From the sequence record PZ386965.1: a stretch of 64,000 bases of DNA; one strand, written 5' to 3'. The notes under the pieces were generated by a model. That model was not told the origin of the DNA. It saw only the letters and a list, made by a program, of their open reading frames with translations, and did no database searches. Source of the DNA: a phage. Of this stretch, positions 1 to 64,000 are shown piece by piece (the first letter of the stretch is position 1; the number at the start of each line of letters is the position of its first letter). The position numbers and the translations under genes are program-made.

Positions 1-1839
<1,839 letters not shown>

Positions 1840-1866
1840 AAATAAAGCAAATTAAGAGGAATTAAA

Positions 1867-3849
1867 ATGTCACTTCTCTCTCCGGGCGTTGAGCTCAAAG
1901 AAACTACCGTACAGAGTACTGTAGTTAATAACTCCACTGGTACTGCTGCCCTGGCTGGAAAATTCCAATGGGGACCTGCATTCCAGATTAAACAAATCAC
2001 TGATGAAGTTGCATTGGTTGATATGTTTGGTACTCCTAATACGGATACAGCAGATTATTTCATGTCTGCTATGAACTTCCTTCAATATGGTAATGACCTT
2101 CGTGTTGTACGCGCAGTTGATCGTGATACTGCTAAGAACTCATCTCCTGTAGCAGGCAATATTGAATTCACAATCTCTGCAGCCGGTAGTAACTATGCGG
2201 TTGGTGATAAAATTATCGTTAAGTATTTGACCGAAACTGTTGAAGCAGATGGTTATGTCACTTCAGTTGATGTCGATGGTAAAATTCTTAACATTTATAT
2301 CCCAACCGGTAAAATTATTGCTCGTGCAAAAGAAATTAATGAATATCCGGCATTGGGTTCTAACTGGACCGCCGAAGTTGCCAGTTCTTCTTCTGGACTC
2401 TCTGGCGTTATTACAATTGGTTCTATCGTAACCGATTCGGGTATTCTGTTGACTGAAGTTGAAACTTCTGAAGAAGCTATTACTTCTCTAACTTTCCAAG
2501 AATCTATTAAAAAATATGGTGTACCAGGCGTAGTTGCTCTTTATCCTGGTGAACTTGGCGACCAGCTCGAAATTGAAATCGTATCTAAAGCAGACTATGA
2601 CAAAGGTGCTTCAGCTCAGTTAAAAATTTATCCTGATGGCGGTACTCGTGCATCTACTGCTAAAGCAATCTTTGGATATGGCCCACAAACTGATGACCAA
2701 TATGCAATTATCGTTCGTCGTAACGATGCTGTAGTCCAGAGCGTAGTTCTTTCTACTAAACGCGGTGAACGAGATATTTATGGTAGCAATATCTTCATTG
2801 ATGATTTCTTTGCTAAAGGCGCAAGCAATTATATTTTCGCTACGGCACAAGGTTGGCCAAAAGGTTTCTCTGGCGTAATCAAACTGAGTGGTGGCTTATC
2901 ATCTAATGAAACGGTTGACGCTGGTGATTTAATGGAAGCTTGGGATTTGTTTGCTGACCGCGAATCTGTTAATGCGCAGTTGTTTATTGCCGGTTCTTGT
3001 GCAGGTGAATCTTTAGAAGTTGCTTCTACAGTTCAGAAACATGTTGTAGCAATTGGTGATTCTCGTCAAGATTGCTTGGTTCTTTGCTCACCGCCACGTT
3101 CAACTATAGTCGGTATTCCTGTTAATCGTGCAGTTGATAATCTGGTTGATTGGCGTACTGCGTCAGGAACTTACACCGATAATAACTTTAATGTAAGTTC
3201 TACTTATGCTGCTATTGATGGTAACTATAAATATCAATACGACAAATATAATGACGTGAATCGTTGGGTTCCATTAGCTGCTGATATCGCCGGTCTTTGT
3301 GCTCGCACAGATAATATTTCTCAGCCTTGGATGTCTCCGGCCGGTTATAACCGTGGACAAATTCTTAACGTTATTAAGCTTGCAATTGAAACTCGTCAAC
3401 CACAACGTGATCGTTTGTATCAGGAAGCTATTAACCCTGTTACTGGTACTGGTGGTGATGGATATGTTCTGTATGGTGATAAAACTGCCACTTCCGTTCC
3501 TTCACCATTTGACCGTATTAACGTTCGTCGTTTGTTCAATATGGTTAAAACGAACATTGGTTCAGCATCTAAATATCGCCTGTTTGAATTGAACAACGCA
3601 TTTACCCGTTCTTCTTTCCGTACAGAGACTTCTCAATATCTACAGGGTATTAAAGCTCTCGGTGGTGTATATAACTTTAAAGTTGTTTGTGATACTACCA
3701 ATAACACCCCAGCAGTTATCGACCGTAATGAATTTGTAGCTACTTTCTACTTACAACCTGCCCGCTCGATAAATTATATTACGTTGAACTTTGTAGCAAC
3801 AGCAACTGGTGCCGATTTCGACGAACTGATTGGTGCTGTAGGTGGTTAA
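1867..3849 (+). CDS. 18: tail sheath protein (gp18)
   Basis: 660 aa, T4 gp18-like length and sequence; TATAAATA late promoter upstream. Confidence 0.95.
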   Translation: MSLLSPGVELKETTVQSTVVNNSTGTAALAGKFQWGPAFQIKQITDEVALVDMFGTPNTDTADYFMSAMNFLQYGNDLRVVRAVDRDTAKNSSPVAGNIEFTISAAGSNYAVGDKIIVKYLTETVEADGYVTSVDVDGKILNIYIPTGKIIARAKEINEYPALGSNWTAEVASSSSGLSGVITIGSIVTDSGILLTEVETSEEAITSLTFQESIKKYGVPGVVALYPGELGDQLEIEIVSKADYDKGASAQLKIYPDGGTRASTAKAIFGYGPQTDDQYAIIVRRNDAVVQSVVLSTKRGERDIYGSNIFIDDFFAKGASNYIFATAQGWPKGFSGVIKLSGGLSSNETVDAGDLMEAWDLFADRESVNAQLFIAGSCAGESLEVASTVQKHVVAIGDSRQDCLVLCSPPRSTIVGIPVNRAVDNLVDWRTASGTYTDNNFNVSSTYAAIDGNYKYQYDKYNDVNRWVPLAADIAGLCARTDNISQPWMSPAGYNRGQILNVIKLAIETRQPQRDRLYQEAINPVTGTGGDGYVLYGDKTATSVPSPFDRINVRRLFNMVKTNIGSASKYRLFELNNAFTRSSFRTETSQYLQGIKALGGVYNFKVVCDTTNNTPAVIDRNEFVATFYLQPARSINYITLNFVATATGADFDELIGAVGG

Positions 3850-3881
3850 TAAGACGCCTGATGGGCTATTTCGGTAGCCCA

Positions 3882-3889
3882 TATAAATA
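3882..3889 (+). promoter_or_regulatory. T4 late promoter for gene 19
   Basis: TATAAATA immediately after a GC hairpin. Confidence 0.65.
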
Positions 3890-3961
3890 TACTATATCGT
3901 TTAAAAATTAATTCTATGGGCCTCCGGTTAATCCTAAGCCCATATTACTACAGAGGCTAAT

Positions 3962-4453
3962 ATGTTTGTAGATGACGTAACTCGCGCCTTCGAATCTGGT
4001 GATTTCGCTCGCCCTAACCTGTTCGAAGTAGAAATCTCTTATCTTGGGCAAAACTTTAGCTTCCAGTGTCGTGCTACGGCTCTTCCTGCTGCGATCGTTG
4101 AAAAGGTTCCTGTTTCTTATATGAACCGTAAAATTAACGTGGCCGGTGATCGTACATTCGATGATTGGACTATTACAGTAATGAACGATGATGCTCATAG
4201 CATTCGTCAGAAATTTGTTGATTGGCAAGGTATTGCAGCAGGACAAGGTAATGAAATTACCGGTGGTAAACCTGCTGAATATAAAAAGACTGCTATCGTT
4301 CGTCAATTTGCTCGTGATGCTAAAACGGTCACTAAAGAAGTTGAAATTGTTGGCTTGTGGCCTACTAACGTCGGTGAAGTATCTCTTGATTGGGATTCGA
4401 ATAACGAGATTGAAACGTTCGAAGTAACTCTTGCTCTTGATTGGTGGGAATAA
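3962..4453 (+). CDS. 19: tail tube protein (gp19)
   Basis: 163 aa, matches T4 gp19 length; late promoter upstream. Confidence 0.93.
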   Translation: MFVDDVTRAFESGDFARPNLFEVEISYLGQNFSFQCRATALPAAIVEKVPVSYMNRKINVAGDRTFDDWTITVMNDDAHSIRQKFVDWQGIAAGQGNEITGGKPAEYKKTAIVRQFARDAKTVTKEVEIVGLWPTNVGEVSLDWDSNNEIETFEVTLALDWWE

Positions 4454-4501
4454 TTTGGTTGGGGAGAAATCCCCAGCTTCCCGTGATGACGGAGAAGTCC
4501 A

Positions 4502-4509
4502 TATAAATA
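4502..4509 (+). promoter_or_regulatory. T4 late promoter for gene 20
   Basis: TATAAATA about 30 nt upstream of the ATG. Confidence 0.7.
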
Positions 4510-4537
4510 TAACTATAATTCCCATTCGGAGAATACA

Positions 4538-6109
4538 ATGAAATTTAATATCTTAAGTTTGTTTGCTCCATGGGCAAAAATGGACGAACGTGATTACAAA
4601 GACCAAGAAAAAGAAAATTTAGAATCTATCACCACACCAAAATTAGACGACGGCGCTAAAGAATACGAAGTATCTGAAAATGAAGCACAGCAAACATATA
4701 ATGCTATGTTTCAGAGAATGTTCGGTAGTCAAGAACCAGGGCTCAAATCAACCCGTGAATTAATCGATACGTATCGAAATTTGATGACGAACTATGAAGT
4801 GGATAATGCAGTCTCTGAAATAGTTTCTGATGCTATCGTATATGAAGATGACACAGAAGTCGTTTCTATAAATTTAGACAACACAAAATTTAGTCCAAAT
4901 ATAAAATCAATGATGTTGGATGAATTTAACGAAGTGTTGAATCATTTATCTTTCCAACGTAAAGGTTCAGACCATTTTAGGCGTTGGTATGTAGATTCTC
5001 GAATTTTCTTCCATAAAATTATTGACCCTAAACGCCCTAAAGAAGGTATTAAAGAGCTTCGTCGTTTAGACCCACGTCAAGTTCAATATGTCCGTGAAGT
5101 TATTACAACCACTGAAGCCGGTGTTAAAATAGTCAAGGGTTATAAAGAATATTTCATTTATGACACATCACACGAATCTTATGCTTGTGATGGCCGCATA
5201 TATGAAGCTGGCACAAAAATAAAAATCCCTAAAGCCGCGATTGTTTATGCCCATTCTGGTTTAGTTGATTGTTGTGGTAAAAATATCATCGGTTATTTGC
5301 ATCGGGCTATTAAGCCGGCGAACCAATTAAAACTTCTTGAAGATGCCGTCGTAATTTATCGTATTACTCGTGCTCCTGATCGTCGTGTATGGTACGTTGA
5401 TACAGGTAATATGCCTTCAAGAAAAGCAGCAGAACATATGCAGCATGTTATGAATACGATGAAAAACCGTATTGCATATGATGCTACTACAGGCAAGATT
5501 AAAAACCAGCAGCATATTATGTCGATGACCGAAGATTATTGGTTACAACGACGTGATGGTAAAGCAGTAACAGAAGTTGACACATTACCAGGTGCAGATA
5601 ATACTGGAAATATGGAAGATGTACGTTGGTTCCGTAATGCGCTTTATATGGCTTTACGTATTCCTATTACCCGTATTCCAAGTGACCAAGGTGGTATACA
5701 GTTTGATGCTGGTACTTCTATTACACGAGATGAATTGTCATTTGGTAAATTTATTCGTGAGCTGCAACATAAATTTGAAGAGATATTCCTAGACCCGCTT
5801 AAAACTAATTTAATTCTTAAAGGAATTATTACAGAAGATGAGTGGAATGATGAAATAAATAATATTAAGATAAAATTTCATCGGGATAGTTATTTCTCGG
5901 AATTAAAGGATGCTGAGATTCTGGAGCGTCGCATTAATATGCTTCAGATGGCCGAACCATTTATTGGTAAATATATTTCTCACAGAACAGCTATGAAAGA
6001 TATTCTTCAGATGTCTGACGAGGAAATTGAACAAGAGGCTAAGCAAATTGAAGAAGAGTCGAAAGAGGCTCGTTTCCAAGACCCCGACCAAGAACAAGAG
6101 GATTTTTAA
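4538..6109 (+). CDS. 20: portal vertex protein (gp20)
   Basis: 523 aa, T4 gp20-like; position between gp19 and prohead core genes. Confidence 0.93.
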
Positions 6110-6348
6110 TGGACGATTTAATTCAAGCTATTAAATCAAACGACCTCGTTGCTACTCGAAAGTTTTTTGAAAGTGCAATGGCAGAAAAAGCGGTTCGTTT
6201 GATTGAAGCACGCAAAGCAGAAATCGCTTCTCAATTTTTGATTGAAGGCGAAGAACCTGAAGAAGAAGAAAAGAAAGCTAAAGCTTCGGAAGACGACGCT
6301 GATGAAGGCGATGACGACGAAGACGAAGATGATGAGGACGATGAATAA
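6109..6348 (+). CDS. 67: prohead core protein (gp67)
   Basis: 79 aa with highly acidic C-terminal tail, T4 gp67-like; start overlaps gp20 stop. Confidence 0.85.
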
Positions 6349-6773
6349 TGTATCTTATCCCTGAATCTTATGAATTGGTACTCGAAAATGTCGAAGCACT
6401 TATTCCTGAAGCACAGGGCCGAATCGATGCATTGTCTTCTGCTCTCGATATTGACGATATAAATACTATTATCGAGAACATGCTTGAAACTGAAACGGAT
6501 TTAGCTGTTGCAATGGCTTCCATTATTAATGAAGAACAGTTAAATGAGTTTATCGTTAAACATGTTTCTTCTCGTGGTGAAGTCACCCGCACTAAAGACC
6601 GTAAAACTCGTGAACGTAACGCGTTCCAAACCACTGGTCTTTCTAAAGCAAAACGTAGACAAATCGCTCGTAAGGTCGTTAAAGCTAAAAAAGCTAACCC
6701 TTCAGGCCAAGTTAAAGGCTTGCGTAAGCGTAAAAAGGCTCTTAAACGTCGTAAAGCATTAGGATTAAGCTAA
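6348..6773 (+). CDS. 68: prohead core protein (gp68)
   Basis: 141 aa with basic C-terminus, same size and position as T4 gp68. Confidence 0.85.
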
Positions 6774-7414
6774 TGAATAAACCCGAGTTACTTATTGAAA
6801 CTTGGGGTCAACCCGGTGAGATTATTGATGGCGTTCCAATGTTGGAATCTCATGATGGAAAAGATTCTGGCTTAAAACCAGGGCTTTATATAGAAGGTAT
6901 TTTTCTTCAGGCAGAGGTTGTTAACCGAAATAAACGTTTATATCCTAAACGCGTTTTGGAAAAAGCAGTAAGTGACTATATTAAAGAACAAGTCGCAACC
7001 AAACAAGCCCTTGGAGAATTAAACCATCCACCTCGTGCAAATGTTGACCCTATGCAAGCCGCTATCATTATTGAAGATATGTGGTGGAAAGGAAACGATG
7101 TATATGGACGTGCTAGAATTATTGAAGGCGACCATGGTCCCGGTGATAAATTAGCTGCTAATATACGAGCTGGTTGGATTCCAGGTGTTTCCTCTCGTGG
7201 TCTTGGTTCTTTAACCGACACCAATAAAGGGTACCGTATCGTGAACGAAGGATTTAAATTAACCGTCGGCGTAGATGCCGTATGGGGACCTTCTGCTCCA
7301 GATGCTTGGGTTACTCCTAAACAAATATCAGAATCAGAAAATTCGGTGGAAACCACCAAAAACAGTGCTGATGAAGCATTTAAAGCTCTCGCAGAGAGTT
7401 TAAAAGCATTATAA
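6773..7414 (+). CDS. 21: prohead core protease (gp21)
   Basis: 213 aa, T4 gp21 size and position. Confidence 0.92.
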   Translation: MNKPELLIETWGQPGEIIDGVPMLESHDGKDSGLKPGLYIEGIFLQAEVVNRNKRLYPKRVLEKAVSDYIKEQVATKQALGELNHPPRANVDPMQAAIIIEDMWWKGNDVYGRARIIEGDHGPGDKLAANIRAGWIPGVSSRGLGSLTDTNKGYRIVNEGFKLTVGVDAVWGPSAPDAWVTPKQISESENSVETTKNSADEAFKALAESLKAL

Positions 7415-7417
7415 ATA
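7410..7417 (+). promoter_or_regulatory. T4 late promoter for gene 22
   Basis: TATAAATA upstream of the ATG. Confidence 0.65.
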
Positions 7418-7447
7418 ATAATGTAATCTAAACCACAGGACACTAAA

Positions 7448-8260
7448 ATGATCAAAGAACAACTTTTGAAAGAAGCTCAGAACATCGAGACTTCAGTTGC
7501 TCTTAATAGTGTTTTCGAATCAGTAGAACTGTCTCCGGACGTTAAAGCTAATTTCAGCACTGTATTCGAAGCCACCGTTAAGCAGGAAGCAGTCAAACTG
7601 GCTGAATCTCATATCAAAGCCATCGCCGAAAAGGCTGAAGAAGAAGTTGAAAAGGCCAAAGAAGATGCTGAAGAGAAAGCTGATAAAAAATTGGCTGAAC
7701 AAGCTTCTAAATTCCTAGACCATCTTGCAAAAGAATGGCTCGCAGAAAACCAAATCGCAGTTGATAAAGGCATTAAAGCTGATTTGTTCGAATCCATGCT
7801 TGGTGGTCTGAAAGAACTGTTTGTTGAACATAACGTTGTTGTTCCAGAAGAATCTGTAGATGTTGTAGCAGAAATGGAAGAAGAGCTGGCCGAACATAAA
7901 GAAGAAACCGCTCGTTTGTTCGAAGAAGTTACCAAACGTGATGCATATATCAATTACGTTCAGCGTGAAACCGCTATTAATGAAAGCGTAAAAGACCTGA
8001 CTGAATCTCAGAAAGAAAAAGTTATTGGCCTGGTTGAAGGTATGGATTATTCTGACGCATTTGGTACTAAGTTAACTGCTATTGTAGAAATGGTTAAAGG
8101 TTCTACTAAAGAAGAAGCCGCTATTACCGAAAGTATAAATACAGTTGACAATGACGCTGCCGGTCTTAATTTTGTTGCCGAAGCAGTTGACACTACCACA
8201 ACTCAGGTAGAACAGAATTCTAATGTAAGTTTATATGCGAAAGTCGCATCTCGTTTCTAA
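7448..8260 (+). CDS. 22: prohead core scaffold protein (gp22)
   Basis: 270 aa, Glu/Ala/Lys-rich coiled-coil scaffold, T4 gp22 size. Confidence 0.92.
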   Translation: MIKEQLLKEAQNIETSVALNSVFESVELSPDVKANFSTVFEATVKQEAVKLAESHIKAIAEKAEEEVEKAKEDAEEKADKKLAEQASKFLDHLAKEWLAENQIAVDKGIKADLFESMLGGLKELFVEHNVVVPEESVDVVAEMEEELAEHKEETARLFEEVTKRDAYINYVQRETAINESVKDLTESQKEKVIGLVEGMDYSDAFGTKLTAIVEMVKGSTKEEAAITESINTVDNDAAGLNFVAEAVDTTTTQVEQNSNVSLYAKVASRF

Positions 8261-8277
8261 TTTAAAGGTTAACACAA

Positions 8278-9846
8278 ATGACTACTATCAAAACTAAAGC
8301 TCAGCTCGTAGACAAATGGAAAGAACTGCTGGAAGGTGAAGGCCTGCCGGAAATCGCTAATAGCAAGCAGGCTATTATCGCTAAAATCTTCGAAAACCAG
8401 GAAAAAGATTTCGAAGTATCCCCTGAATATAAAGACGAGAAAATCGCTCAGGCATTTGGTTCTTTCTTGACCGAAGCTGAAATTGGTGGTGACCACGGTT
8501 ATAATGCTCAGAACATCGCAGCAGGTCAAACCTCTGGTGCAGTAACCCAAATTGGGCCGGCAGTTATGGGTATGGTTCGTCGTGCTATTCCTAATCTGAT
8601 CGCTTTTGATATTTGTGGTGTTCAGCCTATGAACAGCCCGACCGGTCAGGTATTTGCTCTCCGTGCAGTATATGGTAAAGACCCTATCGCTGCTGGCGCT
8701 AAAGAAGCTTTCCATCCGATGTATGCCCCAGACGCGATGTTCTCTGGTCAGGGTGCTGCTAAGAAATTCCCAGCTCTGGCTGCTGACACTACTACTGTTG
8801 TAGGTGATATCTATACTCACTTCTTCCAAGAAACTGGTACTGTATATCTGCAAGCTTCTGCTGTCGTAACACTTGATTCTAGTGCAACTGATGCAGCTAA
8901 ATTAGATGCAGAAGTTAAGAAACAAATGGAAGCTGGTGCACTGGTAGAAATCGCTGAAGGTATGGCTACTTCTATCGCTGAACTCCAGGAAGGTTTCAAC
9001 GGTTCTACCGATAACCCATGGAATGAAATGGGCTTCCGTATCGATAAACAAGTTATCGAAGCTAAATCTCGCCAGCTGAAAGCTGCTTACTCTATCGAAT
9101 TAGCACAAGACCTCCGTGCAGTACACGGTATGGATGCTGATGCTGAACTGAGCGGTATTCTGGCTACAGAAATTATGCTAGAAATCAACCGTGAAGTTGT
9201 TGATTGGATTAACTACTCAGCACAGGTTGGTAAATCCGGTATGACCCTGACTCCGGGTTCTAAAGCTGGTGTATTTGACTTCCAGGACCCGATTGATATC
9301 CGTGGTGCTCGTTGGGCCGGTGAAAGCTTTAAATCTCTGTTGTTCCAGATTGATAAAGAAGCAGTTGAAATTGCTCGTCAAACCGGTCGTGGTGAAGGTA
9401 ACTTCATTATCGCTTCCCGTAACGTAGTTAACGTACTGGCATCAGTTGATACTGGTATTTCTTACGCTGCACAGGGTCTGGCTTCTGGTTTTAATACCGA
9501 CACTACTAAGTCTGTATTCGCCGGTGTACTTGGTGGTAAATACCGCGTATACATCGACCAGTATGCTAAACAGGATTACTTCACCGTTGGTTACAAAGGC
9601 GCTAACGAAATGGATGCAGGTATCTACTATGCTCCTTACGTTGCACTTACCCCACTGCGTGGTTCCGATCCTAAGAACTTCCAGCCGGTAATGGGCTTTA
9701 AAACTCGTTACGGTATCGGTGTTAACCCGTTTGCTGAAAGTTCCCTGCAGGCTCCAGGTGCTCGCATCCAGTCCGGTATGCCGTCTATCCTGAACAGCCT
9801 TGGTAAGAACGCTTACTTTAGACGCGTCTACGTTAAAGGAATTTAA
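8278..9846 (+). CDS. 23: major capsid protein (gp23)
   Basis: 522 aa, T4 gp23-like length and sequence; followed by intrinsic terminator. Confidence 0.96.
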   Translation: MTTIKTKAQLVDKWKELLEGEGLPEIANSKQAIIAKIFENQEKDFEVSPEYKDEKIAQAFGSFLTEAEIGGDHGYNAQNIAAGQTSGAVTQIGPAVMGMVRRAIPNLIAFDICGVQPMNSPTGQVFALRAVYGKDPIAAGAKEAFHPMYAPDAMFSGQGAAKKFPALAADTTTVVGDIYTHFFQETGTVYLQASAVVTLDSSATDAAKLDAEVKKQMEAGALVEIAEGMATSIAELQEGFNGSTDNPWNEMGFRIDKQVIEAKSRQLKAAYSIELAQDLRAVHGMDADAELSGILATEIMLEINREVVDWINYSAQVGKSGMTLTPGSKAGVFDFQDPIDIRGARWAGESFKSLLFQIDKEAVEIARQTGRGEGNFIIASRNVVNVLASVDTGISYAAQGLASGFNTDTTKSVFAGVLGGKYRVYIDQYAKQDYFTVGYKGANEMDAGIYYAPYVALTPLRGSDPKNFQPVMGFKTRYGIGVNPFAESSLQAPGARIQSGMPSILNSLGKNAYFRRVYVKGI

Positions 9847-9875
9847 TGCTTTAACGTTAAAATACATAACCTTAT

Positions 9876-9900
9876 GGGAGACTCCGGTCTCCCATTCTTG
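9876..9900 (+). terminator. intrinsic terminator after gene 23
   Basis: GGGAGAC-tccg-GTCTCCC hairpin followed by a T-rich run. Confidence 0.75.
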
Positions 9901-9903
9901 TTT

Positions 9904-10435
9904 CTATAGCTTAAAACAATCATCGCGTTCATTAATCCAATTTCTTATAGTTTTTGCGGATACGTTAAAGAATTCGGCAGCGTAATCGTAGTGGTTAAAT
10001 TCATGACCTTTAATAGAAATATCCACAAATACAAATTTCTTACCTTTATTAGAATTCTTTCTAATTTTTGCTTTATGCTCTTCTGATAGTTTTCTACCTT
10101 TAAGATGAGAATCTCTATTTTTATAAAACTTTTTATTTGCTATAGATTTGTTTTCTCGATGTTCTTTAGATTCTTTAGAACCTAATTTCTTTTTAGATAT
10201 TTTGGCCCGAACTTCTTCAGTCATACCAGCTTTTGTCTTTGGTATGGGTAGAATATTCACCGTTCCACCAGAAGTCAGTTTCATAAGCCAGGGCTTCGTA
10301 TTTCTTAACCAATGCATTAACTGCATTACCGTTAGGATTGGTACCAAATTTTTCTACCAGAGCTTTGATGTCTTTGTCAAGGTTAGAAAGTGTGGTACGG
10401 ATAAAGTTTAATTTGTTCATTTTTAATCTCCTCAT
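9904..10435 (-). pseudogene. degenerate GIY-YIG homing endonuclease (seg-like) remnant, split over two frames
   Basis: Two overlapping minus-strand ORFs in different frames; the downstream one carries NUMOD3-like repeats (TEEVRAKISKK, SEEHKAKIRK) and a C-terminal HTH resembling the I-TevI/Seg DNA-binding domain; no GIY or YIG catalytic motifs found; sits where T4 carries segD. Confidence 0.5.
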
Positions 10436-10449
10436 GTTTTGATAGGTCT

Positions 10450-10479
10450 ATAGTAACACGACGCTTTTTGTGTGTAAAC
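10450..10479 (-). promoter_or_regulatory. T4-type early promoter driving the seg-like remnant
   Basis: Minus strand GTTTAC, 18-nt spacer, TACTAT. Confidence 0.55.
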
Positions 10480-10485
10480 CACTTT

Positions 10486-10493
10486 TATAAATA
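10486..10493 (+). promoter_or_regulatory. T4 late promoter for gene 24
   Basis: TATAAATA about 30 nt upstream of the ATG. Confidence 0.7.
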
Positions 10494-10523
10494 AAATTAT
10501 ATTCTCAATAAGGAAAAAATGCA

Positions 10524-11807
10524 ATGAGTAAAATCCAAAAATTATTGCGCGAATCTACAACGTCTACTAGCAACTCAATTGGTCGCCCAAATCTCGTTGC
10601 TTTGACTCGCGCTACGACTAAATTAATATATTCTGACATTGTGGCAACACAAAGAACTAATCAACCTGTTGCTGCTTTTTATGGTATTAAATATCTTAAC
10701 CCAGACAACGAATTAACATTTAAAACTGGTGCTACTTATGCGGGTGAAGCTGGATATGTAGACCGAGAAAAAATTACTGAGCTCACAGAAGAATCAAAAG
10801 TCACACTAAATAAAGGCGATTTTTTCAAATATAATAATATCGTCTATAAAGTGTTAGAAGATACACCATTTGCAGATATTCAAGAAAGTGATCTAGAATT
10901 AGCTCTTCAGATTGCAGTCGTTCATTTAAAGGTACGGTTATTTTCAGATGCAGCGGTAACAAGCAAATTTGAAAGCTCCGATAGCGAAATTTCTGATGCA
11001 AGATTCCAGATTAATAAATGGCAAACTTCAGTCAAATCTCGTAAACTTAAAACTGGCCTCACGGTTGAATTAGCACAAGATTTGGAAGCGAATGGATTTG
11101 ATGCCCCTAACTTCTTAGAAGATTTGCTTGCTACTGAAATGGCAGATGAAATTAATAAAGATATTCTTCAGTCTTTAATTACTGTATCGAAACGTTATAA
11201 AGTTACTGGAATTACTGACACTGGATTTATTGACTTGAGCTATGCGTCAGCTCCAGAAGCAGGTCGTTCATTATATCGAATGGTGTGTGAAATGGTATCA
11301 CACATTCAAAAAGAGACAACTTATACTGCAACGTTTTGTGTAGCCTCAGCTCGTGCAGCTGCTATTCTTGCTGCTTCTGGTTGGTTAAAACATAAGCCAG
11401 AAGACGACAAGTATCTTTCACAAAATGCTTATGGATTCTTGGCAAATGGATTACCTCTTTACTGCGATACCAACAGCCCGTTAGATTATGTTATTGTGGG
11501 TGTTGTAGAAAATCTCGGCGAAAAAGAAATTGTAGGGTCCATCTTTTATGCTCCATACACTGAAGGAGTAGATTTAGATGACCCAGAACATGTCGGTGCT
11601 TTTAAAGTTGTAGTTGATCCAGAAAGCTTGCAACCGTCTATCGGATTATTGGTTAGATATGCTTTATCAGCAAATCCTTACACAGTAGCAAAAGACGAAA
11701 AAGAAGCGAGAATAATTGATGGTGGGGACATGGATAAAATGGCAGGACGTTCAGACTTGTCTGTTTTACTCGGTGTTAAATTGCCTAAAATTATTATAGA
11801 TGAATAA
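10524..11807 (+). CDS. 24: head vertex protein (gp24)
   Basis: 427 aa, same length as T4 gp24; late promoter upstream. Confidence 0.93.
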   Translation: MSKIQKLLRESTTSTSNSIGRPNLVALTRATTKLIYSDIVATQRTNQPVAAFYGIKYLNPDNELTFKTGATYAGEAGYVDREKITELTEESKVTLNKGDFFKYNNIVYKVLEDTPFADIQESDLELALQIAVVHLKVRLFSDAAVTSKFESSDSEISDARFQINKWQTSVKSRKLKTGLTVELAQDLEANGFDAPNFLEDLLATEMADEINKDILQSLITVSKRYKVTGITDTGFIDLSYASAPEAGRSLYRMVCEMVSHIQKETTYTATFCVASARAAAILAASGWLKHKPEDDKYLSQNAYGFLANGLPLYCDTNSPLDYVIVGVVENLGEKEIVGSIFYAPYTEGVDLDDPEHVGAFKVVVDPESLQPSIGLLVRYALSANPYTVAKDEKEARIIDGGDMDKMAGRSDLSVLLGVKLPKIIIDE

Positions 11808-11808
11808 A

Positions 11809-11838
11809 CAAAAAAAAGGGACCTTACGGTCCCTTTTT
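11809..11838. terminator. bidirectional terminator between gene 24 and rnlB
   Basis: A-tract, GGGACC-ttac-GGTCCC, T-tract. Confidence 0.8.
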
Positions 11839-11840
11839 CG

Positions 11841-12839
11841 TTATGATACTAATTCAATCCATGCAGGACGCAGAACATCTTGCACCATTCGGACTAATTC
11901 TTTCTTAACAAGATTCGGATTATCAGATGATGTTAATACAATACCTTCACGAGAAGTTTCTTCCAGAATATCTTGAACAGTCAATCCCATCACTTTGCCA
12001 AAATCTTTTGGCGTTACAGTCCCAATCTTAGAAATCACATTATTAATACGATTTAATGTAACATAACAAGCTAGAACATCAAGCAAGTTTTTGTCAATTT
12101 CGGTTAATGGAACCTGAGTTTTAATAGGCTTATCAGACTTTTTCTTTTCGCTGAATTTAGAGTTCTTGCACTTAATAGCTACACGAGTACCGTTTGGCAG
12201 CCATTTAGGGAAACAAGGCTTCAGAACATAACCTTCCGCAGTATTATCACCAATAACATTAGCATCAAATACGCAATTATTTGCTTCGACAAGGTCTTCT
12301 GACGCTGTAGCATTATAAGCGGCTAAGACAGAATCAAGGTCGTTTGGAATCATGATAAGAGCATCAAATGTTCCACGACCAAGCATTGGTGCCATTTTAA
12401 AACCGAATTCATTACAGAAATCTTGCATTTCGTAATCGGTCAAATACGTATTATCACCACTTTCTGTATTGATAAGGATATCGAACACATAAAAATCTTT
12501 TTCACCGTAGTCAACACCTTTCTGGATTCCACCACCAGCAAATTCACCGAATACTTGATATGATACGGCTCGAGCTGCGTGCATTAATTCCTGAACGGCT
12601 TTAATAGCTTTATCATACTTCTTGAGTACGATTTCATAACCATAAAAATCTTCTGCTGGAAGAATAGGGCCTGTGCGCTTGGCGCATGTGACGTTGTCAC
12701 GTTCAATTATTAACGAGAAGTTAGTCCCATGGATTTTCTCACGTGCTACCCAAACACCAGTAGTCAAACCATTAGTGTAGAGTTTTTCAATAAACTTAGA
12801 GTTGTAGTGGTTTTCAAGACTGCTGTATTTCTTAAACAT
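11841..12839 (-). CDS. rnlB: RNA ligase 2 (Rnl2)
   Basis: 332 aa, near-identical to T4 Rnl2 over the N-terminus; KIHGTN lysine-adenylate motif. Confidence 0.95.
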
Positions 12840-12958
12840 AAATCACCATTATAAATAATAATATCAAAATAATTAGCAGAGACTCTATCTCTGGCCCAAT
12901 GTTTAATTTGAATGGATAGAACCTAGATTCATTATACCATCAAAAAATGTAAAGCATA

Positions 12959-13210
12959 TTAGAACTTGATTTCTATCCAATGACCATCACGCTGGTCGTG
13001 ATTAATTTTATACTGAAAGCCATTATCACGTAACCACTGTCCGACTTGCTCGGTGATAGTTAAATCGTTCTTTGATGGATAGTACGTGAATTGTGTCTGG
13101 CCTTTGTCAGCGGCTTTCTCTGCCATCGCAGAGAAGTTAGTAATAAAATCTTTCAACAAATTGGCTTTAGTGGCCAGGGCCCTTTCTCTTAATTCCTGTG
13201 CAAAACTCAT
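12959..13210 (-). CDS. hypothetical protein (position of T4 24.2)
   Basis: 83-aa ORF with ATG start, coupled to the upstream ORF. Confidence 0.6.
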   Translation of the reverse strand: MSFAQELRERALATKANLLKDFITNFSAMAEKAADKGQTQFTYYPSKNDLTITEQVGQWLRDNGFQYKINHDQRDGHWIEIKF

Positions 13211-13401
13211 TTCTTCACCTTTTTGTTAATCAAACGTTTACGGTATACAACTTTTTCTTTTGCTTTAAACTTTGACCGAGCTGTCTCGGCTTTAGTCCAT
13301 AGTAATCCAACTTCTTTAGGTTGTAAACCGATTTTTTGAGCAATTTCTACGAATGAAAATCCCGCCTCATGTAATGTATAAACTTCAACTTCAGCTCTCA
13401 T
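13207..13401 (-). CDS. hypothetical small HTH-like protein (position of T4 24.3)
   Basis: Track ORF begins at TTG; the internal ATG gives a 64-aa product with a basic C-terminus. Confidence 0.55.
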   Translation of the reverse strand: MRAEVEVYTLHEAGFSFVEIAQKIGLQPKEVGLLWTKAETARSKFKAKEKVVYRKRLINKKVKK

Positions 13402-13477
13402 AATCAATCCCGTATTATTTGGTTTGTGCCATTATATACATCAATCTCAAGTTGTGTTTTGTATGCTTTAAAAACGA

Positions 13478-13497
13478 AGAAAGGGGCCGAAGCCCCT
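13478..13497 (-). terminator. terminator downstream of hoc
   Basis: AGGGGC-UUCG-GCCCCU on the minus transcript, then a U-run. Confidence 0.7.
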
Positions 13498-13502
13498 TTC
13501 GA

Positions 13503-14921
13503 TTATGGATATGTATAGATGATACCAGTTTCCAAAGCAGTTTTATGGATGATGTATCCATTACGTGATTCTTGAACATCAACTTCTGGATAGTCTTTCA
13601 TCATTTTCTGAAGAGTGTAACGATGCAGGTAGTATTTACTATCTGGATCTTCAGTTTTCCAATCTTTACCTTCTTCAGTCATTTTTTGGATTTCATCCAT
13701 AACCCACCATCCGCACCAGATGTAAGCTGAAGTACGATGTGGAAGAGGATGAACATAAGGTAGTTCACCTTCTGGTTCTGGAGCAACTTTATCGGTTACC
13801 TGAACTTGACCTTCTGCTGTAATAGTTTTGCTATCGTAATCAGTTGCAGTAATAGTTGCAGTAACTTCAATAGTTTGACTTCCAATAGATGAGGTATCAA
13901 CAGTATATACATTAGTTGACCCTTCTACAGGAGAAGAATCTTTCTTCCATGAATACGCAATTTGCGCTTCTTCTGGAGCATCCGTAACATTAGCAGTAAA
14001 TGTAGCCGAAGCATCTTGCTGAACGTTAATAGAAGGAGGAGTCAATGTAACCCGTGGATTCATTGTCTTCTTATTAACCGTTAATGATACTTCATTCGAA
14101 GTAACTTCCTTTGCATCATAATCTGTCGCGGTTACTTGGGCTACACATTTAATTCTTTTTACTCCACTTGTAGTCGGAGTATAGCTAAATGTAGAGTTAG
14201 TTTCTCCACCAACCTGTGAATCATCTACATACCACTGATACGTAGCAGACGCTCCAACCGGTTGAGAAGCTAAGGCAGCAGTAAATTGAATAGCTGTTCC
14301 AATTACTCCGGCTGAAGGACTATTGGGAGTTACTGCCAACGTAGTTGTCTGTGTCTTTTTATTAACAGTCAGTGACACTTCATTAGAAGTAACGCTTAGT
14401 GCGTCATAATCTGTTGCGGTTACTTGAGCCACACACTTAATTCTTTTTACCCCGCTTTCGGCAGGAGTGTAATTGAACGTAGCGTTAGTTGCTTCGCCAA
14501 CAGGAGAATCATCTACATACCATTGATAAGTAGCGTTTGCGCCTGATGGCTGCGAAGCTAAAGCGGCAGTAAATTGAATAGCTGTTCCTATTACTCCAGC
14601 GTCAGGGCTATTAGGAGTTACAGCTAAGGTAGTCGTTTGTGTCTTGTTTTGAACTGTGATAGTTGTAGTAGCTTCTGCTGTTTCAGCTTCAGCTTCTGGA
14701 ACTGTATTTGTTGCAACTACTTTAATAGTCTTTTGACCGGCAGGTCCTTTTAGTACATAACTAAAAGTTGCTTCAGCTCCATCTTGTGGAACATCATCCA
14801 CAGACCAAGCATATGTAATAGGTCCATCTCCAGTTTGACCACTGGGTGTAGCAGTAAACTGCTTAGTCTCATCTATAACTCCAGTAGGTGTTTTAGGAGT
14901 TATATCAACTGTAAAAGCCAT
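13503..14921 (-). CDS. hoc: Hoc outer capsid decoration protein with an extra Ig-like domain
   Basis: 472 aa against 376 aa in T4; Ig-like repeats with a near-identical 96-aa tandem duplication; C-terminal capsid-binding region. Confidence 0.9.
   Translation of the reverse strand: MAFTVDITPKTPTGVIDETKQFTATPSGQTGDGPITYAWSVDDVPQDGAEATFSYVLKGPAGQKTIKVVATNTVPEAEAETAEATTTITVQNKTQTTTLAVTPNSPDAGVIGTAIQFTAALASQPSGANATYQWYVDDSPVGEATNATFNYTPAESGVKRIKCVAQVTATDYDALSVTSNEVSLTVNKKTQTTTLAVTPNSPSAGVIGTAIQFTAALASQPVGASATYQWYVDDSQVGGETNSTFSYTPTTSGVKRIKCVAQVTATDYDAKEVTSNEVSLTVNKKTMNPRVTLTPPSINVQQDASATFTANVTDAPEEAQIAYSWKKDSSPVEGSTNVYTVDTSSIGSQTIEVTATITATDYDSKTITAEGQVQVTDKVAPEPEGELPYVHPLPHRTSAYIWCGWWVMDEIQKMTEEGKDWKTEDPDSKYYLHRYTLQKMMKDYPEVDVQESRNGYIIHKTALETGIIYTYP
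14067..14642 (-). repeat. tandem duplication (2 x 288 nt) encoding Ig-like domains inside hoc
   Basis: Protein residues 94-189 and 190-285 are about 85-90 percent identical; the nucleotide repeat is visible directly. Confidence 0.85.
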
Positions 14922-14930
14922 AACTTATCC

Positions 14931-15599
14931 TTATTTTAATGTTACGAAAGAAGAATTACGAGTTTCACGAATTAGAACTGATCCATCGCGATTAATATAA
15001 TAAATTAAGCTAAATAATGTTTGGTGAGCAGAAGCATGCACAAAACTAGTTGGGCGAGATTTCCAATCTGGGGTTTCGGCTATCCATTGATAAATCCACC
15101 AAGGAACAGTAACATACCCTGGGCCTTTGCCTAATTTAATGAGTGTAGGACTAAAATTTTCAGGCAGAACAAAATTTACTTCTTTATTTACCTCTGTCTC
15201 AGGCTCTTTTTCAGATTCAACAACACGAGTAATTGCTTCTTCGAATTTATCGTGGTCGAATTCTTTTTCTTGTTCAACAACTTCTAATACTTCAACTTGT
15301 TCTGTCGGAGAATCAAACAACAGAATAGCTTCTTCTTTAACTTCTTCGTTGGTGAAATTAACACCATCCACATCATCTGCGGCAGTAATTAAATCGGTGA
15401 TAGATAATCCATCAGTTTCAGGTAATGGTTCATCAGCCAGTGCGTTAAGAGCTTCTTCGATATCAATAACAATATTATCGAATGATTTTGTTTTCTTAAC
15501 ACTAATACCAAATTGTTCCGCATATTCAAACAGTTTAGCTTTGGCTTCCTTTTTATCAGAAAGAGCACGTAACTCTTCAATATAGTCTTTATCGATCAT
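14931..15599 (-). CDS. inh: Inh, inhibitor of prohead protease
   Basis: 222 aa, acidic, T4 Inh size and position next to hoc. Confidence 0.85.
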   Translation of the reverse strand: MIDKDYIEELRALSDKKEAKAKLFEYAEQFGISVKKTKSFDNIVIDIEEALNALADEPLPETDGLSITDLITAADDVDGVNFTNEEVKEEAILLFDSPTEQVEVLEVVEQEKEFDHDKFEEAITRVVESEKEPETEVNKEVNFVLPENFSPTLIKLGKGPGYVTVPWWIYQWIAETPDWKSRPTSFVHASAHQTLFSLIYYINRDGSVLIRETRNSSFVTLK

Positions 15600-15612
15600 G
15601 ATATTTCCTCAT

Positions 15613-15620
15613 TATAAATA
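15613..15620 (+). promoter_or_regulatory. T4 late promoter upstream of uvsW
   Basis: TATAAATA about 30 nt upstream of the ATG. Confidence 0.6.
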
Positions 15621-15649
15621 TAACTATATTTATTACATGGTAATTTGAC

Positions 15650-17164
15650 ATGACTGACATTAAAGTACATTTTTATGATTTTAGTCACGTGCGCATTGAA
15701 TGCGACGAAAGTACGTTTTACGAACTTCGTGACTTTTTTAGCTTTGAAGCTGACGGGTATAAATTTAACCCAAAATATCGCTATGGGCATTGGGATGGTA
15801 GAATTCGACTTTTAGATTACAACCGTTTGTTACCATATGGACTTGTAGGTCAAATAAAAAAGTTCTGTAACAATATGAGTTATTCTGTATGGATTGACCC
15901 TAAAATCTTTGAGACTGAAGACCTTACCAGGGAAGATTTTGACGCGTGGCTTTCTAAACAAGAAATTTATTCAGGCAACGCCAAAATCGAACCACATTGG
16001 TATCAAAAAGATGCAGTATATGAAGGTCTGGTTAATCGTCGTCGAATTTTAAACCTTCCGACATCAGCAGGTAAATCACTAATACAAGCACTTTTAGCTC
16101 GGTATTATCTAGAGAACTATGAAGGTAAAATTCTCATTATCGTCCCTACAACAGCATTGACAACCCAGATGGCTAATGATTTTGTTGATTATCGCTTGTT
16201 TAGTCATTCGATGATTAAGAAAATTGGCGGTGGTGCTGATAAAGCGGACAAATCTAAAAACGACGCTCCAATTATTGTTGGCACATGGCAAACGGTAGTT
16301 AAGCAGCCTAAAGAATGGTTCTCTCAGTTCGGTATGATGATGAACGATGAATGCCACTTAGCAACAGGCAAAAGTATTTCTTCAATCATCTCAGGATTAA
16401 ATAATTGCATGTTTAAATTCGGTTTATCTGGCTCATTAAGAGACGGAAAAGCCAATGTAATGCAGTACGTAGGTATGTTCGGCGAAATCTTCCGTCCTGT
16501 TAGCACGTCTAAATTAATGGAAGACGGACAGGTAACTGAGCTTAAGATTAATAGTATTTTCCTTCGTTATCCGGACGAATTCACTGTTAAATTAAAAGGT
16601 AAAACATACCAAGAAGAAGTTAAAATTATTACCGGACTAAAACGACGTACAAAGTGGATTGCTCAACTTTCGGTCAAATTGGCTAAGAAAGACGAGAACG
16701 CCTTTGTAATGTTTAAACACGTTACACACGGTAAAGAAATATTTGAAGCTATTAAAGAGCTTGGATACGAAAAAGTTTATTACGTATCAGGTGAAGTTGA
16801 TACTGAAACACGTAACGCGCTTAAAGTCATGGCAGAAAATGGTAAAGGCATTATTATTGTTGCATCATATGGAGTATTCTCTACTGGTATTTCAGTTAAG
16901 AATCTTCATCATGTTATTTTTGCCCATGGTGTTAAATCAAAAATTATCGTACTTCAAACCGTAGGTCGTGTGCTTCGTAAGCATGGTTCTAAAGCTGTTG
17001 CTACAGTTTGGGATCTCATCGATGACGCAGGTGTAAAACCTAAATCATTAAATACTAAAAAGAAGTATACTCATCTTAATTACTTGTTAAAACACGGTAT
17101 TGATCGTATCCAACGTTACGCTGATGAGAAATTTAACTATGTAATGAAAACAATTAATTTATAA
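15650..17164 (+). CDS. uvsW: UvsW RNA-DNA and DNA-DNA helicase
   Basis: 504 aa, T4 UvsW-like; SF2 helicase motifs (TSAGKS Walker A, DECH box). Confidence 0.93.
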   Translation: MTDIKVHFYDFSHVRIECDESTFYELRDFFSFEADGYKFNPKYRYGHWDGRIRLLDYNRLLPYGLVGQIKKFCNNMSYSVWIDPKIFETEDLTREDFDAWLSKQEIYSGNAKIEPHWYQKDAVYEGLVNRRRILNLPTSAGKSLIQALLARYYLENYEGKILIIVPTTALTTQMANDFVDYRLFSHSMIKKIGGGADKADKSKNDAPIIVGTWQTVVKQPKEWFSQFGMMMNDECHLATGKSISSIISGLNNCMFKFGLSGSLRDGKANVMQYVGMFGEIFRPVSTSKLMEDGQVTELKINSIFLRYPDEFTVKLKGKTYQEEVKIITGLKRRTKWIAQLSVKLAKKDENAFVMFKHVTHGKEIFEAIKELGYEKVYYVSGEVDTETRNALKVMAENGKGIIIVASYGVFSTGISVKNLHHVIFAHGVKSKIIVLQTVGRVLRKHGSKAVATVWDLIDDAGVKPKSLNTKKKYTHLNYLLKHGIDRIQRYADEKFNYVMKTINL

Positions 17165-17189
17165 GGGCTTCGGCCCTTAGGAGATAAAA

Positions 17190-17423
17190 ATGGTACTTGA
17201 ATTTAAACAATTTTTATACGAAGCATCTATTGACGAATTCATGGGTAAAATTGCTAATTGTCATACCCTAGAAGGGCTTGAAGAATTGGAAGCTTATTAT
17301 AAGAAACGTATAAAAGAAACGGAATTAAAAGATACAGATGATATTTCTGTCAGGGATGCCTTAGCAGGTAAGCGTGCCGAACTTGAAGGCGACGATGATG
17401 AGGATGAGGAAGAAGACTTCTAA
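17190..17423 (+). CDS. uvsW.1: UvsW.1 small acidic protein
   Basis: 77 aa, acidic C-terminal tail, immediately after uvsW. Confidence 0.8.
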   Translation: MVLEFKQFLYEASIDEFMGKIANCHTLEGLEELEAYYKKRIKETELKDTDDISVRDALAGKRAELEGDDDEDEEEDF

Positions 17424-17481
17424 TTAAAAAAAGGCCCGACCTTTTTGGAAGGGCCAAAAACCATAGGCAAAAAAGGTAACA

Positions 17482-17649
17482 CTATAGTAAAAGTTGGGTT
17501 TCGTTCAATTGCTCTTCTGAACTTTCTGAAACCGGCAATTGTTGTACATAATTATAACAAGGACCAGGATGTGCTGGACCTTTGTCTGTTTCAACAACCA
17601 ATGCAGAATCGATTGGAGTTTTACAGACAACACAAATCTTATCTGACAT
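17482..17649 (-). CDS. small Cys-containing protein (55 aa), not in the ORF track
   Basis: ATG preceded by GGAGG; translation MSDKICVVCKTPIDSALVVETDKGPAHPGPCYNYVQQLPVSESSEEQLNETQLLL; CxxC plus downstream Cys suggests a zinc ribbon; fills the gap before the next minus-strand ORF. Confidence 0.5.
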   Translation of the reverse strand: MSDKICVVCKTPIDSALVVETDKGPAHPGPCYNYVQQLPVSESSEEQLNETQLLL

Positions 17650-17681
17650 GATTGCCTCCTAAGTTGAAATTACATATCTAT

Positions 17682-17906
17682 TTATACTACTCGCATGCAC
17701 ATATCAATACCCATATCTTTTGTATAAAAATACTCGTCGATGTACCCAGCAAACTTCCCTTTAATATAAAGGACGTCTTCACCACAAGGGTGGTCTGCCA
17801 GGATACGAATATCCTGACGTCGTAGACGATACTTTTCCATTAAGAATTTAATTTCGGTTTCAAATTCTTCATCATTATTAAAGGCATCTTCAATTGAATA
17901 ACGCAT
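17682..17906 (-). CDS. hypothetical protein (uvsY.-1/-2 type)
   Basis: 74-aa ORF, ATG start, directly downstream of uvsY on the same strand. Confidence 0.7.
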   Translation of the reverse strand: MRYSIEDAFNNDEEFETEIKFLMEKYRLRRQDIRILADHPCGEDVLYIKGKFAGYIDEYFYTKDMGIDMCMRVV

Positions 17907-18319
17907 TATTGCCCCGCTTCAAATTCTCGCATATCTTGAATATGTTTAAGTGCAAAACTACGAGACTTAACTGCGTCAAGTGCCCCACTACAGAACTCAA
18001 GTAAAATTCCCCAGTATTGTAAAGTAGTCTCTATTTTAAGCACATCTTTATCTGCAGCCAGGACAGTTTTCATTTCAGATTTCTCATATCGGTCCATACT
18101 GAATTCATCACCATCACCTCGTCCCGAGTAGTAGTCTAATCTTGCTTTTAGAGCAGTTTTCTTCTGAGTCTCTATACGCAACATTTCTTTACGAATAAAT
18201 GAGTGCTTACGTAGCCATTTGCTGTATAACTTAACATTATTCGCCGTTTCATATTGCAACTTTGTCGTATCAATAGCTAAGTCTGCGTCTAACTCTTCCT
18301 GTAAATCTTCCAGCTTCAT
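17906..18319 (-). CDS. uvsY: UvsY recombination mediator
   Basis: Internal ATG gives a 137-aa product starting MKLEDLQEEL, matching T4 UvsY; MotA-type middle promoter upstream. Confidence 0.92.
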   Translation of the reverse strand: MKLEDLQEELDADLAIDTTKLQYETANNVKLYSKWLRKHSFIRKEMLRIETQKKTALKARLDYYSGRGDGDEFSMDRYEKSEMKTVLAADKDVLKIETTLQYWGILLEFCSGALDAVKSRSFALKHIQDMREFEAGQ

Positions 18320-18373
18320 AATGTTCTCTCTTTTAACTAATAATCTCCCGGCTGTATCGGAAGGACCTAAAAC

Positions 18374-18401
18374 CATTATACATAGGTTGCCTTGAAGCAT
18401 T
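18374..18401 (-). promoter_or_regulatory. MotA-dependent middle promoter for uvsY
   Basis: Minus strand AATGCTTCA MotA box, 12-nt spacer, TATAAT. Confidence 0.55.
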
Positions 18402-18798
18402 ACACTCTATTGCTTGACGCTAACTGAAGTTTGATTTGTTCGATATCATCAGGGTTATCTACGACCGAAAATCTAATCTCTACTATAACTGTATAGTCAT
18501 CATATACTGGCGTTACACTTACAGAAAGTTTGTCGATGCGCGGCTCATAGTTACGGACGGCTGCCTGGATATTACGCTCAATCGTATCGGCTGTAAGTGG
18601 TGTCATGTTCTCGAAAAGTTCATCAACCAAATCGCATCCAAATTCAGGGTCGAAGGGGCGTGAGCCTTTTCTAGTTGTCACTATGCCAAGAAGACTATTT
18701 TTAATAGAACGAAGTCCTACAGAACGAGCAACGTCCTTGTTCCAATCCATACGCATTTCTGGGTCGATATCTGAATAAAGTTTATTGATATTAGACAT
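18400..18798 (-). CDS. 25: baseplate wedge protein gp25
   Basis: 132 aa, near-identical to T4 gp25. Confidence 0.95.
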   Translation of the reverse strand: MSNINKLYSDIDPEMRMDWNKDVARSVGLRSIKNSLLGIVTTRKGSRPFDPEFGCDLVDELFENMTPLTADTIERNIQAAVRNYEPRIDKLSVSVTPVYDDYTVIVEIRFSVVDNPDDIEQIKLQLASSNRV

Positions 18799-19424
18799 TA
18801 TAGTAACTCAAAGAATTCTTTGAGGCCTCGTATTGTGTGAACGTGTGACGCCCCACATTTGGGACATTTAATAGGGGTTGCCAGATAAATTGATGGCGAC
18901 ACCAAAAGATTTTTAATATTGATCATATCATCTTCTGTTATAAGGCCGTAAAGGTCGTTTATTTCTGCTTCAGTTAAATCTTCAACAGGGATGGACTCTC
19001 CATTGACAAAAACGGCCTCAATACATGAAGCAATCATTAATGCGATATTTTTATCATCAAATAATTTAGGTTGACGGAACTTAATTTTAATACCACTGAA
19101 CGAATACCAGGGATCGGCCTGTTCATCTAATTGAGTGTGCAATAAATTCATATAGACTTGAAATGAATGCCCACAGGAACAATTCCAGGTGTGTTCTTGA
19201 TTCACTTCGCCTAATGAATGTGCCCACAGATTTACCAACAATAACTCGGCTTCTTGTTTAGTCAAGTTTTTAGCATTAGAGCAATTAGTGATAATATTGT
19301 TCACTGCTGATTCAATAGTACCGGTAGCCCGCGCACCTATGAGTCCTAAATATTCTTTTAAAGTAAAGGCTCTACAATTCACTTCTTTATCGCCTAAACG
19401 TACGGTAAACGTATATTTGTACAT
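18798..19424 (-). CDS. 26: baseplate hub protein gp26
   Basis: 208 aa, T4 gp26 size; late promoter divergent from gene 51. Confidence 0.9.
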   Translation of the reverse strand: MYKYTFTVRLGDKEVNCRAFTLKEYLGLIGARATGTIESAVNNIITNCSNAKNLTKQEAELLLVNLWAHSLGEVNQEHTWNCSCGHSFQVYMNLLHTQLDEQADPWYSFSGIKIKFRQPKLFDDKNIALMIASCIEAVFVNGESIPVEDLTEAEINDLYGLITEDDMINIKNLLVSPSIYLATPIKCPKCGASHVHTIRGLKEFFELL

Positions 19425-19442
19425 GTTAACTCCTTTATTGTG

Positions 19443-19454
19443 TATTTATAAATA
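19443..19454. promoter_or_regulatory. overlapping divergent late promoters for genes 26 and 51
   Basis: TATTTATAAATA contains TATAAATA on both strands. Confidence 0.65.
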
Positions 19455-19471
19455 ATAGAAAAGGAGTAATT

Positions 19472-20224
19472 ATGGCTAATATAATTCGTTGTAAATTACC
19501 GGATGGTGTTCATCGTTTCAAGCCGTTCACCGTAGCGGATTATAGAGACTTTTTACTAGTTAGAAATGATATCGAACATCGTTCGCCACAAGAACAAAAA
19601 GAAATAATTGCCGATCTGATTGATGATTATTTTAACGAATACCCTAAAACATGGCAACCATTTATATTCCTGCAAGTTTTCGCAGGCTCTATAGGCAAAA
19701 CAAAAGTTCCCGTTATTTTCACTTGCCCTAAATGCTCTAAAGAAAAAACTGCACCATTTGAGATATATCAAAAAGAACTAGTCGAACCTGAACTTGATGT
19801 TGCTGGTATAAAAATACGTTTTTCTTTCCCTGAAAAGTTTTATGACAACAAAGCATTAATGATAAGTGAAAACATAAAAGAAATATATTATAACGATGAA
19901 TGGTACCCATGGAATGATTTGACTGAAGAGAACCAAATCCAAGTAATAGAAGCAATAGACATTGACTCGCTCGAGAAGGTTATTGCTTCTATGAACCCTA
20001 TTAATTTGACCCTTAGATTAGGTTGTTGTGAACATCATGTTAAAACATATACTGATATCTTAGAGGTTTTTAAATTGTTAGTTAACCCTGATGAGATTTT
20101 TACATTCTATCAGATAAACCATTCACTAGTAAAGAGTCAATACACATTGGATTCTATTATGCAAATGATTCCTGTTGAACGTGGTATTGCTTTAACATTA
20201 GTAGAAAAGGACCATAAAAAATGA
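19472..20224 (+). CDS. 51: baseplate hub assembly catalyst gp51
   Basis: 250 aa, T4 gp51 size and position. Confidence 0.9.
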
Positions 20225-21393
20225 CAGTATTCCAACGTCCAGGATATCCTAACTTAAGCGTTAAATTATACCAAGATTATTCGGCTTGGCAAGAAAATAG
20301 ATACGTTGAACTCGCAGCAACAATAACAACTTTAACCATGCGAGATTCGCTATATGGAAGAAATGAAGGGATTCTTCAATTTTATGACACTAAAAACATC
20401 CACACTAAAATGGATGGTAGACAGATAGTCCAAATCTCTGTTTCAAATTCAAACACACCTCTCCAAGTTAGAACTCGAATTTACGGATGTAGACATTATT
20501 CTGTGTCTGTGGACTCAAAAGGTGACAATATTATTGCAATTGAGCTTGGAACAATACATTCTATAGAGAACCTTAAATTTGGGCGACCGTTCTTTCCAGA
20601 CGCAGGAGAATCTATACGTGAAATGTTAGGTGTCATATACAAAGACCGTACGTTAATTACTCCGCCAATAAACACTATTAATGCTTATGTTCCTGATATT
20701 CCTTGGACAAGCACATTTGATGATTATTTGGCATATGTCAGAGAATTAGGACTTGCTACAGCGAGTGATAAGTTCGTATTCGTATGGCAAGATATTTTAG
20801 GCGTAAACATGATTGACTACGATACTCTTATTGGTCAGGAAGGCATTAAGATGATTGTAGGCGAGCCAAATACCGTAGGTCAGTATATTCAAGAGCTTGA
20901 GTATCCATTAGTATGGGATTTCACCTGGATGACTAAAGCTAACCAATTTACAAGAGACCCTATTAAAAACGCCACGATATTCGCTCATTCATTTTTAGAT
21001 ACGTCTATTCCGGTTATTGTTACAGGCGATGGTGATAATGCTATTGTTGTGTCAAGATCCGGTGGATATTCCGAAATGACCTATCGTAATGGATTTGAAG
21101 AAGCAAGTCGTCTTCAGACAATGGCTCAATATGACGGATATGCTAAATGCACTACTACAGGTAATTTTAACATAACGCCTGCTACTAAAATTATATTTGT
21201 TGACCAAAAGAACCAATTCAAATCCGAATTTTACGTAGATGAAGTTATTCATGAGTTATCAAATAACAACTCACAAACTCATCTGTACATGTTTACCAAC
21301 TCAATGGTGTTAGAACCTGTTAACCCAGTTAAGGTTAAAAATGAACTTAAATATGATTCTACCTCTAAAGAAAATAATTCTACCACAGTCTAA
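20221..21393 (+). CDS. 27: baseplate hub protein gp27
   Basis: 390 aa, T4 gp27 size and position. Confidence 0.92.
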
Positions 21394-21874
21394 TAAAAAT
21401 GTAATGATTCCCAAATTAGGGCTAAAACATTATAATCTTTTAAAGGACGTTAAAGGTCCTGATGAAAACATGAAAATCTTAGCTGATTCTATTTGTAAAA
21501 ATATGAGTCCTGCAGATTTTGATTTTGCATGTCTACACATATTGGAATTTAATAACAAACTTAAGTCTGAAGTTGAAAAAGACGGATTCACGTATAAACT
21601 AGATGACGTCTATGTATGCCAACGAACAGAATTCCAATTCCAAGGCAATACTTTTTATTTTAGACCTCCAGGCAAATTTGAACAATTCGCTACAATCAGT
21701 GAAATGCTATCAAATTGCTTAATAAAAGTTAATGACGAAGAGAAAGAAATTTCTTTCCTTGAGATGCCTGCTTTTGTAATCAAATGGGCAGAAGACCTTT
21801 CGACAACTATTGCTATTCCAGGCCCTAATGGCCCTATTAAGGGTATAGCAGAAATTATTGGATTGCTTGAATGA
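21341..21874 (+). CDS. 28: baseplate hub distal protein gp28
   Basis: 177 aa, T4 gp28 size; overlaps the 3-prime end of gene 27. Confidence 0.85.
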
Positions 21875-23643
21875 AACCTGAAGAAATGAAATCCATGCGT
21901 AGAAATAAGGTCATTGCCGATAATAAACCACAAAAAGTAGCTGCAACAGCAGCTACCGATTCATTAGAAGCATTGAATGACATTTCAACAAAACTAGACG
22001 ATGTCCAAGCCGCGTCTGAACTCACATCACAAAGTGTAGAAGATAAAGGCAATGGAATTATTGAATCAATTGGAGACTTAAAGAATTCGACAGATAATAC
22101 TGCTGAAGGCACAGAGCTTATCGCAGAAGTTATTGAAAAACAAACTGAAGTCACTAAAAGTATAAACGAAGTTTCTAGTGCAATAAGCTCTAAGTTAGAC
22201 CGATTAGCTACATTATTAGAGCAAAAATTACAAACATCTACCGCTATTCAAAATACAGGAGGCACCTCTCTTGAAGTAATTGAGAACGCAATACCTGTTA
22301 AAGTGGTTGAGAATGAAACTTCTGATGAGTTGTTTAAAGCATTACCTACACCTGAAAAGATTGATAATAAGCCAGACGAAGATTTCTTCCCAGCCCCGGT
22401 TCAAGAAAGTGCTAATTCTACTTCCGATTCTAAAGGCGGAATTAGCTTTAAATTGAGCGATAAAATTGCAATGCTCACCAAAACAGTTCAAACCGGGTTT
22501 AATAAATCAATATCAATTTCAGACAGAATTGCTGGAATGCTTTTCAAATACACTATAACGGCTGCTATTGAAGCAGCAAAAATGGCCGCACTTATTCTTG
22601 GTATTGTTATCGGTATTGATTTATTGATAGTCCATTTCAAATATTGGACAGACAAGTTCACTTCTGCCTGGGATTTATTTGATGAAAACTTTACTAAATT
22701 CTCCGATGAAGCTAAAGAGTGGGGTAAATTCTTAAGTGATATATTCACTTCTATTGACTCGATAAAACAAATGTGGGAAGCTGGAGACTGGGGTGGTTTA
22801 ACCGTTGCTATTGTCAAAGGTGTAGGAACAGCATTAATGAACTTAGGTGAACTAATTCAATTAGGAATGGCTAAACTCTCCGCGTCTATATTGCGTGCTA
22901 TAGGTTTTGGTGATACCGCGGACGAAATAGAAGGACGTGCTTTGGAAGGATTCCAAGAAACTACTGGGAACAAATTAAAGAAAGAAGACCAAGAGAAAGT
23001 CGCTAAATATCAAATGAAGCGTGACGATGGGGAATTAGGAACCGTTTCTAAAGGTCTTGATATGTTACAACGCGGCAAAACATTCGTTACTAACTGGGTT
23101 CGTGGTAATGACAATAAAGAAGAGTTTAGTACAAGCGATGAGCGTGCTGCGGAATCAGCAAAATTAAAAGAGTTACCTGAAGAGGAGCGTAAAGAGGCGT
23201 ATATAAAAGCTAATGAAACTCGTGCGGCACTGGTTAGATTTGAGGATTATATCGATAAAATCGATATGACTAATCCAGAAAATGCTAAAAACGTCGAGAA
23301 GTCTTATGCTGATTTAAGTAAACTTATTAAAGACCCTGAACTTAATAAAACTCCTGTTGTTAAAAAGGAAATAGATGCTAGATTTGAAAAGCTAAATAAT
23401 AAAATGGCTGAAGCCAAAAAGGCTCAGACAACAGTTAAGCCTGAATCTTCGACTAAATCTCCGGAAGCAAAACAAGTTCAGTCAATAGAGAAAGGACGTG
23501 CTTCTGAATCTAAACAACAGCAACCGGTAGCGGCGATTAGTAACACAAATAATGTCGTCAAAAAGAATACCGTAGTCCAGAATATGACCCCTGTAACAAG
23601 TACAACGGCTCCTGGAATTTTCCATGCCACCGGTGTTAATTAA
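21871..23643 (+). CDS. 29: baseplate hub / tail length determinator gp29
   Basis: 590 aa, same length as T4 gp29. Confidence 0.92.
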   Translation: MKPEEMKSMRRNKVIADNKPQKVAATAATDSLEALNDISTKLDDVQAASELTSQSVEDKGNGIIESIGDLKNSTDNTAEGTELIAEVIEKQTEVTKSINEVSSAISSKLDRLATLLEQKLQTSTAIQNTGGTSLEVIENAIPVKVVENETSDELFKALPTPEKIDNKPDEDFFPAPVQESANSTSDSKGGISFKLSDKIAMLTKTVQTGFNKSISISDRIAGMLFKYTITAAIEAAKMAALILGIVIGIDLLIVHFKYWTDKFTSAWDLFDENFTKFSDEAKEWGKFLSDIFTSIDSIKQMWEAGDWGGLTVAIVKGVGTALMNLGELIQLGMAKLSASILRAIGFGDTADEIEGRALEGFQETTGNKLKKEDQEKVAKYQMKRDDGELGTVSKGLDMLQRGKTFVTNWVRGNDNKEEFSTSDERAAESAKLKELPEEERKEAYIKANETRAALVRFEDYIDKIDMTNPENAKNVEKSYADLSKLIKDPELNKTPVVKKEIDARFEKLNNKMAEAKKAQTTVKPESSTKSPEAKQVQSIEKGRASESKQQQPVAAISNTNNVVKKNTVVQNMTPVTSTTAPGIFHATGVN

Positions 23644-23651
23644 GGATTATT

Positions 23652-24761
23652 ATGATTAGTGTAAAAGAAATAGTAGTAGATGCAAAGGATTTAAATAAAG
23701 CAATCCCAGTCTCAGAAAGTGCTGGGCAAAGCACTAAAACCGAAACAACTACTAAAACTTATGTTGCTCAATTTCCTACAGGAAGAGCAGCCGGAAATGA
23801 CTCCACAGGAGACTTCCAGGTAACAGACCTTTATAAGAACGGATTATTATTTACCGCGTACAATATGTCTGCACGCGATTCAGGATCCCTCAGGAATTTA
23901 CGTCCGGCGTATGCCGGAACTTCATCTAATGGTATCATATCAGATTTAACTGATAATGTGAAAGATGCAGTGACTAAATTCTCTAATGGGTTGCTTCCTG
24001 CCGGAGCTAATAAATCTACTATAAATAAAACTCCTGTTGCTAATATACTTTTGCCACGTTCCAAATCTGACGTTGATACAACTTCACATCGTTTTAATGA
24101 TATCGGTGATAGCCTTATTACTAAAGGTGGAGGTACTGCTACAGGTGTTTTAAGTAACATTGCTTCTACTGCAGTCTTTGGTGCATTAGATTCTATTACT
24201 CAAGGGCTTATGGCTGATAACAACGAACAGATTTATACGACTTCTCGTAGTATGTATGGCGGTGCTGAGAACCGTACTAAAGTCTTTACATGGGATTTAA
24301 CTCCACGTTCGACTGAAGACCTTATGACTATTATAAACATTTACCAGTATTTTAACTATTTCTCATATGGCGAGACCGGTAAATCACAGTACGCCCAAGA
24401 GATTAAAAGTTATTTAGACGAATGGTACCGTTCAACGTTTATTGAGCCTATGACGCCAGATGATGCAGTAAAAAATAAGACATTGTTTGAAAAGATTACT
24501 GCGTCATTAACAAACGTATTAGTTGTAAGCAACCCTACAATTTGGATGGTTAAAAACTTTGGTTATACATCTAAATTTGATGGATTAACTGACGTATTTG
24601 GCCCATGTCAAATTCAAAGCGTACGTTTTGATAAAACTCCAAATGGACAATTTAATGGTCTCGCTGTTGCTCCTAACTTACCATCAACATTTACGTTAGA
24701 GATAACAATGCGAGAAATTATTACATTAAACCGTTCTTCACTTTATGCGGGGACTTTCTAA
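23652..24761 (+). CDS. 48: baseplate tail tube cap gp48
   Basis: 369 aa, T4 gp48 size and position. Confidence 0.9.
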   Translation: MISVKEIVVDAKDLNKAIPVSESAGQSTKTETTTKTYVAQFPTGRAAGNDSTGDFQVTDLYKNGLLFTAYNMSARDSGSLRNLRPAYAGTSSNGIISDLTDNVKDAVTKFSNGLLPAGANKSTINKTPVANILLPRSKSDVDTTSHRFNDIGDSLITKGGGTATGVLSNIASTAVFGALDSITQGLMADNNEQIYTTSRSMYGGAENRTKVFTWDLTPRSTEDLMTIINIYQYFNYFSYGETGKSQYAQEIKSYLDEWYRSTFIEPMTPDDAVKNKTLFEKITASLTNVLVVSNPTIWMVKNFGYTSKFDGLTDVFGPCQIQSVRFDKTPNGQFNGLAVAPNLPSTFTLEITMREIITLNRSSLYAGTF

Positions 24762-25723
24762 TGTACTCTTTAGAAGAATTTAATAACCACGCTATAAATG
24801 CGGATTTCCAACGAAACAATATGTTTAGTTGTGTATTTGCTACTACCCCATCGACTAAATCATCTTCACTAATTTCGTCAATTGGTAGTTTTGCTTATAA
24901 TAACTTAGGGTTGGATTCAGATTGGCTAGGATTGTCTCAAGGTGATATCAATCAGGGCGTAACAACCCTGATTACAGCAGGAACACAGAAATTAATTCGA
25001 AAATCGGGTGCAAGTAAATATCTGATTGGAGCAATGAGTCAACGTACGGTACAAAGCTTGTTAGGTGAGTTCACAGTAGGAACTTATCTGATAGACTTCT
25101 TCAATATGGCATATAATAATACAGGTTTAATGATTTATTCTGTAAAAATGCCTGAGAACCGATTATCTTATGAAACGGATTTCAACTATAACTCCCCGAA
25201 CATCCGAATTACCGGTCGTGAAATGGACCCGTTAGTAATAAGCTTTAGAATGGATTCCGAAGCATCTAACTTTAGAGCAATGCAAGACTGGGTAAACTCA
25301 GTCCAAGACCCTGTAACAGGTCTTCGTGCTTTACCACAAGACGTCGAAGCAGATATTCAGGTTAATTTACACGCACGAAATGGTTTACCACATACCGCTG
25401 TCATGTTCACAGGATGTATTCCTGTTAGTGTCTCTTCTCCTGAGTTAACGTATGATGGTGATAATCAGATAACAGTTTTTGATGTAACATTTGCTTATCG
25501 CGTTATGCAATCAGGTGCTGTAAATAGACAGGCTGCTTTAGAATGGCTGGAATCAGGACTTATTAGTAGTGTTTCAGGAATGTTTGGAAATAATCAGAAT
25601 GATTCTGGACTAGGAAGTGCAGTATCAAGACTTTCTAGATTAGGTGGGACCGCTGGAGGTGTGTCTAATATAAACACAATGACAGGTATGGTGAATTCTA
25701 CATCAAGAGTTTTAGGTCTATAA
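24761..25723 (+). CDS. 54: baseplate tail tube initiator gp54
   Basis: 320 aa, same length as T4 gp54; followed by a bidirectional terminator. Confidence 0.9.
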   Translation: MYSLEEFNNHAINADFQRNNMFSCVFATTPSTKSSSLISSIGSFAYNNLGLDSDWLGLSQGDINQGVTTLITAGTQKLIRKSGASKYLIGAMSQRTVQSLLGEFTVGTYLIDFFNMAYNNTGLMIYSVKMPENRLSYETDFNYNSPNIRITGREMDPLVISFRMDSEASNFRAMQDWVNSVQDPVTGLRALPQDVEADIQVNLHARNGLPHTAVMFTGCIPVSVSSPELTYDGDNQITVFDVTFAYRVMQSGAVNRQAALEWLESGLISSVSGMFGNNQNDSGLGSAVSRLSRLGGTAGGVSNINTMTGMVNSTSRVLGL

Positions 25724-25755
25724 GAAAAAAGGGAGACAACGTCTCCCTTTAGGGG
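25724..25755. terminator. bidirectional terminator between gene 54 and the alt.-3-position ORF
   Basis: A-tract, GGGAGAC-aac-GTCTCCC, T-tract. Confidence 0.8.
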
Positions 25756-25756
25756 T

Positions 25757-26050
25757 TTATTTACGGAATGAAAGGAATGCTGGTGCTCGGAATGGAGTAT
25801 CATCTTTAGAGTATTTAACTAATACGACCATTGGTACCTCTGTTTCTAAATGACCTGTCACTACACCGATAAAAATTTGATCAGTGTGTTCAGGGTCACG
25901 AAAGTTTTTAAGAGGTTCCATAGCAATATGGAATGCACCTGGGAATACTCGATTCAATTCGTCAATCACAGCTTCGTTAAAAACATCATCCGCTGGGATA
26001 GCATCTTCAACTACTAGTTCTTGACCATTAAAGCGAAGCATAGATTTCAT
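25757..26050 (-). CDS. hypothetical protein (alt.-3 position)
   Basis: Track ORF begins at TTG; internal ATG with AGGA RBS gives 97 aa; early promoter directly upstream. Confidence 0.65.
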   Translation of the reverse strand: MKSMLRFNGQELVVEDAIPADDVFNEAVIDELNRVFPGAFHIAMEPLKNFRDPEHTDQIFIGVVTGHLETEVPMVVLVKYSKDDTPFRAPAFLSFRK

Positions 26051-26079
26051 AACGTTTTCCTCATGTTGTTGATGGGATG

Positions 26080-26109
26080 ATAGTATCACACATCCATGTG
26101 TTTGTAAAC
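26080..26109 (-). promoter_or_regulatory. T4-type early promoter upstream of the alt.-3-position ORF
   Basis: Minus strand GTTTAC, 18-nt spacer, TACTAT; AGGA RBS downstream. Confidence 0.6.
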
Positions 26110-28196
26110 TATCCTTGGACAAATTTAAACGGAACTGATTCTAAATCCATTAAAGATGCTAACAATTTCAATCCTTTAGGTGCACTAGTTTTTTCTACAA
26201 ATGAAGAGAACGATACCGGCTCATCCGATTCGATTTCACCCGTCATAGCAACCACCTCGCCTGTTTCCATGAGAACATCACCATCATAAATGACAGCTTC
26301 GTCCAACTGGTCCGAGGACATGACTTCAGCTTGAATAAATTTAAGGTTGGATTCTAAACCTGCACCAGTGTCAGATGACGCATCTGTAATTTTATTTATT
26401 TGCAAGAGAATGCCTCTAGGCAAAATAATTTCTTGCTCATTAGGGTGATTACTCAACTGTCCTGGATAAATCACGTTAACTTTATGAGCGCCATCAATAG
26501 CCCATCCAACGTTAACACGGATTTGTTCTGGCGCATGCATAGCTGTTCTTACTTGACTAGGAGAAATAGTAACACCTTCATCATTATTGTCAATGTTAAG
26601 CTCTTTGCGAACTTCTTCAGGAGCAAGTCCAAGGGCAACGTTCTCTTTAAACCCACCGAAAATAATAGGAGCTAGTGAAGTGGAAACATAGTTTCTGAAG
26701 TAGAATACCTTATTTTTAACCATTGCTTCGTAAATAGGCATTCTGATAGACTGAGCTCTATATAACGTTAGTCCTTCAGGTAAACGGTCTCCATTTAAAA
26801 ACGCTGAATCAAGACCATCGATAGCGCGTTTAACTTCATCTTCATCTGCAACATCGTAAAAATCTGGTTTATAACGACCTAACAACATATTATTGATATC
26901 GGTATACGCAGAAGAGGCATATTCGCGAATAGCTCGTTTTTCAGCAACAGAGTATTGTTTAGGGTCCCGATTCATTGTTATATTAAAGGTGCCTCTAGCC
27001 GATTCTCGTGCATAAGTATACATCACATTAGACAAGAACGCTGATTTACGTTGTTTCCAAGTTTTTTCAGATACTTCAGCTAAAACGTCGTCAGCCAGTT
27101 GGAAATTATCTCGTCTAAAATCTTCAAACCATTCGTCTTTAATAGAGTCTGCAATTTCATTTGCAGCTTCAACAAAAGCAGCTAATGCTTTAACAGATGT
27201 TGTTTTTTCAGTTTTAATTTTCTTAGCAAACTTTTCTAAAGTTGGCTTAATAACACTACCATAAGAAACTTCATCGGCAAATCTAAAGGATTCATCAATA
27301 CGATTATAAATCTTATTTTCGATATCAGCAACTAAAGTGCCTTTTGCTGTGGACGATGCTTGGGCTAGTACGATTTCATATGCTTCAGGAAGTAATTCGG
27401 CTGTAGCTGGGCCACTAACTTCTTTAGCAGAATTTTCGTATTTCTGGAATAACTCGCCTTCTTGGCGGTCAGCTTCTAAAGATTGACTTGCTGCAATAGC
27501 ACGACGAGAAATTTTGGTGCGAGCAATAACCGGCTTATCTTTACGTTTTTCTTCTACCGCGGCAATAGAACCAGCGATAGCCGTTTCTTTGGTGACCTTT
27601 TCACCGGTCTTTTTACTCACATAAACTTCGCCAACATCAGAATCTACTTTCGTGTACAACTCTGTGTTAATGTTAGGGATGCCTTTAATATCCTCAATGT
27701 TGGCATTTTTACGAACCATCATCACATAGGTGTGTTTACCTGTGAATTGATACATTGCAGACAATACTTTAAAACGACCACCGGTTTTAGTAGAAACTAA
27801 ACGAGCAAGAAGAGTTTGAAGTTGTTGTCCACGTCCTTTCAATTTCTTGGTAGGGAATCGAAACAGAACTGCATCCATACGAAGAGCTTTAACCTGTTCA
27901 TATACTGTATTGAAAATGGTGTTGATTGCATCAATAGGAGCAGGACCAAGGCCGTTTTTCAATTCAGCGAGATTACCCTTTTCAGACAGACTCATAATAA
28001 CAACATGAGCGTATTTGTCGCCAAGTTTAACTTGTTTTACAGCATCGCCTTCGGAAAGATAAGAGAATAAACGAACTACAATATTTGTATCAACATCACC
28101 AATTTTCCAGACTTGTGGAACTTTAGCTTTAGGGTTCAAATTGACGACAGGAAGACTGCCTTCAGATTCAAACACTTCATTTAATTGTTCAGACAT
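26109..28196 (-). CDS. alt: Alt ADP-ribosyltransferase (packaged)
   Basis: 695 aa, T4 Alt size and position between gene 30 and gene 54. Confidence 0.85.
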   Translation of the reverse strand: MSEQLNEVFESEGSLPVVNLNPKAKVPQVWKIGDVDTNIVVRLFSYLSEGDAVKQVKLGDKYAHVVIMSLSEKGNLAELKNGLGPAPIDAINTIFNTVYEQVKALRMDAVLFRFPTKKLKGRGQQLQTLLARLVSTKTGGRFKVLSAMYQFTGKHTYVMMVRKNANIEDIKGIPNINTELYTKVDSDVGEVYVSKKTGEKVTKETAIAGSIAAVEEKRKDKPVIARTKISRRAIAASQSLEADRQEGELFQKYENSAKEVSGPATAELLPEAYEIVLAQASSTAKGTLVADIENKIYNRIDESFRFADEVSYGSVIKPTLEKFAKKIKTEKTTSVKALAAFVEAANEIADSIKDEWFEDFRRDNFQLADDVLAEVSEKTWKQRKSAFLSNVMYTYARESARGTFNITMNRDPKQYSVAEKRAIREYASSAYTDINNMLLGRYKPDFYDVADEDEVKRAIDGLDSAFLNGDRLPEGLTLYRAQSIRMPIYEAMVKNKVFYFRNYVSTSLAPIIFGGFKENVALGLAPEEVRKELNIDNNDEGVTISPSQVRTAMHAPEQIRVNVGWAIDGAHKVNVIYPGQLSNHPNEQEIILPRGILLQINKITDASSDTGAGLESNLKFIQAEVMSSDQLDEAVIYDGDVLMETGEVVAMTGEIESDEPVSFSSFVEKTSAPKGLKLLASLMDLESVPFKFVQG

Positions 28197-28229
28197 AGTG
28201 TTTTCCTTTTAGTAATAATTTATATTTAT

Positions 28230-28252
28230 GCCAAAAAGAGCCCGAAGGCTCT
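28230..28252 (-). terminator. terminator upstream of alt
   Basis: AGAGCC-UUCG-GGCUCU then a U-run on the minus transcript. Confidence 0.65.
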
Positions 28253-28440
28253 TAATCCACAATCGGGAGCAAAGTACGATAAACTTCAAAATTAGGGCCT
28301 TTTTCGTACGTATCAAAATTGTCCATAAAAATATGATAGGAATCGTTATTAGGAAAATCTAATACAATTTGGGAACAAGAGGTGGAAACATCTCCACCAT
28401 CCTTCTTAGCTACAATAACTGTTTCTAAATAAGCTTTCAT
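28252..28440 (-). CDS. hypothetical protein (62 aa)
   Basis: ATG overlaps the ligase stop (TAATG coupling); UUCG-loop terminator follows. Confidence 0.55.
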   Translation of the reverse strand: MKAYLETVIVAKKDGGDVSTSCSQIVLDFPNNDSYHIFMDNFDTYEKGPNFEVYRTLLPIVD

Positions 28441-29933
28441 TATAAACCTGTCTGGGACCACGGTCCAAATACGTCTTCAAACGAATCCGCTTCTGTTTTA
28501 TCAAAACGGAACCCTTTAATAATTGGGAGGAAAATACCTACAGTACCTTCACGGCCTTTAGAATGAACCCAACCATTACATTCACAATCAGCGATACGTC
28601 CAATTAATTTACCTTCACGAGCTTCGGTCATTAATCGTTCACGGTCTAAATCATGACGCTCGTCTAAAGGAATAAGAACCTTTACACCGTCAACTGTTTT
28701 ATGAGTTGTATCTTTAAAACCTGAACCACAATCGGTTGTAATACGACGACAACGTGATACGAGTTCGACACCACCTAATTTGTTAGGGTCTTTAGAGTGT
28801 TCGTAGTATCCTACAACTTCTAAAGCGATATCAATAACTTCTTTAAATTTAATTAGGTTCTTAGAGCGTTTGTTTTCCCAATATGAATCACGGTTTTTAA
28901 GGATAATACCTTCAAGACCTTGGTCAACATATTTTTTATAAACCACTTTAGCTTCGTCAAGATTACGAACTAACTGATTTTCGATTGGCTCAATTCGCTT
29001 AAAGCCTTCAGTCATATTTTCAAGAGCAGCAAAACGAACATCGTATTTCTGACCTTTAATTTTGCCATCAGAATAGACTTCATCTAAAGGAACATAGTCC
29101 CAGGCTTGAAGAACCATACCTTCCGCTTCTTTAGGAGAAATAGTCCCTTGTAGAGATTTATTTGCTAAACCATTTGAAGTGCTACGGTCTGCAACCTGTA
29201 CTTCTTCGGATTCTTCATTATCGCCAAATAAGAACGACAGGTCATTTCCTGAGCTCACAGCCTTTTTAATATCAAATGAATGATAAACTAATTCACCGTC
29301 GATTAAAACCCCATTAGGGTGTCTTTCACGAGCTTCTTTAGTCATTTCCATTAGTTCATCTGCTAATAGGGTAAGACCATGGTATTCATTACCGGCACGA
29401 GAAAAGAATTGAACACCATCATCGCGAACTTCAGCGAAACAACGAGCACCATCGGCTTTTAATTGAGCAAATGCAGGCCATTTAATATTTTTAGTGATCA
29501 ATTTCTCATCATATGCAGATGCTAACATCTGTGGTTGCAATTGAATAAGTCCAGGCCACACCTTATTCGCGATAGACACTGAAGCACCTACTTCAAGGTC
29601 GCGCATCATTACACGACGAAGGACTTCTACATCATCAGGTTTACCATCAGCGATATAACCCATGAGCTCTTTAATTGCAGCATTACCAGTGAGTTTACGA
29701 GTGGCTAATGTAAACTCAATAAAATCCAACATGTCATCTAATTCAAGAAGACCATATGCTTGAGACCTTTCACCTGGTCCTGGCCATTTCTTAATATAAT
29801 ACTGGATACCACGTGCATATGTTAAACGATACACACGTTCAAGTAATTTGTTGTCCTTATTTTTCTTAAGGATTTCTTGTTTTGTTTTAGTAGAACCGAT
29901 CGCAGCTATTTGGTTTAAAATATCTAAAATCAT
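28440..29933 (-). CDS. 30: ATP-dependent DNA ligase gp30
   Basis: 497 aa, strong match to T4 DNA ligase including the KADGAR adenylation motif. Confidence 0.96.
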   Translation of the reverse strand: MILDILNQIAAIGSTKTKQEILKKNKDNKLLERVYRLTYARGIQYYIKKWPGPGERSQAYGLLELDDMLDFIEFTLATRKLTGNAAIKELMGYIADGKPDDVEVLRRVMMRDLEVGASVSIANKVWPGLIQLQPQMLASAYDEKLITKNIKWPAFAQLKADGARCFAEVRDDGVQFFSRAGNEYHGLTLLADELMEMTKEARERHPNGVLIDGELVYHSFDIKKAVSSGNDLSFLFGDNEESEEVQVADRSTSNGLANKSLQGTISPKEAEGMVLQAWDYVPLDEVYSDGKIKGQKYDVRFAALENMTEGFKRIEPIENQLVRNLDEAKVVYKKYVDQGLEGIILKNRDSYWENKRSKNLIKFKEVIDIALEVVGYYEHSKDPNKLGGVELVSRCRRITTDCGSGFKDTTHKTVDGVKVLIPLDERHDLDRERLMTEAREGKLIGRIADCECNGWVHSKGREGTVGIFLPIIKGFRFDKTEADSFEDVFGPWSQTGL

Positions 29934-30199
29934 TTGATGTCCTCGATTTTGGTTACGGTTCTATTATAAGCCACTTCATCTAGAAGCGATTTCAGCGTTT
30001 TCTGATAAGTTGTAATCCATTTACCGAGACCTTCAACATAATATTCTGAAATGTAGATGAACCCTTGTTCAACACACTCTTTAAATATTTCTGCGTCTTT
30101 TACTGAACGAAACAATGGCCAGTCTCGAAAGAACATGTTAACGTGACCGTAGTCACGTGTCGTGTTTTTGCCATCTGTAATATCATGAACTACAAACAT
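29930..30199 (-). CDS. hypothetical protein (position of T4 30.1)
   Basis: 89-aa ORF with ATG start, coupled to gene 30. Confidence 0.6.
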   Translation of the reverse strand: MFVVHDITDGKNTTRDYGHVNMFFRDWPLFRSVKDAEIFKECVEQGFIYISEYYVEGLGKWITTYQKTLKSLLDEVAYNRTVTKIEDIK

Positions 30200-30208
30200 A
30201 ATTAACCC

Positions 30209-31024
30209 TTAACAATTTATAGACCAAGTCCATTTGGACGAATCTAAAGGAAAGTTTTGAATTGTCCACCATGGCTGCATATCGGTTGGCCCTTGGTTTC
30301 GCCAGGTATACGGATTCGACGGAGTGCCAATTTGATTAGGCCATGCACCTGGACTTGTTGTACCAGATTCTTTAAGCAAATCCGCCAATCGTTTTAAAAG
30401 GTCTTCACGATCTGAATCTGAATTATGCTCGGGTGGAACCAAACGAGATTCAATATCATCCCACGTGTGTACACGTTGTGCAGTACGAGGAATGGCATCA
30501 CGTTCACCACGAGCCAACCAATAAATCGGTACATTAAGAATTTCTGCTGCATGGTCACAGTGATGAGCTAAATCGTCAACGTAACAAATCACGTTATATT
30601 TTGTTTTAGCTAGTTCGAATAATTGTTCCTTTGAAGAATCATGACCACACATCATTACTTCAGAGAAAGCGCCTGGGAACAAAGCATTCAAATTAAATTG
30701 TCTATTCAATCGAGCATCAATTGAATCACCTAGCGCCGTCACGGCTACAAAATTATAGTCTTCTTTTAGTTTATTGATAACTCGAAGAGCATCCGAATAA
30801 GGCGCTAAGTAACGAATAAAATCAGAGCTATTATATTTTTCTATTAATTGTTTACCAAGGTTATCGTCTGTATTGAATAGTTTACCAGGAGAAATAAATT
30901 TTTCGTCCTGAATCATTTTTAAAATATGTTCTAATGGAAGATTATATTTTTGGGCAAAATAAGGAAGTCCAGATTGCCAGCTTAAACATACACCATCAAT
31001 ATCAGTCAAAATAGTAGGTTTCAT
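30209..31024 (-). CDS. HAD-superfamily phosphatase-like protein (position of T4 30.2)
   Basis: 271 aa; N-terminal DIDGV motif (HAD motif I) and downstream DD motif; Trp-rich C-terminal tail. Confidence 0.6.
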   Translation of the reverse strand: MKPTILTDIDGVCLSWQSGLPYFAQKYNLPLEHILKMIQDEKFISPGKLFNTDDNLGKQLIEKYNSSDFIRYLAPYSDALRVINKLKEDYNFVAVTALGDSIDARLNRQFNLNALFPGAFSEVMMCGHDSSKEQLFELAKTKYNVICYVDDLAHHCDHAAEILNVPIYWLARGERDAIPRTAQRVHTWDDIESRLVPPEHNSDSDREDLLKRLADLLKESGTTSPGAWPNQIGTPSNPYTWRNQGPTDMQPWWTIQNFPLDSSKWTWSINC

Positions 31025-31479
31025 AAAGAGTCTCTTAATAGGTTTAACACATCAATAAATTCAGCTTCGGTTAGTATTGTATCATCTTTTGTTAGACCAC
31101 TAGCCATGCTGTGCTTCAAAATTTTTCCTTTAGAGGCTTGTAATGCATCACGAAACCCTTTGTTTTGGATCGCGGCTTCAAAATATGCATTTGTGTATAA
31201 TTCTTTCCATGCTTCAGAGTATCTTGAAAATGGAACTCCTAACCAGAAGAGAGTCCCACGGTCTTGAGCTCTTGCATAAGACCTTCCAGCTTGCTGTGCA
31301 GCCAGTCCTGACAGCCCAAATATACGTCTTTGTTGTTCAACATTTTTCACCTTACATCCTTGGAGAAACCCTTCAAGACCTCCGAATTGAATACCATCCA
31401 TAACAAAAGGCCATTGAGCAAAGTTACTTAATGCACATGACGGCCACTTGAAATTACTTCTTATTTCTAATTCAGACAT
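31021..31479 (-). CDS. NADAR/YbiA-like protein (position of T4 30.3)
   Basis: Track ORF begins at GTG; internal ATG gives 152 aa; the LSNFAQWPFVMDG segment resembles the E. coli YbiA FSNFAAWPIKVDG core. Confidence 0.55.
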   Translation of the reverse strand: MSELEIRSNFKWPSCALSNFAQWPFVMDGIQFGGLEGFLQGCKVKNVEQQRRIFGLSGLAAQQAGRSYARAQDRGTLFWLGVPFSRYSEAWKELYTNAYFEAAIQNKGFRDALQASKGKILKHSMASGLTKDDTILTEAEFIDVLNLLRDSL

Positions 31480-31690
31480 CTTTAACACTTATAATTTCAA
31501 CATCAGCCCAATGGCCGTATCCAGGTATACGGTCTTCGATAGATAAATTTCCGTCATTTTTAGGCATTTTAATTGACGTAACGTATGGTTCTAAACGGTT
31601 TTCTGCATAATACGGAAAAACGTCTGTTACACGATAAGTAACTTCAATCATTTCCGTACCAAACAATTTCTGGATTAGTTTATTCAACAT
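31472..31690 (-). CDS. hypothetical protein (72 aa)
   Basis: ORF with ATG start in the early 30.x cluster. Confidence 0.5.
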   Translation of the reverse strand: MLNKLIQKLFGTEMIEVTYRVTDVFPYYAENRLEPYVTSIKMPKNDGNLSIEDRIPGYGHWADVEIISVKDV

Positions 31691-31877
31691 GTTTCAACCC
31701 TTTAATAGGAGATAACTCTTTACCCATACGTATGTCAGAAGTCCCATCAACCCATTGAACAGCATACGCTTCATTGATAATTCCAGCGGCGGTTTTAAAT
31801 TCATGGAGAACTTTAAAAATCATCCCAGGGATTCCAACACCTTTTAATTGGACTGTTTGTGCTATTAAAAATTTCAT
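31680..31877 (-). CDS. hypothetical protein (65 aa)
   Basis: ORF with ATG start in the early 30.x cluster. Confidence 0.5.
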   Translation of the reverse strand: MKFLIAQTVQLKGVGIPGMIFKVLHEFKTAAGIINEAYAVQWVDGTSDIRMGKELSPIKGLKHVE

Positions 31878-31931
31878 ATTTTTCCACTTACTAAAGAAAT
31901 TATTATACTCTAATCCGTCCTTGGATGTAAA

Positions 31932-32546
31932 CTACTTAACGAAATTAATTTCTACCGGATGAACAACAGGTTGAGCAGTGATATATTGAGTAATTGCTTT
32001 CATGACTAGAGCTTCAGAACCAGGATTTTTCTCAACGAATTCACGTGCTTGGTTATGGGCTTCAAGTTCACTTAGTAAACCACTTCGTTGGCATCCACGG
32101 TCTTGAGTACCCTGTTCAGATAAAAAGACGACGATGTATTTTTCATCGTCATACGGTTTAGACGGTTGAGCAAATGTTCCTTTACTTCCAAAAGGAGAGT
32201 TATGACGCCACATCACGCCGTGAGGAGTTTCAACCTTCGTATATTCGTGCGGGCCATTTTTCTTAATTTCTTGATGTGGAACTTCGTAGACCTTAGGGTT
32301 AGGACATTCAATAAAATGCTCATCTAAATCAGTCGAGAATATTAAAGTGAAACAATTACTGAATTTACCGACACCTGCCTGATAAATTTTACCTTCAGAA
32401 GTTCTAATTTCACAAACCGAGCCGGCATCAGTAACTTCTAAAACTTCAAAAGGCTCGATAAGGTCATATGAGAACATGTTTTTAAGGCGTGGAGTAATAT
32501 CCCCATTTTTAAAATTCATTTTATAAAAAGTATTAACTTTAAACAT
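31932..32546 (-). CDS. hypothetical protein (204 aa)
   Basis: ATG with GAGG RBS; no motif recognised. Confidence 0.6.
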   Translation of the reverse strand: MFKVNTFYKMNFKNGDITPRLKNMFSYDLIEPFEVLEVTDAGSVCEIRTSEGKIYQAGVGKFSNCFTLIFSTDLDEHFIECPNPKVYEVPHQEIKKNGPHEYTKVETPHGVMWRHNSPFGSKGTFAQPSKPYDDEKYIVVFLSEQGTQDRGCQRSGLLSELEAHNQAREFVEKNPGSEALVMKAITQYITAQPVVHPVEINFVK

Positions 32547-32581
32547 AATTTCCTCAGTGGGAGCTTCGGCTCCCAGTTAAA

Positions 32582-32947
32582 TTAGATATCGAATTCGTTA
32601 AGAACTACATCAAAGATTGCTTCGAGATGTTCAGGTTTAGCTCGGTTACTCAAGATATGACGAATCCAAGTTTTAACCAGAAGTTTACGATTAACACCAT
32701 TCCAGCAAGGATGAGTACCTAAATCGCGCTGACGGAAATCATCATCTAATGCAATTTTAAAATTTGAACCTTCCATCGTGATTGAAACCGTGATGCCATT
32801 TTCAAATCGCATATAAACGTAATTAGGAGTCATGCACTGTTCGATTTCACAAACTGTACCGTTTTCGTGTTTCCATAAGCAAATAACTTCAGAAGAACCA
32901 GCAATACCGTTAGAAACATATTTACGTTCGAAGTTGATGTAGTTCAT
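32582..32947 (-). CDS. hypothetical protein (121 aa)
   Basis: ATG start; own early promoter upstream. Confidence 0.6.
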   Translation of the reverse strand: MNYINFERKYVSNGIAGSSEVICLWKHENGTVCEIEQCMTPNYVYMRFENGITVSITMEGSNFKIALDDDFRQRDLGTHPCWNGVNRKLLVKTWIRHILSNRAKPEHLEAIFDVVLNEFDI

Positions 32948-32988
32948 TTTATTCTCCAGATGTTTAAGTTGTTTGTTGGTACAGGTCT

Positions 32989-33017
32989 ATAATAACATAA
33001 CCTGTACCAAAGTAAAC
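32989..33017 (-). promoter_or_regulatory. T4-type early promoter
   Basis: GTTTAC, 17-nt spacer, TATTAT; inverted repeat TTGGTACAGGT/ACCTGTACCAA spans the element. Confidence 0.55.
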
Positions 33018-33021
33018 ATTT

Positions 33022-33393
33022 TTATTTGATTTTTGTCCACTTAGCTGAATCAATAACACCTTTTGCTTTAATCTTCTCAATTAATGACTCTGCGCGATTT
33101 CTGGCATTTTCGTACCATACAACATCTTCAGAGTAACCAGTTTCTTCATCTTCGTAAGTTTTAGAACGAATACAGCCATAAACTGTAGAATTCAGGCGGT
33201 AAATTTCACCAGTGAAAAAGTTTTCGATTTCGATATGATAACAAAAATCGTCTGAAGGGCCATCAGGAGTTGTACAATAAACCACATCACCTTGAACTGA
33301 ACGAACCATCCACTGTAACTCGTTAACAACTTGAGATTTATATCCATCATGGTCACGGCATTTAATTGTAGCATTTAAATTGATAGTGTTCAT
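33022..33393 (-). CDS. hypothetical protein (123 aa)
   Basis: Own early promoter upstream, preceded by a terminator. Confidence 0.6.
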   Translation of the reverse strand: MNTINLNATIKCRDHDGYKSQVVNELQWMVRSVQGDVVYCTTPDGPSDDFCYHIEIENFFTGEIYRLNSTVYGCIRSKTYEDEETGYSEDVVWYENARNRAESLIEKIKAKGVIDSAKWTKIK

Positions 33394-33435
33394 TTTATTC
33401 TCCGGTTGTTTTATTGATTAGGTGGTACAAGTCTA

Positions 33436-33464
33436 TAGTAACACATCCTACAGGAGAGTAAACA
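33436..33464 (-). promoter_or_regulatory. T4-type early promoter
   Basis: GTTTAC, 17-nt spacer, TACTAT. Confidence 0.55.
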
Positions 33465-33492
33465 TCTTTTTAAACTTTTTCTGCCCTAAACG

Positions 33493-33517
33493 CACAAAAG
33501 GGAGACCGAAGTCTCCC
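33493..33517 (-). terminator. terminator downstream of the small basic ORF
   Basis: GGGAGAC-UUCG-GUCUCCC then a U-run on the minus transcript. Confidence 0.7.
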
Positions 33518-33522
33518 TAAAA

Positions 33523-33702
33523 TTATGCAACAACCTTTCCAAAACGAGAAGCATCATCTCGAAGAACTGCACGTGCTCTGCGCATGATCTTCTCAACTGT
33601 TTGATTAATACGAGAGTTCGACCCACGCTTGTATCCAGCGCGTTTAGAGGTACCATCAACTTTCTTTTCAACTGCTTTCTTTGCTTTAGCTTGTTTTGCC
33701 AT
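33523..33702 (-). CDS. small highly basic protein (59 aa)
   Basis: Internal ATG gives MAKQAKAKKAVEKK..., Lys/Arg-rich; UUCG terminator directly downstream. Confidence 0.5.
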   Translation of the reverse strand: MAKQAKAKKAVEKKVDGTSKRAGYKRGSNSRINQTVEKIMRRARAVLRDDASRFGKVVA

Positions 33703-33999
33703 TATAAATTCTCTTTTAAATGAAAATGCAGGACTTATTGGCATTGCCTGCGCAAGCCCTCAAGGGGAACATAGGTTTTGGATATTTAACGACAGGATAA
33801 CCATAAACCTCGTCATCATACCAACCACGACTTAGACAGATAACCTTTTTCTGACGCGTGATAGTACAAAATACATTCAAGAGGTACACCGTAAAACTGC
33901 CGGGGTCTTAAAACTATAATGATTCGCAAATCATTAATCATACAGTTCGACGGCTCCTCGATTTTCTAGCCGCACTTAAGGTAGCGAATCACCTAAAAC

Positions 34000-34248
34000 T
34001 TATTTAAGGGTAATAACAAAATGACGTACTGCTTTACGAGCTGCAGAAGCCAAAGGCTTAGCATATTTCAGTTCATCTTTTGCTTCCAGTTCAGAGGCCA
34101 AAGCTGCCTGTACCGGGTTCAGATGTTTGAAATAACGCAGGATTTCCAGTGCTTCGGCTTCAACATCAATCGACGCGCCGTAGTTTTCGTGACCGTTATT
34201 CCATGCGTTTCGTTGCAGTTCAAGAGCGTGTTGTAATTGTTTAATCAT
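34000..34248 (-). CDS. rIII: rIII lysis inhibition accessory protein
   Basis: 82 aa, near-identical to T4 rIII. Confidence 0.95.
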   Translation of the reverse strand: MIKQLQHALELQRNAWNNGHENYGASIDVEAEALEILRYFKHLNPVQAALASELEAKDELKYAKPLASAARKAVRHFVITLK

Positions 34249-34364
34249 TTTAAATTCTCAATTCGAGATAATATTTAGTAGCCACGTTCGTCTGAATTTC
34301 ACCTTCTTTCGACAAGTCTCTCAGTTGTAGGCTACCGCTTAGAAGAGTGTTCTCTTCATATAGT

Positions 34365-34372
34365 TATTTATA
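34365..34372 (-). promoter_or_regulatory. late promoter upstream of rIII
   Basis: TATAAATA on the minus strand between gene 31 and rIII. Confidence 0.5.
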
Positions 34373-34705
34373 TCACTTATAAAGACACGGAATAGCTTTA
34401 TAGTGGCATGTTACGAATTTCTGTTTAATTTCTTTAGGTTGTTTAAGTCCCAAAGCCACAAATGGATGTGGAACATTTCGAATTTGTCCAACTGGTAGTG
34501 AAGTCAAATCACCGACTTCAACAAAACCTTCAGGAACATCAGGACCTACAGAATGAACTACACATAGTTCAGGAACTTCACCTTGAACACGTTTACCAAT
34601 CACAAGTCCTGATTCGGTAACTTCTTCATCACCTGCTTGAGCGGGTTCAGAAACCAGAATGACATATTCACCAACAGCACGAATTGGGAGTTGTACTTCA
34701 GACAT
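34373..34705 (-). CDS. 31: gp31 co-chaperonin (GroES-like)
   Basis: 110 aa, T4 gp31 size and position. Confidence 0.9.
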
Positions 34706-34735
34706 CTTATTTCCTTGTTGTTTGACGATAGATTA

Positions 34736-34762
34736 ATAATACCATACTATTCGTAAAGCATA
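34736..34762 (-). promoter_or_regulatory. MotA-dependent middle promoter for gene 31
   Basis: Minus strand TATGCTTTA MotA box, 12-nt spacer, TATTAT. Confidence 0.5.
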
Positions 34763-35059
34763 TTACATAAGAAGCAAACGTTCTACCGGAGTACCATCAA
34801 CAGAAATTACTTTATCAAGGCGGAAAGAACGCCACTGACCTAACTCGGTATCGAATGCTCGAACTGATTCACGAGGTTCATAACGAACTTCTGTTGCCGG
34901 ATTGTTATTTTCATATTTGACTTCAAGTTCATCGCGCGAAGCAAACATAGTGCGTACCTCGCCGTTAGCCTTTTCAAATACAACACAATGAACGCCTACA
35001 GACAGAATAGTTTTAATACGTTCACGAAGAACCATAGTTTCTTGTTCAGTTAAAATCAT
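34763..35059 (-). CDS. hypothetical protein (31.1/31.2 position)
   Basis: Track ORF begins at GTG; internal ATG gives 98 aa. Confidence 0.6.
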   Translation of the reverse strand: MILTEQETMVLRERIKTILSVGVHCVVFEKANGEVRTMFASRDELEVKYENNNPATEVRYEPRESVRAFDTELGQWRSFRLDKVISVDGTPVERLLLM

Positions 35060-35060
35060 A

Positions 35061-35642
35061 TTATTCACCACAAAAGTTTCGGATTTGTTCCCAATTCAGA
35101 GAACGAAGATTATTACGAGAGTACTGAATTACTTCAATACCGGCTTGTTTTAGAATGTCTGCCCAATTTTCAGGAGATCTGTCATATAATTCTGCATATA
35201 CAACCTTTTTAATACCTGACTGTGTAATAGCTTTAGTGCAATCAGGACATGGAGAAAGCGTCGTATACAACGTAGCACCTTCAATAGAATTACCTTTACG
35301 AGCTGCAAACAAAATTGCATTCAATTCCGCATGGATTTCATTATTAGCAGACCATGCACTATGAGCGGCCCGATGTTCTTTAGCCAAAACAAAATTATCC
35401 ACCCGTCCAAATGCTGTAGTGCCTTCTTTATGCCCAGCAACGATGACCGGGCTTGGTTTATTCTTCAACCAACCGTTTTCGGATGCATGTTCGCAACAGT
35501 TTGTACCACCTGAAGGAGAGCCATTATAACCTGTAGAAATAATGCGTCCATCTTTTTCAATGACGGCACCAACTTTCCATGAACAACATTTTGATTCTTG
35601 AGAAATCAGATAAGCAATCTGAAGATATGTGCTAGCTTTCAT
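35061..35642 (-). CDS. cd: dCMP deaminase
   Basis: 193 aa, same as T4 Cd; HAE and PCxxC zinc-binding deaminase motifs. Confidence 0.93.
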   Translation of the reverse strand: MKASTYLQIAYLISQESKCCSWKVGAVIEKDGRIISTGYNGSPSGGTNCCEHASENGWLKNKPSPVIVAGHKEGTTAFGRVDNFVLAKEHRAAHSAWSANNEIHAELNAILFAARKGNSIEGATLYTTLSPCPDCTKAITQSGIKKVVYAELYDRSPENWADILKQAGIEVIQYSRNNLRSLNWEQIRNFCGE

Positions 35643-36634
35643 TATTGAACCTTATTAATATGAGTTAACAGCTCTTTAGTTTGTTCCCAACTGATGCACG
35701 CATCGGTAACGGAAACGCCATAGGACATATTATCAGAAATTTTTTGATTTCCTTCATGTAGGAATGATTCTATCATAATTCCTTTGACCAAATCATTAGC
35801 TGCTAAATTTTTACCAATACCAATTTGATTGCTATAATGCCCAGCAGCGTTTGCATGGCTACAGTCAACCATTACATAATGATTCAGACCTACGGCCCTT
35901 GCTTTGTTAGAAGCTTCTTGAATATCAGAAGAATGATAGTTCGGGCCATTGGTCCCGCCACGCAATACGATATGCGTATTCTGATTACCTTCAGCTTCAA
36001 CAATGCCTACAGTACCATCGACGTCCATACCCATATACCGATGAGGCCAGGCGGCACTATACATCGCGTCTGTAGCTACTTTAATAGAACCATTGGTTGC
36101 GTTCTTGAAGCCTACGCACATCGGTAGACCTGAAGCAATTTCACGATGTGTCTGACTTTCAGTCGTACGGGCGCCAATAGCAACCCATGAGAAAATACCA
36201 GAAAGATACTTAATCGTGAATGGGTCTAATACTTCAGTTGCTAATGGAAGTCCCATACGTAGAAGTTTACGACACAATGTTCGTGCAACTATAAGACCGT
36301 GGTTCATATCAAAACTTCCGTCAAGATATGGATCATTTACAAGACCTTTCCAACCTACGGTAGTTCGAGGCTTTTCAAAATAAACGCGCATCACTAACAG
36401 AACATTAGGAAGACGAGTTTGAAGTTCAGCCAGACGTTTGCCGTATTCAACAGCAGCAATAGGGTCATGAATTGAACAAGGACCTACAACAATAAGTTTG
36501 CGTGGGTCTTCACCATTCATAATCGAATTAACTTGTTCGCGATGAGAAGCCACTTGTGATGCGTAAGCTTCCGACAAAGGAATAATCTCAGCCAGTTCTT
36601 TTGGAGAAATAAGTTTTCCGACGACAGGTAACAT
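35642..36634 (-). CDS. 3-deoxy-D-arabino-heptulosonate-7-phosphate (DAHP) synthase, AroG/AroF-type
   Basis: 330 aa; LIVVGPCSIHD, RVYFEKPRTTVGWKGL and WVAIGARTTESQ blocks align with E. coli AroG; N-terminus about 8 residues shorter than AroG; not present in T4. Confidence 0.85.
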   Translation of the reverse strand: MLPVVGKLISPKELAEIIPLSEAYASQVASHREQVNSIMNGEDPRKLIVVGPCSIHDPIAAVEYGKRLAELQTRLPNVLLVMRVYFEKPRTTVGWKGLVNDPYLDGSFDMNHGLIVARTLCRKLLRMGLPLATEVLDPFTIKYLSGIFSWVAIGARTTESQTHREIASGLPMCVGFKNATNGSIKVATDAMYSAAWPHRYMGMDVDGTVGIVEAEGNQNTHIVLRGGTNGPNYHSSDIQEASNKARAVGLNHYVMVDCSHANAAGHYSNQIGIGKNLAANDLVKGIMIESFLHEGNQKISDNMSYGVSVTDACISWEQTKELLTHINKVQ

Positions 36635-36754
36635 AACAATCCTTAGGAGATATAAACAGATTCTGATTCAACAATACCTTTAACCGGATTAGACAGGCTA
36701 AGTTGGTAGTGCTCAGATTTATGACCATTCTCGATAGTAATGAGATAGCTCTCG

Positions 36755-36991
36755 TTATAGTGTTCCATATACTCGAGTTGCTTCAACAAGACCATCACTG
36801 CCTAATTTAAGATTAGTAATTTGGTCACCATCTTTAGGATTTACAATTATGAGAAAAGAACGTGGAGATTCTTGAATAACTCGTAATGTTGCATCCTGGA
36901 AACGTTCAGATACTTTATTAATCAAAGTCTGAGCGAACTCTTTTACTTTAACATGAAATTCTTGAAGCGTGATAGGTTTTTCACTTAACAT
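36755..36991 (-). CDS. hypothetical protein (78 aa)
   Basis: ATG start; early promoter upstream. Confidence 0.5.
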   Translation of the reverse strand: MLSEKPITLQEFHVKVKEFAQTLINKVSERFQDATLRVIQESPRSFLIIVNPKDGDQITNLKLGSDGLVEATRVYGTL

Positions 36992-37020
36992 TCTGTTTTC
37001 CTCATTGTGTTGGTAGAGTC

Positions 37021-37050
37021 ATAGTATCACAACTCCACCATGTTGTAAAC
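37021..37050 (-). promoter_or_regulatory. T4-type early promoter for the 78-aa ORF / DAHP synthase / cd unit
   Basis: GTTTAC, 18-nt spacer, TACTAT. Confidence 0.55.
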
Positions 37051-37052
37051 CA

Positions 37053-37328
37053 TTAAATTGCTTTGCATTCAATTTTTTGTGTACCGAAATTGATATCACA
37101 TTGGATAACTAAATCGCCGTCAAGATCAAATACCACTATGACGTGTGCAGACCCAGGGAGAAGAGTAATAGCAATAGAATCTACTTGGTCCGGGAGCAAA
37201 GCATTGAGTACATGAGTTAGTTGAGCATGAACTCTGAGTTCGGCTGCATTATCAAGCACTTCAAACATATTATTAGCAATAATCTGACTGAAGACTACCT
37301 TTACAATTTCAGAATAAGTTGGGAACAT
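37053..37328 (-). CDS. hypothetical protein (91 aa)
   Basis: ATG start. Confidence 0.5.
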   Translation of the reverse strand: MFPTYSEIVKVVFSQIIANNMFEVLDNAAELRVHAQLTHVLNALLPDQVDSIAITLLPGSAHVIVVFDLDGDLVIQCDINFGTQKIECKAI

Positions 37329-37335
37329 AATTACC

Positions 37336-37560
37336 TCAGTGTACAGTATTTACTTTAACTCGAACAACAAATCGCTCGGTCGGTTCACCTACAGGAACAA
37401 ACTCTACATGATATTCGCCTTTGTAACGAGTATTCAGATCATTACGAATTCCTGCGAGTTTGTTGATTAATGTAGGACTCATATTAAGTCCCACTAGTTT
37501 ACGAAGCATTTTGTATGCTTCATCTTCGATTTCATGATGTTTATCGTACATAGTTTTCAT
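37336..37560 (-). CDS. hypothetical protein (74 aa)
   Basis: ATG start. Confidence 0.5.
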   Translation of the reverse strand: MKTMYDKHHEIEDEAYKMLRKLVGLNMSPTLINKLAGIRNDLNTRYKGEYHVEFVPVGEPTERFVVRVKVNTVH

Positions 37561-37731
37561 TTAACCATTCAATTGCCTGGTCGACGTTATCAAATATACC
37601 GCCGTCCAACCATTCTTCATGTTCATAGTCCAGCACATCAATACCGAACCGTCCATTTACTAAAGGCCATACTACAAACAAATATTCTTTATGCCGTTCA
37701 ATGGCCTCGATCACTTCGTATAATCGTTTCA

Positions 37732-37732
<1 letters not shown>
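37541..37732 (-). CDS. hypothetical protein (63 aa)
   Basis: ATG start, directly downstream of pseT. Confidence 0.5.
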
Positions 37733-38818
<1,086 letters not shown>

Positions 38819-38819
<1 letters not shown>

Positions 38820-39118
38820 TATTTTATTCCTAAGAAAATTTCAAGAATACGAATGTTATGCTCGCGCCGGTCTTTATTAATTTCAGCAACGTTTTTATTA
38901 ATTGACGTACTTCTAACGTTTGAAGAAATAAATTTAATCATATGACTTTTGAGTTGTTGCAAATCCAACCCTTTTTCTTTAGCAGCTTTACGAAGAGCTT
39001 TACCTGCTTCATCTAGTGCCTTTGCTGCATCTTTGTCATAATTGCCAAGTGACATTCCACGACAGATATCAATATACTCATCAGACCGTTTGATGTAATT
39101 CTCTAGTAATGTTTTCAT
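38819..39118 (-). CDS. hypothetical protein (99 aa)
   Basis: ATG start; early promoter upstream. Confidence 0.55.
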
Positions 39119-39146
39119 TTAGATTTCCTCAATTATCCATAGGAGC

Positions 39147-39176
39147 ATTATACTCTGCTCCCGAGAGTTTGTAAAC
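39147..39176 (-). promoter_or_regulatory. T4-type early promoter
   Basis: GTTTAC, 18-nt spacer, TATAAT. Confidence 0.5.
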
Positions 39177-39400
39177 TATTTTACTAAAGATTCGATATAC
39201 TCATGAAGAGCTTTAGTCGCTACTGCCCACTTGTTCTGATATTCATTTTTCAGATTAGCACGAGACTGAACTAACAAGCGGTCATTAGTCGGAGGCAAAG
39301 ATTCTAATCGTTGAATCTGGCGCCCATAAATCATAGCCGCCATTTCAGATTCATAGATAAGCCCTTTAATGTATTCGTGCTGTTCTTTAGTCATTGGCAT
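39176..39400 (-). CDS. hypothetical protein (74 aa)
   Basis: ATG start. Confidence 0.5.
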   Translation of the reverse strand: MPMTKEQHEYIKGLIYESEMAAMIYGRQIQRLESLPPTNDRLLVQSRANLKNEYQNKWAVATKALHEYIESLVK

Positions 39401-39681
39401 TTTTCCTCTTTTAAACCACTACGATAATAACATAACATAGTCTTCTGGTCATGTACATATCTTTTTAAGTCGTTTAACCAGATACGAAATTCTTGAGAGT
39501 CTTCAAATGGCATTCCAACCCATGGATTACCATCAATAACCTTTACTTGCCATTTCTGGTTATATTCAATAATAGATTCAGGCCATGGTGGATGTAAAGT
39601 TTCTTTAGGGCTTAAGGGCACATCCTGGGCACATCCAGCCAAAATGCCAATAGATAATACAACTGCGGTTAATTTAATCAT
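39391..39681 (-). CDS. predicted lipoprotein (96 aa)
   Basis: N-terminal signal peptide with LAGC lipobox. Confidence 0.6.
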   Translation of the reverse strand: MIKLTAVVLSIGILAGCAQDVPLSPKETLHPPWPESIIEYNQKWQVKVIDGNPWVGMPFEDSQEFRIWLNDLKRYVHDQKTMLCYYRSGLKEEKCQ

Positions 39682-40034
39682 TCTGAGAGCTTCCTGAGGT
39701 CTTCTGCAAAGGAATCGAAGGACCTGTTGATTTGTTTTTCGACCAATCCTGGCTTACTTGCCACCACGTTCTTCTTCTTCGAATCCTTACGGAGCTTTTC
39801 ATTTTCGGCCTTAAGTTGGTCAACTAAAACACGGTTCTTATAAGTCATTTCTTCGATTGACTGATATTGAATCTTGAAGTCGTCTAATACTTTAGCATTG
39901 TTTTTAGCAGTCTCTTTAACAGAAGCCAATTCAGTATTCAGCGAATCGACTTTATGGTTCAGAAATGCTATTGTTACAGTAGCAACAACCGCAAAAGCTG
40001 CCACTACAATATATGATGCATTTACTTTAAGCAT
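39678..40034 (-). CDS. predicted membrane-anchored coiled-coil protein (118 aa)
   Basis: N-terminal hydrophobic helix followed by a charged coiled-coil region. Confidence 0.55.
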   Translation of the reverse strand: MLKVNASYIVVAAFAVVATVTIAFLNHKVDSLNTELASVKETAKNNAKVLDDFKIQYQSIEEMTYKNRVLVDQLKAENEKLRKDSKKKNVVASKPGLVEKQINRSFDSFAEDLRKLSE

Positions 40035-40522
40035 GTTTGAATAATCTCAATGATTTCGTCTCGGGATAATCCATTGATAAGAACTGTTTTAGGCCCATCA
40101 GTTTGGATTTTGTAGGTCTCAAACATTACACACAACTCTTCTGCTGTATGATATGGACTTGAGATTCCGAGACGGTTGAATTTGTCGGTAAGAGGGTCGC
40201 AAATGATGTAGAATTTTATACCTGCGATATGTACGTTGGGTTGACTAATATTAACGAACACATTAGCGTCATATTTAGTCAAATTGTTTTGAAGAAATTC
40301 TACCATAGCATTAACTGCTTCCGGCATTGCTTCGCGTTTCTCTTCAGCGTATCGGGTGGAATATTCCTTTTGCTTTAACTTCTTTTTAGCATTTTTCGCT
40401 AGAGTAGTACGAAGGTCCGTAAGATAACCAACTGGACGGCCTTTCTTAAAGACTCGGATTCCATCTGTAGAATCACCAAATGCTGCCACAACCATATCGT
40501 TAGTAATCAATTGCATATTCAT
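40022..40522 (-). CDS. alc: Alc (transcription terminator on dC-DNA) candidate
   Basis: 166 aa; size and position match T4 alc next to rnlA; early promoter upstream. Confidence 0.7.
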   Translation of the reverse strand: MNMQLITNDMVVAAFGDSTDGIRVFKKGRPVGYLTDLRTTLAKNAKKKLKQKEYSTRYAEEKREAMPEAVNAMVEFLQNNLTKYDANVFVNISQPNVHIAGIKFYIICDPLTDKFNRLGISSPYHTAEELCVMFETYKIQTDGPKTVLINGLSRDEIIEIIQTCLK

Positions 40523-40543
40523 AATTTTCTCCTCGTGTTGTTG

Positions 40544-40572
40544 ATAAAAACCATAGTAACACCATCCTTGGT
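40544..40572 (-). promoter_or_regulatory. T4-type early promoter upstream of alc
   Basis: GTTTAC, 17-nt spacer, TACTAT. Confidence 0.6.
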
Positions 40573-40584
40573 GTTTGTAAACCG

Positions 40585-41718
<1,134 letters not shown>

Positions 41719-41735
41719 TCAGTTAGTTTTTTTAA

Positions 41736-41765
41736 ATTGTACCACAATCCTTGTGGTATGTAAAC
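41736..41765 (-). promoter_or_regulatory. T4-type early promoter upstream of rnlA
   Basis: GTTTAC, 18-nt spacer, TACAAT. Confidence 0.5.
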
Positions 41766-42175
41766 TACTTTTTCTTATGTTGGATATTCCAAGGCGGGTT
41801 GAACTTTTTGATAAAAAGTGGTTCTTCAAGGTCCATTGTTGCGATGGTCATTGAACCAAGTTCGTTGGTGACTGAAAGGTCAAAACATTGGCGGGCCCAG
41901 AATTCAACCTTTTTGCCTTGCATTAAGGCATCCAAAATCATAAGTGATTTTCTTGAATCTGAAGTCTGGTCTTTTCGATTTATGGCTGTTCGATAATAGT
42001 TAATGCGTTTCTTTAAATTCTTGGTTTTACCAATATATACAAGTTCGTCATCTATAGCAATAGCGTATATGACATTTTTCTTATTAGGGACATCAACTGT
42101 TTTAATTGTTGCATCTTCTAATAGCTCCAATTCTGTATATTTAATAAAGGAATATTCGGCGGCAATATCTTTCAT
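41765..42175 (-). CDS. denA: endonuclease II
   Basis: 136 aa, same size as T4 EndoII; GIY-YIG-like core. Confidence 0.88.
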   Translation of the reverse strand: MKDIAAEYSFIKYTELELLEDATIKTVDVPNKKNVIYAIAIDDELVYIGKTKNLKKRINYYRTAINRKDQTSDSRKSLMILDALMQGKKVEFWARQCFDLSVTNELGSMTIATMDLEEPLFIKKFNPPWNIQHKKK

Positions 42176-42199
42176 AATAAAGTGGGACCGAAGTCCCGT
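42176..42199 (-). terminator. terminator between nrdB and denA
   Basis: GGGAC-UUCG-GUCCC hairpin on the minus transcript. Confidence 0.6.
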
Positions 42200-42201
42200 C
42201 C

Positions 42202-43380
42202 TTAGAAATATTTTTTGTATGAATTGATTACATTTTGGTCTACATCATTATCAATTTGTGCGACAAGATAAGAACTGATTTCAACTTCCTGAGGAGCTGC
42301 TTGAACTAAATCGGAGTTCAGATATTCACGAATCCAAGGATACGGATGCTTGGTCGGAGCATTAGTGATTGGGCATGGCAAACCACACTGCTTCATACGA
42401 GACACAGTCAAGTAATCAACAAAAGCACACATACTCTGCGTATTGATACCTGGACATGTACCGTCTTTAAAGAGGTGTGCAGCCCATTCCTTCTCTTGTC
42501 TATTTACTTCCATAAAAATATCAACTGCTTCTTGTTCACATTCTTTAGCAATTTGAACCCACTCATCACCATCAGTACCAGATTGAAGTTGACGGATAAT
42601 GTACTGAGTACCCTTGAGGTGGAGTTGCTCGTCACGAGCAATGAACTTCATAATCTTTGCATTACCTTCCATAATTTCCATATTTTTATGGAAGTTGAAA
42701 GTACATGCAAATGATACGTAAAAACGAATAGCTTCCAAGGCGTTGATAACATGCAAACAGAGATAAAGAGACTTCATTAGGTCATGTTTACATTCTTCCA
42801 TGTGCATAAGACTATTTGAATATGCATCTAAATCATATTCATTTTCAGAAAAACATTTAAAAATTTCTTTAGCATTTTCCCATTCACGGGTTTTAATCAG
42901 AACGTCATCATAATAACGTCCAATGGATTCAGCGCGTTTCATAATAGCTTCATCTAATACAATTTCATCAAATACCTTCGATGGATCGGTATAAAGATTT
43001 CGCATAATATGAGTATACGAACGAGAGTGAATAGTTTCACTGAATGTCCATGTTGCGACCCATGTATCTAATGAAGGGTCAGAAATCAGTGCCATAAGTA
43101 CCGCAGATGGGGCCCTGCCTTGGATAGAATCTAATAATGATTGATACTTAAGATTGTTTGTAAAGATGTCCTGTTGGAACTGAGGAAGCTTATTGAACTG
43201 CGCAGAGTCCAACATCAAGTTTACCTCTTCTGGGCGCCAGAAAAACGACAATTGCTTTTCAATAAGTTCTTCAAAAACTTTATGACGCTGAATATCATAC
43301 CGTGCGAGGCCAAGACCAGAACCAAAGAACATCGGTTCATTCAAAACATCGACTTGTTGCGTGTTAAAAACTGTACTCAT
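42202..43380 (-). CDS. nrdB: ribonucleotide reductase small subunit
   Basis: 392 aa, continuous ORF with no intron. Confidence 0.93.
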   Translation of the reverse strand: MSTVFNTQQVDVLNEPMFFGSGLGLARYDIQRHKVFEELIEKQLSFFWRPEEVNLMLDSAQFNKLPQFQQDIFTNNLKYQSLLDSIQGRAPSAVLMALISDPSLDTWVATWTFSETIHSRSYTHIMRNLYTDPSKVFDEIVLDEAIMKRAESIGRYYDDVLIKTREWENAKEIFKCFSENEYDLDAYSNSLMHMEECKHDLMKSLYLCLHVINALEAIRFYVSFACTFNFHKNMEIMEGNAKIMKFIARDEQLHLKGTQYIIRQLQSGTDGDEWVQIAKECEQEAVDIFMEVNRQEKEWAAHLFKDGTCPGINTQSMCAFVDYLTVSRMKQCGLPCPITNAPTKHPYPWIREYLNSDLVQAAPQEVEISSYLVAQIDNDVDQNVINSYKKYF

Positions 43381-43434
43381 TATATTTTCTCACTTAGTTA
43401 TAACTCATCCATGAGTAAATTATAATCAAAAGTC

Positions 43435-45690
43435 TTAAAGCTTACAAGCAGAACAATCTTCAGCTTTAGGTGTTTCTAATTCATAGTCATCTGTACCTGA
43501 CCCATCACGAGTGTTATGATAGTAGAGATTTTTTCCGCCAAAGTACCAGAAGTAAAGCAGATCGTCAAGCATTACCGACATTGGCACTTTACCTTTCTCA
43601 AATACTGCAGGGTCATAGTAAGTATTAGCAGAAGCAGACTGGCACACCCATTTCAACATGATAGCAACTTGGGTCAAATAAGGTTTATTACCTTTCTTAG
43701 CAAGTTTCCACGCATAGTCGTAAAGACTCATGTTATGTTCGATATTAGGAACAACCTGTCGGAAGTTGCCTTCTTTAGATTCTTTAATACTTACTGGGCC
43801 GCGTGGTGGCTCAATCCCGTTTGTAGAGTTAGATACTTGACTGCTTGACTCACAAGGCATGAGTGCAGACAACGTTGAGTTACGAATTCCGTGTTCTTTG
43901 AGTTCAGCTCGAAGTTCTTCCCAGTCACAGACGTAGTTCGGGGCTGCGATTTGGTCAATCTTTTTATTGTACCAGTCGATAGGTAATTCGCCTCTAGACC
44001 ATTTAGTGTCTGAATAATACTCACAAGGTCCTTTTTCTTTGGCGAGTTTGATTGAAGCTTTGATAAGGCCATATTGCAATCTCTCAAACAATTCATGAGT
44101 CAAATCGTTAGCGTCTTCATATGAAGCAAAGTTAGAAGCTAACCATGCAGCATAGTTCGTAACACCAACACCGAGATTTCGACGTTTTTTAGCTTTTAAA
44201 GCTTCTGGAACCGGATAATCTTGATAGTCTAACAGGTTATCAAGTGCACGTACTTGTACTTCAGCAAGTTCATTAATTTTATCTTGGTCTTGCCAATCAA
44301 ATTTATCAAGAACAAAAGCGGATAACGTGCATAAACCAATTTCAGCATCATGGCCATTCACATCATTAGTTGGAATAGCGATTTCACAACATAAGTTACT
44401 CTGACGAATTGGAGCTTTTTCACGAATAAACGGAGTGTAGTTATTCGTGTTATCAACAAACTGTGGATAAATTCGAGCAGTACCAGAACGTTCAGTCATG
44501 AACAATTCAAAGAGTTCTAATGCTTTGATTCTTTTCTTTCTGATTGTTGGGTCTTTTTCAGCTTTCTCATAAAGCTCACGGAATTTATCTTGATCTTCAA
44601 AGAACGAGTAATATAGTTCGCCTGACATTTCGTGAGGGCTAAATAAAGTAATATAATCATTTTTACCAAGGCGTTCCATCATGAGGTCATTAATCTGAAT
44701 TCCGTAGTCCATATGTCGAATACGGTTTTCATCCACGCCTTTGTTATTTTTCAGAACTAATAGGTTCTCTACTTCTAAGTGCCACATCGGATAATACGCT
44801 GTAGCAGCACCACCACGAATACCACCTTGAGAACAAGATTTTACTGCAGTTTGGAAATGTTTCCAGAATGGAATAACACCTGTATGTCGAACTTCACCCA
44901 TACCGATCTTAGAACCTTCTGCACGAAGCATACCAACGTTGATACCGATACCAGCTCGTTTAGAAATATATTCAATAATTGATGCTGAAGTTTTGTTAAT
45001 AGATTTTAACGAATCACCGGCTTCAATAACTACACAACTAGAGAACTGGCGAGTTGGAGTACGAGCACCTGCCATAATTGGAGTAGGCAACGAAACTTGA
45101 TGAGTAGAAACGGCATCATAAAAACGAATAATATGTTTCAAACGGTCATGAGTTTCGTCTTGATGTAAGGCCATACCAATAGCCATGATAGCAAACTGGG
45201 GAGTTTCATAAATCTTACCAGTTGTTTTATCTTTAACCAAGTATTTTTCTTTAAGCTGCATAGCACCAGCATAAGTCAGGTCAAAATCTCGCTCGTGTTT
45301 AATCTGAGAATCAAGATAAATGATTTCTTCTGCAGAATATCTAGACAACAACTCGGGATCGTATTTGCCTTCATTAACACAATACGAGATATGGTCGATA
45401 AAAGCAGGAGGTTCAAACTGTCCATATACATCTTTACGAAGTGCAAACATTAATCCTTTAGCGGCGACATATTGATAATCAGGTTCTTCGACAGAAATCG
45501 AGTTAGCTGCAACTTTAATACAAATCTTCTGGATATCTTTGGTGCTCATCCCATCGACAAGATGGGTCTTAATTTCTTCATACAATTCATATGGGTCGAT
45601 TTGTGTTCCTTCACATTGCCAAGTTAAGACTTGAATAATTTTCTGTGCATCAAAATTTTGGGATACACCACTGCTCTTAGTTACTTGCAT
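43435..45690 (-). CDS. nrdA: ribonucleotide reductase large subunit
   Basis: Track ORF begins at TTG; internal ATG (MQVTKSSGVSQNF) matches the T4 NrdA N-terminus; about 751 aa. Confidence 0.93.
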   Translation of the reverse strand: MQVTKSSGVSQNFDAQKIIQVLTWQCEGTQIDPYELYEEIKTHLVDGMSTKDIQKICIKVAANSISVEEPDYQYVAAKGLMFALRKDVYGQFEPPAFIDHISYCVNEGKYDPELLSRYSAEEIIYLDSQIKHERDFDLTYAGAMQLKEKYLVKDKTTGKIYETPQFAIMAIGMALHQDETHDRLKHIIRFYDAVSTHQVSLPTPIMAGARTPTRQFSSCVVIEAGDSLKSINKTSASIIEYISKRAGIGINVGMLRAEGSKIGMGEVRHTGVIPFWKHFQTAVKSCSQGGIRGGAATAYYPMWHLEVENLLVLKNNKGVDENRIRHMDYGIQINDLMMERLGKNDYITLFSPHEMSGELYYSFFEDQDKFRELYEKAEKDPTIRKKRIKALELFELFMTERSGTARIYPQFVDNTNNYTPFIREKAPIRQSNLCCEIAIPTNDVNGHDAEIGLCTLSAFVLDKFDWQDQDKINELAEVQVRALDNLLDYQDYPVPEALKAKKRRNLGVGVTNYAAWLASNFASYEDANDLTHELFERLQYGLIKASIKLAKEKGPCEYYSDTKWSRGELPIDWYNKKIDQIAAPNYVCDWEELRAELKEHGIRNSTLSALMPCESSSQVSNSTNGIEPPRGPVSIKESKEGNFRQVVPNIEHNMSLYDYAWKLAKKGNKPYLTQVAIMLKWVCQSASANTYYDPAVFEKGKVPMSVMLDDLLYFWYFGGKNLYYHNTRDGSGTDDYELETPKAEDCSACKL

Positions 45691-45777
45691 ATATTCCTCA
45701 GTATAGGTTGATAGACAATACTCCAAACGGGATAGTATTTATCCCGTTAATTTATTATACACTTTTAAACTGAAGCG

Positions 45778-46032
45778 TTAATTATCCTCAGCAATAATTT
45801 CTTCATATTCTTTAGGAGTCAAGACTGTAATATCGAAATAAACCAGAGGCTCTTTTTCCATACCGAATCCACCACAGAATTCACGATATTCATAAATTCG
45901 TTCATGTGAATGGCAAATGAATCGTTCACCTTTAACTGTGATTTCACTATTCGGTGAAGGGATATCCAGTTCACTTGGATTTTTCATTTCAAAAATTGTG
46001 GTGCCATATGAATTAATAAAACGTAAAATCAT
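45778..46032 (-). CDS. hypothetical protein (84 aa)
   Basis: Track ORF begins at GTG; internal ATG one nt downstream of the td stop. Confidence 0.5.
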   Translation of the reverse strand: MILRFINSYGTTIFEMKNPSELDIPSPNSEITVKGERFICHSHERIYEYREFCGGFGMEKEPLVYFDITVLTPKEYEEIIAEDN

Positions 46033-46033
46033 T

Positions 46034-47729
<1,696 letters not shown>

Positions 47730-47764
47730 TTTATTCTCCTCTTCACTTTTATTTTATAGGGCTA

Positions 47765-47793
47765 CTATAACATAGCCCTATCTTGTTATAAAC
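47765..47793 (-). promoter_or_regulatory. early-promoter-like element upstream of the frd.1-position ORF
   Basis: GTTTAT -35-like and TTATAG -10-like with an 8-bp inverted repeat. Confidence 0.4.
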
Positions 47794-48185
47794 TACTTTT
47801 TAAAAGTTTTTTGCAAAAGTTTGATGATTTCGTCGACGTTAGTTTCATCTACGATACAATGGATTTTTGTTACACCTAAAGTTATACCTTCGTTAGTAGG
47901 TTGAGGCTTTACTAAATCTACCTCAGTAAAGTATTTGAACTCGTCAGGATAAATCTCAAAATAAGTTTCAATTTCACCACCAGCAGAACATACAGTACCA
48001 TCTTCCATAGTTACACTTACTACGTTTGACGTATCGCTATCATAATCAGGTTCCATTCCGTTTACAACAAAACTGGGCCCATGGAGTTCAATCAGTTTTA
48101 ACATCTTAGCGTTATTATGTGGTGCTTCTTGAACAAAGTCGTCTTTAAATAAAGGGTTAATGATATAAGATTTTCCGATTTCCAT
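47793..48185 (-). CDS. hypothetical protein (130 aa, frd.2/3 position)
   Basis: ATG start; early promoter upstream. Confidence 0.55.
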   Translation of the reverse strand: MEIGKSYIINPLFKDDFVQEAPHNNAKMLKLIELHGPSFVVNGMEPDYDSDTSNVVSVTMEDGTVCSAGGEIETYFEIYPDEFKYFTEVDLVKPQPTNEGITLGVTKIHCIVDETNVDEIIKLLQKTFKK

Positions 48186-48214
48186 TTTGATTTCCTCGTG
48201 TTGTTGATAGATCT

Positions 48215-48243
48215 ATATTAACACATCCAGGGAAGAAGTAAAC
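48215..48243 (-). promoter_or_regulatory. T4-type early promoter
   Basis: GTTTAC, 17-nt spacer, TAATAT. Confidence 0.5.
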
Positions 48244-48270
48244 AACTTTTTCGGTAATTTATAGATACTC

Positions 48271-48292
48271 AAAAGGGAGACCGAAGTCTCCC
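48271..48292 (-). terminator. terminator downstream of gene 32
   Basis: GGGAGAC-UUCG-GUCUCCC then a U-run, same hairpin as at 33500. Confidence 0.7.
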
Positions 48293-48298
48293 GATTTA

Positions 48299-49201
48299 TT
48301 ATAGACCAGCTAACAGGTCATCGAGGTCGCCGTCATCAGAAGATGAGGTAGAGCTCATGAAGTCATCTTCAGTTTTTGCAGAACTAAAGGCTTCCATGTC
48401 TTTATCAAAATCGTCAAGGTCAGAAGCAACTTTATCTGCAACAGAAGCTGCTGCGGCTGCTGCACCACCAAGAGCGGCAGTACCAAGAACCTTAGCGAAA
48501 GATTCATTTAATTTTTCAAAGGATTTGAACTGGTCTTTAGCCGTCAAAGTAGTAAGGTCTACCATCTGGTCATATAGTTCTTTCTGGAATGCTTCGTCAT
48601 TAATACGAGGAATTTCAGATTGACCCAAGAATTTAGATTCGTCGTAGTTGCTAAAACCAGAAACCTGCTTAGCTTTCAGAACGAAGTTGGCACCTTCAAA
48701 CGGGCAAGTAACATCAACCGGAGTTTCACCCATTTCGGTATCAACTGCAATCATTGCATTGATTTTGTCCCAAATCTTTTTACCGAAACGATATTTAAAT
48801 ACTTTACCTTCGTTATCTGGAGCTTGAGGATCTTTAACAACCAGAATATTAGCCCAATAAGAAGTTTTACGTTTCAGTTGAGAATATTCAGCTTTGTTGG
48901 TATTGTACAGGTCATTTTTACTAATGTACTGACATACAGGACAAGAGTCATAATCACCATGTGTAGAAGAGCAATTTTCAATATACCATTTACCATTTTT
49001 CTTGAAACCATGGTTAACAAGAATTGCAAATGGTAGTGCATCATCAGTTTTTGCTGGCAGGAAACGAATTACCGCTTGACCATTACCGGATGCATCTAGC
49101 TTCAGCTTCCATTCGCCTTTATCTTCTGAAGAGAAACCTTTGTTACCATTCAGTTTAGCCATTTGAGCAGCGAGGTCAGCAGTAGATTTACGTTTAAACA
49201 T
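48299..49201 (-). CDS. 32: single-stranded DNA binding protein gp32
   Basis: 300 aa, T4 gp32-like with acidic Ser/Asp-rich C-terminus. Confidence 0.95.
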
Positions 49202-49282
49202 GGATTATTACCTTTTATTTAGATTATTTAATTTATTTACAGTTGGTTGCTACGACACTTATACCTCGTAGCTGGTATGATT
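49202..49282 (-). promoter_or_regulatory. gene 32 5-prime leader / translational operator
   Basis: AU-rich leader with GCTACGA/TCGTAGC hairpin upstream of the gp32 ATG. Confidence 0.45.
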
Positions 49283-49290
49283 TATTTATA
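49283..49290 (-). promoter_or_regulatory. late promoter upstream of gene 32
   Basis: TATAAATA on the minus strand in the gene 59-32 intergenic region. Confidence 0.55.
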
Positions 49291-49319
49291 AAGTAATTTT
49301 AACACACAAGAAATAAAGC

Positions 49320-49973
49320 TTAATACTTACATGATTTGATTGTTTCTATGAACAATTTCTTAGCAGCATTTCTGTCGATTTGAAGTATTTTTCGATATGC
49401 CTTTAATTTGGTAGAATAATTTTGCCAGACTAAGTTATCGGTGAGTTCGTCGTGCTTATCTATAATATTCAAAAATGAGTCCAACAATAAGAAAGTCTCA
49501 AATGAAATTATATTGCTTTGTAGCAATTTGAATATGTAGCTCGACTGAACTTTATTATTATAATCAAATATCTCTTGAAGCGCACTAACTTCCACTTTCT
49601 TACTGAAATAGTAGATGTTACGTACGTCTTCAGCAAACGTCTCCTTGGCTTGTTTGAGACGTCCAATATATTCCCTATAGAAAACTAATGCATCAGCGTC
49701 TGATATCTCACCAATCCATGCGTCTTGGTTAGCAACTAAGTTGCTTATGAATATCAAGGTGAGTTCCTTCAATTTATATTTCTCTGCTAGTTTTTCAAAG
49801 AAATATTTATCTCGGCGTTTTTGATACGCATTATCCGAAACACGCATGCACCAGTTATATTTGATTACGTCATACCGACCATTAAAATGTTGTTTGCACA
49901 TCAAGTATAGTTTGTATACCGATTTTCCGTTAATATAACGTTCTCCATCAGGAGGCATGCGTATTTTAATCAT
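49320..49973 (-). CDS. 59: helicase loader gp59
   Basis: 217 aa, same as T4 gp59. Confidence 0.9.
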   Translation of the reverse strand: MIKIRMPPDGERYINGKSVYKLYLMCKQHFNGRYDVIKYNWCMRVSDNAYQKRRDKYFFEKLAEKYKLKELTLIFISNLVANQDAWIGEISDADALVFYREYIGRLKQAKETFAEDVRNIYYFSKKVEVSALQEIFDYNNKVQSSYIFKLLQSNIISFETFLLLDSFLNIIDKHDELTDNLVWQNYSTKLKAYRKILQIDRNAAKKLFIETIKSCKY

Positions 49974-50308
49974 AATAAGAAATCTAACGTATTAGTTTTT
50001 TCACCACGAGCAACTGATGGGCGAAGCATATTTTCGTCAATTGCTTCGCTTGTAATTTTTTCAACAATTCCTGTAGGAATAAATTTAGCAAATTGTGTTT
50101 CTGGGATAGAATTTTCTTCCAAGAAAGCAGTTGTTGCTTCTAAATAAGACATACCAAATTGTTCAACCATGGATTCGATAATGAATCCGTTTTCTTGTCG
50201 GTCAAGCAATTTAGCGATATCATCTTTATCGTGTTTTACTGCTAATTCTTGTTCAGATAAACCGGCCTCATCAACCGGTTTAATATCACTTAGTGAAAAC
50301 TGTGTCAT
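49970..50308 (-). CDS. 33: late transcription co-activator gp33
   Basis: 112 aa, same as T4 gp33. Confidence 0.88.
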   Translation of the reverse strand: MTQFSLSDIKPVDEAGLSEQELAVKHDKDDIAKLLDRQENGFIIESMVEQFGMSYLEATTAFLEENSIPETQFAKFIPTGIVEKITSEAIDENMLRPSVARGEKTNTLDFLL

Positions 50309-50555
50309 AAAGCTCGACTACCTCTTCGTTTTCAGCTTCAAATTGGTCACGAGCGTCTTTATGATAAAGAGCTAACAAACGATTAAACATTTTTCCATCG
50401 ACGCCAAGTTCTTCTTTAGCACGAGTACGAATGTCTTTAATCAGTTCATTATAACCAGAAATTTTAAGTTTGTTATCGGAAGCTTCCTTGACTAGTTTAG
50501 CCAGTTCTTCACCATGCACATCTTGATTAAATTCAACTGCTTCTTTCTTAGCCAT
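50286..50555 (-). CDS. dsbA: DsbA double-stranded DNA binding protein
   Basis: Internal ATG gives 89 aa (MAKKEAV...), T4 DsbA size. Confidence 0.8.
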   Translation of the reverse strand: MAKKEAVEFNQDVHGEELAKLVKEASDNKLKISGYNELIKDIRTRAKEELGVDGKMFNRLLALYHKDARDQFEAENEEVVELYDTVFTK

Positions 50556-50562
50556 GTTTACC

Positions 50563-51480
50563 TCAGAATTCATTAATTACACTTGTTAATTTAGAAAGAC
50601 CAGATTTTACAAAGTATGAATAAATCTTGCCTTTAGGTTGTTGTTTATACGAGTTATAATACTCTATAATGGTTGAAGCAATATTATCAGGGATATAATC
50701 AAAATCAATGAGAACCAAATTTTCTTGATACCGTTTATATTCTTCTGCACTTAATAATACTTCAGCTTGAGAACGGTCGTTAGCAATTGCTTCAATAATC
50801 GTTGTTTTCATGCTTGGAGTTCGTTCACCATCAACTCTGGTAAACCAGAAGTCACCACGAACTCGAACAGATGCAACACCATCCTTACGGTCGCCTTTAA
50901 GAATTTTAGTCATGCAATCAATTTCAGCAGAACCGTTCTTAATTTTAACCCATTTTTTCTGTGGTGGCGACCACTGTTTAACGTTAGGGTATTTGTGTAA
51001 TTGTGTAAAGTCACCATCTGATGCAACAATACATACTTTATGTCCAGCTAATGACAAATATTTAGTTAATACACCGATATGGTCATCCGCTTCATACTTG
51101 TCAATATCCATTACAACGTATGGCATGTATTTCTTAATCTCATCAACAACTTGATGGAGTGCAGTAAAATATCCTTCCCAATCCCACTTTGAAGCTTCAC
51201 GATCGGTTTTACGATTTTTCTTGTAATAGTAAGCAAAATCACGTCGCCAATAACCTGAAGTAGCATTATCCATACACAATACAAATTTTGTATAGCCTTG
51301 CTTACGGAACATCACTACGTTTTTACGAATTGAATTCAAGATTACATGTCGAACCATTGGAACAGTAATTTTATCGCCGTCTTCAAAGTTGTTTAATGCG
51401 GCTGCTAATGCAATGTTACTAAAGTCGGCAAGTGCAATACCTTCTTTGTAATCTTCATCCAACATCATTTCTAAATCCAT
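50563..51480 (-). CDS. rnh: RNase H (5-prime to 3-prime exonuclease / flap endonuclease)
   Basis: 305 aa, same as T4 RNase H. Confidence 0.92.
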   Translation of the reverse strand: MDLEMMLDEDYKEGIALADFSNIALAAALNNFEDGDKITVPMVRHVILNSIRKNVVMFRKQGYTKFVLCMDNATSGYWRRDFAYYYKKNRKTDREASKWDWEGYFTALHQVVDEIKKYMPYVVMDIDKYEADDHIGVLTKYLSLAGHKVCIVASDGDFTQLHKYPNVKQWSPPQKKWVKIKNGSAEIDCMTKILKGDRKDGVASVRVRGDFWFTRVDGERTPSMKTTIIEAIANDRSQAEVLLSAEEYKRYQENLVLIDFDYIPDNIASTIIEYYNSYKQQPKGKIYSYFVKSGLSKLTSVINEF

Positions 51481-51545
51481 ATGAACCTCTTGTTCAGTTA
51501 GTCAACTTGACTATAGTAACACACTCATTTGAAAGCGTAAACTGG

Positions 51546-51553
51546 TATAAATA
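51546..51553 (+). promoter_or_regulatory. T4 late promoter for gene 34
   Basis: TATAAATA about 30 nt upstream of the ATG. Confidence 0.7.
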
Positions 51554-51583
51554 AGTATTATTGAAACAATAAAGGAAAAACGA

Positions 51584-54500
51584 ATGGCCGACATCAAACG
51601 TAAGTTCAGAGCCGAAGACGGTCTGGACGCCGGTGGCGACAAGATTGTTAACGTAGCATTAGCCGACCGTACAGTAGGTACTGATGGCGTAAACGTTGAC
51701 TTCCTGGTACAAGAAAACACCGTTCAAGTATATGATTCTACGCGTGGATACAACAAAGGATTTGTTGTTCTTTATGACAACCGTTTATACCAAGCAATAA
51801 ATGATATCGTGTCTCCTTCCGGGGCATTTAACCTTTTACAATGGCGTGCAGTTCGTACAGATGCACAATGGATAACTGTCGCTTCTGGGACTTATCAACT
51901 TTCTTCAGGTGAATCGATTTCGGTTAACACTGGTGCCGGCAATGATATGGTTTTTACATTGCCAAATACTCCAGTTGATGGTGATACTGTTGTTTTGGCT
52001 GATATTGGTGGAAGAACCGGGACAGTTAAAGTACAGATTAACGCGTCTGTGCAAAGTATTTTAAACTTTAGAGGCGAACAAGTTCGTACAGTTTTAATGA
52101 CGCGCCCACGTTCACAACTATTGTTTGTGTTTAGTAATCGTTTGTGGCAGATGTATATTACCGATTATGGTAAAGAATCAATCACTGTTACACCTGCGTC
52201 ACCATATCAAGCACAAGCAAATGATTTTATCGTTCGTCGTTTTACTAGTGCAGCACCAATCAACATTACACTTCCACGTAATGCTAACAATGGTGATATA
52301 ATCAGCCTAGTCGATTTAGATAGATTAAACCCACTGTATCATACAATTGTTAAAACATTTGATGATACAACGTCTATTGGTGAAGTCGGGACTCATATTG
52401 CCGAAGGCAGAAATGACTCTGACGCGTTTTTTGTTTTTGATGCTGCAAATAGTTTATGGCGTATATGGGAAGGCGACCAGAAATCGCGTCTTCGTATTAT
52501 CCGTGCGGATTCAAATATTCGTCCAAATGAAGAAGTTCTTATTTTTGGCACAAATAACATTACTACAGGAACTATTAATCTTACGCTGCCTTCGGGAATT
52601 TTGAGTGGTGACACTGTTAAAATTTCAATGAACTACATGCGTAAAGGCCAAACAGTAAAAATTAAAGCTGCCGAAGGTGATACAATTGCTTCTTCTGTTG
52701 CATTGCTTCAGTTCCCTAAACGTTCTGAATATCCACCTGATGCTCAATGGGTCTCTGTTACTGAACTAGAATTCAATGGCACTACGTCATATGTTCCTGT
52801 ATTAGAATTAGCGTATATCGAAGACACCATTGCTGGTACACGTTATTGGGTTGTGCAACAGAATGTCCCTACGGTAGAACGTGTTGATGCTGGAACTGAT
52901 GCTACACGAGCTCGTTTAGGTGTTATTGCTCTTGCTACTCAAGAGCAAGCAAATGTTGATTTAGAGAATACTCCAGCTAAAGAAGTGGCTATTACTCCTG
53001 AAACGTTGGCAAATCGTACAGCAACTGAAGCTCGACGTGGTATCGCTAAAATTGCTACAACAGCACAAGTTAACCAGAATTCCACAGCAGCATTTGTGGA
53101 CGATACTATTGTTACGCCTAAAAAATTAAATGAGCGTACAGCAACTGAAACTCGTCGTGGTCTTGCTGAAATTGCTACTCAGGTTGAAACCGATGCTGGT
53201 CTTGATGACACAACGATTATTACACCTAAGAAATTACAGGCACGTCAGGGTTCTGAAACACTGTCTGGTATAGTTAAATATGTATCAACTACTTCTGCTA
53301 CTCCTGCTGAAACTCGTGGGGCTGCAGGCACTAACGTTTATAATAAAACCGTAAATAATTTAACTATTTCTCCTAAAGCCCTTGACCAATATAAAGCAAC
53401 TTATGCTCAACAAGGTGCAGTAATTTTAGCTGTTGATAGTGAAGTAATTGCTGGTCAATCACAAGCAGGTTATTCTCATGCTGTAGTAACTCCTGAAACA
53501 CTACATAAGAAAACTTCTACTGATGGACGTATTGGTTTAATTGAAATTGCTACGCAAGCAGAAACTAATGCTGGGACTGATTATACACGTGCAGTAACGC
53601 CTAAGACGTTAAATGATAGGAAAGCTACGGAAGGATTATCCGGCATAGCCGAAATTGCTACGCAAGTTGAATTTGATACTGGAACTGATGATACTCGTAT
53701 CTCGACTCCACTGAAAATTAAAACTCATTTTGATTCTTCTGACCGTACCAGTGTTAATTCTGATTCCGGACTTATTGAAGAAGGAACCTTGTGGAACCAT
53801 TATACTCTTGATATTTCTAAAGCAAATGAAACACAACGTGGTACACTTCGCGTAGCGACCCAGGCAGAATCTAATGCTGGGACTTTAGATGATGTTCTTA
53901 TTACTCCTAAAAAGCTTTTAGGGACTAAGTCCACTGAAACGTCTGAAGGCGTAATTAAGGTTGCTACTCAGGCTGAAACTGTAACAGGAACTTCTGCTAA
54001 TACTGCTGTATCTCCTAAGAATTTAAAATGGATTGTCCAGAACGAACCAACATGGGCTGCTACTACAGCAATTCGTGGATTCGTTAAAACTTCATCCGGT
54101 TCTATTACATTCGTTGGTAATGATACAGTTGGTTCAACACAACCTTTAGAATCATATGAAAAAAATAGCTATGCTATATCTCCATATGAATTAAACCGTG
54201 TACTTGCTAACTATTTGCCATTAAAAGCAAAAGCTGCTGACGCAAATTTATTAGATGGCCTAGATTCATCTCAGTTTATTCGTAGGGATATTGCACAGAC
54301 GGTTAATGGTTCACTAACCTTAACCCAACAAACGAATCTGAGTGCCCCTCTTGTATCATCTAGTACTGCTACGTTTGGTGGTTCGGTATCTGCTAATAGT
54401 ACATTAACTATTTCTAACTCTGGAACAGCTACTCGACTGATTTTTGAGAAAGGACCTCAAACTGGAACTAACCCAGCACAGACGATGACTATCAGAGTTT

Positions 54501-55459
54501 GGGGAAATGAATTTGGTGGTGGTTCAGATACAACACGTTCTACTGTATTTGAAGTTGGTGATGAAACGTCTAATCATTTTTATTCTCAACGTAATAAAGA
54601 TGGGAATATAGCGTTTAGCATTAATGGTACTGTAATGCCAATAAACATTAATGCTTCCGGCTTGATGAATGTGAATGGTGTTGCAACATTTGGTCGTTCA
54701 GTTACAGCCAATGGTGAATTCATTAGCAAGTCTGCAAATGCTTTCAGAGCAATTAGTGGTGATTACGGATTCTTTATTCGTAATGATGCTGCTAATACCT
54801 ATTTTATGCTCACTGCAGCTGGTGATCAGACCGGTGGATTTAATGGATTACGTCCTTTAGCTATTAATAATGCATCTGGTCAAGTAACGATTGGTGAAAG
54901 CTTAATCATTGCTAAAGGTGCTACTATAAATTCAGGTGGTTTAACTGTTAACTCGAGAATTCGTTCTCAGGGTTCTAAAACTGCTGATTTATACACTCGT
55001 GCTCCTACTGCTGATACAGTCGGATTCTGGTCAATCGATATTAACGATTCAGCCACTTATAATCAGTTCCCGGGTTATTTTAAAATGGTTGAAAAAACTA
55101 ATGAAGTGACTGGGCTTCCATACTTAGAACGTGGCGAAGAAGTTAAATCTCCTGGTACATTGACTCAGTTTGGTAATACACTTGATTCACTTTACCAAGA
55201 TTGGATTACTTATCCAACAACTCCAGAAGCACGTACAACCCGTTGGACACGTACATGGCAGAAAACCAAAAATTCTTGGTCAAGTTTTGTTCAAGTATTT
55301 GATGGTGGAAACCCTCCTCAACCTTCTGATATCGGTGCTTTACCTTCTGATAATGCAACAATCGGAAACTTGACAATAAGAGATTTCTTAAGGATTGGTA
55401 ATGTCCGCATTATTCCAGACCCTGTGAATAAATCTGTTAAATTCGAGTGGATTGAATAA
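51584..55459 (+). CDS. 34: long tail fiber proximal subunit gp34
   Basis: 1291 aa, highly similar to T4 gp34 along its length. Confidence 0.96.
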   Translation: MADIKRKFRAEDGLDAGGDKIVNVALADRTVGTDGVNVDFLVQENTVQVYDSTRGYNKGFVVLYDNRLYQAINDIVSPSGAFNLLQWRAVRTDAQWITVASGTYQLSSGESISVNTGAGNDMVFTLPNTPVDGDTVVLADIGGRTGTVKVQINASVQSILNFRGEQVRTVLMTRPRSQLLFVFSNRLWQMYITDYGKESITVTPASPYQAQANDFIVRRFTSAAPINITLPRNANNGDIISLVDLDRLNPLYHTIVKTFDDTTSIGEVGTHIAEGRNDSDAFFVFDAANSLWRIWEGDQKSRLRIIRADSNIRPNEEVLIFGTNNITTGTINLTLPSGILSGDTVKISMNYMRKGQTVKIKAAEGDTIASSVALLQFPKRSEYPPDAQWVSVTELEFNGTTSYVPVLELAYIEDTIAGTRYWVVQQNVPTVERVDAGTDATRARLGVIALATQEQANVDLENTPAKEVAITPETLANRTATEARRGIAKIATTAQVNQNSTAAFVDDTIVTPKKLNERTATETRRGLAEIATQVETDAGLDDTTIITPKKLQARQGSETLSGIVKYVSTTSATPAETRGAAGTNVYNKTVNNLTISPKALDQYKATYAQQGAVILAVDSEVIAGQSQAGYSHAVVTPETLHKKTSTDGRIGLIEIATQAETNAGTDYTRAVTPKTLNDRKATEGLSGIAEIATQVEFDTGTDDTRISTPLKIKTHFDSSDRTSVNSDSGLIEEGTLWNHYTLDISKANETQRGTLRVATQAESNAGTLDDVLITPKKLLGTKSTETSEGVIKVATQAETVTGTSANTAVSPKNLKWIVQNEPTWAATTAIRGFVKTSSGSITFVGNDTVGSTQPLESYEKNSYAISPYELNRVLANYLPLKAKAADANLLDGLDSSQFIRRDIAQTVNGSLTLTQQTNLSAPLVSSSTATFGGSVSANSTLTISNSGTATRLIFEKGPQTGTNPAQTMTIRVWGNEFGGGSDTTRSTVFEVGDETSNHFYSQRNKDGNIAFSINGTVMPININASGLMNVNGVATFGRSVTANGEFISKSANAFRAISGDYGFFIRNDAANTYFMLTAAGDQTGGFNGLRPLAINNASGQVTIGESLIIAKGATINSGGLTVNSRIRSQGSKTADLYTRAPTADTVGFWSIDINDSATYNQFPGYFKMVEKTNEVTGLPYLERGEEVKSPGTLTQFGNTLDSLYQDWITYPTTPEARTTRWTRTWQKTKNSWSSFVQVFDGGNPPQPSDIGALPSDNATIGNLTIRDFLRIGNVRIIPDPVNKSVKFEWIE

Positions 55460-55467
55460 GAGGTATT

Positions 55468-56595
55468 ATGGAAAAATTTATGGCTAAGTTTGGACAAGGA
55501 TACGTCCAAACGCCATTTTTATCGGAAAGCAATTCAGTACGATTTAAATTAAGCATAGCGGGCTCTTGTCCGCTATCAACATCTCCTGCTTATATTAAGT
55601 TCCAAGATAATCCACTTGGGTCCCAGGTTTTTTCCGTTGGATTAAACGTTCGTGTAATAAATCCTACAACAGGTGCAGTAGTTGAATCTAAGACATATAA
55701 TTTCTCTACTGAAAACGACGCCACGTCAAGTGCATTTGTTACTTTCATGGACGCGTATGCTTCAAATTTTATATTTGCTCTTGTTACTAACGCTAAAACA
55801 AACTTTCCACCTGAAGTTCTTGCATGGTTTACTAAAGCTGGGAGTTCTGCTATTCCATTAGCTCAACAAGTTTTAAATATAGTGGACATTTCTTATTCTG
55901 CATTTTATATTTCTGGTAAGAATGCTATAGCACTAGAACATATTAAGTATAGTAATAAGAAAACTTCAACCGACTATAGTACACCACTTGATGTTGTGTA
56001 CGACACGATCGATGATATTGGTGCTACCGGCTTCCCTAGACGTACGTACGAATCGACAGACACATTTTTATCTGCTGTTGGAGGTACTAATAATGAAATT
56101 AAAAGGATGCCTACAACATCCATTATTACGCCTCTCGCTGGGTATAAATTGAAGCCTGGAGATTTCCTTTATATGAAATTCCAACTAATGGCCGATGCTG
56201 ATTTGTTAGCACAAGGGACGACACGACTTTCTATTCGTTTCTTTAAATCTCCTTCTACTTCACCTATTTCATTTAAAGATATAAACTTTGATGGGAGCGC
56301 AGGTGAATGGAAGATATATGAAGACTACATAGAAATTCCTGCTGGTGCTGACGGGTTCACGATTTATTGTTATCGTACAGCTCCAGTCGGCCAAGGTGGA
56401 TTAAGAAACGTTATATTCACTGAAGTATCATGTAATGGAAGCGTTTCAAAACCGGCTGAGTTTGGTATAAATGGTATTCGTGTAAATTATGTTTCAGAAT
56501 CTTTAAGTACCCCAGACATAATGACATTACCTACTCAATCTTCAACTGATACTGGTAAGGTATTTGGTCAAGAATTTAAAGAAGCATCAGAATAA
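55468..56595 (+). CDS. 35: long tail fiber hinge protein gp35
   Basis: 375 aa, T4 gp35 size and position. Confidence 0.9.
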   Translation: MEKFMAKFGQGYVQTPFLSESNSVRFKLSIAGSCPLSTSPAYIKFQDNPLGSQVFSVGLNVRVINPTTGAVVESKTYNFSTENDATSSAFVTFMDAYASNFIFALVTNAKTNFPPEVLAWFTKAGSSAIPLAQQVLNIVDISYSAFYISGKNAIALEHIKYSNKKTSTDYSTPLDVVYDTIDDIGATGFPRRTYESTDTFLSAVGGTNNEIKRMPTTSIITPLAGYKLKPGDFLYMKFQLMADADLLAQGTTRLSIRFFKSPSTSPISFKDINFDGSAGEWKIYEDYIEIPAGADGFTIYCYRTAPVGQGGLRNVIFTEVSCNGSVSKPAEFGINGIRVNYVSESLSTPDIMTLPTQSSTDTGKVFGQEFKEASE

Positions 56596-56600
56596 ATTTA

Positions 56601-56624
56601 GGGAGACTTCGGTCTCCCATTTTT
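56601..56624 (+). terminator. terminator after gene 35
   Basis: GGGAGAC-TTCG-GTCTCCC followed by TTTTT. Confidence 0.75.
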
Positions 56625-56625
56625 G

Positions 56626-56633
56626 TATAAATA
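56626..56633 (+). promoter_or_regulatory. T4 late promoter for gene 36
   Basis: TATAAATA after the gene 35 terminator. Confidence 0.7.
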
Positions 56634-56657
56634 TGGTATACATATAAGGAGACAACT

Positions 56658-57320
56658 ATGGCCGATTTAAAAGCTGGTAGTACAACTGGCGGTGCCGTTA
56701 TATGGCATCAAGGTAATTTCCCTTTAATGCCAGCAGGTGATGACGTCCTGTATAAAACGTTTAAACTCTATTCAGAATATAATAAACCACAAGCGGCTGA
56801 TAATGATTTCGTTTCTAAAGCTAACGGTGGTACTTATGCCGCGACCGTTCGATTTAATGGAGGAGTACATGTTCCTACTATAGGTAGTAGTCAACAGTGC
56901 GGTGTTTATCCAGGTAACGGTGATGCTGCTACTTTTGATACAGCAAATATTGATATTGTTTCATGGTATGGCATTGGTTTTAAATCATCACAAGGATCTG
57001 CAGGTAGAACTGTTGTTGTTAACACTCGTACTGGTGATATCAGCACTAAAGGTGGTATTTATGCAACTGGTCCTGTCCGTTCTAACGCTACTGCTCCGGT
57101 TGCAGCAAATGACCTTACTAGAAAGGACTATGTTGATGGACGAATAAATATTGTTACGGATAACGCAAATTCCCGTGTATTGCGTAAAGGCGATACCATG
57201 ACTGGTACTTTAACAGCACCAAACTTTTTCTCACAGAATCCGGCGTCTGAGGCTAATCATGTTCCTCGTTTCGACCAGATTGTAATTAAAGATTCTGTTC
57301 AAGATTTCGGCTATTATTAA
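56658..57320 (+). CDS. 36: long tail fiber distal small subunit gp36
   Basis: 220 aa, T4 gp36 size. Confidence 0.9.
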
Positions 57321-57328
57321 GAGGACTT

Positions 57329-60300
57329 ATGGCTACATTAAAACAGATACAATTTAAAAGAAGCAAAGTGGCAGGAGTTAATCCTACTGCAGCACAATTA
57401 GCCGAAGGCGAATTAGCGATAAACTTAAAAGATCGAACTCTTTTTACTAAAGATGACCTCGGTAATATTATTAGCCTAGGCTTTGCTAAGGGCGGGGATA
57501 TTAACGGTAATGTAACTCAAACTGGCGATTATTTACAAAACGGCACGTATAATCTCAATGGAAATCAGTTTGTTTATGCAGGAAAATACATTGAATTTTT
57601 ACCTAAAACCACTGGAAATGGCGCTTGGGCTAACCAACATTCGAATAAAGCCCCTATCTTTACAGATTTAAGTTCAACTACTTCTGTTTCAGAATACCAT
57701 CCACTGATTAAACAACGCTATAAAGATGGAACTTTTTCTGCTGGTACATTAGTAAACGAAGGTAGTTTTAAATTCCATTATATTGATGAAACCGGGTCTT
57801 CAAAATACTGGACTTTTAATCGAAACGGTAATTTTCAAGTTGATTCCGGAAGTTTATTAGTATCTAATGGATATTTAGTTACTCAAAGTAATATTGAAAC
57901 TAAAGCTGGTTCTTTAATTGGTCCTAAAGTTATTACCAAAAATATCAATGTGAGCACTAAATCTTGGGACACTAATATTGATACTGCATATGATTTAGTT
58001 TCATTACCGACTTGGCACTATACTCCAACCGAAACGGATTTGGATACTAATGGTGTAAACTACCTTCGTAAATTCCGCGGACATGTTTCTTCTGCTATTT
58101 TCCATGAAGTTGCCGATGCTCGTTCAGGTAAACCACAGAATATTTCGTATTGGACGGGACGTAATGCTGAAGTTTATCAATGGTCTTATACCACAGATGG
58201 GCGTATGTCTGTTGCTAATTCGATAGGTATAGGTCTTGCTGATGTTGGTAACCAAGGACGTTATCCATTGGTTTCGTTTGGTAAAGGTATTGCAATTGGT
58301 GACAATGATACTGGTATTAAATGGGTTCGTGACGGGGTTATCGATTTAGTTGCGAATGGTATTTCTGCCGGCACTATTCTTAATAACGGTATTAACAGTA
58401 CTAAAAAATTGATGGTTGGTTATAGTCGAGATTCTGGTTCTACTTGGGATTACCCAAATAACAACCAAGCAATGTTTACTGCGCGTACCGATGTTGATGG
58501 TAATAATAGCGGTGACGGTCAGACTCATATTGGTTATAGCAGCAATGCCAAGATGTATCACTATTTCCGTGGCACTGGTCGTATGACCGTTAGTATGGGT
58601 GATGGGCTTCTTGTTGAGCCTGGCATTTTAGATATTAAAACTGGTTCAAATTCGTTAAATTTGCGTGCTGATGGTACCATCGCTTCTGTTCAAACGTTAA
58701 AACTTAATAATGGATTATATTTTAATGGTGATGGAACTAATGCTTCTCTAGTTTTTAAAGCGGCTTCAGGTATTGATGGCACCAAACAAATCCTTTGGGA
58801 AGGCGGCACTCGAGCAGGCCAGAATAAGAGTTATGTAACTGTTAAAGCATGGGGTAATGCCTTTAACGCATCTGGCGATAAATCTCGTGAAACCGTATTT
58901 GAAGTCTCTGATGGACAAGGTTGGTATTTCTACACTCAACGCCTGGCTCCAACTGATTCTGGAACCATAGGTCGTGTTACAACTTACTTCAATGGTGAGC
59001 TTCGTTCTAAAGGAAACCTAATAAGCGAAGGAATTCTTGAAGTTGATGGAACAAGCACACTAGCCGGTAATGTTACTATGTCTAACGGTTTGTTTGTTCA
59101 AGGTGGTTCTTCTATTACTGGACAAGTTAAAATCGGCGGAACGTTCGATGCATTAAGAATTTGGAACGCTGAATATGGTGCTATTTTCCGTCGTTCAGAG
59201 GCGGCATTGCATATTATCCCGACTCCTAAAGATGCTGGAGAATCAGGTGGAATAAGCAATCTCCGTCCATTAAGTATTAGTCTTAATAATGGTATGGTAC
59301 AAATGCGCCATTCTGTCACGTTAGGCGATGATGGCGCTGGCGGTAATATGATTACTGTGGACAATGATAACAAACTTGTTGTTGTTACTAGTCATAGTCG
59401 TATTTCTCCTAATTACCGTATGCAGGTAGGACAAGCAGCTTATATTGATGCTGAATGTACTGACACCGTTCGCCCGGCTGGTGCAGGGTCTTTTGCTTCA
59501 CAAAATAATGAAAACGTTCGTGCTCCGTTCTATATGAATATTAATCGCACAGATACAAGTACTTACGTTCCTATTTTAAAACAACGTTATGTTCAAGGAA
59601 ATAGCTGTTATTCTTTAGGTACTTTAATAAATGGCGGTAACTTCAGAGTTCATTATCATGAAGGTGGAGACGGAAGTTCAACAGGCGCAACTATAAAAGA
59701 TTTAGGATGGGAATTTACACGTTCTGGTGATTTTATATCTCCTAAGCGCATTTCTGCTGGGGGTTCAGTTTATTTAGGTACAGACGGTAACATTACTGGT
59801 GGTTCTGGTAATTTTGCCAACTTAAATAGTACAATTGAATCACTTAAAACTGATATTGTCTCAAGTTATCCAATTGGTGCTCCGATTCCTTGGCCTACTG
59901 ATACACCTCCTGAAGGCTATGCCATAATGGAAGGTCAAACATTTGATGCTGACTTGTATCCTAAGTTAGCTGCAGTGTATCCTTCCGGCGCTCTGCCTGA
60001 TATGCGTGGTCAGACGATTAAAGGTAAACCATCTGGGCGTGCTGTATTAAGTACAGAAGCAGACGGTGTTAAGTCACATAGCCATAGTGCAAGTGCATCA
60101 AGCACAGATTTGGGTACTAAGACCACTTCTAGTTTTGATTACGGTAGCAAAACGACTTCAAGCTTTGATTATGGTACTAAGACCAGTAATACCACTGGCA
60201 ACCATAACCATACAGTGAGTGGTAATACTAGTTCCGCTGGTGCGCACCAACACGCGCGTTCAGGTCCTCAGGTACAAGGCGGCATACCCACTAGCGTATT

Positions 60301-60622
60301 CTATGATGGATACAATAGTGCGGGTCCAAACGGTAACGCTAAATTCACTGCAACCGTGAGTGGTGCTACCGCATCGTCGAATATGGCCAAAACTTCTTCA
60401 GACGGTGCCCACACCCATAGTTGGTCAGGAACTACTAGCGCTACGGGTAACCATGCTCATACTGTCGGTATTGGTGCTCACACCCATTCGGTAGGTATTG
60501 GTGCTCATTCTCATACTGTTGCAATTGGTTCCCACGGACATACAATAACTGTAAATGCCACAGGAAATACAGAAAACACAGTTAAAAACGTTGCTTTTAA
60601 CTATATCGTTCGTTTAGCATAA
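57329..60622 (+). CDS. 37: long tail fiber distal subunit gp37 (receptor-binding)
   Basis: 1097 aa; C-terminal His-x-His repeats (GAHTHS, GAHSHT, GSHGHT) as in the T4 gp37 tip. Confidence 0.93.
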
Positions 60623-60627
60623 GGAGA

Positions 60628-60648
60628 AGGGACTTCGGTCCCTTTTTA
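60628..60648 (+). terminator. terminator after gene 37
   Basis: AGGGAC-TTCG-GTCCCT followed by TTTTT. Confidence 0.75.
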
Positions 60649-60652
60649 TAAT

Positions 60653-61204
60653 ATGAAACTCTATCACTATTATTTTGACACTAAAGAATTTTACAAAGAA
60701 GAAAATTATAAACCATTAAAAGGCGTAGGATTTCCGGCTCATTCGACACCAAAAAAACCTTTAGACCCTAAAGAAGGCTATGCTGTTATATTTGACGAAC
60801 GCGAGCAAGAATGGGTATATGTTGAAGACCATCGCGGAAAAACAGTATGGACATATGATAAGCAAAAAATTGTTATTGACACTCCAGGTGCTCTTCAAAA
60901 TGTCACTACAGAAGAACCAGGTGAATTTGACCTTTGGACTGACGACGGGTGGAAGGAAGATGAAGCGTATAAGCGGGTAGTTCAACGTGATAAGAAAATT
61001 CATGAACTCTATAAATTATTCAGTGTTTTAAGTTCTCTTATTGATGCAGAGGTTGCTAATAGAGAAGAAAAACGAAAATTTAAAGAGCTCAAAAAATTCT
61101 TTGCCCTTTTAGAAAAACATGAACATCTTGGCGGCGAATTCCCTAAATTCCCTGACCTTGAAAACAAATCTATTATCAAAGCGATTATAAATATCTTTAA
61201 GTAA
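60653..61204 (+). CDS. 38: tail fiber assembly chaperone gp38 (T4-type)
   Basis: 183 aa; N-terminus near-identical to T4 gp38. Confidence 0.9.
   Translation: MKLYHYYFDTKEFYKEENYKPLKGVGFPAHSTPKKPLDPKEGYAVIFDEREQEWVYVEDHRGKTVWTYDKQKIVIDTPGALQNVTTEEPGEFDLWTDDGWKEDEAYKRVVQRDKKIHELYKLFSVLSSLIDAEVANREEKRKFKELKKFFALLEKHEHLGGEFPKFPDLENKSIIKAIINIFK
61186..61193 (+). promoter_or_regulatory. late promoter for holin t
   Basis: TATAAATA inside the 3-prime end of gene 38. Confidence 0.55.
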
Positions 61205-61213
61205 GGAGGTATT

Positions 61214-61873
61214 ATGGCAACACCAAAAGTATCATTTTCGCTTAGTGATATTCTATTTGGGTTGCTAGATCGTATTTTCAAAGATAACGCTACTGGAAAG
61301 GTTTTAATGTCCCGAGTAGCGGTAATTATTCTTTTGTTCCTAATGGCACTAATATGGTACAAAGGAAGTATTTTGCTGGATTATTATGTAAGAGCTAAGT
61401 ATGATACTTATACTGAAATAATCCAAAAAGAACGAGCTTTACGTTTTGAATCTGCGGCTCTAGAACAACTGCAAATAGTTCATATCTCATCTGGTGCAGA
61501 TTTTAGTGCTGTGTATTCTTTCAGACCTAAAAACTTAAATTATTTTGTCGACCTTATAGCTTATGAAGGCAAACTACCTAGCACAATTTCTGAAAAGTCC
61601 CTTGGCGGATTCCCAGTGGATAAAACGGCCAATGAATATATAATTCATTTAAGTGGCCGTCATTTCTCATCTAAATCAGAATTTGCATTTTTGCCTACAA
61701 AATCTAAGACTGCCGAACTTTCTTATATGTATAGTTGTCCATACTTTAATTTGGATAACATCTACGCTGGAACTGTGACGATGTATTGGTATAAGGGGAG
61801 TAATATACTTGAGGAAGATCGCTTAGCAGCTATATGCAACCAAGCGGTCCGAATACTAGGAAGGGCTAAATAA
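61214..61873 (+). CDS. t: holin t
   Basis: 219 aa, strong match to T4 holin T. Confidence 0.95.
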   Translation: MATPKVSFSLSDILFGLLDRIFKDNATGKVLMSRVAVIILLFLMALIWYKGSILLDYYVRAKYDTYTEIIQKERALRFESAALEQLQIVHISSGADFSAVYSFRPKNLNYFVDLIAYEGKLPSTISEKSLGGFPVDKTANEYIIHLSGRHFSSKSEFAFLPTKSKTAELSYMYSCPYFNLDNIYAGTVTMYWYKGSNILEEDRLAAICNQAVRILGRAK

Positions 61874-62146
61874 TTAGTTGTTAGAATACATCGCTAAATG
61901 ACGATAAATATTTTCAAAACCTTCATTGAATTCACTAATCAGTGTTTTCTTTTCTTCGGCAGTTAAATTTGTAATTAGTTTTCTGAACGAATTCTGATTT
62001 AGCTGCCGACCATCTTTTTTAATTCCAATCTCATTCAAGAATCCGATGAAACTTGCTCGGTCTTCAACAATATCTTCCCTAGAGAATTTAATCAAAATAG
62101 AAGCAATAGTAATAATTTCACGTACGATTTCAATGTCTTTATTCAT
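61874..62146 (-). CDS. asiA: AsiA anti-sigma-70
   Basis: 90 aa, near-identical to T4 AsiA. Confidence 0.95.
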   Translation of the reverse strand: MNKDIEIVREIITIASILIKFSREDIVEDRASFIGFLNEIGIKKDGRQLNQNSFRKLITNLTAEEKKTLISEFNEGFENIYRHLAMYSNN

Positions 62147-62192
62147 AACGTTTTATTCATTCCACTTGGTTGATATGGATATAGTACCATTA

Positions 62193-62408
62193 TCAGTGTT
62201 GATTGTAAACGGCTTTTTCTACGCTTTTAACATAATCAATGTAGTCTTCCTGTTCGTACGAGTGTAAGGCTAAGAACGGAGCTAATAGTTCATTATAGAC
62301 TAAAGCCTCACGCTCACGTTCGGCCTCTACTACGTTCTGAAGATTATGACTCATATTGTTCCTTATAACTATCAATGTAGTCCTGTATGTCGAAGAATGA
62401 CATTTCAT
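62193..62408 (-). CDS. hypothetical protein
   Basis: 71-aa track ORF; an alternative internal ATG at 62354 would give 53 aa. Confidence 0.4.
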   Translation of the reverse strand: MKCHSSTYRTTLIVIRNNMSHNLQNVVEAEREREALVYNELLAPFLALHSYEQEDYIDYVKSVEKAVYNQH

Positions 62409-62643
62409 ATTCTAGGGCATTAAGAGCCCGTTCTTCAGTATAGTCAGAACCAAAGACGATAGTGATTTCACCAGGCTTCATGTGATTGAAATCGACACTA
62501 AAAGGAATACGAGAACATACTTCGTCTTCCATATCTACGATAACACTACGACACACTTCTCGGTTAACCTGATAAAGCTCTGCAAGTTCTTCACAACGAA
62601 TAACAAGTTCAGTGGCAGGATTTTCTTTGATTTTAGTAAGCAT
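62344..62643 (-). CDS. hypothetical acidic protein (possible Arn-like)
   Basis: 99 aa with acidic C-terminus at the position where T4 has arn; assignment by position only. Confidence 0.45.
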   Translation of the reverse strand: MLTKIKENPATELVIRCEELAELYQVNREVCRSVIVDMEDEVCSRIPFSVDFNHMKPGEITIVFGSDYTEERALNALEYEMSFFDIQDYIDSYKEQYES

Positions 62644-62717
62644 AGTCTTTACCCTTATGTTTTTGTTTGCGTTTAGATTGAAGTTCTGATTTCTTCTTGT
62701 CCTTATGGACAGAAGCC

Positions 62718-62945
62718 TTATTGAAATCGTGTTTTGCTACAAGATTGTTCATAATGATTTATAACCTCATTTAAACATTTGTCTGTGAAAGAAAACTTTT
62801 TAGCCACAGAACATTCTATAATGTGCTCTTTCAAATCTTTAGAGTCAGTATATCCCATCTCAGTAATAAAATGGCGAATTAAAGCTTTATTCTTATCATT
62901 AACCGAATTAAAATAATCTGCTTTAGAATCAATTATTCTCATCAT
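62718..62945 (-). CDS. hypothetical protein (75 aa)
   Basis: ATG start. Confidence 0.5.
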   Translation of the reverse strand: MMRIIDSKADYFNSVNDKNKALIRHFITEMGYTDSKDLKEHIIECSVAKKFSFTDKCLNEVINHYEQSCSKTRFQ

Positions 62946-63210
62946 CTAATTTCCTTAATTGATATTGCAACGAGCTAATAATTTCTTCGTTCATTTTAAT
63001 ATACATGTCGCGCAAGAAAGGTTTTAACCCATCACGAATAATTGCTAACGTATCACCTTTACATAAATTAACCAAATAAGGATGGTCTAAAGCATCCCAA
63101 CCAGGCTGATTAGCATACATACCATAATTTTCTTCCATCATAACATTCAGGCGTTTGATATGATTAATGTGGGCTTCAATAGCATCAATCTGGAGTTGTT
63201 TAAGATTCAT
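62929..63210 (-). CDS. hypothetical protein (93 aa)
   Basis: ATG start. Confidence 0.5.
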   Translation of the reverse strand: MNLKQLQIDAIEAHINHIKRLNVMMEENYGMYANQPGWDALDHPYLVNLCKGDTLAIIRDGLKPFLRDMYIKMNEEIISSLQYQLRKLDDENN

Positions 63211-63671
63211 TAGTAAAGGTCCTCAGAGTAAAGTTCTTTTTCATTACCACCACGTTCAATACGTACTTGTCCAGCGTAAGTTGCAATAATCATTGCTTCT
63301 TCACGTGTCCAATAATTACTATATTGGTCAATAAACCCTTGGTCATCATCACAAACTTGTTGAGTAACTAATTGAGGTTTAACTACATCTAAAACTTCTG
63401 CCATATCTTTAGAATAATGACGAGCACCTGGAATAATAAGAGTTCGTCCATCTTTTAATTTAAAACGGTTGGCTGCGCAGACAATTCGTCGTTGATACTT
63501 TTGGTTTTCATCCCAATACAGAGTCTGCCAACAGATTTCAGGAACTTCGTCTAAAACATTTTGTTCTGTATATTCACCACCGTAAGAAGCTAATTTAGCA
63601 GCCAGACTTTCCGGAGTCTCACGCGACAAAGCTTTATCTAACAGAGCTAAACGTTCTTTAAAAGTTTTCAT
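63210..63671 (-). CDS. hypothetical protein (153 aa)
   Basis: ATG start, coupled to the upstream ORF. Confidence 0.55.
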
Positions 63672-63997
63672 TTAAACCATCCTTTAATACGTTGCCAAAT
63701 AGATTTTTGTGCTTGTTTATTTACACCAATCGAACGAATAACCGGTTGTGACTGCTGATATTCTTTATAATCTTCTTTATAGATTTCGTAAGCTGCATCA
63801 ACAAATGAACTGATCGCTGCCATGTAGTTTTTACGAAGGCCAAATGGCGCGTCATTATTTTCACGAATAACCGTATATTGGCCTGCTTTAATCTTTACAA
63901 TTGTCCCTAAATAAGCCCCGTGGTACCAAATATCCCATCCTTCCTGAGTAGGTTCTGCACATTTACGAAGTTCGTTAATAATATTCAGCTTATTCAT
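63668..63997 (-). CDS. hypothetical protein (109 aa)
   Basis: ATG start near the window edge. Confidence 0.5.
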
Positions 63998-64000
63998 TAT

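Follow-up and report, generated by a model that had tools for sequence, protein, structure and literature searches.

A 413-bp deletion joins truncated copies of hyp88 and segD between genes 23 and 24 of a T-even-type coliphage

Introduction

The spacer between genes 23 and 24 of the phage in sequence record PZ386965.1 raises a simple question: are the two overlapping minus-strand open reading frames (ORFs) found there the halves of one broken homing endonuclease gene, or the remains of something else? In phage T4 the same position is held by segD, a free-standing GIY-YIG gene with no known target, which is unique in lying antisense to its neighbors and whose ribosome binding site (RBS) is only 2 nt from the AUG (PMC2988022). 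The window analyzed here (the whole 64-kb stretch of PZ386965.1) comes from a T-even-type coliphage, and its first 25 kb are 97-98% identical to the Escherichia phages mobillu and AV109-116 and to the Shigella phage JK45. The closest relatives of this phage are filed under Mosigvirus or Tequatrovirus. A preliminary description of the locus, made from the window alone, had read the two ORFs as one frameshifted and decayed segD-type gene. In this work the spacer was compared with its counterparts in T4 (L004), in NRG-P0074 (L005), in other GenBank phages and in metagenomic T4-like phages (L006-L010).

Results and Discussion

Organization of the gene 23/24 spacer

Gene 23 (major head protein, 8278..9846) and gene 24 (vertex protein, 10524..11807) lie on the plus strand, followed by rnlB on the minus strand (11841..12839). 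The 677-bp spacer between the two structural genes (9847-10523) holds the feature under study: two minus-strand ORFs that overlap in different frames and jointly cover ~530 nt (9904..10435). The upstream ORF is found at 10217..10435 (72 aa, or 67 aa counted from the ATG at 10420) and the downstream ORF, in the other frame, at 9904..10347. A Shine-Dalgarno (SD) sequence GAGGAG (10428..10433, minus strand) stands 7 nt before the ATG at 10420 and pairs with the anti-SD at -9.4 kcal/mol. Further upstream on the same strand there is a sigma-70-type (early-like) promoter, TTTACA-17 nt-TACTAT with an upstream TG (10450..10478), with 9/12 consensus matches. A promoter scan taken alone is not above chance (2 sites vs. 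2.6 expected in shuffled sequences); in the alignment the two hexamers (10478..10450) occupy the same position and are invariant or near-invariant in JK45, AnYang, the metagenomic phage L006 and T4. We infer that this promoter drives the operon formed by the small upstream gene and segD. The preliminary description had pointed out the overlapping ORFs, the GAGGAG site in front of a 67-aa frame without GIY or YIG motifs, and a promoter belonging to the element itself, and all of these were borne out.

In T4 the sequence TTTACA-17 nt-TATTAT with a TG is present upstream of segD (L004 7234..7323, minus strand), in register with the hexamers of the other phages. A review of T4 mobile elements published in 2010 stated that a segD-specific promoter could not be identified (PMC2988022).

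The remaining signals of the spacer are also in place. Genes 23 and segD converge on a GC-rich hairpin terminator (9874..9895, plus strand), which is intact in the window and is kept in JK45, SQ17 and L006 as well. Back-to-back with the minus-strand promoter, and outside the deleted segment described below, lies the T4-type late promoter of gene 24, TATAAATA (10486..10493, plus strand), which is invariant in the alignment of relatives; this sequence is the T4 late promoter consensus. An Rfam scan of 9700-10650 gave nothing meaningful (a single match at E 0.98).

One deletion between short direct repeats

When the spacer was compared by megablast with 50,697 phage records, 37 records covered at least 80% of 9847-10523. 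All 37 match the spacer in two pieces, with a span of ~1087-1091 bp vs. 677 bp in the window. The JK45 spacer contains two complete minus-strand genes, an 88-aa hypothetical gene (referred to here as hyp88) and a 219-aa gene annotated as "homing endonuclease, segD gene product." Alignment and a register-by-register comparison of the window with JK45 and NRG-P0074 both revealed a single gap of exactly 413 bp, and outside this gap the window is identical to NRG-P0074 at 677/677 positions. In JK45 and NRG-P0074 the gap is flanked by two copies of a 9-bp direct repeat, AAAGACAAA, placed 413 bp apart; the sole surviving copy in the window (10232..10240, minus strand) marks the deletion junction. 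The repeat with 413-bp spacing was missed by a repeat finder applied to the intact NRG-P0074 spacer but is seen directly in the register comparison.

As a result of the deletion, the small gene has neither codons 64-88 nor a stop codon of its own, the 3 nt between the genes are gone, and segD is short of its start codon and ~110 codons; the deleted segD part comprises the whole GIY-YIG catalytic domain plus part of the linker. Since 413 equals 3 x 137 + 2, the reading frame is not kept across the junction: the truncated small gene enters segD out of frame and stops after W-Y-D, which gives rise to the "two overlapping ORFs in different frames." The change of frame was formerly taken for a frameshift within a single gene; it results instead from a 413-bp deletion that joined two genes.

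The ancestral arrangement would have been a minus-strand operon with a sigma-70-type promoter, an 88-aa phrog_6003 gene, a gene for a 219-aa SegD-type endonuclease, and a terminator hairpin. Illegitimate recombination or replication slippage between the AAAGACAAA copies would then have removed 413 bp in one event, presumably spontaneous and neutral or nearly so, with a 67-aa chimeric ORF under the original promoter and RBS, plus an orphan segD 3' segment, as the products. Short direct repeats are the usual endpoints of spontaneous deletions in T4, as reported by Singer and Westlye in 1988. The promoter, the RBS, the gene 24 late promoter and the terminator were left untouched, so the essential neighboring genes should be unaffected. 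We consider it very probable that the locus is a single-deletion remnant of a hyp88-segD operon, reflecting the ordinary decay of a selfish gene.

The upstream ORF is a truncated copy of a conserved 88-aa gene

The upstream ORF, called here hyp88' (10217..10420, minus strand, 67 aa), consists of native residues 1-63/64 followed by the out-of-frame W-Y-D tail and a TGA stop. It is identical at 64/64 positions to the N-terminal residues of a separate 88-aa gene in relatives (L001 2221..2487; L003 1563..1829; L002 1940..2221). Against the phrog_6003 profile (90 positions) the JK45 88-aa protein matches positions 1-88 (E 1.2e-48), whereas the window ORF matches positions 1-64 only (E 7.7e-34); the window ORF thus falls short of a full-length match and is a truncated member of the family. 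No Pfam match and no GIY-YIG motif was detected in the upstream ORF, and the phrog_6003 family, which is listed as function-unknown, likewise has no Pfam match. What had been regarded as the N-terminal part of an endonuclease is therefore a truncated copy of an unrelated phrog_6003 gene.

This gene occupies the 23/24 spacer in 120 phage records, with 90-100% aa identity in most, and its carriers are filed in several genera of the Tevenvirinae, among them Tequatrovirus, Mosigvirus and Dhakavirus. It is present at the locus without segD in SQ17 and AnYang, and absent from T4. With promoter and RBS preserved, hyp88' is probably still made. The loss of its last 25 codons here suggests that hyp88 is dispensable, at least in the laboratory.

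The downstream ORF is the 3' part of a segD gene

The segD 3' part (9904..10231, minus strand) would encode a DNA-binding region with two NUMOD3-like repeats and a C-terminal helix-turn-helix (HTH). Counted from the Met at 10224, the remnant is identical at 106/106 aa to residues 114-219 of JK45 SegD, and the intact 219-aa gene that contains this segment is present in both JK45 and NRG-P0074. JK45 SegD and T4 SegD are in turn 59% identical, with high conservation in the N-terminal domain and conservation of the terminal HTH as well; together with this homology, the antisense position between genes 23 and 24 identifies the gene as a segD orthologue. In Pfam the downstream frame gave matches below threshold (NUMOD3 at E 0.0023-0.0038, HTH families at E 0.0025-0.003, HTH_17 at E 0.0025), and it matches phrog_314, "homing endonuclease," at E 3e-11. 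With a profile built from three SegD C-termini, the best match in the PDB was 1I3J, the DNA-binding domain of I-TevI (E 0.0038). The AlphaFold model of the remnant has a mean pLDDT of 65 and reaches 85-91 only over residues 70-107 (beta-hairpin + HTH), and the top PDB match of this model in Foldseek is again 1i3j_A (E 0.012, probability 1.0, 24% identity). A phmmer search of the PDB with full-length JK45 SegD returned only a ribosomal L5 match, which was judged spurious; by sequence, I-TevI was reached only with the three-member C-terminal profile.

These comparisons identify the remnant, by homology, as the C-terminal DNA-binding region of a SegD-type GIY-YIG homing endonuclease, and they give moderate, not strong, grounds for an I-TevI-like modular architecture of NUMOD3-type helices followed by an HTH. 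The I-TevI domain (PDB 1I3J/1T2T) shares with the remnant an extended region with helices and then a C-terminal HTH; the identity is ~24% with modest significance and no zinc finger is evident in the remnant. I-TevI is intron-encoded, whereas SegD is free-standing.

The catalytic part is missing from the window. The Pfam GIY-YIG/SegE_GIY-YIG matches of intact SegD proteins fall at residues 3-80, inside the deleted segment; for SegE_GIY-YIG (cut-off 25 bits) T4 SegD scores 27.8 bits and JK45 SegD 20 bits, below the cut-off. Neither window ORF has a match to the GIY-YIG catalytic domain. Searches of the 64-kb window by tblastn with JK45 and T4 SegD found the C-terminal part only and the N-terminal domain nowhere, which rules out its relocation elsewhere in the window. 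Nuclease activity is predicted to be gone from this allele, as none would be expected without the catalytic domain. The view that the locus carries a catalytically dead segD-type remnant, antisense between genes 23 and 24 as in T4 and with a downstream frame resembling the DNA-binding half of I-TevI/Seg proteins, is upheld by the identity to SegD residues 114-219, by synteny, and by 1I3J as the top match in both profile and fold searches.

T4 SegD (NP_049788.2) is one of the closest known counterparts: a free-standing GIY-YIG protein encoded antisense at the same locus behind similar promoter-like hexamers, and it has a NUMOD3-like + HTH C-terminus, as does the intact relative of the window gene. 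Unlike T4 segD, the window copy has neither the start codon nor residues 1 to ~110 (the GIY-YIG domain). T4 itself has no 88-aa gene in front of segD, which carries a GGAG SD of its own. The intact hyp88-segD operon is found in JK45 (YP_010076262.1/YP_010076261.1), NRG-P0074, BEU50, AV109-116, F2 and others. These phages share the promoter, RBS and terminator with the window and are 99-100% identical in DNA to it over all 677 surviving bases; they differ in carrying the extra 413 bp, which makes the 88-aa and 219-aa genes complete.

The allele is recent and private

No GenBank phage record examined carries the deletion. This holds for the 37 spacer matches and for a 111-nt junction query, for which the matches listed (15 of the 30 with full coverage) are all in two pieces. 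An exact scan with the 24-nt junction sequence found 0 matches in IMG/VR and 0 in JGI metagenomes, and an exact look-up of the chimeric 67-aa and 72-aa ORFs in a gene-position index found none on record.

The divergence around the spacer gives an indication of age. Positions 9625..10549 (925 nt) show zero differences from NRG-P0074, whereas the adjoining parts of genes 23 and 24 show 41/1500 and 27/1284 differences, respectively (~2.4%). About 23 differences would be expected in 925 nt, and under uniform divergence the probability of finding none is ~1e-10. The 925-nt tract, which is centered on the cassette, looks as if phages had recently exchanged the cassette by recombination or by a homing-type process. 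By the same comparison, the cassette can be judged to share a very recent ancestor with an intact cassette, and the deletion to be younger still and private to this phage. With no differences from the intact relative and one fresh lesion, the term "decayed" is misleading: we found one microhomology-mediated deletion, with the surviving 677 bp identical to an intact relative, rather than accumulated mutations. Within gene 24, 9 differences between the window and NRG-P0074 occur in the first 230 nt, and the right boundary of the identical tract lies just inside this gene.

Possible expression of a 106-aa product

An in-frame ATG (10224..10222), corresponding to Met114 of intact SegD, overlaps the stop codon of hyp88' (ATGACTGA), and its SD is weak (-4.1 kcal/mol). 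In the intact operon (L001 2217..2224) segD begins 3 nt past the hyp88 stop (TAAAATATG) without an SD (-1.0 kcal/mol), which suggests that its translation is probably coupled to that of hyp88. Where segD has no hyp88 upstream (T4, L004 7233..7245; L006 2555..2576), a GGAG SD of its own is present. In the deletion allele the overlap of ATG and stop might allow termination-reinitiation and a low level of free 106-aa DNA-binding domain, and some reinitiation of this kind is plausible. It seems very doubtful that the deletion, by recreating a coupled start, generated an early free-standing 106-aa SegD DNA-binding domain that occupies the SegD site. If it did, the domain might serve as a nuclease-free competitor (an anti-homing/anti-exclusion factor) or as a local repressor, and a homing endonuclease would then have taken a first step toward domestication. 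A programmed ribosomal frameshift between the two ORFs was rejected, as the two genes are separate and complete in relatives and an overlap is found in the deletion allele alone; a +1 shift would be needed, and there is no conserved signal because the junction is unique.

Alternative explanations

The reading from which this analysis started holds that a single seg gene was split by a frameshift, the 67-aa upstream frame representing the N-terminal half of the endonuclease in mutated form. The ORFs do overlap in different frames, the upstream one does lack GIY-YIG motifs, and a genuine 1-nt split of segD exists at this very locus in L006-L010. The alignment nevertheless refutes this reading, to which we attach almost no probability: the upstream ORF is identical at 64/64 residues to a separate gene that is also found without segD (SQ17, AnYang), and the 413-bp deletion fully accounts for the change of frame. 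Comparison with T4 and relatives, which had been suggested as a check, thus confirmed the relation to segD and replaced the single-gene frameshift by one 413-bp gap. It could also be argued that the deletion arose as an artefact in sequencing or assembly, or that it belongs to a minority of the phage stock, the real genome having an intact hyp88-segD operon, since the allele is unique among the collections searched and is otherwise identical to an intact relative. We regard this as very unlikely: a modern assembly would not collapse at a repeat of only 9 bp, the junction bears the signature of a genuine microhomology-mediated deletion, and the flanks are collinear and free of ambiguous bases.

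There is finally the proposal that the remnant was retained as a DNA-binding protein, with the 106-aa SegD fragment expressed and kept for binding the SegD target site, either as a competitor that protects against SegD of co-infecting relatives or as a repressor comparable to I-TevI, which represses its own transcription through its DNA-binding domain (PMC2988022). In favor of this, the reading frame is unbroken and its in-frame ATG shares bases with the stop codon upstream, the promoter and the upstream RBS are preserved, and the counterpart of the fragment in I-TevI is an autonomous DNA-binding domain. Against this, the SD is weak, P0001 (79 aa), the one free-standing homologue of the C-terminus that was found, itself arose through a frameshift, and with one carrier and no divergence since the deletion nothing indicates selection for the fragment; in so young and private an allele, selection could not yet have become visible. 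Such domestication appears very unlikely on present comparisons, and a single-deletion remnant of the hyp88-segD operon remains by far the preferred explanation.

Variability of the locus

The segD gene has also been broken at the same 23/24 locus, behind the same promoter and independently of the window allele, in the metagenomic phages. In L006 (2574..3240), and also in L007-L010, a 1-nt insertion in the linker splits segD into a 137/141-aa GIY-YIG ORF and a 79-aa HTH ORF (P0001); the GIY-YIG domain is still encoded and hyp88 is absent. This split segD occurs on 15 contigs (ENA ERZ272352xx-356xx samples plus one Logan run), among them contigs from six different samples, so the broken allele persists in nature, whereas the window deletion was seen only once. 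A word-index protein search with the 107-aa fragment returned P0001 alone; the search is insensitive for lysine-rich sequence and missed dozens of intact GenBank SegD homologues, and it is thus uninformative on the frequency of standalone domains. L006 also carries two adjacent Gp23/gp24-family genes (1..2476, minus strand; 427 and 426 aa, PF07068), apparently a tandem duplication of gene 24, which encodes the vertex protein.

Four other allelic states were observed between genes 23 and 24: hyp88 only (SQ17, AnYang), hyp88 + segD (JK45 and others), segD only (T4), and frameshifted segD. The window deletion is the fifth. Inactivation of segD therefore recurs independently at this locus, and given the five allelic states the earlier description of the site as a hotspot of mobile-element activity is reasonable. 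A segD that is non-homing and dispensable fits a gene that is easily lost, and T4 SegD has reportedly shown no bias in the inheritance of the 23/24 region. SegD was also the subject of a 2018 paper by Sokolov and co-workers (Virology 515:215).

Implications

We concluded that the feature is an ordinary, recent deletion remnant of an already known endonuclease gene fused to its truncated neighbor, and beyond correct annotation it matters little. The appropriate annotation is a pair of truncated genes derived from one deletion, hyp88' and a segD 3' remnant; neither a frameshifted endonuclease nor two hypothetical proteins should be entered. It provides a clean, datable case of the loss phase of a homing endonuclease, in which a microhomology-mediated deletion followed soon after acquisition, and it adds to the evidence that the 23/24 intergenic region is a variable spot in T-even phages. 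The allele could also be a convenient natural recipient for asking whether a JK45-type SegD homes; as this recipient still encodes the DNA-binding domain, such an experiment would at the same time test whether the domain interferes with homing.

Follow-up and report, generated by a model that had tools for sequence, protein, structure and literature searches.

Background

In phages of the T4 type, Hoc is present as one copy at the centre of each gp23 hexamer of the mature capsid, and T4-like phages use the fibre that it forms to adhere to mucus and other surfaces. In this mucus-adherence (BAM-type) function mucin glycans are bound by the Ig-like domains of the protein. Hoc is also the chief scaffold for display in vaccine and nanoparticle research based on T4.

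The T4 Hoc fibre measures 180 Å, and Hoc homologues carry between 1 and 10 Ig-like domains (Fokine et al. 2023, PMC10385173). PNJ-9 Hoc is without domain 3 (PMC11853027), the Klebsiella phage PMBT63 has a Hoc-like protein with an additional Ig domain, and the number of Hoc domains varies widely among T4-like phages (PMC13435897). The homologues described in these three studies share with the protein analysed here the same conserved C-terminal anchor and a variable string of Ig-like domains. However, those studies compare distant phages, whereas in the present case genes with one, two and three copies of a domain are found among near-identical alleles in two genera, which gain or lose one defined unit. 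The BACON repeats of crAss-like phages are reported (PMC6949934) to be likewise tandem carbohydrate-binding or Ig-like domains in a virion protein, treated as hotspots of evolution, but they belong to a different fold family and to different phages.

Here we present an analysis of hoc in a stretch of 64,000 nucleotides of phage DNA (sequence record PZ386965.1), which we call the window and whose positions are used throughout. The gene contains two tandem copies, units A and B, of the second Ig-like domain. We consider it probable that this hoc of a Mosigvirus is in the two-unit state of a copy-number-variable domain 2 array, which would be composed of old A and B paralogues and would undergo unequal recombination.

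Results and discussion

The hoc gene and its product

The 472-aa ORF at 13503-14921 on the minus strand is hoc. Its product matches the PHROG 'Hoc-like head decoration' (E 2e-148) and T4 Hoc (PDB 5vf3_Z, 376 aa; E 3e-235), and the gene shares 98.9% identity with the one annotated in phage moskry. The gene order, rnlB - 24.2 - 24.3 - hoc - inh, follows the same ORF layout as in the annotated moskry and T4 genomes; the ORFs downstream of hoc match RNA_ligase and T4_Rnl2_C (RNA ligase 2), and DUF2774, and inh was identified only via the annotation of homologous records.

T4 Hoc (PDB 5vf3, 8t1x; 376 aa) belongs to the same family, has the same gene position and the same C-terminal domain, and all its listed contacts are conserved in the window protein. 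Domain 1 (D1), unit B, domain 3 (D3) and the C-terminal domain align with it end to end at about 90% or more; the window protein differs in having unit A as an additional Ig-like domain, located between D1 and what is domain 2 (D2) in T4. In the alignment, query residues 1-135 correspond to T4 1-135 and query residues 189-472 to T4 93-376, with query 189-285 almost identical to T4 93-189. The two proteins thus differ in length by exactly one 96-aa unit, as the first-pass annotation of this DNA had proposed from the lengths of 472 and 376 aa. The parts of the gene are as follows:

13503..14921, minus strand: hoc CDS, 472 aa plus stop (highly immunogenic outer capsid protein), from the ORF, PHROG, T4 Hoc 5vf3_Z and the moskry gene
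14643..14921, minus strand: Ig-like domain 1, aa 1-93; aligns with T4 Hoc 1-93; AF2 beta-sandwich, pLDDT 82-93
14355..14642, minus strand: repeat unit A, aa 94-189; Ig-like domain 2 of the 'first-position' type; from the repeat search, the A-type clade and 16 diagnostic sites
14067..14354, minus strand: repeat unit B, aa 190-285, the Ig-like domain 2 type of T4, JS09 and AV116; from the repeat search and the tree
13794..14066, minus strand: Ig-like domain 3 in T4 numbering, aa 286-376, the fourth Ig domain here; aligns with T4 190-280
13503..13793, minus strand: C-terminal capsid-binding domain, aa 377-472, plus stop codon; aligns with T4 281-376

The N-terminal string of Ig-like domains is matched by the Pfam families PKD, Ig_2, Ig_3 and I-set; domain 3 accounts for Ig_3 and I-set matches at 289-373 and has an AF2 pLDDT of 84-92. 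The AF2 model, built from a 46-sequence alignment, contains four confident beta-sandwich domains over residues 1-376 (pLDDT about 85-94), with the C-terminal domain modelled poorly. When this model was compared with the PDB by Foldseek, it resembled strings of four Ig domains (Dscam, Sidekick, ICAM-5; E about 1e-12); the top 50 matches included no Hoc entry, and the search is informative for the fold class only. In the C-terminal domain the residues Y389, H391, R396, W405, W406, D409 and E451-S-R-N-G455 are kept. Their T4 counterparts are Y293, H295, R300, W309, W310, D313 and E355-G359, which are gp23 contacts or conserved positions (PMC10385173).

A tandem repeat of one Ig-like domain

A 288-nt direct repeat occupies 14064-14351 and 14352-14639 in tandem, and Tandem Repeats Finder gives it a period of 288, 2.0 copies and a score of 733. 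In codon register this corresponds to aa 94-189 and 190-285 (14067-14642), the coordinates given in the first-pass annotation, and the two units are adjacent, in frame and exactly one domain long. They are identical at 84 of 96 residues (87.5%) in protein and at 225 of 288 positions (78%) in DNA, which is less than the 85-90% nucleotide identity that had been estimated. Matches by codon position number 87, 86 and 52 of 96, so that third positions are only 54% identical, and the longest run identical between the two units is 23 nt. Units A and B are each 37-42% identical in protein to the other two Ig domains of Hoc, and the expectation that they resemble each other more closely than they resemble those domains was borne out (88% against 37-42%). 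The earlier observation is thus partly confirmed: the repeat is real and its nucleotide identity was overstated.

Distribution and copy number

A megablast search with the hoc gene recovered 657 phage records, from which an evenly spaced sample of 60 was taken; 52 of these cover the full gene. Two units (about 1419 nt) are present in 22 of the 52 genes and one unit (about 1131 nt) in the remaining 30, these genes coming from Tequatrovirus and Mosigvirus. Among the best 120 protein clusters, 8 are of 568-570 aa (P0001-P0008), 30 of 468-472 aa and 82 of 376-377 aa. The Hoc of 568-570 aa has three tandem 288-nt units, verified on DNA in three contigs (L046, L047 and L048; hoc at 601-2307). Many independent records contain the two-unit gene, among them moskry, the RefSeq teqskov and two phages of the BASEL collection. 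The deposited 472-aa Hoc proteins of moskry, mobillu, teqskov, Bas35 WilhelmHis, Bas47 AlbertHofmann, KRT47 and HP3 have the same two-unit architecture as the window, which differs from them only by point differences and a window-specific 5-nt patch, and the moskry record already marks a repeat_region across the units.

Given the published work on domain number and these deposited, annotated and near-identical 472-aa genes, the extra Ig domain in Hoc is an ordinary variant that is already known in kind, and of modest evolutionary interest. Our literature search found general variation in domain number only; it yielded no account of a 472-aa variant in the T4 group or of its A and B units, of how old these units are, of a polymorphism of one, two and three units in a single allele pool, or of repeated collapse.

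By its sequence the window is a Mosigvirus one, being 98.2% identical over 20 kb to phage mobillu and 97.9% to AV116. These closest genome relatives differ from each other in copy number, with two units in mobillu and one in AV116. Sliding-window identity further delimits an island around the gene:

13400..15116 (boundaries approximate), strand not applicable: island of about 1.7 kb comprising hoc and the 3' end of inh (about 185 nt)

The island is 90-100% identical to the Tequatrovirus phages teqskov, WilhelmHis and KRT47, against about 45-70% in its flanks (compare L023, L024 and L028). The pattern is reversed within Mosigvirus, where the flanks are 96-98% and hoc 89-99% identical. The hoc module appears to have been exchanged horizontally between Tequatrovirus and Mosigvirus.

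In three deposited genomes, L026 (SHFML-11), L033 (Ec_YwIITB1) and L035 (FriedrichZschokke), hoc is frameshifted or lies in two CDS; either loss of the gene, which is non-essential, or an error in sequencing could account for this.

Age of the A/B split

A comparison of units A and B of the window by the Nei-Gojobori method gives pS 0.60, dS 1.22, dN 0.098 and dN/dS 0.08, with the reservation that A/B dS estimates above 1 are imprecise. Across 15 two-unit genes the A-B dS ranges from 0.55 to 1.55. A units differ among themselves by a mean dS of 0.36 and B units by 0.31, as against 1.05 between A and B. In the same genes D1, D3 and the C-terminal domain show a mean allelic dS of 0.20-0.28 and a maximum of 0.55, so that the A-B divergence is about 4 times the allelic divergence in the rest of hoc. 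Set against that allelic dS, the A/B split is older than all of the sampled allelic diversity.

We extracted 53 units from 29 hoc genes, and 16 nucleotide sites set every first unit (A) apart from every second unit (B). In the neighbour-joining tree one clade (bootstrap 197/200) unites the first units of all two- and three-unit genes with three single units, and unit B of the window clusters with moskry_B, JS09_S and AV116_S. Orthologous A and B units, with A always first, were found in all 15 of the two-unit genes sampled, which come from two genera. Identity between A and B is 0.771 when both come from one genome and 0.773 when they come from different genomes, and in this test for concerted evolution we detected no general homogenisation of A and B, only short patches. 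The next Hoc lineage (IMG/VR, L005-L012), considered as an outgroup, is without a close homologue of this domain, and the split is accordingly left unrooted.

Since the units differ at 60% of their synonymous sites, have orthologues in two genera and have diverged beyond the allelic range, the sequences indicate that the duplication of Ig-like domain 2 is old and not recent. The high protein identity of A and B is then attributable to purifying selection on both copies and not to youth. This case cautions that repeats with high protein identity need not be recent duplications.

Single-unit genes and recombination between A and B

The junction ...AAG|ACA... (Lys|Thr) recurs at the D1/A, A/B and B/D3 boundaries and at the extra boundary of three-unit genes, and the ends of the A and B units are less diverged than their core. 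The single-unit genes are of several kinds. Those of T4, JS09, AV116, JK45 and RB5 are B-type, those of teqdroes, PYPS2T and L004 are A-type, and others are chimeric.

When painted against two-unit genes, four single units, those of JS09, ECO111, ZCEC15 and L003, are clean recombinants with a single A-to-B switch. Compared with moskry, the JS09 unit has 5 A-sites followed by 59 B-sites, and the corresponding in-silico recombinant matches it at 286 of 288 positions. For ECO111 against mobillu the switch falls at nt 120-131 and the recombinant matches at 280/288, where the best pure A reaches 252 and the best pure B 255. The switch is at about nt 108-119 in ZCEC15 against HP3 and at about nt 54-59 in L003. 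Units of this kind are what unequal homologous recombination between A and B should yield. The differing crossover positions argue for several independent recombination events, and on account of these single-switch recombinants the 376-aa forms look like collapse products.

Other single units are nearly pure or have a more complex history. The PYPS2T unit is nearly pure HP3_A, and that of RB5 equals SHFML11_B. A mosaic of the opposite orientation is found in teqdroes, which is B-like over the first 54 nt or so and then A-like; the T4 unit is B-type with an A-like 3' patch ('ALSV'); and the FriedrichZschokke unit has two A/B switches. In 81 single-unit protein clusters, classified by two weak marker positions (some genuine A units have Pro instead of Ser at position 33), the counts are 40 bb, 16 Ab, 15 AA and 10 bA. 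Together with the mosaics in both orientations, these counts imply that ordinary allelic recombination or gene conversion also shuffles the units. With the direction of change read from these sequence patterns, most 376-aa genes, probably including that of T4, would derive from a collapsed two-unit ancestor.

Thus, hoc has alleles with one, two and three units, and its single units are chimeric between neighbours, as in a copy-number-variable tandem array. The mechanism that we propose for such an array runs as follows. The A-B arrangement is common in a hoc allele pool shared by Tequatrovirus and Mosigvirus, where genes with one unit (376 aa, as in T4) coexist with genes of two units (472 aa) and of three (568 aa). 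Purifying selection would keep the A and B proteins alike while their synonymous sites approach saturation. Copy number would change through unequal homologous recombination between units, which the shared AAG|ACA junction and the conserved unit ends may aid. A crossover of A with B would leave one unit, either of the A or the B type or a chimera with an A-type 5' and a B-type 3' part, and a crossover near the unit ends would yield an added unit. The two-unit state would be ancestral to most one-unit genes.

Alternative explanations

The first-pass annotation had read the repeat as a recent in-frame duplication, which would have taken place in the window phage or its immediate ancestors starting from a T4-like Hoc with three Ig domains. 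In its favour, the units are adjacent and in frame, each has the length of one domain, and their protein identity is 87.5%. Against it stand the DNA identity of 78%, the 54% at third positions and the dS of 1.22, along with the orthologous A and B units in 15/15 two-unit genes of two genera, the A clade at 197/200 and the A-B layout shared by about 40% of related records. The synonymous divergence and the shared orthologous units refute a recent origin, to which we assign hardly any probability; the earlier interpretation is therefore partly supported, in that an in-frame duplication of one Ig-like domain did occur, while its dating as recent did not hold. The least probable explanation of all is that the repeat was falsely expanded during assembly. 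Repeats are in general prone to mis-assembly, but here 63 of 288 sites differ, the frame is intact and the same structure is present in many independent assemblies. Mis-assembly of a repeat cannot yield copies that differ at 22% of sites, and with the same two-unit gene in so many independent records we rejected an artefact.

A more serious alternative reverses the direction of change. The one-unit gene would be ancestral, and two old allelic classes, S_A and S_B, would have been joined once by unequal crossover at AAG|ACA, after which the two-unit gene spread; the chimeras would be products of equal crossovers between S_A and S_B. This would explain why pure A singles (teqdroes, PYPS2T and L004) and pure B singles (T4, RB5 and JK45) both occur and why A-to-b as well as b-to-A mosaics are observed, and, with units divergent from day one, a dS above 1 would not call for a very old array. 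However, it requires classes that are apart at a dS of about 1 in domain 2 alone, when D1, D3 and the C-terminal domain do not exceed 0.55. Moreover, A is always first, and the B-type singles of JS09, AV116 and JK45 are A-like over a short stretch at the 5' end, which is what a collapse would leave if D1 had been linked to unit A beforehand. We therefore regard a one-unit ancestor as unlikely. Rather less probable still is an import of unit A, or of its core codons 25-72, from a distant Hoc lineage by illegitimate or homeologous recombination. The hoc module clearly moves between genera, and A and B diverge chiefly in the unit core and are closer at the ends, both of which would suit an import. 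Yet no donor was found, the sole other Hoc lineage recovered being without a close homologue of the domain, and with 88% protein identity A and B are much closer than any other pair of domains.

Small conversion patches

Beyond unequal recombination in the preferred array of old paralogues, short exchanges between the units are apparent in the window:

14291..14295, minus strand: A-to-B gene-conversion patch in unit B, 5 nt, unit nt 60, 61, 63 and 64, from comparison with moskry_B

At these four sites unit B of the window differs from moskry_B and equals its own unit A, and the sequence is found in no other sampled B unit. The patch results in Pro21Ala and Val22Ile, and it is located where the runs of identity between units A and B are longest. 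From this comparison, the sole recent event in the window phage is a short A-to-B gene conversion.

At 14576 (unit A nt 67) the A units of the window and moskry have a B-type base, resulting in Glu23Gln, from which most sampled A units differ. This looks like a small reciprocal B-to-A conversion adjoining the A-to-B patch.

Possible insulation of units within arrays

In three-unit genes, units 2 and 3 are only 76-81% identical in DNA. Between genomes, pairs of the unit 2/3 type have a median identity of 87%, and almost all of them are as similar as, or closer than, co-resident units 2 and 3. Overall, co-resident units never exceed about 81% DNA identity, and similar units are never co-resident.

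A second Hoc lineage provides a comparable case. The hoc of L006 carries, at aa 186-279 and 280-373 (locus nt about 2056-2619), a tandem duplication of a different Ig unit, and this duplication is independent of that of the window. The pair is 80% identical in protein, 76% in DNA and 54% at third codon positions, the last as in the window. This second lineage, too, has forms of 282, 377 and 472 aa.

It is conceivable, though in our estimate doubtful, that Hoc domain 2 acts as a recombination-driven length switch by which populations of these highly recombinogenic phages continually produce fibres with 1, 2 or 3 units, and in which arrays persist only if their units are insulated from one another by synonymous divergence. 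The ceiling of about 81% between co-resident units, the divergence of units 2 and 3 and the 54% signature of L006 are consistent with a switch of this kind. Were it to operate, the textbook T4 Hoc with three Ig domains would be a collapsed derivative.

Functional implications

With the C-terminal anchor intact, the 472-aa Hoc should sit on gp23 hexamers as in T4, and its fibre should be one Ig domain longer than that of T4. A and B differ at 12 residues, which in the AF2 model fall mostly in predicted loops or strand ends; hence, the longer fibre would display two D2-type surfaces with different loops. That a longer fibre may alter binding is a reasonable suggestion. The residues S183-L184-T185 have been reported as a MUC2 contact in domain 2 of PNJ-9 Hoc (PMC11853027). 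An S-L-T motif is present in both units of the window, at residues 183-185 and 279-281 within 'NEVSLTVNKK', and by its likeness to PNJ-9 it may be treated as a candidate contact.

About four in ten natural T4-group hoc genes have an extra domain 2 unit, and some have two, with loop variants and turnover by recombination. Unit number and unit variants may be useful in comparing the mucus adherence of therapeutic phages and in choosing Hoc scaffolds. The known kind of protein is unchanged by these findings on its units.

Other features of the locus

The strand opposite to hoc has no ORF of 60 aa or more inside the repeat. The T4 late-promoter core TATAAATA is absent from the minus strand directly upstream of hoc and of inh; across the whole window TATAAATA occurs 19 times against 7.4 expected, with 15 of the occurrences on the plus strand. 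Within domain 3 of hoc, at 13836-13864, lies an imperfect 12-nt tandem repeat of 2.3 copies, and the homologous position carries a repeat_region annotation in moskry and mobillu.

Follow-up and report, generated by a model that had tools for sequence, protein, structure and literature searches.

Whether the gap between the convergent genes uvsW.1 and uvsY.-1 of a T4-like phage contains a gene, which gene it is, and what its product may do are the questions raised by a 55-codon reading frame on the minus strand of the window, i.e., the whole analysed stretch of 64,000 nucleotides (PZ386965.1). A preliminary description, based on the letters of the sequence, presented this frame as an unannotated Cys-rich ORF with a strong ribosome-binding site in a gap of about 250 nt, and suggested that it belongs with the small genes of the uvsY.-1/-2 type and encodes a zinc ribbon. 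The gap measures 258 nt from the stop of uvsW.1 (17423) to the stop of uvsY.-1 (17682), and the frame and its ribosome-binding site are present as described. The features of the locus are as follows.

15650..17164, plus strand: uvsW
17190..17423, plus strand: uvsW.1, 77 aa, the convergent neighbour at the terminator region (Pfam UvsW-1, PF11637, E=3e-26; synteny)
17482..17649, minus strand: coding sequence of the uvsY.-2 ortholog, 55 codons and a TAG stop (Pfam DUF2685, phrog_1043)
17655..17660, minus strand: Shine-Dalgarno sequence AGGAGG, 5 nt 5' of the ATG at 17649, read from the sequence
17682..17906, minus strand: uvsY.-1 ortholog, 74 aa (phrog_1541), the upstream neighbour, in one transcription unit with uvsY.-2
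17906..18319, minus strand: uvsY, 137 aa, first gene of the uvsY/uvsY.-1/uvsY.-2 unit (T4 annotation)

Identity and coding status of the frame

The frame starts with the ATG at 17649, ends with the TAG at 17484..17482, and is translated into MSDKICVVCKTPIDSALVVETDKGPAHPGPCYNYVQQLPVSESSEEQLNETQLLL. Its start signal is a rare one, as both strands of the 64-kb window together contain the pattern GGAGG-N4-9-ATG just five times. Beyond uvsY the window continues with gp25, gp26, gp51 and gp27; together with uvsW, uvsW.1, uvsY.-1 and uvsY, these gene neighbours mark it as DNA of a T4-like phage. The exactly corresponding slot of the T4 reference record is occupied by uvsY.-2 (T4p185, NP_049797.1, 114496..114663, 55 aa), and the two proteins are 93% identical. 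The window protein matches Pfam family DUF2685 (PF10886) over profile positions 1-55 of 55 (E=9.9e-32, 109.4 bits against a cutoff of 25) and PHROG 1043 (phrog_1043) over its full length; the DUF2685 match is also found in all 59 divergent relatives that we collected. Several Escherichia Tequatrovirus genomes carry this region with 99% identity.

The window gene and its T4 counterpart share length, genomic slot and orientation, as well as the Shine-Dalgarno sequence, an upstream TATAAATA and a downstream terminator; they differ by four amino acids (V26A, I35V, K36Q, E37Q), none of them at an invariant position. The frame is the counterpart of T4 uvsY.-2 in a different Tequatrovirus, and we regard this identity, along with the coding status discussed below, as close to certain. 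The assignment to the small uvsY.-1/-2 type genes was thus correct. The word 'unannotated' applies to the mechanical ORF track and not to the public records, T4 included, where the gene goes by the names 'uvsY.-2', 'putative 6.1 kDa protein' and 'hypothetical protein'; the label of the T4 product is 'uncharacterized 6.1 kDa protein in uvsW-uvsY intergenic region'. The gene is not new: it is already annotated and has Pfam and PHROG families of its own.

Length of the frame is only weakly significant, since 3.7% of shuffles (748 of 20000) that preserve the composition of the gap also contain an ATG ORF of at least 55 aa. One may ask, then, whether the frame is no gene at all, with conservation in this place belonging to the 68-codon ORF on the plus strand (17445..17651, TTG start) or to a non-coding feature, such as a terminator, a promoter or an RNA. 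The modest improbability of the length is compatible with this explanation; so are the plus-strand ORF, which covers the same DNA in the window, and the real non-coding signals on both sides. Comparison of the relatives, however, is decisive. We drew on GenBank phages and IMG/VR for 50 related loci, which with the window make 51 sequences, 43 of them distinct at the DNA level. The minus-strand frame is intact and begins with ATG in 51 of 51 sequences (43 of 43 distinct ones), and most of them have a GGAG, GAGG or AGGA motif at an equal distance from the start; in a few distant relatives the motif is weaker or missing. Pairwise dN/dS has a median of 0.17 (Nei-Gojobori, 316 usable pairs); in the comparison with T4 it is 0.06 at dS of 0.54, within a reported range of 0.06-0.2. 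Synonymous variation is abundant at invariant residues: four codons are used for Gly29, both TGT and TGC for Cys31, and six for Leu48. The plus-strand frame, in contrast, is open in just 12 of the 43 distinct sequences and contains stops in the other 31, T4 among them. Rfam has no family match in the uvsY.-2 region, and knock-down of the T4 gene is rescued by the protein supplied in trans (see below). On this comparative evidence, uvsY.-2 is a genuine gene whose protein product evolves under purifying selection. The stops rule out the plus-strand ORF as a real gene, as the preliminary description, which called it implausible, had supposed; that description had left the choice between the two frames to their conservation in related phages, and the relatives clearly favour the minus-strand gene. 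Conservation of the minus frame, its dN/dS, the synonymous variation and the plus-frame stops together refute the notion that the frame is not a gene, to which we assign a practically negligible probability.

Predicted signals for expression of uvsY.-2

Three elements in the vicinity of the gene are likely to govern its transcription.

17679..17686, minus strand: predicted late promoter TATAAATA, an exact match to the T4 late-promoter consensus, 37 nt upstream of the ATG
17426..17455, minus strand: intrinsic-terminator-like hairpin with a T7 run, seen in the RNA fold (GGCCC...GGGCC at 17455..17433, T-run at 17432..17426)
18375..18399, minus strand: middle-promoter-like site upstream of uvsY (MotA box TGCTTCA at 18399..18393, 12-nt spacer, TATAAT at 18380..18375)

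The TATAAATA element (17686..17679) overlaps the stop codon of uvsY.-1 and is followed, after 18 nt, by AGGAGG (17660..17655). The same octamer occurs 19 times in the window, where 7.4 occurrences would be expected; it is found upstream of uvsY.-2 in T4, too, and most enterobacterial relatives, including those with a different gene on the upstream side, have conserved the form (T/A)ATAAATA 23-41 nt before the ATG. We predict that it serves as uvsY.-2's own late promoter.

At the other end of the gene, the T-run of the hairpin ends 2 nt from the stop of the convergent uvsW.1. A simple terminator scan missed this hairpin because of its long interrupted loop. A hairpin with a T-run follows the stop of uvsY.-2 in most relatives, and the stem sequences vary while the pairing is kept (GGCCC/GGGCC, GCCCC/GGGGC, GCCCCTC/GAGGGGC, GGCTCTCC/GGAGAGCC); it would end the uvsY/uvsY.-1/uvsY.-2 transcription unit.

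The site at 18375..18399 corresponds in place to oriF as annotated in the T4 record, and it is probably the equivalent of the T4 uvsY middle promoter/oriF, the architecture of which has been described (PMC3016281); in T4, uvsW is a late gene (PMC3016281). These signals suggest two modes of transcription, both of which would end at the conserved terminator: a middle mode, in which polymerase reads through into uvsY.-2 from the MotA-dependent promoter of uvsY, and a late mode that uses the gene's own TATAAATA.

In the mechanical ORF list, uvsY appears as a 164-aa ORF from an ATG that overlaps the stop of gp25 (18319..18400, minus strand). The additional 27 codons cover the MotA box and the TATAAT; the true start of uvsY is Met28 of the listed ORF, at 18319, which gives the protein of 137 aa. 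Elsewhere in the window, at 19443..19454, two copies of TATAAATA overlap on opposite strands in the short stretch from which genes 26 (minus strand) and 51 (plus strand) diverge, and look like back-to-back late promoters.

A predicted zinc module and an acidic tail

An alignment of 59 divergent representatives of the family, clustered at 50% identity, divides the protein into two parts.

17539..17649, minus strand: predicted treble-clef zinc module, codons 1-37, with ligands C6, C9, H27 and C31
17485..17538, minus strand: acidic tail, predicted to be disordered, codons 38-55, with the invariant E42 (pLDDT 56-68)

C6, C9, C31 and E42 are invariant in all 59 sequences, and K10, G24, H27 and G29 nearly so. 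In two members (P0079 and P0081), Cys takes the place of H27; a swap of His and Cys is typical of metal ligands. The spacing of the ligands in the family is C-x2-C-x(15-20)-[H/C]-x3-C. In the AlphaFold2 model, pLDDT is about 83-90 over residues 1-40 and falls to low-confidence values in the tail. The modelled chain consists of a CxxC knuckle, a β-hairpin (residues 19-26) and, starting just past H27, a helix (30-37) with C31 in its first turn. The only structures that it resembles are treble-clef zinc fingers (eL24, LIM, FCS/TRASH, YacG), every match being weak; eL24/Rlp24, zf-HIT, HNH-associated fingers and CsfB/Gin are among these structural matches, and the sub-threshold matches in Pfam are to zf-FCS, zf-FLZ, LIM, C1 and DUF2175. 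The family profile, searched against the sequences of PDB chains, had no significant match.

The preliminary description inferred a zinc ribbon from the CxxC and the distal Cys. The metal site stands as a prediction; the ribbon does not. A classical zinc ribbon has two knuckles (CxxC...CxxC), each on a β-hairpin, whereas the second ligand pair of UvsY.-2, H-x3-C, sits at the start of a helix, and a CxxC knuckle combined with a second pair spaced by three residues at a helix N-terminus is the ligand pattern of treble clefs. Ligand conservation and the model strongly suggest that the first ~37 residues form a zinc-stabilised C2HC treble-clef mini-domain with C6, C9, H27 and C31 as ligands, and zinc binding itself is predicted with good confidence. 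Among the closest known systems are treble clefs of the FCS/TRASH/MYM and eL24 types (zf-FCS PF06467, zf-FLZ PF04570 and the N-terminal domain of eL24).

The remaining 18 residues (38-55) most probably form an acidic disordered tail with a conserved hydrophobic L-L-L end. The invariant E42 lies in the motif ...V/L-S/T/N-E-S..., and the C-terminus conforms to [E/D]-x-[Q/E]-[L/M]-[L/I]-[L/M/I], in the window ...E-x-Q-L-L-L. The protein as a whole is acidic: median pI in the family is 4.5, net charge of the N-domain is -2, median net charge of the tail is -4, and K10 is the only conserved basic residue. The single-stranded DNA-binding protein SSB of E. coli ends with ...DDDIPF, and T4 gp32 has an acidic C-terminal domain. 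UvsY.-2 has in common with these tails an acidic disordered stretch, a few hydrophobic residues at the end and a replication/recombination context, a likeness in composition only; it has no OB fold, and its E-x-Q-L-L-L motif differs from both.

UvsW.1 (17190..17423, plus strand) also has an acidic run followed by Phe at its C-terminus (...GDDDEDEEEDF), which recalls the C-terminal tails of the SSB type, so that the products of both small convergent genes, UvsW.1 and UvsY.-2, carry acidic tails with hydrophobic residues at the end.

In size and in the layout of finger plus tail, UvsY.-2 is similar to YacG of E. coli (PDB structures: 4tma, chain I, and 1lv3), an endogenous zinc-finger inhibitor of gyrase. 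YacG is a C4 protein with an FCS motif and a Trp-containing tail, in contrast to the C2HC site and ...E-x-Q-L-L-L C-terminus of UvsY.-2. Homology of the two was considered and rejected: although the ligands align in register, the probability given by hhalign is 3.5%. We know of no evidence that UvsY.-2 touches gyrase.

A treble clef might also bind nucleic acids, and UvsY.-2 might then be a small DNA or RNA factor that regulates UvsY or UvsW, or serves as their cofactor, by acting directly on recombination intermediates, oriF R-loops or mRNA. Treble clefs associated with RNA or DNA (eL24/Rlp24, zf-HIT and HNH-associated fingers) are among its closest structural matches, and the gene belongs to the recombination/replication-origin module, beside oriF and uvsW. 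Such a function, however, is poorly served by a 35-residue acidic finger followed by an acidic tail, in a family that is uniformly acidic and conserves one basic residue, and none of the DNA-binding Pfam families is matched above threshold. Taken together, the acidity of the whole protein, with K10 as its only conserved basic residue, and the hydrophobic motif at the C-terminus make protein binding likelier than nucleic acid binding, and we consider a nucleic-acid-binding finger quite unlikely.

Distribution of uvsY.-2 and its possible roles

A tblastn search with the window protein found the gene in 1251 phage records (phages of Escherichia, Shigella, Klebsiella, Acinetobacter, Vibrio, Aeromonas, Yersinia, Salmonella and others). 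A divergent DUF2685 member used as the query retrieved 178 records, from Klebsiella, Enterobacter and Cronobacter phages, which may partly overlap the 1251, at least some of them having been missed by the window query. UvsY as the query found 1379 records, so uvsY.-2 is about as widespread as UvsY among the Straboviridae (non-cyanophage T4-like phages), and it is present in essentially all Straboviridae examined. An exhaustive profile search of 1.8 billion representative proteins produced 65 clusters only, nearly all of them stand-alone proteins of 50-65 aa. In cyanophage S-SSM6a (locus L052, 2441..4317), no DUF2685 gene is found between uvsY and the directly following, co-directional uvsW. 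DUF2685 seems to be confined to non-cyanophage T4-like phages.

Gene order over the 50 loci, local exceptions aside, is uvsY, then uvsY.-1 (often absent), then uvsY.-2, facing the convergent uvsW.1 and uvsW. In every locus examined uvsY.-2 lies between uvsY (or gp25) and the convergent uvsW, and in most of them it is the last gene of the unit that runs in the direction of uvsY; a few distant phages have extra small ORFs between uvsY.-2 and the flanking genes. The other neighbours differ: in Vibrio phages, uvsY and uvsW are near uvsY.-2 and the baseplate genes are not, and in Acinetobacter phages uvsY is not adjacent, with uvsY.-2 still between gp25 and uvsW. The uvsY/uvsW recombination module is therefore the most constant association of the gene. 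Presence of uvsY.-1 is patchy (about 11 of the 50 related loci) as against that of uvsY.-2, which is in all; in several loci the space around uvsY.-1 holds other small ORFs or a homing endonuclease.

Function of the T4 gene has been addressed in a 2025 knock-down screen, CRISPRi-ART, where dCas13d guides directed at the ribosome-binding site of uvsY.-2 put it in the 'Semi-Fit' class (score 1.12, KS p 0.12; PMC11879866). The defect was confirmed by single-guide plaque assays, and uvsY.-2 in trans restored both plating efficiency and plaque size (PMC11879866). The effect is modest, with the KS p of 0.12 in the pooled screen. A search of the literature on the function of DUF2685 or uvsY.-2 found nothing beyond this study. 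In the same screen uvsY and uvsW scored 'Not Fit' (PMC11879866), and the difference between this score and 'Semi-Fit' argues against UvsY.-2 being a mere accessory of UvsY and UvsW.

How could so small a protein contribute to phage fitness? We tentatively propose, as one possibility among several, that UvsY.-2 is a protein-docking adaptor. Such an adaptor or inhibitor would place its zinc module on a conserved partner and insert its C-terminal ...E-x-Q-L-L-L peptide into a hydrophobic groove, in the manner of the SSB and gp32 tails or of the YacG tail on gyrase. The likeliest partner would come from the replication/recombination/repair machinery (UvsW, UvsY, gp32, a topoisomerase or an equally conserved host enzyme), a guess that relies on the fixed position between uvsY and uvsW in phages of hosts from Vibrio to Escherichia; any one specific partner is improbable. 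Taken as a whole, the explanation that combines a uvsY.-2 ortholog, a zinc treble clef with an acidic tail and an adaptor mechanism is one towards which we lean slightly.

The partner could instead lie outside the phage's own recombination machinery. As a host-takeover or anti-defence protein, UvsY.-2 would inhibit a host enzyme or an immune sensor, for instance gyrase, like YacG, or a sigma factor, like CsfB. YacG, a gyrase inhibitor, and CsfB/Gin, an anti-sigma factor, are both among the structural neighbours, alike in size and in the layout of finger plus tail; the authors of the CRISPRi-ART study suggested host defence systems as possible targets of uncharacterised Semi-Fit genes, and knock-down of uvsY.-2 was stronger in effect than that of uvsY or uvsW (PMC11879866). 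Anti-defence genes, however, are usually patchy and located in variable regions, whereas uvsY.-2 is near-universal in Straboviridae of very different hosts and has a fixed place in a core module, so that any host target would itself need universal conservation; the sequence relationship with YacG, moreover, is not significant. We judge this reading unlikely.

A bolder form of the adaptor proposal, which we offer as a long shot, is a YacG-like 'plug-and-tail' regulator: made at middle and late times, the finger and the E-x-Q-L-L-L peptide would clamp a conserved DNA enzyme and help to time the switch from origin-dependent to recombination-dependent replication. Candidate targets would be the UvsW helicase, the UvsY/gp32 hub, a type II topoisomerase, or a clamp- or SSB-binding pocket of the host. 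If true, this would add a previously unrecognised, near-universal part to the T4-type replication/recombination machinery.

The discovery value of the locus is small, as T4 annotation has included the gene for decades and both Pfam and PHROG already have a family for it. What is added is a sharper description, namely a spread like that of UvsY, a predicted C2HC treble-clef site with a His/Cys swap, a conserved C-terminal motif of the docking type and an apparent late promoter of its own. Given that the T4 gene contributes to phage fitness in the 2025 knock-down screen, this near-universal, fitness-relevant protein of 55 residues is a tractable target in the search for a missing player in the best-studied phage replication/recombination system.

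Several departures from the common form of the gene and of its neighbourhood were also seen. In Proteus phages (Bragavirus; Pm5461, locus L051, 1501..1881), the DUF2685 ORF is 126 aa long, owing to a 72-aa N-terminal extension (phrog_26998) that overlaps the stop of uvsY. The extension contains TATAAATA and an internal ATG preceded by AAGGA, signals which suggest that these phages may make a 54-aa DUF2685 product too. We considered the extension as a possible fusion clue, and it gave no functional hint: it is not similar to UvsY.-1, and its sole PHROG match is to its own family. A 67-aa DUF2685 protein (P0003), 91% identical to the window protein and marked 'partial', is assigned by NCBI to Enterococcus faecalis; as DUF2685 is otherwise restricted to T4-like phages that infect Gram-negative bacteria, it is probably a phage contamination or comes from a mis-assigned contig.

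In T4, the homing endonuclease gene segE is located between inh and uvsW (locus L001, 58..675). The gene is absent from the window, where only about 50 nt (15596..15650) separate the inh-like ORF (14931..15599, minus strand) from uvsW, which starts at 15650 on the plus strand. Finally, the T4 RefSeq record (L001, 678..2441) annotates uvsW as a single read-through of 587 aa that includes uvsW.1 (...KTVNLISFGPLEKKMLLEFKQ...), and itself flags sequence discrepancies in the uvsW/uvsW.1 section; in the window (17123..17245), uvsW ends after ...KTINL, and uvsW.1, of 77 aa, begins in another frame.

Follow-up and report, generated by a model that had tools for sequence, protein, structure and literature searches.

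The window, by which we mean the whole 64,000-nt stretch analyzed in this study (sequence record PZ386965.1), is a segment of a Tequatrovirus (T4-like) genome; the 2.6 kb surrounding adfN shares 98% identity with Shigella phage SSE1, and its identity to many Escherichia phages is 97%. The adfN gene (gene 30.3) lies on the minus strand at 31021..31479, exactly where the original prediction had placed an ORF; with its ATG at 31479 and its stop at 31021, it encodes a protein of 152 aa, predicted to be a phage-class NADAR DNA ADP-ribosylglycohydrolase. An alternative in-frame GTG start is present at 31488, three codons 5' of this ATG. Both ends of adfN overlap a neighboring gene, the ATG with the stop of gene 30.4 (ATGTCTGA) and the stop with the ATG of gene 30.2 (ATGA). 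Compared to the annotated T4 region, the genes on the minus strand of the window follow the T4 order 30.5, 30.4, 30.3, 30.2, 30.1, 30, alt.1 and alt, and their products are, in this order, a 65-aa protein, a 72-aa protein, AdfN, a 271-aa DIDGV-motif protein, gp30.1 (DUF3045; 29930-30199, minus strand), an ATP-dependent DNA ligase (gene 30; 28440-29933, minus strand), a 69-aa protein and the 695-aa ADP-ribosyltransferase Alt (26109-28196, minus strand). The neighbors named in the original prediction, namely the DIDGV-motif protein, the DNA ligase and Alt, are all found on the adfN strand.

Upstream of gene 30.5, the position of T4 gene 30.6 is taken by a 204-aa ORF (31932-32546, minus strand) that matches phrog_17531 and gave no Pfam match. 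It was considered as a diverged gp30.6 and rejected, as there is no similarity; the strongest early-type promoter match of the region comes right after it. Elsewhere in the window, a gp31.1 ortholog (34763-35071, minus strand) matches Pfam WYL_2 (Sm-like SH3 beta-barrel; E-value 5.2e-10), in agreement with the T4 annotation and its SH3 beta-barrel fold. Directly upstream of the dCMP deaminase gene, where T4 has cd.1/cd.2, there is a gene for a 330-aa DAHP synthase (35642-36634, minus strand; Pfam DAHP_synth_1, E-value 5.6e-75), an aromatic-amino-acid auxiliary gene that is present in 213 phage records and is already annotated as AroG or phospho-2-dehydro-3-deoxyheptonate aldolase.

AdfN matches the Pfam family Phage_30_3 (PF08010) over profile positions 1-138 of 138, with an E-value of 4.8e-69 and a score of 231 bits (cut-off 36), much too strong for a chance match, and it also matches phrog_652. 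In an ungapped alignment with T4 gp30.3 (NP_049816), a protein of equal length, 148 of the 152 residues are identical. The four differences (window residue first) are K11R, E89P, I120V and M125I, all of them conservative or surface-type, with I120V and M125I flanking His123. The two proteins also share their position between genes 30.4 and 30.2, residues E36, K43 and H123, and an intact C-terminal helix; apart from the four substitutions, the window differs from T4 in the gene upstream of 30.5 and in the interruption of 30.3', an out-of-frame internal ORF annotated in T4. The gp30.3 family was found by tblastn in 1511 phage records, including vB_EcoM_G2285, whose AdfN is identical to the window protein, and T4 and T2 at 97.4% identity. 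Distant members (38% identity) were observed in jumbo-phage-like metagenomic contigs of up to 308 kb, near NUDIX and Thg1-like genes. As for 30.3', the ORF has 75 aa in T4 and is reduced in the window to 34 codons (31239-31343, minus strand, inside adfN), and because of this interruption it was rejected as a conserved feature. Its shortening despite the 97% protein identity of AdfN suggests that T4 30.3' is no real gene.

The relationship of AdfN to the NADAR family was examined with profiles, with a predicted structure and at the level of individual residues. Searches of the PDB, NCBIfam and PADLOC with the single AdfN sequence gave no match, and in the Pfam search the window protein alone falls short of the NADAR family (PF08719); because the single-sequence searches were empty, a family profile or a structure was needed to see the link. 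An alignment of 54 gp30.3-family sequences was used as the query. In hhalign it matched E. coli YbiA with a probability of 93.8% (E-value 1.7e-7), and in a profile search of the PDB the YbiA structure 2b3w was the sole significant match (E-value 0.0011). Nineteen of the 54 members also match PF08719 individually, with a best E-value of 1.5e-7, so that the profile check for NADAR/DUF1768 was passed by way of the family. The core segment KWPSCALSNFAQWPFVMDGIQF (AdfN residues 11-32) was aligned by hhalign with YbiA residues 27-44 (GDFSNFAAWPIKVDGKTW), and the alignment runs on through the catalytic E-x3-Q-x2-K motif.

The AlphaFold2 model of AdfN, built with the same alignment, is of high confidence (pLDDT 93.6, pTM 0.88). 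It contains helices at residues 35-41, 47-54, 58-66, 89-105, 107-115 and 138-151 and hairpins at residues 25-32 and 76-85, and thus presents the NADAR alpha+beta fold, which consists of a core helical bundle with two small flanking beta-hairpins. The best Foldseek match of the model in the PDB was again YbiA (2b3w; E-value 4.2e-4, TM 0.66), followed by 8bau (Phytophthora PnNADAR with ADP-ribose) and 8bat (the DarG1-type NADAR of Geobacter lovleyi), and no structure other than a NADAR was found in the PDB at E < 1.

The residues that would form the active site are also retained. The predicted catalytic glutamate, Glu36 (codon at 31372..31374, minus strand), is equivalent to E48 of YbiA, E43 of PnNADAR and E88 of the E. 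coli C7 NADAR, and the predicted phosphate-coordinating catalytic lysine, Lys43 (31351..31353, minus strand), is equivalent to K55, K50 and K95 of the same proteins. The pair was aligned by hhalign to E48/K55 of YbiA, and its E-x6-K spacing matches that of PnNADAR E43/K50 and C7 E88/K95. The catalytic role of C7 K95 and PnNADAR K50, the equivalents of Lys43, has been described (PMC11543638), and the structures and mutants of these two enzymes suggest the corresponding residue roles in AdfN. A third residue, His123 (31111..31113, minus strand), belongs to the last beta-strand and defines the phage class: in published comparisons, this position is His in phage NADARs, Glu in the YbiA type and Asp in the DarG1 type (PMC11125620, PMC11543638). 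The hhalign block stops one residue short of His123, which faces E125 of YbiA and is located at the end of the model strand 120-122. E36, K43 and H123 are invariant across the 54 homologs. The C-terminal alpha-helix (residues 138-151; 31027..31068, minus strand) is intact, as judged from the model and from the full-length identity with T4; the defective RB69 allele lacks this segment. A missing profile match, an unrelated fold and absent catalytic residues, each of which would speak against a NADAR, were all tested for; what was found was the profile match to YbiA, Foldseek matches to NADARs only and an invariant Glu/Lys pair, and the claim of a NADAR/YbiA-like core thus stands. By profile, modeled fold and catalytic residues, AdfN is a NADAR-family enzyme.

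YbiA is the best PDB match of AdfN by both profile and fold, and the motifs SNFA-WP-x3-DG and E-x3-Q-x2-K are common to the two proteins. Together with the HAD phosphatase gene (30.2) that adjoins adfN, this likeness could be read as a sign that AdfN is an auxiliary metabolic enzyme, a YbiA-like N-glycosidase for damage control in the riboflavin pathway. HAD phosphatases take part in riboflavin synthesis. However, the class-specific Glu125 of YbiA is replaced by His123 in AdfN, the published phylogeny groups AdfN with the DarG1-type NADARs and not with YbiA (PMC11825919), and the HAD neighbor gp30.2 resembles deoxyribonucleotidases. A riboflavin-related function is therefore scarcely credible to us. 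The identity between the two proteins is 19%. YbiA is encoded on the chromosome, next to dinG, and has an N-glycosidase role on riboflavin intermediates. Its gene has been described as belonging to a LexA-controlled operon, and YbiA gives no in vivo protection against DarT1 (PMC11125620).

The neighbor gp30.2 (30209..31024, minus strand) is predicted to consist of a phosphatase core (residues 1-195), which has a HAD fold and resembles 5'(3')-deoxyribonucleotidases, and a variable, disordered tail. A 43-sequence alignment shows little or no variation at D8-x-D10, T96, K132 and D150-D151 (none at D8, D10, K132, D150 and D151), which corresponds to the HAD motif I DxD, motif III Lys and motif IV acidic pair, set on a Rossmannoid fold. 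The AlphaFold2 core has a pLDDT above 90, and Foldseek returned more than 100 HAD matches at E <= 0.001, the best being the deoxyribonucleotidase 2jao (E-value 3.7e-8); the Pfam HAD_2 match is sub-threshold (E-value 0.013). These conserved motif residues, the modeled core and the match to 2jao bear out the HAD-like assignment made from the DIDGV motif. The core is approximately 90% identical to that of T4, and the tail (residues ~196-271; 30209-30440, minus strand) has diverged, is rich in Pro, Trp and Asn and is predicted to be disordered. Homologs of gp30.2 range from ~196 to 347 aa, a difference in length which indicates that the tail is a variable appendage.

The phage-record distributions of the two families are near-identical (30.2 in 1439 records, 30.3 in 1511). 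When the 30.2-family HMM was run on the fetched loci, 30.2 was found beside 30.3 only in Straboviridae (T4, RB43, Ac42 and Aeh1) and was missing near the 30.3 homologs in the jumbo-phage-like metagenomic contigs, in three short NCBI contigs and in Ralstonia phage RSP15. The linkage of 30.2 and 30.3 was thus rejected as a sign of functional coupling, as it is restricted to Straboviridae and is indistinguishable from lineage synteny.

Among the characterized NADARs, the DarG1 antitoxins of DarT1-NADAR (DarTG1) operons, which form the BC4488 NADAR family and include 8bat of Geobacter lovleyi and the C7 protein of E. coli (PMC11543638), resemble AdfN in their fold and in the Glu/Lys pair with E-x6-K spacing; DarG1 is also the clade reported to be nearest to T4 AdfN (PMC11825919), and guanine-ADPr hydrolysis is the chemistry that the DarG1 NADARs and T4 AdfN have in common. 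Unlike DarG1, AdfN is the product of an orphan gene with no adjacent DarT1, it carries His and not Asp in the last strand, and it consists of the core domain only, the N-terminal extension being a feature of DarG1 (PMC12945103). No ART domain was found in the flanking 30.4 or 30.2, PADLOC gave no match, and the nearest ART is that of Alt, of the exoenzyme type, ~3 kb away. Other phage orphan NADARs, AdfN(Bas32) and AdfN(Bas60) of T5-like and Vequintavirinae phages, are guanine-ADPr-specific and counter DarTG1 as AdfN(T4) does; however, they belong to other NADAR clades than the gp30.3 class, were acquired independently, and neutralize DarT1 without infection; for the gp30.3 class, a T-even context is required (PMC11825919).

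The T4 protein has been studied experimentally, and the statement in the original prediction that its function in T-even phages is uncharacterized is outdated. According to citations in PMC11543638 and PMC11125620, a bioinformatic classification of 2012 had placed the gp30.3 proteins in the NADAR superfamily. In vitro, purified T4 gp30.3 hydrolyzes ADP-ribose on DNA when it is linked to guanine but not when it is linked to thymine (PMC11125620, Toxins 2024), and G-ADPr hydrolysis by the T4 NADAR was also described in PMC12945103. The DarTG1 resistance of T2 and T4 was mapped to gene 30.3, which was renamed adfN, for anti-DarT factor NADAR (PMC11825919, Johannesman et al., Nat Commun 2025). In that study, adfN was necessary and sufficient for T-even DarTG1 resistance, as its deletion sensitized T4 and T2 and its ectopic expression rescued RB69; the deletion phenotype was specific to DarTG1; E36A, K43A and a C-terminal truncation impaired T4 AdfN; and the purified protein stripped ADP-ribose from DarT1-modified DNA in a dot-blot assay. 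RB69 itself is DarTG1-sensitive, as a frameshift deletes the last 15 residues of its AdfN and reduces the activity (PMC11825919). Thus, the family, fold, catalytic residues, in vitro activity and in vivo anti-defense role of AdfN are all already published (2012 to 2026), and the anti-DarTG function that had been proposed for the window protein matches the deletion and complementation genetics obtained with its 97%-identical T4 counterpart.

T4 AdfN gave uninfected E. coli no protection from DarT1 in two studies and cannot substitute for DarG1 in uninfected cells (PMC11125620, PMC11825919), which implies that the in vivo mechanism needs more than the enzyme. In the literature, T4 AdfN is inactive against thymine-ADPr and DarTG2, and its full in vivo activity depends on a T-even factor. 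Could gp30.2 be this potentiating factor? Such a role would fit the observation that RB69, which has its own 30.2, is rescued by ectopic AdfN(T4), while uninfected E. coli, T5 and Bas25 are not (PMC11825919), as well as the near-matching record counts of the two families; gp30.2 might act by keeping AdfN stable, by localizing it, or by processing either the ADP-ribose that AdfN releases or a phosphoribosyl remnant. All other T-even-specific genes, however, fit equally well, and 30.2 is absent near the 30.3 homologs outside Straboviridae, which weakens the idea. We regard it as very unlikely that gp30.2 is the factor in question.

The transcription context bears on a different proposal, that of a link between AdfN and Alt. 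In a 10-kb scan for sigma-70/T4-early-like promoters, the top match was GTTTACA-18 nt-TATAAT (31902..31931, minus strand; 11/12 consensus positions). It lies just upstream of 30.5-30.4-adfN-30.2-30.1-ligase, and this consensus match, together with the gene position, suggests early expression of adfN. Between alt.1 and alt, a UUCG hairpin with a T-run is followed by TATAAATT (28215..28253, minus strand). The hairpin, AAGAGCC-UUCG-GGCUCUU, has a folding energy of -14.4 kcal/mol (z -3.95). At the equivalent site of T4 (3525-3560 of the T4 locus), AAAGGCC-TTCG-GGCCTTT is followed by the canonical late promoter TATAAATA, and the stem changes between the two hairpins are compensatory (GAGCC/GGCUC versus GGCC/GGCC). 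The exact late promoter TATAAATA was not found upstream of alt in the window, the late-promoter-like TATAAATT being there instead. The hairpin and TATAAATT are probably a terminator plus late promoter that separates alt from the adfN unit, and Alt is a virion-packaged protein according to the T4 record annotation, in keeping with late expression driven by a promoter of its own. Moreover, Ac42 and Aeh1 carry alt on the opposite strand. The original prediction had put adfN in the same early unit as the HAD-like protein, the ligase and Alt. The shared strand holds for all of them, but co-transcription with alt is doubtful in view of the hairpin, TATAAATT and the strand of alt in Ac42 and Aeh1, and a single adfN-alt transcription unit was rejected.

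These observations also concern the suggestion that AdfN regulates the ADP-ribosylation carried out by the phage itself, by removing the (RNA-linked) ADP-ribose that Alt, ModA and ModB put on host proteins. The location of adfN, which shares its strand with alt and lies ~3 kb upstream of it, is consistent with such a role. Alt-type enzymes modify arginine in proteins, a target unlike the substrates of NADARs. NADAR genes near ART genes were seen in several T4-like phages, both in the loci examined here and by Iyer et al., who remarked on T4-like NADARs as early genes near ARTs (PMC9503650). However, the published NADAR activities are all on guanine-linked ADP-ribose in nucleic acids, that is, on N-glycosidic ADP-ribose of guanine (in some classes cytosine) in DNA or RNA (PMC11125620, PMC11543638, PMC12945103), and a regulator of phage-driven protein ADP-ribosylation is thus unsupported. 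The conserved hairpin and the probable late promoter part alt from the adfN unit. For the jumbo-phage-like contigs and Ralstonia phage RSP15, the listed Pfam matches and annotations showed no ART within 6 kb of the 30.3 homologs. These homologs without a nearby ART, and the DarTG1-specific phenotype of the adfN deletion (PMC11825919), speak against the regulation of Alt or Mod enzymes, which we consider exceedingly unlikely as the role of AdfN.

An alternative hypothesis is that AdfN acts mainly on soluble or RNA-linked ADP-ribose derivatives, such as immune signals, RNA-repair by-products and G-ADPr RNA, and that the repair of DarT1-modified DNA is one facet of this activity. Removal of G-ADPr from RNA was reported for all NADAR classes, the phage class included (PMC12945103), distant 30.3 homologs are near NUDIX and Thg1 genes in the jumbo-phage-like contigs, and a NUDIX ADP-ribose pyrophosphatase is encoded in the 30.3 region of Ac42. 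However, the sole in vivo phenotype demonstrated is DarTG1 counter-defense via DNA de-ADP-ribosylation (PMC11825919), and the contents of the window point to no soluble substrate specifically. As the main role this appears unlikely; activity on RNA-linked or soluble ADP-ribose derivatives is possible as an additional function of AdfN.

Taken together, the ORF at 31021-31479 is very probably the adfN ortholog of this Tequatrovirus, a minimal single-domain N-glycosidase of the NADAR superfamily that belongs to the phage (gp30.3) class and serves in DarTG1 counter-defense. By orthology, the window AdfN is most likely a guanine-N2-ADP-ribose glycohydrolase that acts on DNA and repairs phage DNA modified by DarT1. 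From its 97% identity to the T4 protein we infer guanine-ADPr hydrolase activity and protection against DarTG1, along with inactivity against thymine-ADPr and DarTG2 and the dependence on a T-even factor for full in vivo activity. When this phage infects a DarTG1 host, the DarT1 toxin would ADP-ribosylate guanines in the phage DNA and block its replication. AdfN, which is probably made early, would bind the ADP-ribose, with Lys43 in contact with its phosphates and Glu36 with its distal ribose, and would hydrolyze the guanine-N2-ribose bond, with His123 standing in for the third acidic catalytic residue. Release of ADP-ribose would then restore unmodified DNA, and replication would go on.

The adfN allele of the window is intact and not truncated in the manner of RB69, and the current picture of AdfN is unchanged by it. 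The presence of adfN would indicate that this phage has the means to escape DarTG1, and such a mark may be useful for predicting the host range of T4-like therapeutic phages.

Follow-up and report, generated by a model that had tools for sequence, protein, structure and literature searches.

Does the set of small early genes at a phage locus reflect exchange at the regulatory modules repeated between them? The question is raised by five consecutive ORFs within a 64,000-nucleotide stretch of phage DNA (record PZ386965.1; referred to here as the window), which a preliminary description, made from the letters alone, had presented as a cassette-like array whose repeated promoter and leader modules could drive recombination. 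On comparison with related phages, we consider it highly probable that the locus is a T-even 30.x early array in which repeated modules of the promoter-early stem-loop (PeSL) type mark points of gene swapping and deletion.

Gene content of the 30.x array

Sequence similarity places the source of the window among the Mosigviruses, as an RB69-like T-even coliphage; nucleotide identity is 95.8% with Shigella phage phi25-307 and around 93-94% with many other members of the group. The flagged ORFs, the coordinates of which had been given exactly, constitute the T-even 30.x early-gene array, with orthologues of T4 30.8, 30.7, 30.5 and 30.4 (Table 1), and the annotation parallels mar005P1, T4 and RB69 gene for gene. 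All five ORFs lie on the minus strand and the array is transcribed leftward. It had been stated that the ORFs carry no recognizable motifs, which is inaccurate: the 30.8 protein matches PF06019 over its full length (E 1e-74, 248.5 bits against a cut-off of 25), the 30.7 protein likewise matches PF06919 (E 2e-51, 172.9 bits against a cut-off of 27) and all five belong to PHROG families, no assigned function being attached to these Pfam and PHROG entries. A search of the NCBIfam profiles gave no matches, a PDB sequence search with 30.8, 30.7 and the 204-aa ORF returned nothing below E 0.1, and structure searches on the array proteins found no usable analogue.

Table 1. Positions of genes, modules and hairpins of the array in the window; promoter elements and starts are predictions.
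Feature	Position	Strand	Description
Gene 30.8	33022-33393	-	123 aa; Pfam Phage_30_8
Gene 30.7	32582-32947	-	121 aa; Pfam Phage_T4_Gp30_7
204-aa ORF in 30.6 slot	31932-32546	-	phrog_17531
Gene 30.5	31680-31877	-	65 aa; phrog_1690
Gene 30.4	31472-31690	-	72 aa; phrog_2042; start overlaps end of 30.5
P30.8 module	33394-33487	-	A-rich tract, -35 GTTTAC (33458-33463), GT-rich extended -10, -10 TACTAT (33435-33440), predicted start near 33428, leader, SD GGAG (33400-33403), ATG
P30.7 module	32948-33021	-	Pattern match; -35 GTTTAC (33012-33017), -10 TATTAT (32989-32994), predicted start near 32982, SD GGAG (32954-32957); embedded hairpin
P30.5 promoter/leader	31878-31934	-	-35 GTTTAC (31927-31932), -10 TATAAT (31902-31907), predicted start near 31895
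UUCG-loop hairpin	33495-33517	-	GGGAGACTTCGGTCTCCC + TTTTG; directly after 30.9, upstream of P30.8; terminator-like
P30.7 hairpin	32976-33010	-	Begins just past -35 box, encloses -10 box
Hairpin after 30.7	32558-32575	-	TGGGAGC-CGAA-GCTCCCA; followed by ACTGAGGAAATT and ATG of next ORF

A map of the slots in 37 arrays shows a constant scaffold of 30.9, 30.8, 30.7, 30.5 and 30.2 with varying inserts. Gene 30.7 belongs to the conserved scaffold, with 995 phage records containing it; a recent transfer, suspected from the 93% identity of its protein to that of T4, was rejected, since its nucleotide identity to T4 (82.6%) resembles that of the flanks. Gene 30.4, named gp30.4 in mar005P1, is found in 721 phage records. 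The 204-aa ORF, on the other hand, is a variable cassette: only eight relatives were retrieved among 1.8 billion representatives, and six by a word-indexed search. It apparently comprises two domains, and its AlphaFold model has a pLDDT of 56.

Gene 30.5 is missing from RB69, and its allele in the window is found at 90% identity or more in 115 records, about as many as the 204-aa ORF. In the literature on gp30.4 to gp30.9, a function was found for 30.5 only: the T4 protein is reported to bind, or co-purify with, the host polyphosphate kinase Ppk and to activate the bacterial defence protein bNACHT11 (bioRxiv 10.1101/2024.12.17.629029). The 30.5 protein of the window shows 64% identity to the T4 protein across 64 of its 65 residues, stands at the same place upstream of 30.4 and would, by orthology, bind host polyphosphate kinase. 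The host-takeover role proposed earlier for these ORFs is backed for 30.5, through the experiments on its T4 orthologue; we conjecture that the other array proteins are probably small host-protein binders as well.

Promoters, leaders and hairpins

The window contains 13 sites with the pattern GTTTAC-N15-19-TANNAT, every one of them on the minus strand, where 1.5 +/- 1.2 would be expected by chance (13 or more in none of 100 shuffles), and the sites stand 5' of orthologues of the early genes asiA, rnh, frd.2, rnlA, alc, cd.2 and alt.-3. The reported recurrence of this promoter class upstream of alc, alt.-3 (DUF5498), frd.2 and, through cd.2, the DAHP synthase unit was borne out. Within the array, 30.8, 30.7 and 30.5 have their own T4-type early promoter (GTTTAC-N17-18-TAnnAT). 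Two copies had been recognized previously and the one 5' of 30.5 had been overlooked; the claim that each ORF stands behind a promoter is wrong, because the 204-aa ORF and 30.4 have none of their own. No MotA-box or late promoter was found inside the array. The activity of the promoters, their start sites and the termination of transcription are predictions from sequence, the start of P30.8 being placed by promoter spacing.

Beyond the hexamers, the consensus includes an A-tract, with 0.6-1.1 bits of information at about -39 to -42, and a GT-rich stretch at -17 to -13. This agrees with published descriptions of the early promoters of T4 and RB69, in which GTTTAC is accompanied by an A-rich segment at -40 to -44 and a GT-rich stretch before -12 (Nolan et al., 2006; PMC1524935). 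The repeated module is an extended T4-type early promoter (A-tract, GTTTAC, GT-rich extended -10, TAYWAT) followed by a short leader and an SD sequence.

The modules had been called near-identical, which our alignment shows to be an overstatement. The closest pair, P30.8 and P30.7, forms a direct repeat of 111 nt (32931-33041 versus 33377-33487) with 73% ungapped and 78% gapped identity, that is, 73-78% over about 100-111 nt. The remaining early modules are 54-70% identical to these two and among themselves, the common part being the extended early-promoter consensus only; outside the hexamers, similarity is 0.54 upstream, 0.55 in the spacer and 0.60 downstream, compared with 0.49-0.53 for random segments. 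A conserved leader ending in a GTTGTTGAT-like sequence, which reads TATCAACAACAYGAGGA on the coding strand, had also been attributed to the modules. It holds for alt.-3, alc and frd.2, the only sites with at most one mismatch, and more weakly for cd.2, with three mismatches (six matches against 0.45 expected); P30.8 and P30.7 have just a loose version of it, their own common leader terminating in GGAGAATAAAATGAA, with GGAGAATAAAATG as the 3' end of both modules. The proteins encoded by 30.8 and 30.7 show, by eye, no similarity past the first residues (MNxIN), which are themselves part of the common module.

Up to the ATG, the P30.8 module is 97-100% identical to those of mar005P1 and RB69, and the P30.7 module is 86-88% identical to its T4 and SP18 counterparts. 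The Mosigvirus P30.8 module has a similarity of 0.75-0.81 to P30.7 modules but of only 0.64-0.67 to P30.8 of T4 or SP18, and within T4 the window P30.8 is best matched by the module of 30.7 rather than by that of 30.8. The Mosigvirus P30.8 module is of the P30.7 type, and looks like a copy of P30.7.

Three hairpins accompany these elements. The UUCG hairpin (-14.1 kcal/mol, z -3.0), found at the matching position in RB69 and Serratia phage CHI14, represents the stem-loop component of a PeSL-type module; an exact second copy (48270-48292, minus strand) precedes the frd.2 promoter, and a copy with two mismatches lies at 56601-56623 on the plus strand. The hairpin after 30.7 (-12.2 kcal/mol, z -2.7) and the SD sequence behind it form a junction that is the upstream limit of a variable slot, and the same type of junction occurs in T4, RB69, SP18 and CHI14. 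Neither this hairpin nor that after 30.8, which lies within P30.7, is followed by a T-run. P30.5 has no associated hairpin (z -0.9) and is therefore a promoter-only module. Elsewhere in the region, the conserved non-coding spacer between rIII and 30.9 folds no better than shuffled sequences (z -0.26), and an Rfam scan of positions 30000-36000 at E<=1 yielded a single chance-level match, far under the gathering score.

The P30.7 hairpin (-17.9 kcal/mol, z -4.6) was found in 25 of 27 distinct modules, taken from the window and 33 IMG/VR loci, with a mean z of -4.7. Its 5' arm starts 4 nt past the -35 box and the -10 box is always enclosed, although the genera differ in stem sequence, of which there are six or more unrelated versions. 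With four reference modules added, stem positions +4 to +10 each show three to four pair types in a fixed 5' arm register, so that the hairpin covaries between genera. In phages of the Karamvirus type, pairing extends to the Shine-Dalgarno sequence. We tentatively propose, as a possibility still short of even odds, that the hairpin is a selected regulatory element rather than a by-product of the promoter and that it sorts transcripts by their start. RNA reading through from upstream promoters would form it, which would protect the 3' end or cause attenuation and, in certain genera, occlude the ribosome-binding site, while RNA begun at P30.7 would be without the 5' arm and stay open. The hairpin could double as a favoured crossover point for cassette exchange.

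Gene replacement at module and gene boundaries

Upon infection, host sigma-70 RNA polymerase would immediately fire P30.8, P30.7 and P30.5. The UUCG hairpin and its T-run would terminate transcription arriving through 30.9, and the hairpins devoid of a T-run would most likely be 3'-end or attenuator structures on read-through RNA, so that short nested transcripts would supply the small proteins within minutes of infection. Every gene is flanked by these modules and hairpin/SD junctions, which recur in related phages co-infecting the same cell, and gene boundaries are thereby furnished with short homologous segments; recombination there can replace, insert or delete whole ORFs and keep their expression.

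Gene 30.8 is one case. Its protein is only about 39-40% identical to T4-type proteins, and among the relatives compared the coding sequence is an island of 55-70% identity between flanks of 97-100%; the edges of the island coincide with the SD/ATG of the 30.8 module and the -35 box of the 30.7 module. This makes 30.8 an exchangeable allele. Deletion through two modules is known from relatives and not from the window phage: the relative designated L038 is without 30.8 and one further ORF, both of which are present in L037, and its junction joins the L037 P30.8 module to 30.7 inside the common ACGGAGAAT...ATGAA block.

The second variable position is the 30.6 slot, where the 204-aa ORF replaces, and is unrelated to, T4 30.6. 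Homology to both RB69 and T4 stops 7 nt into the ORF, at 32540. Compared with T4, the ORF and a promoter replace 30.6 exactly from ATG to ATG, homology being regained at the 30.5 ATG (31877); compared with RB69, the limits are the ATG of the 204-aa ORF and the 30.4 start, homology (95% at the nucleotide level) resuming at 31693, 3 nt ahead of the 30.4 ATG. Not all breakpoints are in promoters: this replacement extends from a hairpin/SD/ATG junction to the start codon of the following gene, and its downstream breakpoints fall outside any repeated promoter module. The -35 box of P30.5, the best sigma-70 match of the region (11/12), overlaps the TAG stop of the 204-aa ORF. In T4 and SP18, no promoter is present at this position, since 30.6 and 30.5 abut or overlap, and P30.5 travels with the 204-aa cassette. 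In SP18, a 30.6A-type gene stands between two terminator hairpins.

As shown by comparison between relatives, whole ORFs have been replaced, inserted and deleted at module or junction boundaries. The proximity to indels and replacements that is typical of PeSLs is seen in the 30.8 island, in the 30.6/204-aa/30.5 slot of the window, RB69 and T4, and in the map of 37 arrays. The earlier view of the ORFs as separately promoted early genes in a variable T-even region is supported, as is that of module-driven exchange.

The latter could nevertheless be doubted. The modules may simply be strong early promoters held alike by RNA polymerase selection, with no part in recombination, the swaps arising from general recombination in the flanks and being trimmed to whole genes by selection. 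T4-type phages recombine at high frequency in any case. Moreover, most module pairs are barely above random outside the hexamers, and identities of 54-70% over whole modules may be too low for homologous recombination to be efficient; most of the common consensus could be accounted for by functional constraint alone, and the 204-aa replacement ends at start codons and not in a promoter. However, the limits of the 30.8 island are only a few bases from the SD/ATG and -35 elements although the nearly identical flanks offered far more homology, the L038 junction lies inside a short block common to two non-allelic modules, and the Mosigvirus P30.8 module resembles a copy of P30.7. We therefore regard promoter selection without a recombination role as unlikely, and homologous or microhomology recombination as the best explanation of exchange in the array.

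A site-specific, integron-like system, in which the stem-loops would serve as sites for a dedicated recombinase, is very improbable. Stem-loops do recur at the cassette boundaries, and site-specific recombination was kept possible for PeSLs by Arbiol et al. (in the introduction of PMC4122927), but array cassettes carry their own promoters, unlike those of integrons, and the stem sequences vary by slot and covary freely, which is unexpected for a recombinase recognition site. The sole mapped junction, that of L038, is in the SD-ATG block and not in a stem-loop, and no integrase-like gene was present among the neighbouring genes examined. Finally, although the ORFs are short and most are without known function or structural analogue, the idea that they are non-functional spacer between promoters is scarcely credible and effectively refuted, as each family is conserved in 121 to 1038 phage genomes, 30.7 is 93% identical between genera in protein against 83% in DNA, 30.8 is predicted to fold with a pLDDT of 91 and T4 30.5 has experimental phenotypes.

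Significance and relation to known systems

The preferred reading, recombination at repeated modules and junctions, makes this locus a clean natural example of the exchange of whole early genes at regulatory junctions by T4-like phages, with three outcomes in one place: allele replacement, non-homologous replacement and deletion. The distinction between variable genes (the 30.8 allele, the 204-aa ORF and 30.5) and the fixed 30.7 may guide the choice of candidates for host-takeover and defence screens, a choice that is timely given that T4 30.5 binds a host enzyme and is sensed by a bacterial NLR-like protein. No new question is opened, since both the mechanism and the genes have been published and over a hundred GenBank genomes contain them. 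The observation is real, ordinary and essentially known, and the idea of cassette exchange is that of the published PeSL model (PMC2839356 and PMC4122927).

Integron arrays likewise consist of small single-gene units that are exchangeable, lie in linear series and have structured boundaries; in contrast to their promoterless cassettes, attC sites and adjacent integrase, the present array has no attC sites and no integrase among the neighbouring genes, and three of its cassettes have their own promoters. A nearer parallel is provided by the IP loci of T-even phages, where, as cited in two later papers, small non-essential genes for early or injected proteins are shuffled at elements containing T4 early promoters and weak stem-loops (Repoila et al., 1994, in PMC2839356 and PMC4122927). 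Those loci are located elsewhere, and the array proteins are apparently without an IP-type leader and are not known to be packaged. In the T4 30.x cluster itself (NC_000866), gene order and the promoter positions before 30.8 and 30.7 are as in the window, which differs in the replacement of 30.6 by the 204-aa ORF, adding a promoter before 30.5, and in a P30.8 module of the P30.7 type.

The closest likeness is to the PeSLs described in RB49 and phi1 (Arbiol et al., 2010; PMC2839356) and in PST/T4 and nt-1/KVP40 (Comeau et al., 2014; PMC4122927), in the available text of which no mention of the 30.x locus was found. A PeSL is further characterized by demonstrated promoter and attenuator activity and by mini-circles that inverse PCR can detect (at a frequency of about 1e-5 in RB49), properties that the 30.x modules may share. 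A PeSL combines an AT-rich tract, an early promoter, a stem-loop, an SD sequence and an ATG, the composite also seen here, and P30.8, P30.7 and P30.5 all fit the T-even consensus TTTACW-N17-TAYWAT in the -35 box, the spacer of about 17 nt and the -10 box. The setting, a variable region beside indels and replacements, is shared as well. The published stem-loops of T4 and PST lie upstream of the promoter, an arrangement with which P30.8 agrees, while that of RB49 can overlap the -10 box, as does the -10-enclosing hairpin of P30.7; P30.5 is free of a stem-loop. The published PeSL crossovers are placed between the -10 box and the ATG, and the L038 junction, in the SD-ATG block, matches those of the RB49 mini-circles (PMC2839356).

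Gene content of the 30.x array

The window derives from a Mosigvirus (RB69 group of T-even phages); over 31000-34300 it shows 95.8% identity to Shigella phage phi25-307 and about 93-94% to dozens of Mosigvirus genomes. The small ORFs under study are gene-for-gene counterparts of the T4 cluster downstream of rIII and 30.9, all on the minus strand. They had been described as lacking recognisable motifs, which does not hold: 30.8 and 30.7 match the Pfam families PF06019 and PF06919, respectively, over their full length, and all five ORFs fall into PHROG families, none of the families matched having an assigned function. The 204-aa ORF gave no match in Pfam or NCBIfam and yielded no reliable structure model; a confident model of 30.8 (pLDDT 91) retrieved no convincing analogue in a structure search.

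Features of the 30.x array and of other parts of the window (window coordinates unless a locus is named)
Feature	Coordinates	Strand	Remark
30.8	33022-33393	-	
30.7	32582-32947	-	
204-aa ORF	31932-32546	-	occupies place of T4 30.6
30.5	31680-31877	-	
30.4	31472-31690	-	
30.3	31021-31488	-	PF08010; conserved scaffold gene just outside the region
30.2	30209-31024	-	weak HAD-like match; conserved scaffold gene just outside the region
UUCG hairpin GGGAGACTTCGGTCTCCC	33495-33517	-	exact 23-mer
UUCG hairpin GGGAGACTTCGGTCTCCC	48270-48292	-	exact 23-mer, before frd.2 promoter
UUCG hairpin GGGAGACTTCGGTCTCCC	56601-56623	+	2 mismatches
cd.2 promoter hairpin GGTGGAGTTGTGATACTATGACTCTACC	36992-37050	-	encloses -10 box; z -4.0
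rIII-30.9 spacer	33703-33999	-	non-coding, ~300 nt
DAHP synthase	35642-36634	-	330 aa; PF00793, E 6e-75; between cd and cd.2
13th promoter match	13299-13328	-	apparently in small ORF 13207-13407
Tandem duplication	14064-14639		288 nt, 78% identity; in 472-aa minus-strand ORF 13503-14921
Natural 30.8 deletion	L038 2405-2525 vs L037 1395-1510 and 2405-2525		IMG/VR T-even genome

Within the literature searched, experimental data on proteins of the array were found for T4 30.5 alone (bioRxiv 10.1101/2024.12.17.629029): this protein activates bNACHT11, an NLR-related protein of bacteria, and is co-purified with the polyphosphate kinase of the host. The 30.5 protein of the window is 64% identical to its T4 counterpart. 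Because of T4 30.5, and by analogy, our working view is that the array products may be small, early-expressed binders of host factors. The GGAG Shine-Dalgarno (SD) sequences of 30.8 and 30.7 are presumably of the kind cleaved by the T4 endoribonuclease RegB; such cleavage would suit a short burst of early expression.

Several neighbouring features were recorded separately. The rIII-30.9 spacer, part of a segment with 82% identity to T4, contains an insertion relative to that phage and is longer in SP18 (397 nt); it gave no match in Rfam and folds no better than random (z -0.26). The DAHP synthase gene is missing at the cd/cd.2 position in RB69 and in the examined strain of mar005P1; homologues, already annotated as such, occur in 213 phage records. 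The tandem duplication probably encodes repeated protein domains.

Promoter modules

The early-promoter pattern GTTTAC-N15-19-TANNAT has 13 matches in the window against 1.5 expected, exclusively on the minus strand, and a minus-strand start codon lies shortly downstream of 12 matches. The 13th, apparently not in an intergenic gap, may have arisen by chance or be an internal site. The genes behind the matches include orthologues of the classic T4 early genes asiA, rnh, frd.2, rnlA, alc, cd.2 (with DAHP synthase after it) and alt.-3. When aligned at their -10 boxes, the modules have more in common than the hexamers: A-rich sequence around -40, GT-rich sequence directly 5' of the -10 box and a weak AGAC-like start region, in agreement with published features of T4 and RB69 early promoters (PMC1524935).

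Three promoters lie in the array itself, 5' of 30.8, 30.7 and 30.5 (P30.8, P30.7 and P30.5), where the preliminary description had counted two module copies and placed each ORF behind a promoter; none matching the pattern was found for the 204-aa ORF or 30.4. The recurrence elsewhere in the window stands for the promoter class at alc, alt.-3, frd.2 and cd.2; DAHP synthase has no module directly in front and is separated from the preceding cd.2 by a 120-nt gap.

The modules of 30.8 and 30.7 are copies of a 111-nt direct repeat that extends from the A-tract through nucleotide 17 of either coding sequence, with 73% identity ungapped and 78% gapped; over the 40 nt downstream, they rank first among the 78 promoter pairs of the window (0.82; mean 0.60). 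The remaining module pairs show 54-70% identity and, with the hexamers left out, are just slightly above random likeness, so that 'near-identical' fits the 30.8/30.7 pair loosely and not the class. The proposed conserved leader, GTTGTTGAT on the plus strand and TATCAACAACAYGAGGA on the coding strand, is near-exact at alt.-3, alc and frd.2 and looser at cd.2, but 30.8 and 30.7 carry at most a loose version of it and have a common leader of their own ending in GGAGAATAAAATGAA. The observation is real and well above chance, with its details overstated.

Proposed exchange of genes and modules

Comparative evidence supports the proposal that the modules could mediate cassette exchange. Relative to mar005P1, identity is 97-100% on either side of 30.8 and 55-70% inside its coding sequence, with the switch at most a few bases away from the SD/ATG at the upstream end and, at the other, from the stop codon and the -35 box of P30.7. 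RB69 carries the same allele, which reaches at least 95% identity in just 24 of 1038 phage records; the allele of most Mosigviruses is about 57% identical to it, those of T4-type phages about 39-40%, and the nearest others, from Kosakonia and Erwinia phages, 74-75%. This pattern supports an allele replacement at 30.8.

A natural deletion also speaks for cassette exchange: the IMG/VR locus L038 lacks 30.8 and an adjoining ORF, both present in its close relative L037, and its junction fuses the P30.8 module of L037 to the 30.7 coding sequence, placing 30.7 behind the 30.8 promoter. The crossover falls inside ACGGAGAAT...ATGAA, the SD-ATG block shared by both modules. Furthermore, Mosigvirus P30.8 resembles P30.7 modules of any genus (0.75-0.81) more than P30.8 of T4 or SP18 (0.64-0.67), which supports module conversion.

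In the 30.6 slot, homology to T4 ends 7 nt into the 204-aa ORF (ATGTTTA, common with 30.6) and returns exactly at the ATG of 30.5, for which T4 has no promoter; the insert therefore comprises the 204-aa ORF and the 30.5 promoter. With RB69, in which 30.6 is present and 30.5 absent, homology returns 3 nt before the 30.4 ATG. The 204-aa ORF is carried by 121 phage records and the matching 30.5 allele by about as many (115). The C-terminal half of the 204-aa ORF is homologous to small proteins encoded between 30.9 and 30.8 in SP18 (gp30.6A, the gene being flanked by two similar terminator hairpins), CkP1 and a metagenomic T-even contig, and in another phage the slot after 30.7 holds a relative that is shorter but matches the protein as a whole, which supports movement of such genes between slots. 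Across 37 mapped arrays, 30.9, 30.8, 30.7, 30.5 and 30.2 form a constant scaffold and variable genes occupy three slots.

Hairpins and comparison with PeSL cassettes

Between 30.9 and P30.8 lies a hairpin with a UUCG loop and a short T-run (z -3.0), at a position unchanged in RB69 and in a phage of another genus, Serratia phage CHI14. A second hairpin (z -2.7), 3' of 30.7, is followed directly by the SD and ATG that serve the 204-aa ORF.

P30.7 contains a hairpin (-17.9 kcal/mol, z -4.6) that has the -10 box inside it and begins immediately past the -35 box. With 33 further 30.7-encoding loci from IMG/VR, the fold was found in 25 of 27 distinct modules, that of the window included (mean z -4.7). 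When four reference modules (T4, RB69, SP18 and CHI14) were added, the first base of the 5' arm was in every case the fourth past the -35 box; three or four pair types were seen at each of the stem positions +4 to +10, and the stems fell into six or more unrelated sequences. The SD sequence and the 3' arm overlap in Karamvirus-type phages. Transcripts initiated at P30.7, whose start is predicted near 32982, cannot include the 5' arm; any action of the structure in RNA would therefore fall on transcripts reading through from upstream. Among the other promoters of the window, that of cd.2 alone has a hairpin of comparable strength, which resembles that of P30.7.

The literature consulted yielded no description of the covarying P30.7 hairpin. 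According to Arbiol et al. (2010; PMC2839356), composite promoter/stem-loop/SD cassettes (promoter-early stem-loops, PeSLs) flank variable ORFs in RB49 and phi1, and circles arise there by crossover in the interval from the -10 box to the ATG. Comeau et al. (2014; PMC4122927) extended the model to T4 and PST, with the consensus TTTACW-N17-TAYWAT. Genes and mechanism had thus already been described. Judged by sequence and context, the modules of the array fit the PeSL family, and the exchange proposed for the 30.x array corresponds to the PeSL model; the P30.7 hairpin belongs to the -10-enclosing type known from RB49 PeSLs.

Follow-up and report, generated by a model that had tools for sequence, protein, structure and literature searches.

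Phage T4 is among the most thoroughly studied phages. The leader of its gene 32 mRNA folds into a pseudoknot that acts as an autoregulatory operator, is conserved in T-even phages and is absent from Rfam (PMC3014915, PMC10690425). Short non-coding cassettes are also known from T4-type phages, namely the PeSL cassettes, in which an early promoter is joined to a terminator-like stem-loop (Arbiol 2010; Comeau 2014; PMC2839356, PMC4122927). A 2010 review stated that no riboswitch or trans-acting sRNA had been characterised in T4 (PMC3014915). A 2023 catalogue drew 10,006 candidate structured RNAs (csRNAs) from IMG/VR; its main text does not discuss the rIII-30.9 locus, and its supplementary lists may include motifs from it (PMC10690425). 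A literature search for an RNA, a transcript map or an sRNA at the rIII-30.9 locus returned none, with a paper by Nivinskas on rIII/30.9 expression lying outside the reach of that search.

The phage studied here was analysed as one 64-kb stretch of DNA (hereafter the window), which in this region is 99% identical to Mosigvirus coliphages including G53, JK45 and mar005P1. The genes around the locus all lie on the minus strand and follow the order of T4: cd (35061-35642), 31.1 between cd and gene 31, gene 31 (34373-34705), rIII (34000-34248), 30.9 (33523-33702), and then 30.8 and 30.7 beyond the 30.9 terminator. rIII encodes the lysis inhibition accessory protein and is the upstream cistron of the rIII-30.9 transcript; the downstream cistron, 30.9 (T4 gp30.9, phrog_1427), encodes a very basic protein of 59 aa. 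Between them lies an ORF-free intercistronic RNA of 297 nt (33703-33999, minus strand; hereafter the gap), homologous to positions 130541-130784 of the T4 record AF158101, in which rIII ends at 130785, 30.9 starts at 130540 and the interval between them carries no annotation. A strong hairpin (GGGAGAC-TTCG-GTCTCCC followed by TTTT; 33496-33517, minus strand) closes the rIII-30.9 unit and is an annotated terminator in the G53 and ATK47 records. Upstream of rIII, just after gene 31, stands a T4-type late promoter box, TATAAATA (34365-34372, minus strand), and an early-type promoter is found only beyond the 30.9 terminator (approximately 33435-33463), a layout of transcription signals that agrees with the T4 annotation. 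A consensus scan of the gap, itself insensitive, found neither a promoter-like hexamer pair nor GTTTAC-N17-TAnnnT, and a terminator consensus scan of 33000-34800 called none and also missed the obvious terminator after 30.9. Since promoters occur only upstream of rIII and after the 30.9 terminator, with none in the gap, the gap would be the intercistronic part of the rIII-30.9 transcript, as the T4 promoter annotation suggests.

A sequence-only reading of this DNA had described an ORF-free region of about 300 nt after rIII in an otherwise tightly packed genome, and both parts of that description hold. The gap contains no ORF of at least 60 aa on the transcribed strand; six-frame ORFs of at least 60 aa cover 96.8% of the window, and the sole uncovered stretch of at least 150 nt (33836-33999) falls in the gap, which is therefore real and the most extreme of the window. 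The same reading had considered the remains of a deleted 30.x gene. Such a decayed gene, or a hidden one in the form of a small ORF such as the 41-codon one, might seem to be indicated by the few GenBank records that annotate short hypothetical CDSs in the gap (e.g. G53_00216, a T2 record), but no ORF is conserved in frame among relatives. This applies to an ORF of 41 aa with an ATG start (33816-33941), to one of 57 aa with a GTG start (33716-33889), to a third of 22 aa with a GTG start inside the gap, and to an in-frame extension that would lengthen 30.9 by 14 codons on its upstream side, from a start at 33744, all on the minus strand; the extension is broken by a 1-nt deletion in close relatives. 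Among the phages aligned, the ATG of the 41-aa ORF is a substitution private to the studied phage (GTATG vs GTCTG/GTTTG in relatives), and PHROGs holds no family for either this ORF or the 57-aa one. The gaps of the studied phage and T4 are separated by three 1-nt indels and several block indels, and every frame is broken by changes of these two kinds, which rules out coding. Moreover, T4 itself shows the corresponding ORF-free gap, as do the other T-even phages among about 780 GenBank records in which it is present, and no homologous phage has a coding gene there. The gap is thus without a conserved ORF, and a decayed or hidden gene is excluded by these data, with a residual probability close to nil.

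The gap is conserved more than the neighbouring genes. Aligned between the studied Mosigvirus and T4, it is 95.9% identical, a between-genus identity that could partly reflect recent recombination rather than constraint, and the differences are mostly clean block insertions or deletions. The same comparison gave 85.9% for rIII (66% at third codon positions), 89.5% for gene 31 (gp31), 83% for the 31-rIII spacer and 66% for the 30.9-30.8 spacer. A broader set of loci comprised 40 from IMG/VR anchored on rIII (rIII 65-100% identical), 39 anchored on 30.9 and several GenBank records; across these, a gap of 120-416 nt occurs wherever 30.9 is present, in 44 distinct versions.

On the transcribed (minus) strand, the gap consists of six self-contained modules in the order M5, M6, M7, M1, M3 and M4, for which the covariation support differs in degree from module to module. 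The covariation is specific to the transcribed strand, and the structures contain many G-U pairs, each of which would turn into an A-C mismatch on the complementary strand; the structures are therefore those of a sense RNA rather than of DNA or an antisense transcript. A structured non-coding RNA, one of the possibilities raised from the sequence, is therefore strongly supported by conservation above that of the flanking genes, by compensatory changes and by the many G-U pairs, and the covariance comparison across related phages that had been proposed as a check did find conserved pairing on the transcribed strand. The covariation is mostly among related phages, so that compensatory changes are not independent events, and the counts given below are counts over related sequences. 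In single-sequence folding of the whole gap, the sense strand showed no energetic advantage over shuffled sequence (z = -0.11); thermodynamics alone would have led to dismissal of the gap. A search of 33000-34700 with the 4227 models of Rfam 15 at permissive thresholds returned only chance-level matches lying beyond the gap, or matches that fell well short of the gathering scores, and six related loci likewise gave nothing relevant. ARAGORN called no tRNA or tmRNA in the window, nor in the loci L007, L038, L032, L022 and L044.

The first module after rIII, M5 (33968-33994, minus strand), is a small hairpin with a CGC/GCG stem and a conserved 10-nt loop, UACCUUAAGU. Its three stem pairs are 100% paired despite variation of the type CG/UG/AU/UA and GC/AU/GU, and the upstream GGUG may pair with the loop UACC to form a pseudoknot, as judged from GGUG/UACC in some sequences vs AGUG/UACU in others, with a mismatch in T4. 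M6 (33878-33960, minus strand) is a bulged hairpin of 83 nt with an apical hairpin, TAATGATT-tgcg-AATCATTA (33917-33936, minus strand), and a GGAG motif in its basal stem (33954-33957, minus strand). Across 17 distinct sequences, 99% of the cells of its 24 pairs are paired, with pairing-preserving series such as GC/GU/AU, CG/UA, UG/UA/CG, AU/UG and UA/CG and two invariant G-U pairs; natural deletion variants (ime09, L035) lose exactly the distal part, leaving a closed hairpin. M7 (33818-33867, minus strand) is an optional hairpin module that is absent from T4. Its 16 pairs are 92.9% paired, the inner stem reads CAGA/UCUG in the window and CAGC/GCUG elsewhere, and the outer stem is wholly replaced in L025 with pairing kept. 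The inverted repeats noted from the sequence are present, and their fates differ: GCAGG...CCTGC proved to be the covarying stem of M4, whereas GATTCGC/GCGAATC is not a conserved pairing. Within the inner hairpin of M6, GCGAATC forms part of the apical loop and of the stem, and its supposed partner GATTCGC reads GATTCAC in T4, giving an A-C mismatch, and is missing altogether in some relatives.

M1 (33774-33814, minus strand), established by a covariance model and covariation, is an H-type pseudoknot of approximately 45 nt. Its helix P1 pairs GACGAGG (33808-33814) with CCUGUC (33791-33796), P2 pairs the loop GGUU (33799-33802) with the downstream AACC (33774-33777), and a near-invariant A-rich linker, GUUAAAUAUCCAA (RNA CGUUAAAUAUCCAAAAC), occupies 33778-33790. 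Pairing was evaluated in 32 distinct sequences aligned to the covariance model, with P2 scored in a fixed register. In total, 78.8% of cells were paired, compared with 36-56% (at most 55.9%) when the 3-prime partners were slid, and 46 cells had changed on both sides, compared with no more than 20 in the slid controls; none of 500 shuffles reached the observed pairing values. Individual P1 pairs show UA18/AU13/GC1 and CG22/GC6/UA4 with zero mismatches, and the central pseudoknot pair shows GC22/AU6/GU4. P2 extends to 6-9 bp elsewhere and is built from other sequences (UGUGAG/CUCACA, UUGGUU/AACCAA and UUGGUAGUU/AACUGCUAA); in the lineage of the window it has only 4 bp, and a competing helix of AGGUUU with AAACCU is possible.

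The covariance model of M1 has a single match in the window (33766-33820, 73 bits). Degenerate-pattern scans combined with model scoring were extended to IMG/VR, JGI metagenomes and 185,579 bacterial genomes; the bacterial genomes yielded no genuine copy, and apart from L064 all genuine copies were in T4-like contigs. A 15-base pattern returned mostly chance matches, and an 18-base pattern returned T4-like contigs, L064 and one chance coding-sequence family. M1 is thus restricted to phages and single-copy in the window. L064, the one contig on which the autonomy of M1 outside T4-like phages rests, measures 55 kb and comes from a phage with no relation to T4, with terminase, portal and HNH genes nearby. 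Here, in a cluster of 12 tRNAs, M1 by itself makes up exactly the 58 nt that separate tRNA-Asp from tRNA-Pro, and is 91% identical to the T4-like copies of L025 and L027. No 30.9 gene is present within the 12.5 kb examined, and a BLAST search of the tRNA-M1-tRNA segment against GenBank phages matched tRNAs only. In another unrelated phage, a weakly scoring pseudoknot similar to M1 (27.8 bits) precedes a major capsid gene; it was not relied upon.

Downstream of M1, M3 (33753-33770, minus strand) is a mini-hairpin of the form GUWCCC-loop-GGGCUUG that recurs at module boundaries, and a truncated copy, GUACCUCUUGA, forms the end of M6. From comparison of the sequences, its stem would comprise 3-4 bp that differ by lineage (CCC/GGG, CCUC/GAGG, GCU/AGC or GCC/GGC) between apparently conserved flanks, GUA...CUUG; the stem is too short for RNAalifold to call. 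M4 (33728-33751, minus strand) is the terminal hairpin, GCAGG-CAAUGCCAAUAAGU-CCUGC, with a conserved loop. Its six pairs are 100% paired, GCAGG/CCUGC in some lineages vs AACUGG/CCAGUU in others, with variation of the type GC/AU and AU/GU/UA. An alternative fold of M3 and M4, AGGGCUUG with UAAGUCCU, which RNAalifold proposed for close relatives, was rejected, as it is not conserved in distant lineages and the M4 stem covaries. Followed by the U-rich tail AUUUUCAUUU, which together with the 30.9 ribosome-binding site occupies 33703-33727 on the minus strand, M4 was also considered as an intrinsic terminator. With a 5-bp stem, a 14-nt loop, -5.4 kcal/mol and an interrupted U-tract, it would be weak at best in this role. 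In the leader end proper, a hairpin of UUUUC (33722-33726) with GAGAA (33709-33713) on the minus strand is predicted over the Shine-Dalgarno sequence of 30.9. Hairpins of differing sequence appear to occupy this position just before the 30.9 ATG in all lineages, with weak support within the T4/Mosigvirus group; the putative equivalents are UCUCC/GGAAGA in most of the distant genera and CCUC/GAGG in L219.

Part of this architecture resembles mRNA punctuation, i.e., RNase III, RNase E or RegB sites and protective hairpins that have no sequence-specific partner and would separate the rIII part of the transcript from the 30.9 part and stabilise both, in the style of the RNase III hairpins of T7 early genes. 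M6 is a long, nearly perfect hairpin with a GGAG motif of RegB type, stable hairpins are separated by AU-rich single-stranded linkers, and natural isolates are viable with modules deleted or swapped. However, loops, linkers and bulges are as conserved as stems, as in the M1 linker and the M4 and M5 loops, a conservation for which generic stabilisers have no need; nuclease sites do not need a pseudoknot maintained by covariation; and M1 is kept in a tRNA operon, where there is no mRNA to stabilise. Punctuation as the whole explanation therefore seems unlikely.

The 44 distinct gaps (120-416 nt) are assembled from a limited set of modules, the order, number and identity of which vary by phage. 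The T4 gap is without M7, ime09 has a shortened M6, and in many phages the slot of M7 is taken by an unrelated module, M2, a multi-helix RNA of 140 nt that occurs in more than 400 other Straboviridae. In distant genera, M1 may come first after rIII, or after M3 or M2. The modules are thus independent of one another. In PD06, where 30.9 is lost, the array is fused to an rIII remnant inside a tRNA cluster, and a 13-nt repeat bounds this rearrangement, which has the appearance of a mini-circle or repeat-mediated transposition. Module shuffling and this event indicate frequent recombination, and the ATK47 record labels a 10-mer as an 'ori type 2 repeat', observations that could be taken to point to an element acting at the DNA level, such as a replication origin, a recombination hotspot or a protein-binding array. 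Such a role appears highly improbable, because in a cruciform or on the opposite strand the conserved G-U pairs would be replaced by A-C mismatches, and because the covariation keeps the RNA pairing of the transcribed strand; in addition, no T4 origin is known to map to the rIII-30.9 gap.

The relationship between the array and 30.9 bears on another explanation, in which the gap is a purely cis-acting leader of 30.9: gp30.9 would bind M1 and repress its own synthesis, in the manner of gp32 or ribosomal proteins, or M1 would be a riboswitch. M1 lies upstream of 30.9 in every evaluable 30.9 locus, and in L042, where a terminator, a promoter and an unrelated ORF come after rIII, both the array and 30.9 are absent. 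Members of the gp30.9 family (53-61 aa) are very basic and share invariant K, R and Y residues; sequence searches against Pfam and PDB gave nothing significant, with no Pfam family and no solved relative. The compact pseudoknot form of M1 is typical of small aptamers, and the putative Shine-Dalgarno hairpin before the ATG in all lineages also fits a leader. On the other hand, the distance from M1 to the 30.9 ATG, across intervening modules and hairpins, varies between roughly 60 and more than 250 nt, and M1 may be the first or the last module; with neither its order nor its distance fixed with respect to the 30.9 ribosome-binding site, M1 does not fit a classic riboswitch or an operator of the gene 32 type. 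Furthermore, L032, a Yersinia TG1-like phage in which 30.9 is replaced after 13 codons, retains M1 and the modules next to it, as does PD06; M1 alone persists between the two tRNA genes of L064; and no riboswitch family was matched. Hence, 30.9 was never seen without M1, yet M1 was seen without 30.9. A regulated 5-prime leader, which had also been suggested from the sequence, is accordingly supported only at the end next to the 30.9 ATG, since the upstream modules vary in order and distance, outlive 30.9 and in one case stand in a tRNA cluster. A leader acting purely in cis is a doubtful, though still arguable, account of the whole gap.

The reading that we favour, with a probability of roughly 0.6, is a co-transcribed array of autonomous functional RNA modules combined with local translational control of 30.9. 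The rIII-30.9 unit would be read from promoters upstream of rIII and end at the strong terminator after 30.9, and the gap RNA would fold into a row of independent, exchangeable modules, each keeping its own sequence and pairing. M1 would not be a passive spacer but a functional RNA element in its own right, with a protein or a small ligand recognising it, and each module would have its own specific partner. The modules may act as RNA-protein or RNA-ligand units or be processed out of the transcript, whereas M4, the U-rich tail and the Shine-Dalgarno hairpin would act in cis, limiting gp30.9 expression through lowered translation of 30.9. Classical labelling studies are reported to have mapped all abundant low-molecular-weight stable RNAs of T4 to the tRNA cluster, which argues against abundant processed RNAs from the gap. 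A further proposal, rather speculative and on balance improbable, is that the gap is an island of trans-acting small phage RNAs (M1, and M2 in more than 400 other Straboviridae), released from the rIII transcript by cleavage, which would bind conserved components of the host or imitate them. They might, for instance, divert host nucleases or defence systems as decoys, or take over factors of translation or RNA processing, and gp30.9 could be the protein that partners them. If this is true, T4 would gain its first functional trans-acting non-coding RNAs encoded outside the tRNA cluster.

Whichever of these roles applies, the gap holds new RNA motifs and is a real conserved, modular, structured RNA region, present unannotated in T4. 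A stretch of 244-300 nt that is better conserved than its neighbour genes has been left without annotation in T4 and hundreds of relatives, and its modules swap like accessory genes. If they have specific partners, they would represent a new layer in T-even phages, with RNA tied to the timing of lysis inhibition, to a small basic protein, or to host takeover or defence. Annotation of the region also needs correction, since records contain small CDSs that are spurious, a 30.9 start placed too far upstream, and the labels 'glycogen branching enzyme' and '11.1 kDa protein'. Defined deletions, a 45-nt pseudoknot and a 140-nt RNA are at hand as testable objects.

Compared with known systems, M1 shares with the preQ1-I, SAM-II and SAM/SAH riboswitches a size of approximately 45 nt and a hairpin loop that pairs with a 3-prime tail, and its invariant A-rich linker recalls the groove-lying linkers of those small pseudoknot aptamers. 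Neither RF00522 (preQ1-I) nor any other riboswitch model matched at E up to 10, M1 has no position fixed by an expression platform, and the genomic context is unrelated. The PeSL cassettes resemble the gap modules as short, conserved non-coding cassettes in plastic regions of T4-type phages that undergo modular shuffling, and the PD06 rearrangement is mini-circle-like; in contrast to them, the gap modules are without a promoter consensus, with no early sigma-70-type promoter joined to a stem-loop in the gap, are larger, and are conserved as covarying RNA structures. Like the RNase III hairpins of T7 early genes, M6 is a long bulged intercistronic hairpin in a polycistronic phage mRNA, but RNase III would need longer hairpins than most gap modules offer, and the loop and linker sequences of the modules are conserved. 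The gene 32 leader is similar in that M1, too, is an H-type pseudoknot, as the covariation of P1 and P2 shows, in a T-even leader, upstream of an AU-rich stretch and a gene for a protein of nucleic-acid-binding type. The two share no sequence similarity, however, and M1 lies at a variable distance from the ribosome-binding site with other structured modules between, is retained where the downstream gene has been lost and is also found in a tRNA operon; an operator contiguous with, and dependent on, its regulated gene is thus not what L032, PD06 and L064 display. The T4 tRNA cluster with RNAs C and D (species 1 and 2) offers a likeness of a different kind, being an ORF-free, co-transcribed string of small, independently folded RNAs, and M1 is found between tRNA genes in L064 and the whole array in the tRNA cluster of PD06. 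The modules show no homology to rnaC or rnaD (blastn-short gave chance matches of 9-12 nt only), the M1 model has no match in the T4 tRNA region L171, and ARAGORN detects no tRNA-like fold in the array, which, unlike that cluster, sits in an mRNA between two protein genes.

The M1 module, an H-type pseudoknot with an A-rich linker, also occurs outside the rIII-30.9 loci of T4-like phages. In IMGVR_UViG_3300020045_002265 (55 kb), a phage unrelated to T4, M1 stands alone at L064 6797-6854 as the sole occupant of the tRNA-Asp/tRNA-Pro spacer in a 12-tRNA cluster. Because this copy is 91% identical to those of T4-like phages, sequence comparison suggests that an RNA module of about 50 nt was moved by horizontal transfer. 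At L114 6315-6368, in an unrelated low-GC phage, a pseudoknot resembling M1 scores weakly (27.8 bits, E about 0.007). Its linker reads GUUAAAUA...AAAAC, and it is located between the genes for the scaffold and the major capsid protein, directly preceded by a terminator-like hairpin; this match may be a chance occurrence.

The rIII-30.9 gap is also the insertion site of M2, a module of about 140 nt (CGGCAAGUGCAUGCUACC...GCUAACGGUGUGCAACAGAUAAGAG) that is absent from the window. M2 is exemplified by phage Pu-Krd-SF5 (L007, about 940-1090) and is found at further loci (L009, L018, L020, L024, L026, L028-L031, L033, L034, L036-L041, L043 and L219). It is present in 407 GenBank Straboviridae records, most at an identity of at least 90%, with hosts including Klebsiella, Escherichia, Enterobacter, Yersinia, Serratia and Edwardsiella, among others. 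The predicted fold is multi-helix (37 pairs, 98.6% paired), with numerous compensatory changes and a GNRA-type hairpin; M2 has no match in Rfam, and in the records it is either unannotated or covered by "hypothetical protein" calls. Its 5-prime part, GCUACCCCGAGGUGAUGGCUAAUCGGGAG, resembles GCUACCUUAAGUGCGGCUAGAAAAUCGAGGAG (window 33940-33994), which comprises the M5 hairpin and the start of M6, an 83-nt bulged hairpin; it was also caught by the M5 search pattern. This likeness may reflect either distant kinship or coincidence.

Several loci have been rearranged or replaced. In phage PD06 (149.5 kb; L046/L047, about 1380-1710), the last 28 codons of rIII are fused to M5-M6-M1-M3-M4 and to the Shine-Dalgarno sequence and ATG of 30.9, the gene for a small basic protein. 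The fused segment sits between tRNA-Gly and tRNA-Gln. A 13-nt direct repeat, TTTATTGGAGATT, marks its boundaries, and the 5-prime end of tRNA-Gln is made up of this repeat as well; the arrangement looks like the product of repeat-mediated transposition or deletion. One T4-like genome of 163 kb (L042, 1726-2177) lacks both the RNA array and 30.9. Downstream of rIII it has a strong terminator, an early-type promoter and a 78-aa ORF of unrelated sequence, a layout that resembles the outcome of a cassette replacement. A Yersinia TG1-like phage (L032, 1750-1900) keeps M3-M1-M5 and an M7-like terminal hairpin. In this phage an unrelated reading frame replaces 30.9 after about 13 codons.

GenBank records matching window 33523-33999 are annotated inconsistently. 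The 30.9 product is labelled "1,4-alpha-glucan branching enzyme GH-13" in some records and "11.1 kDa protein" elsewhere, the latter label stemming from the old 97-aa ORF D (X17657), and its start is extended to give 72 aa in some. The structured RNA carries short hypothetical CDS calls, as in G53_00216 and a T2 record, and the ATK47 record tags a 10-mer as "ori type 2 repeat".

The basal stem of M6 contains a GGAG motif (window 33954-33957, minus strand) that almost every copy of M6 has conserved; T4 bears a second GGAG in M5. GGAG is the type of sequence cut by the T4 endoribonuclease RegB. The array bearing these motifs is located immediately downstream of rIII, whose encoded protein has been reported to inhibit RegB activation via ribosomal protein S1 (PMC9409239).
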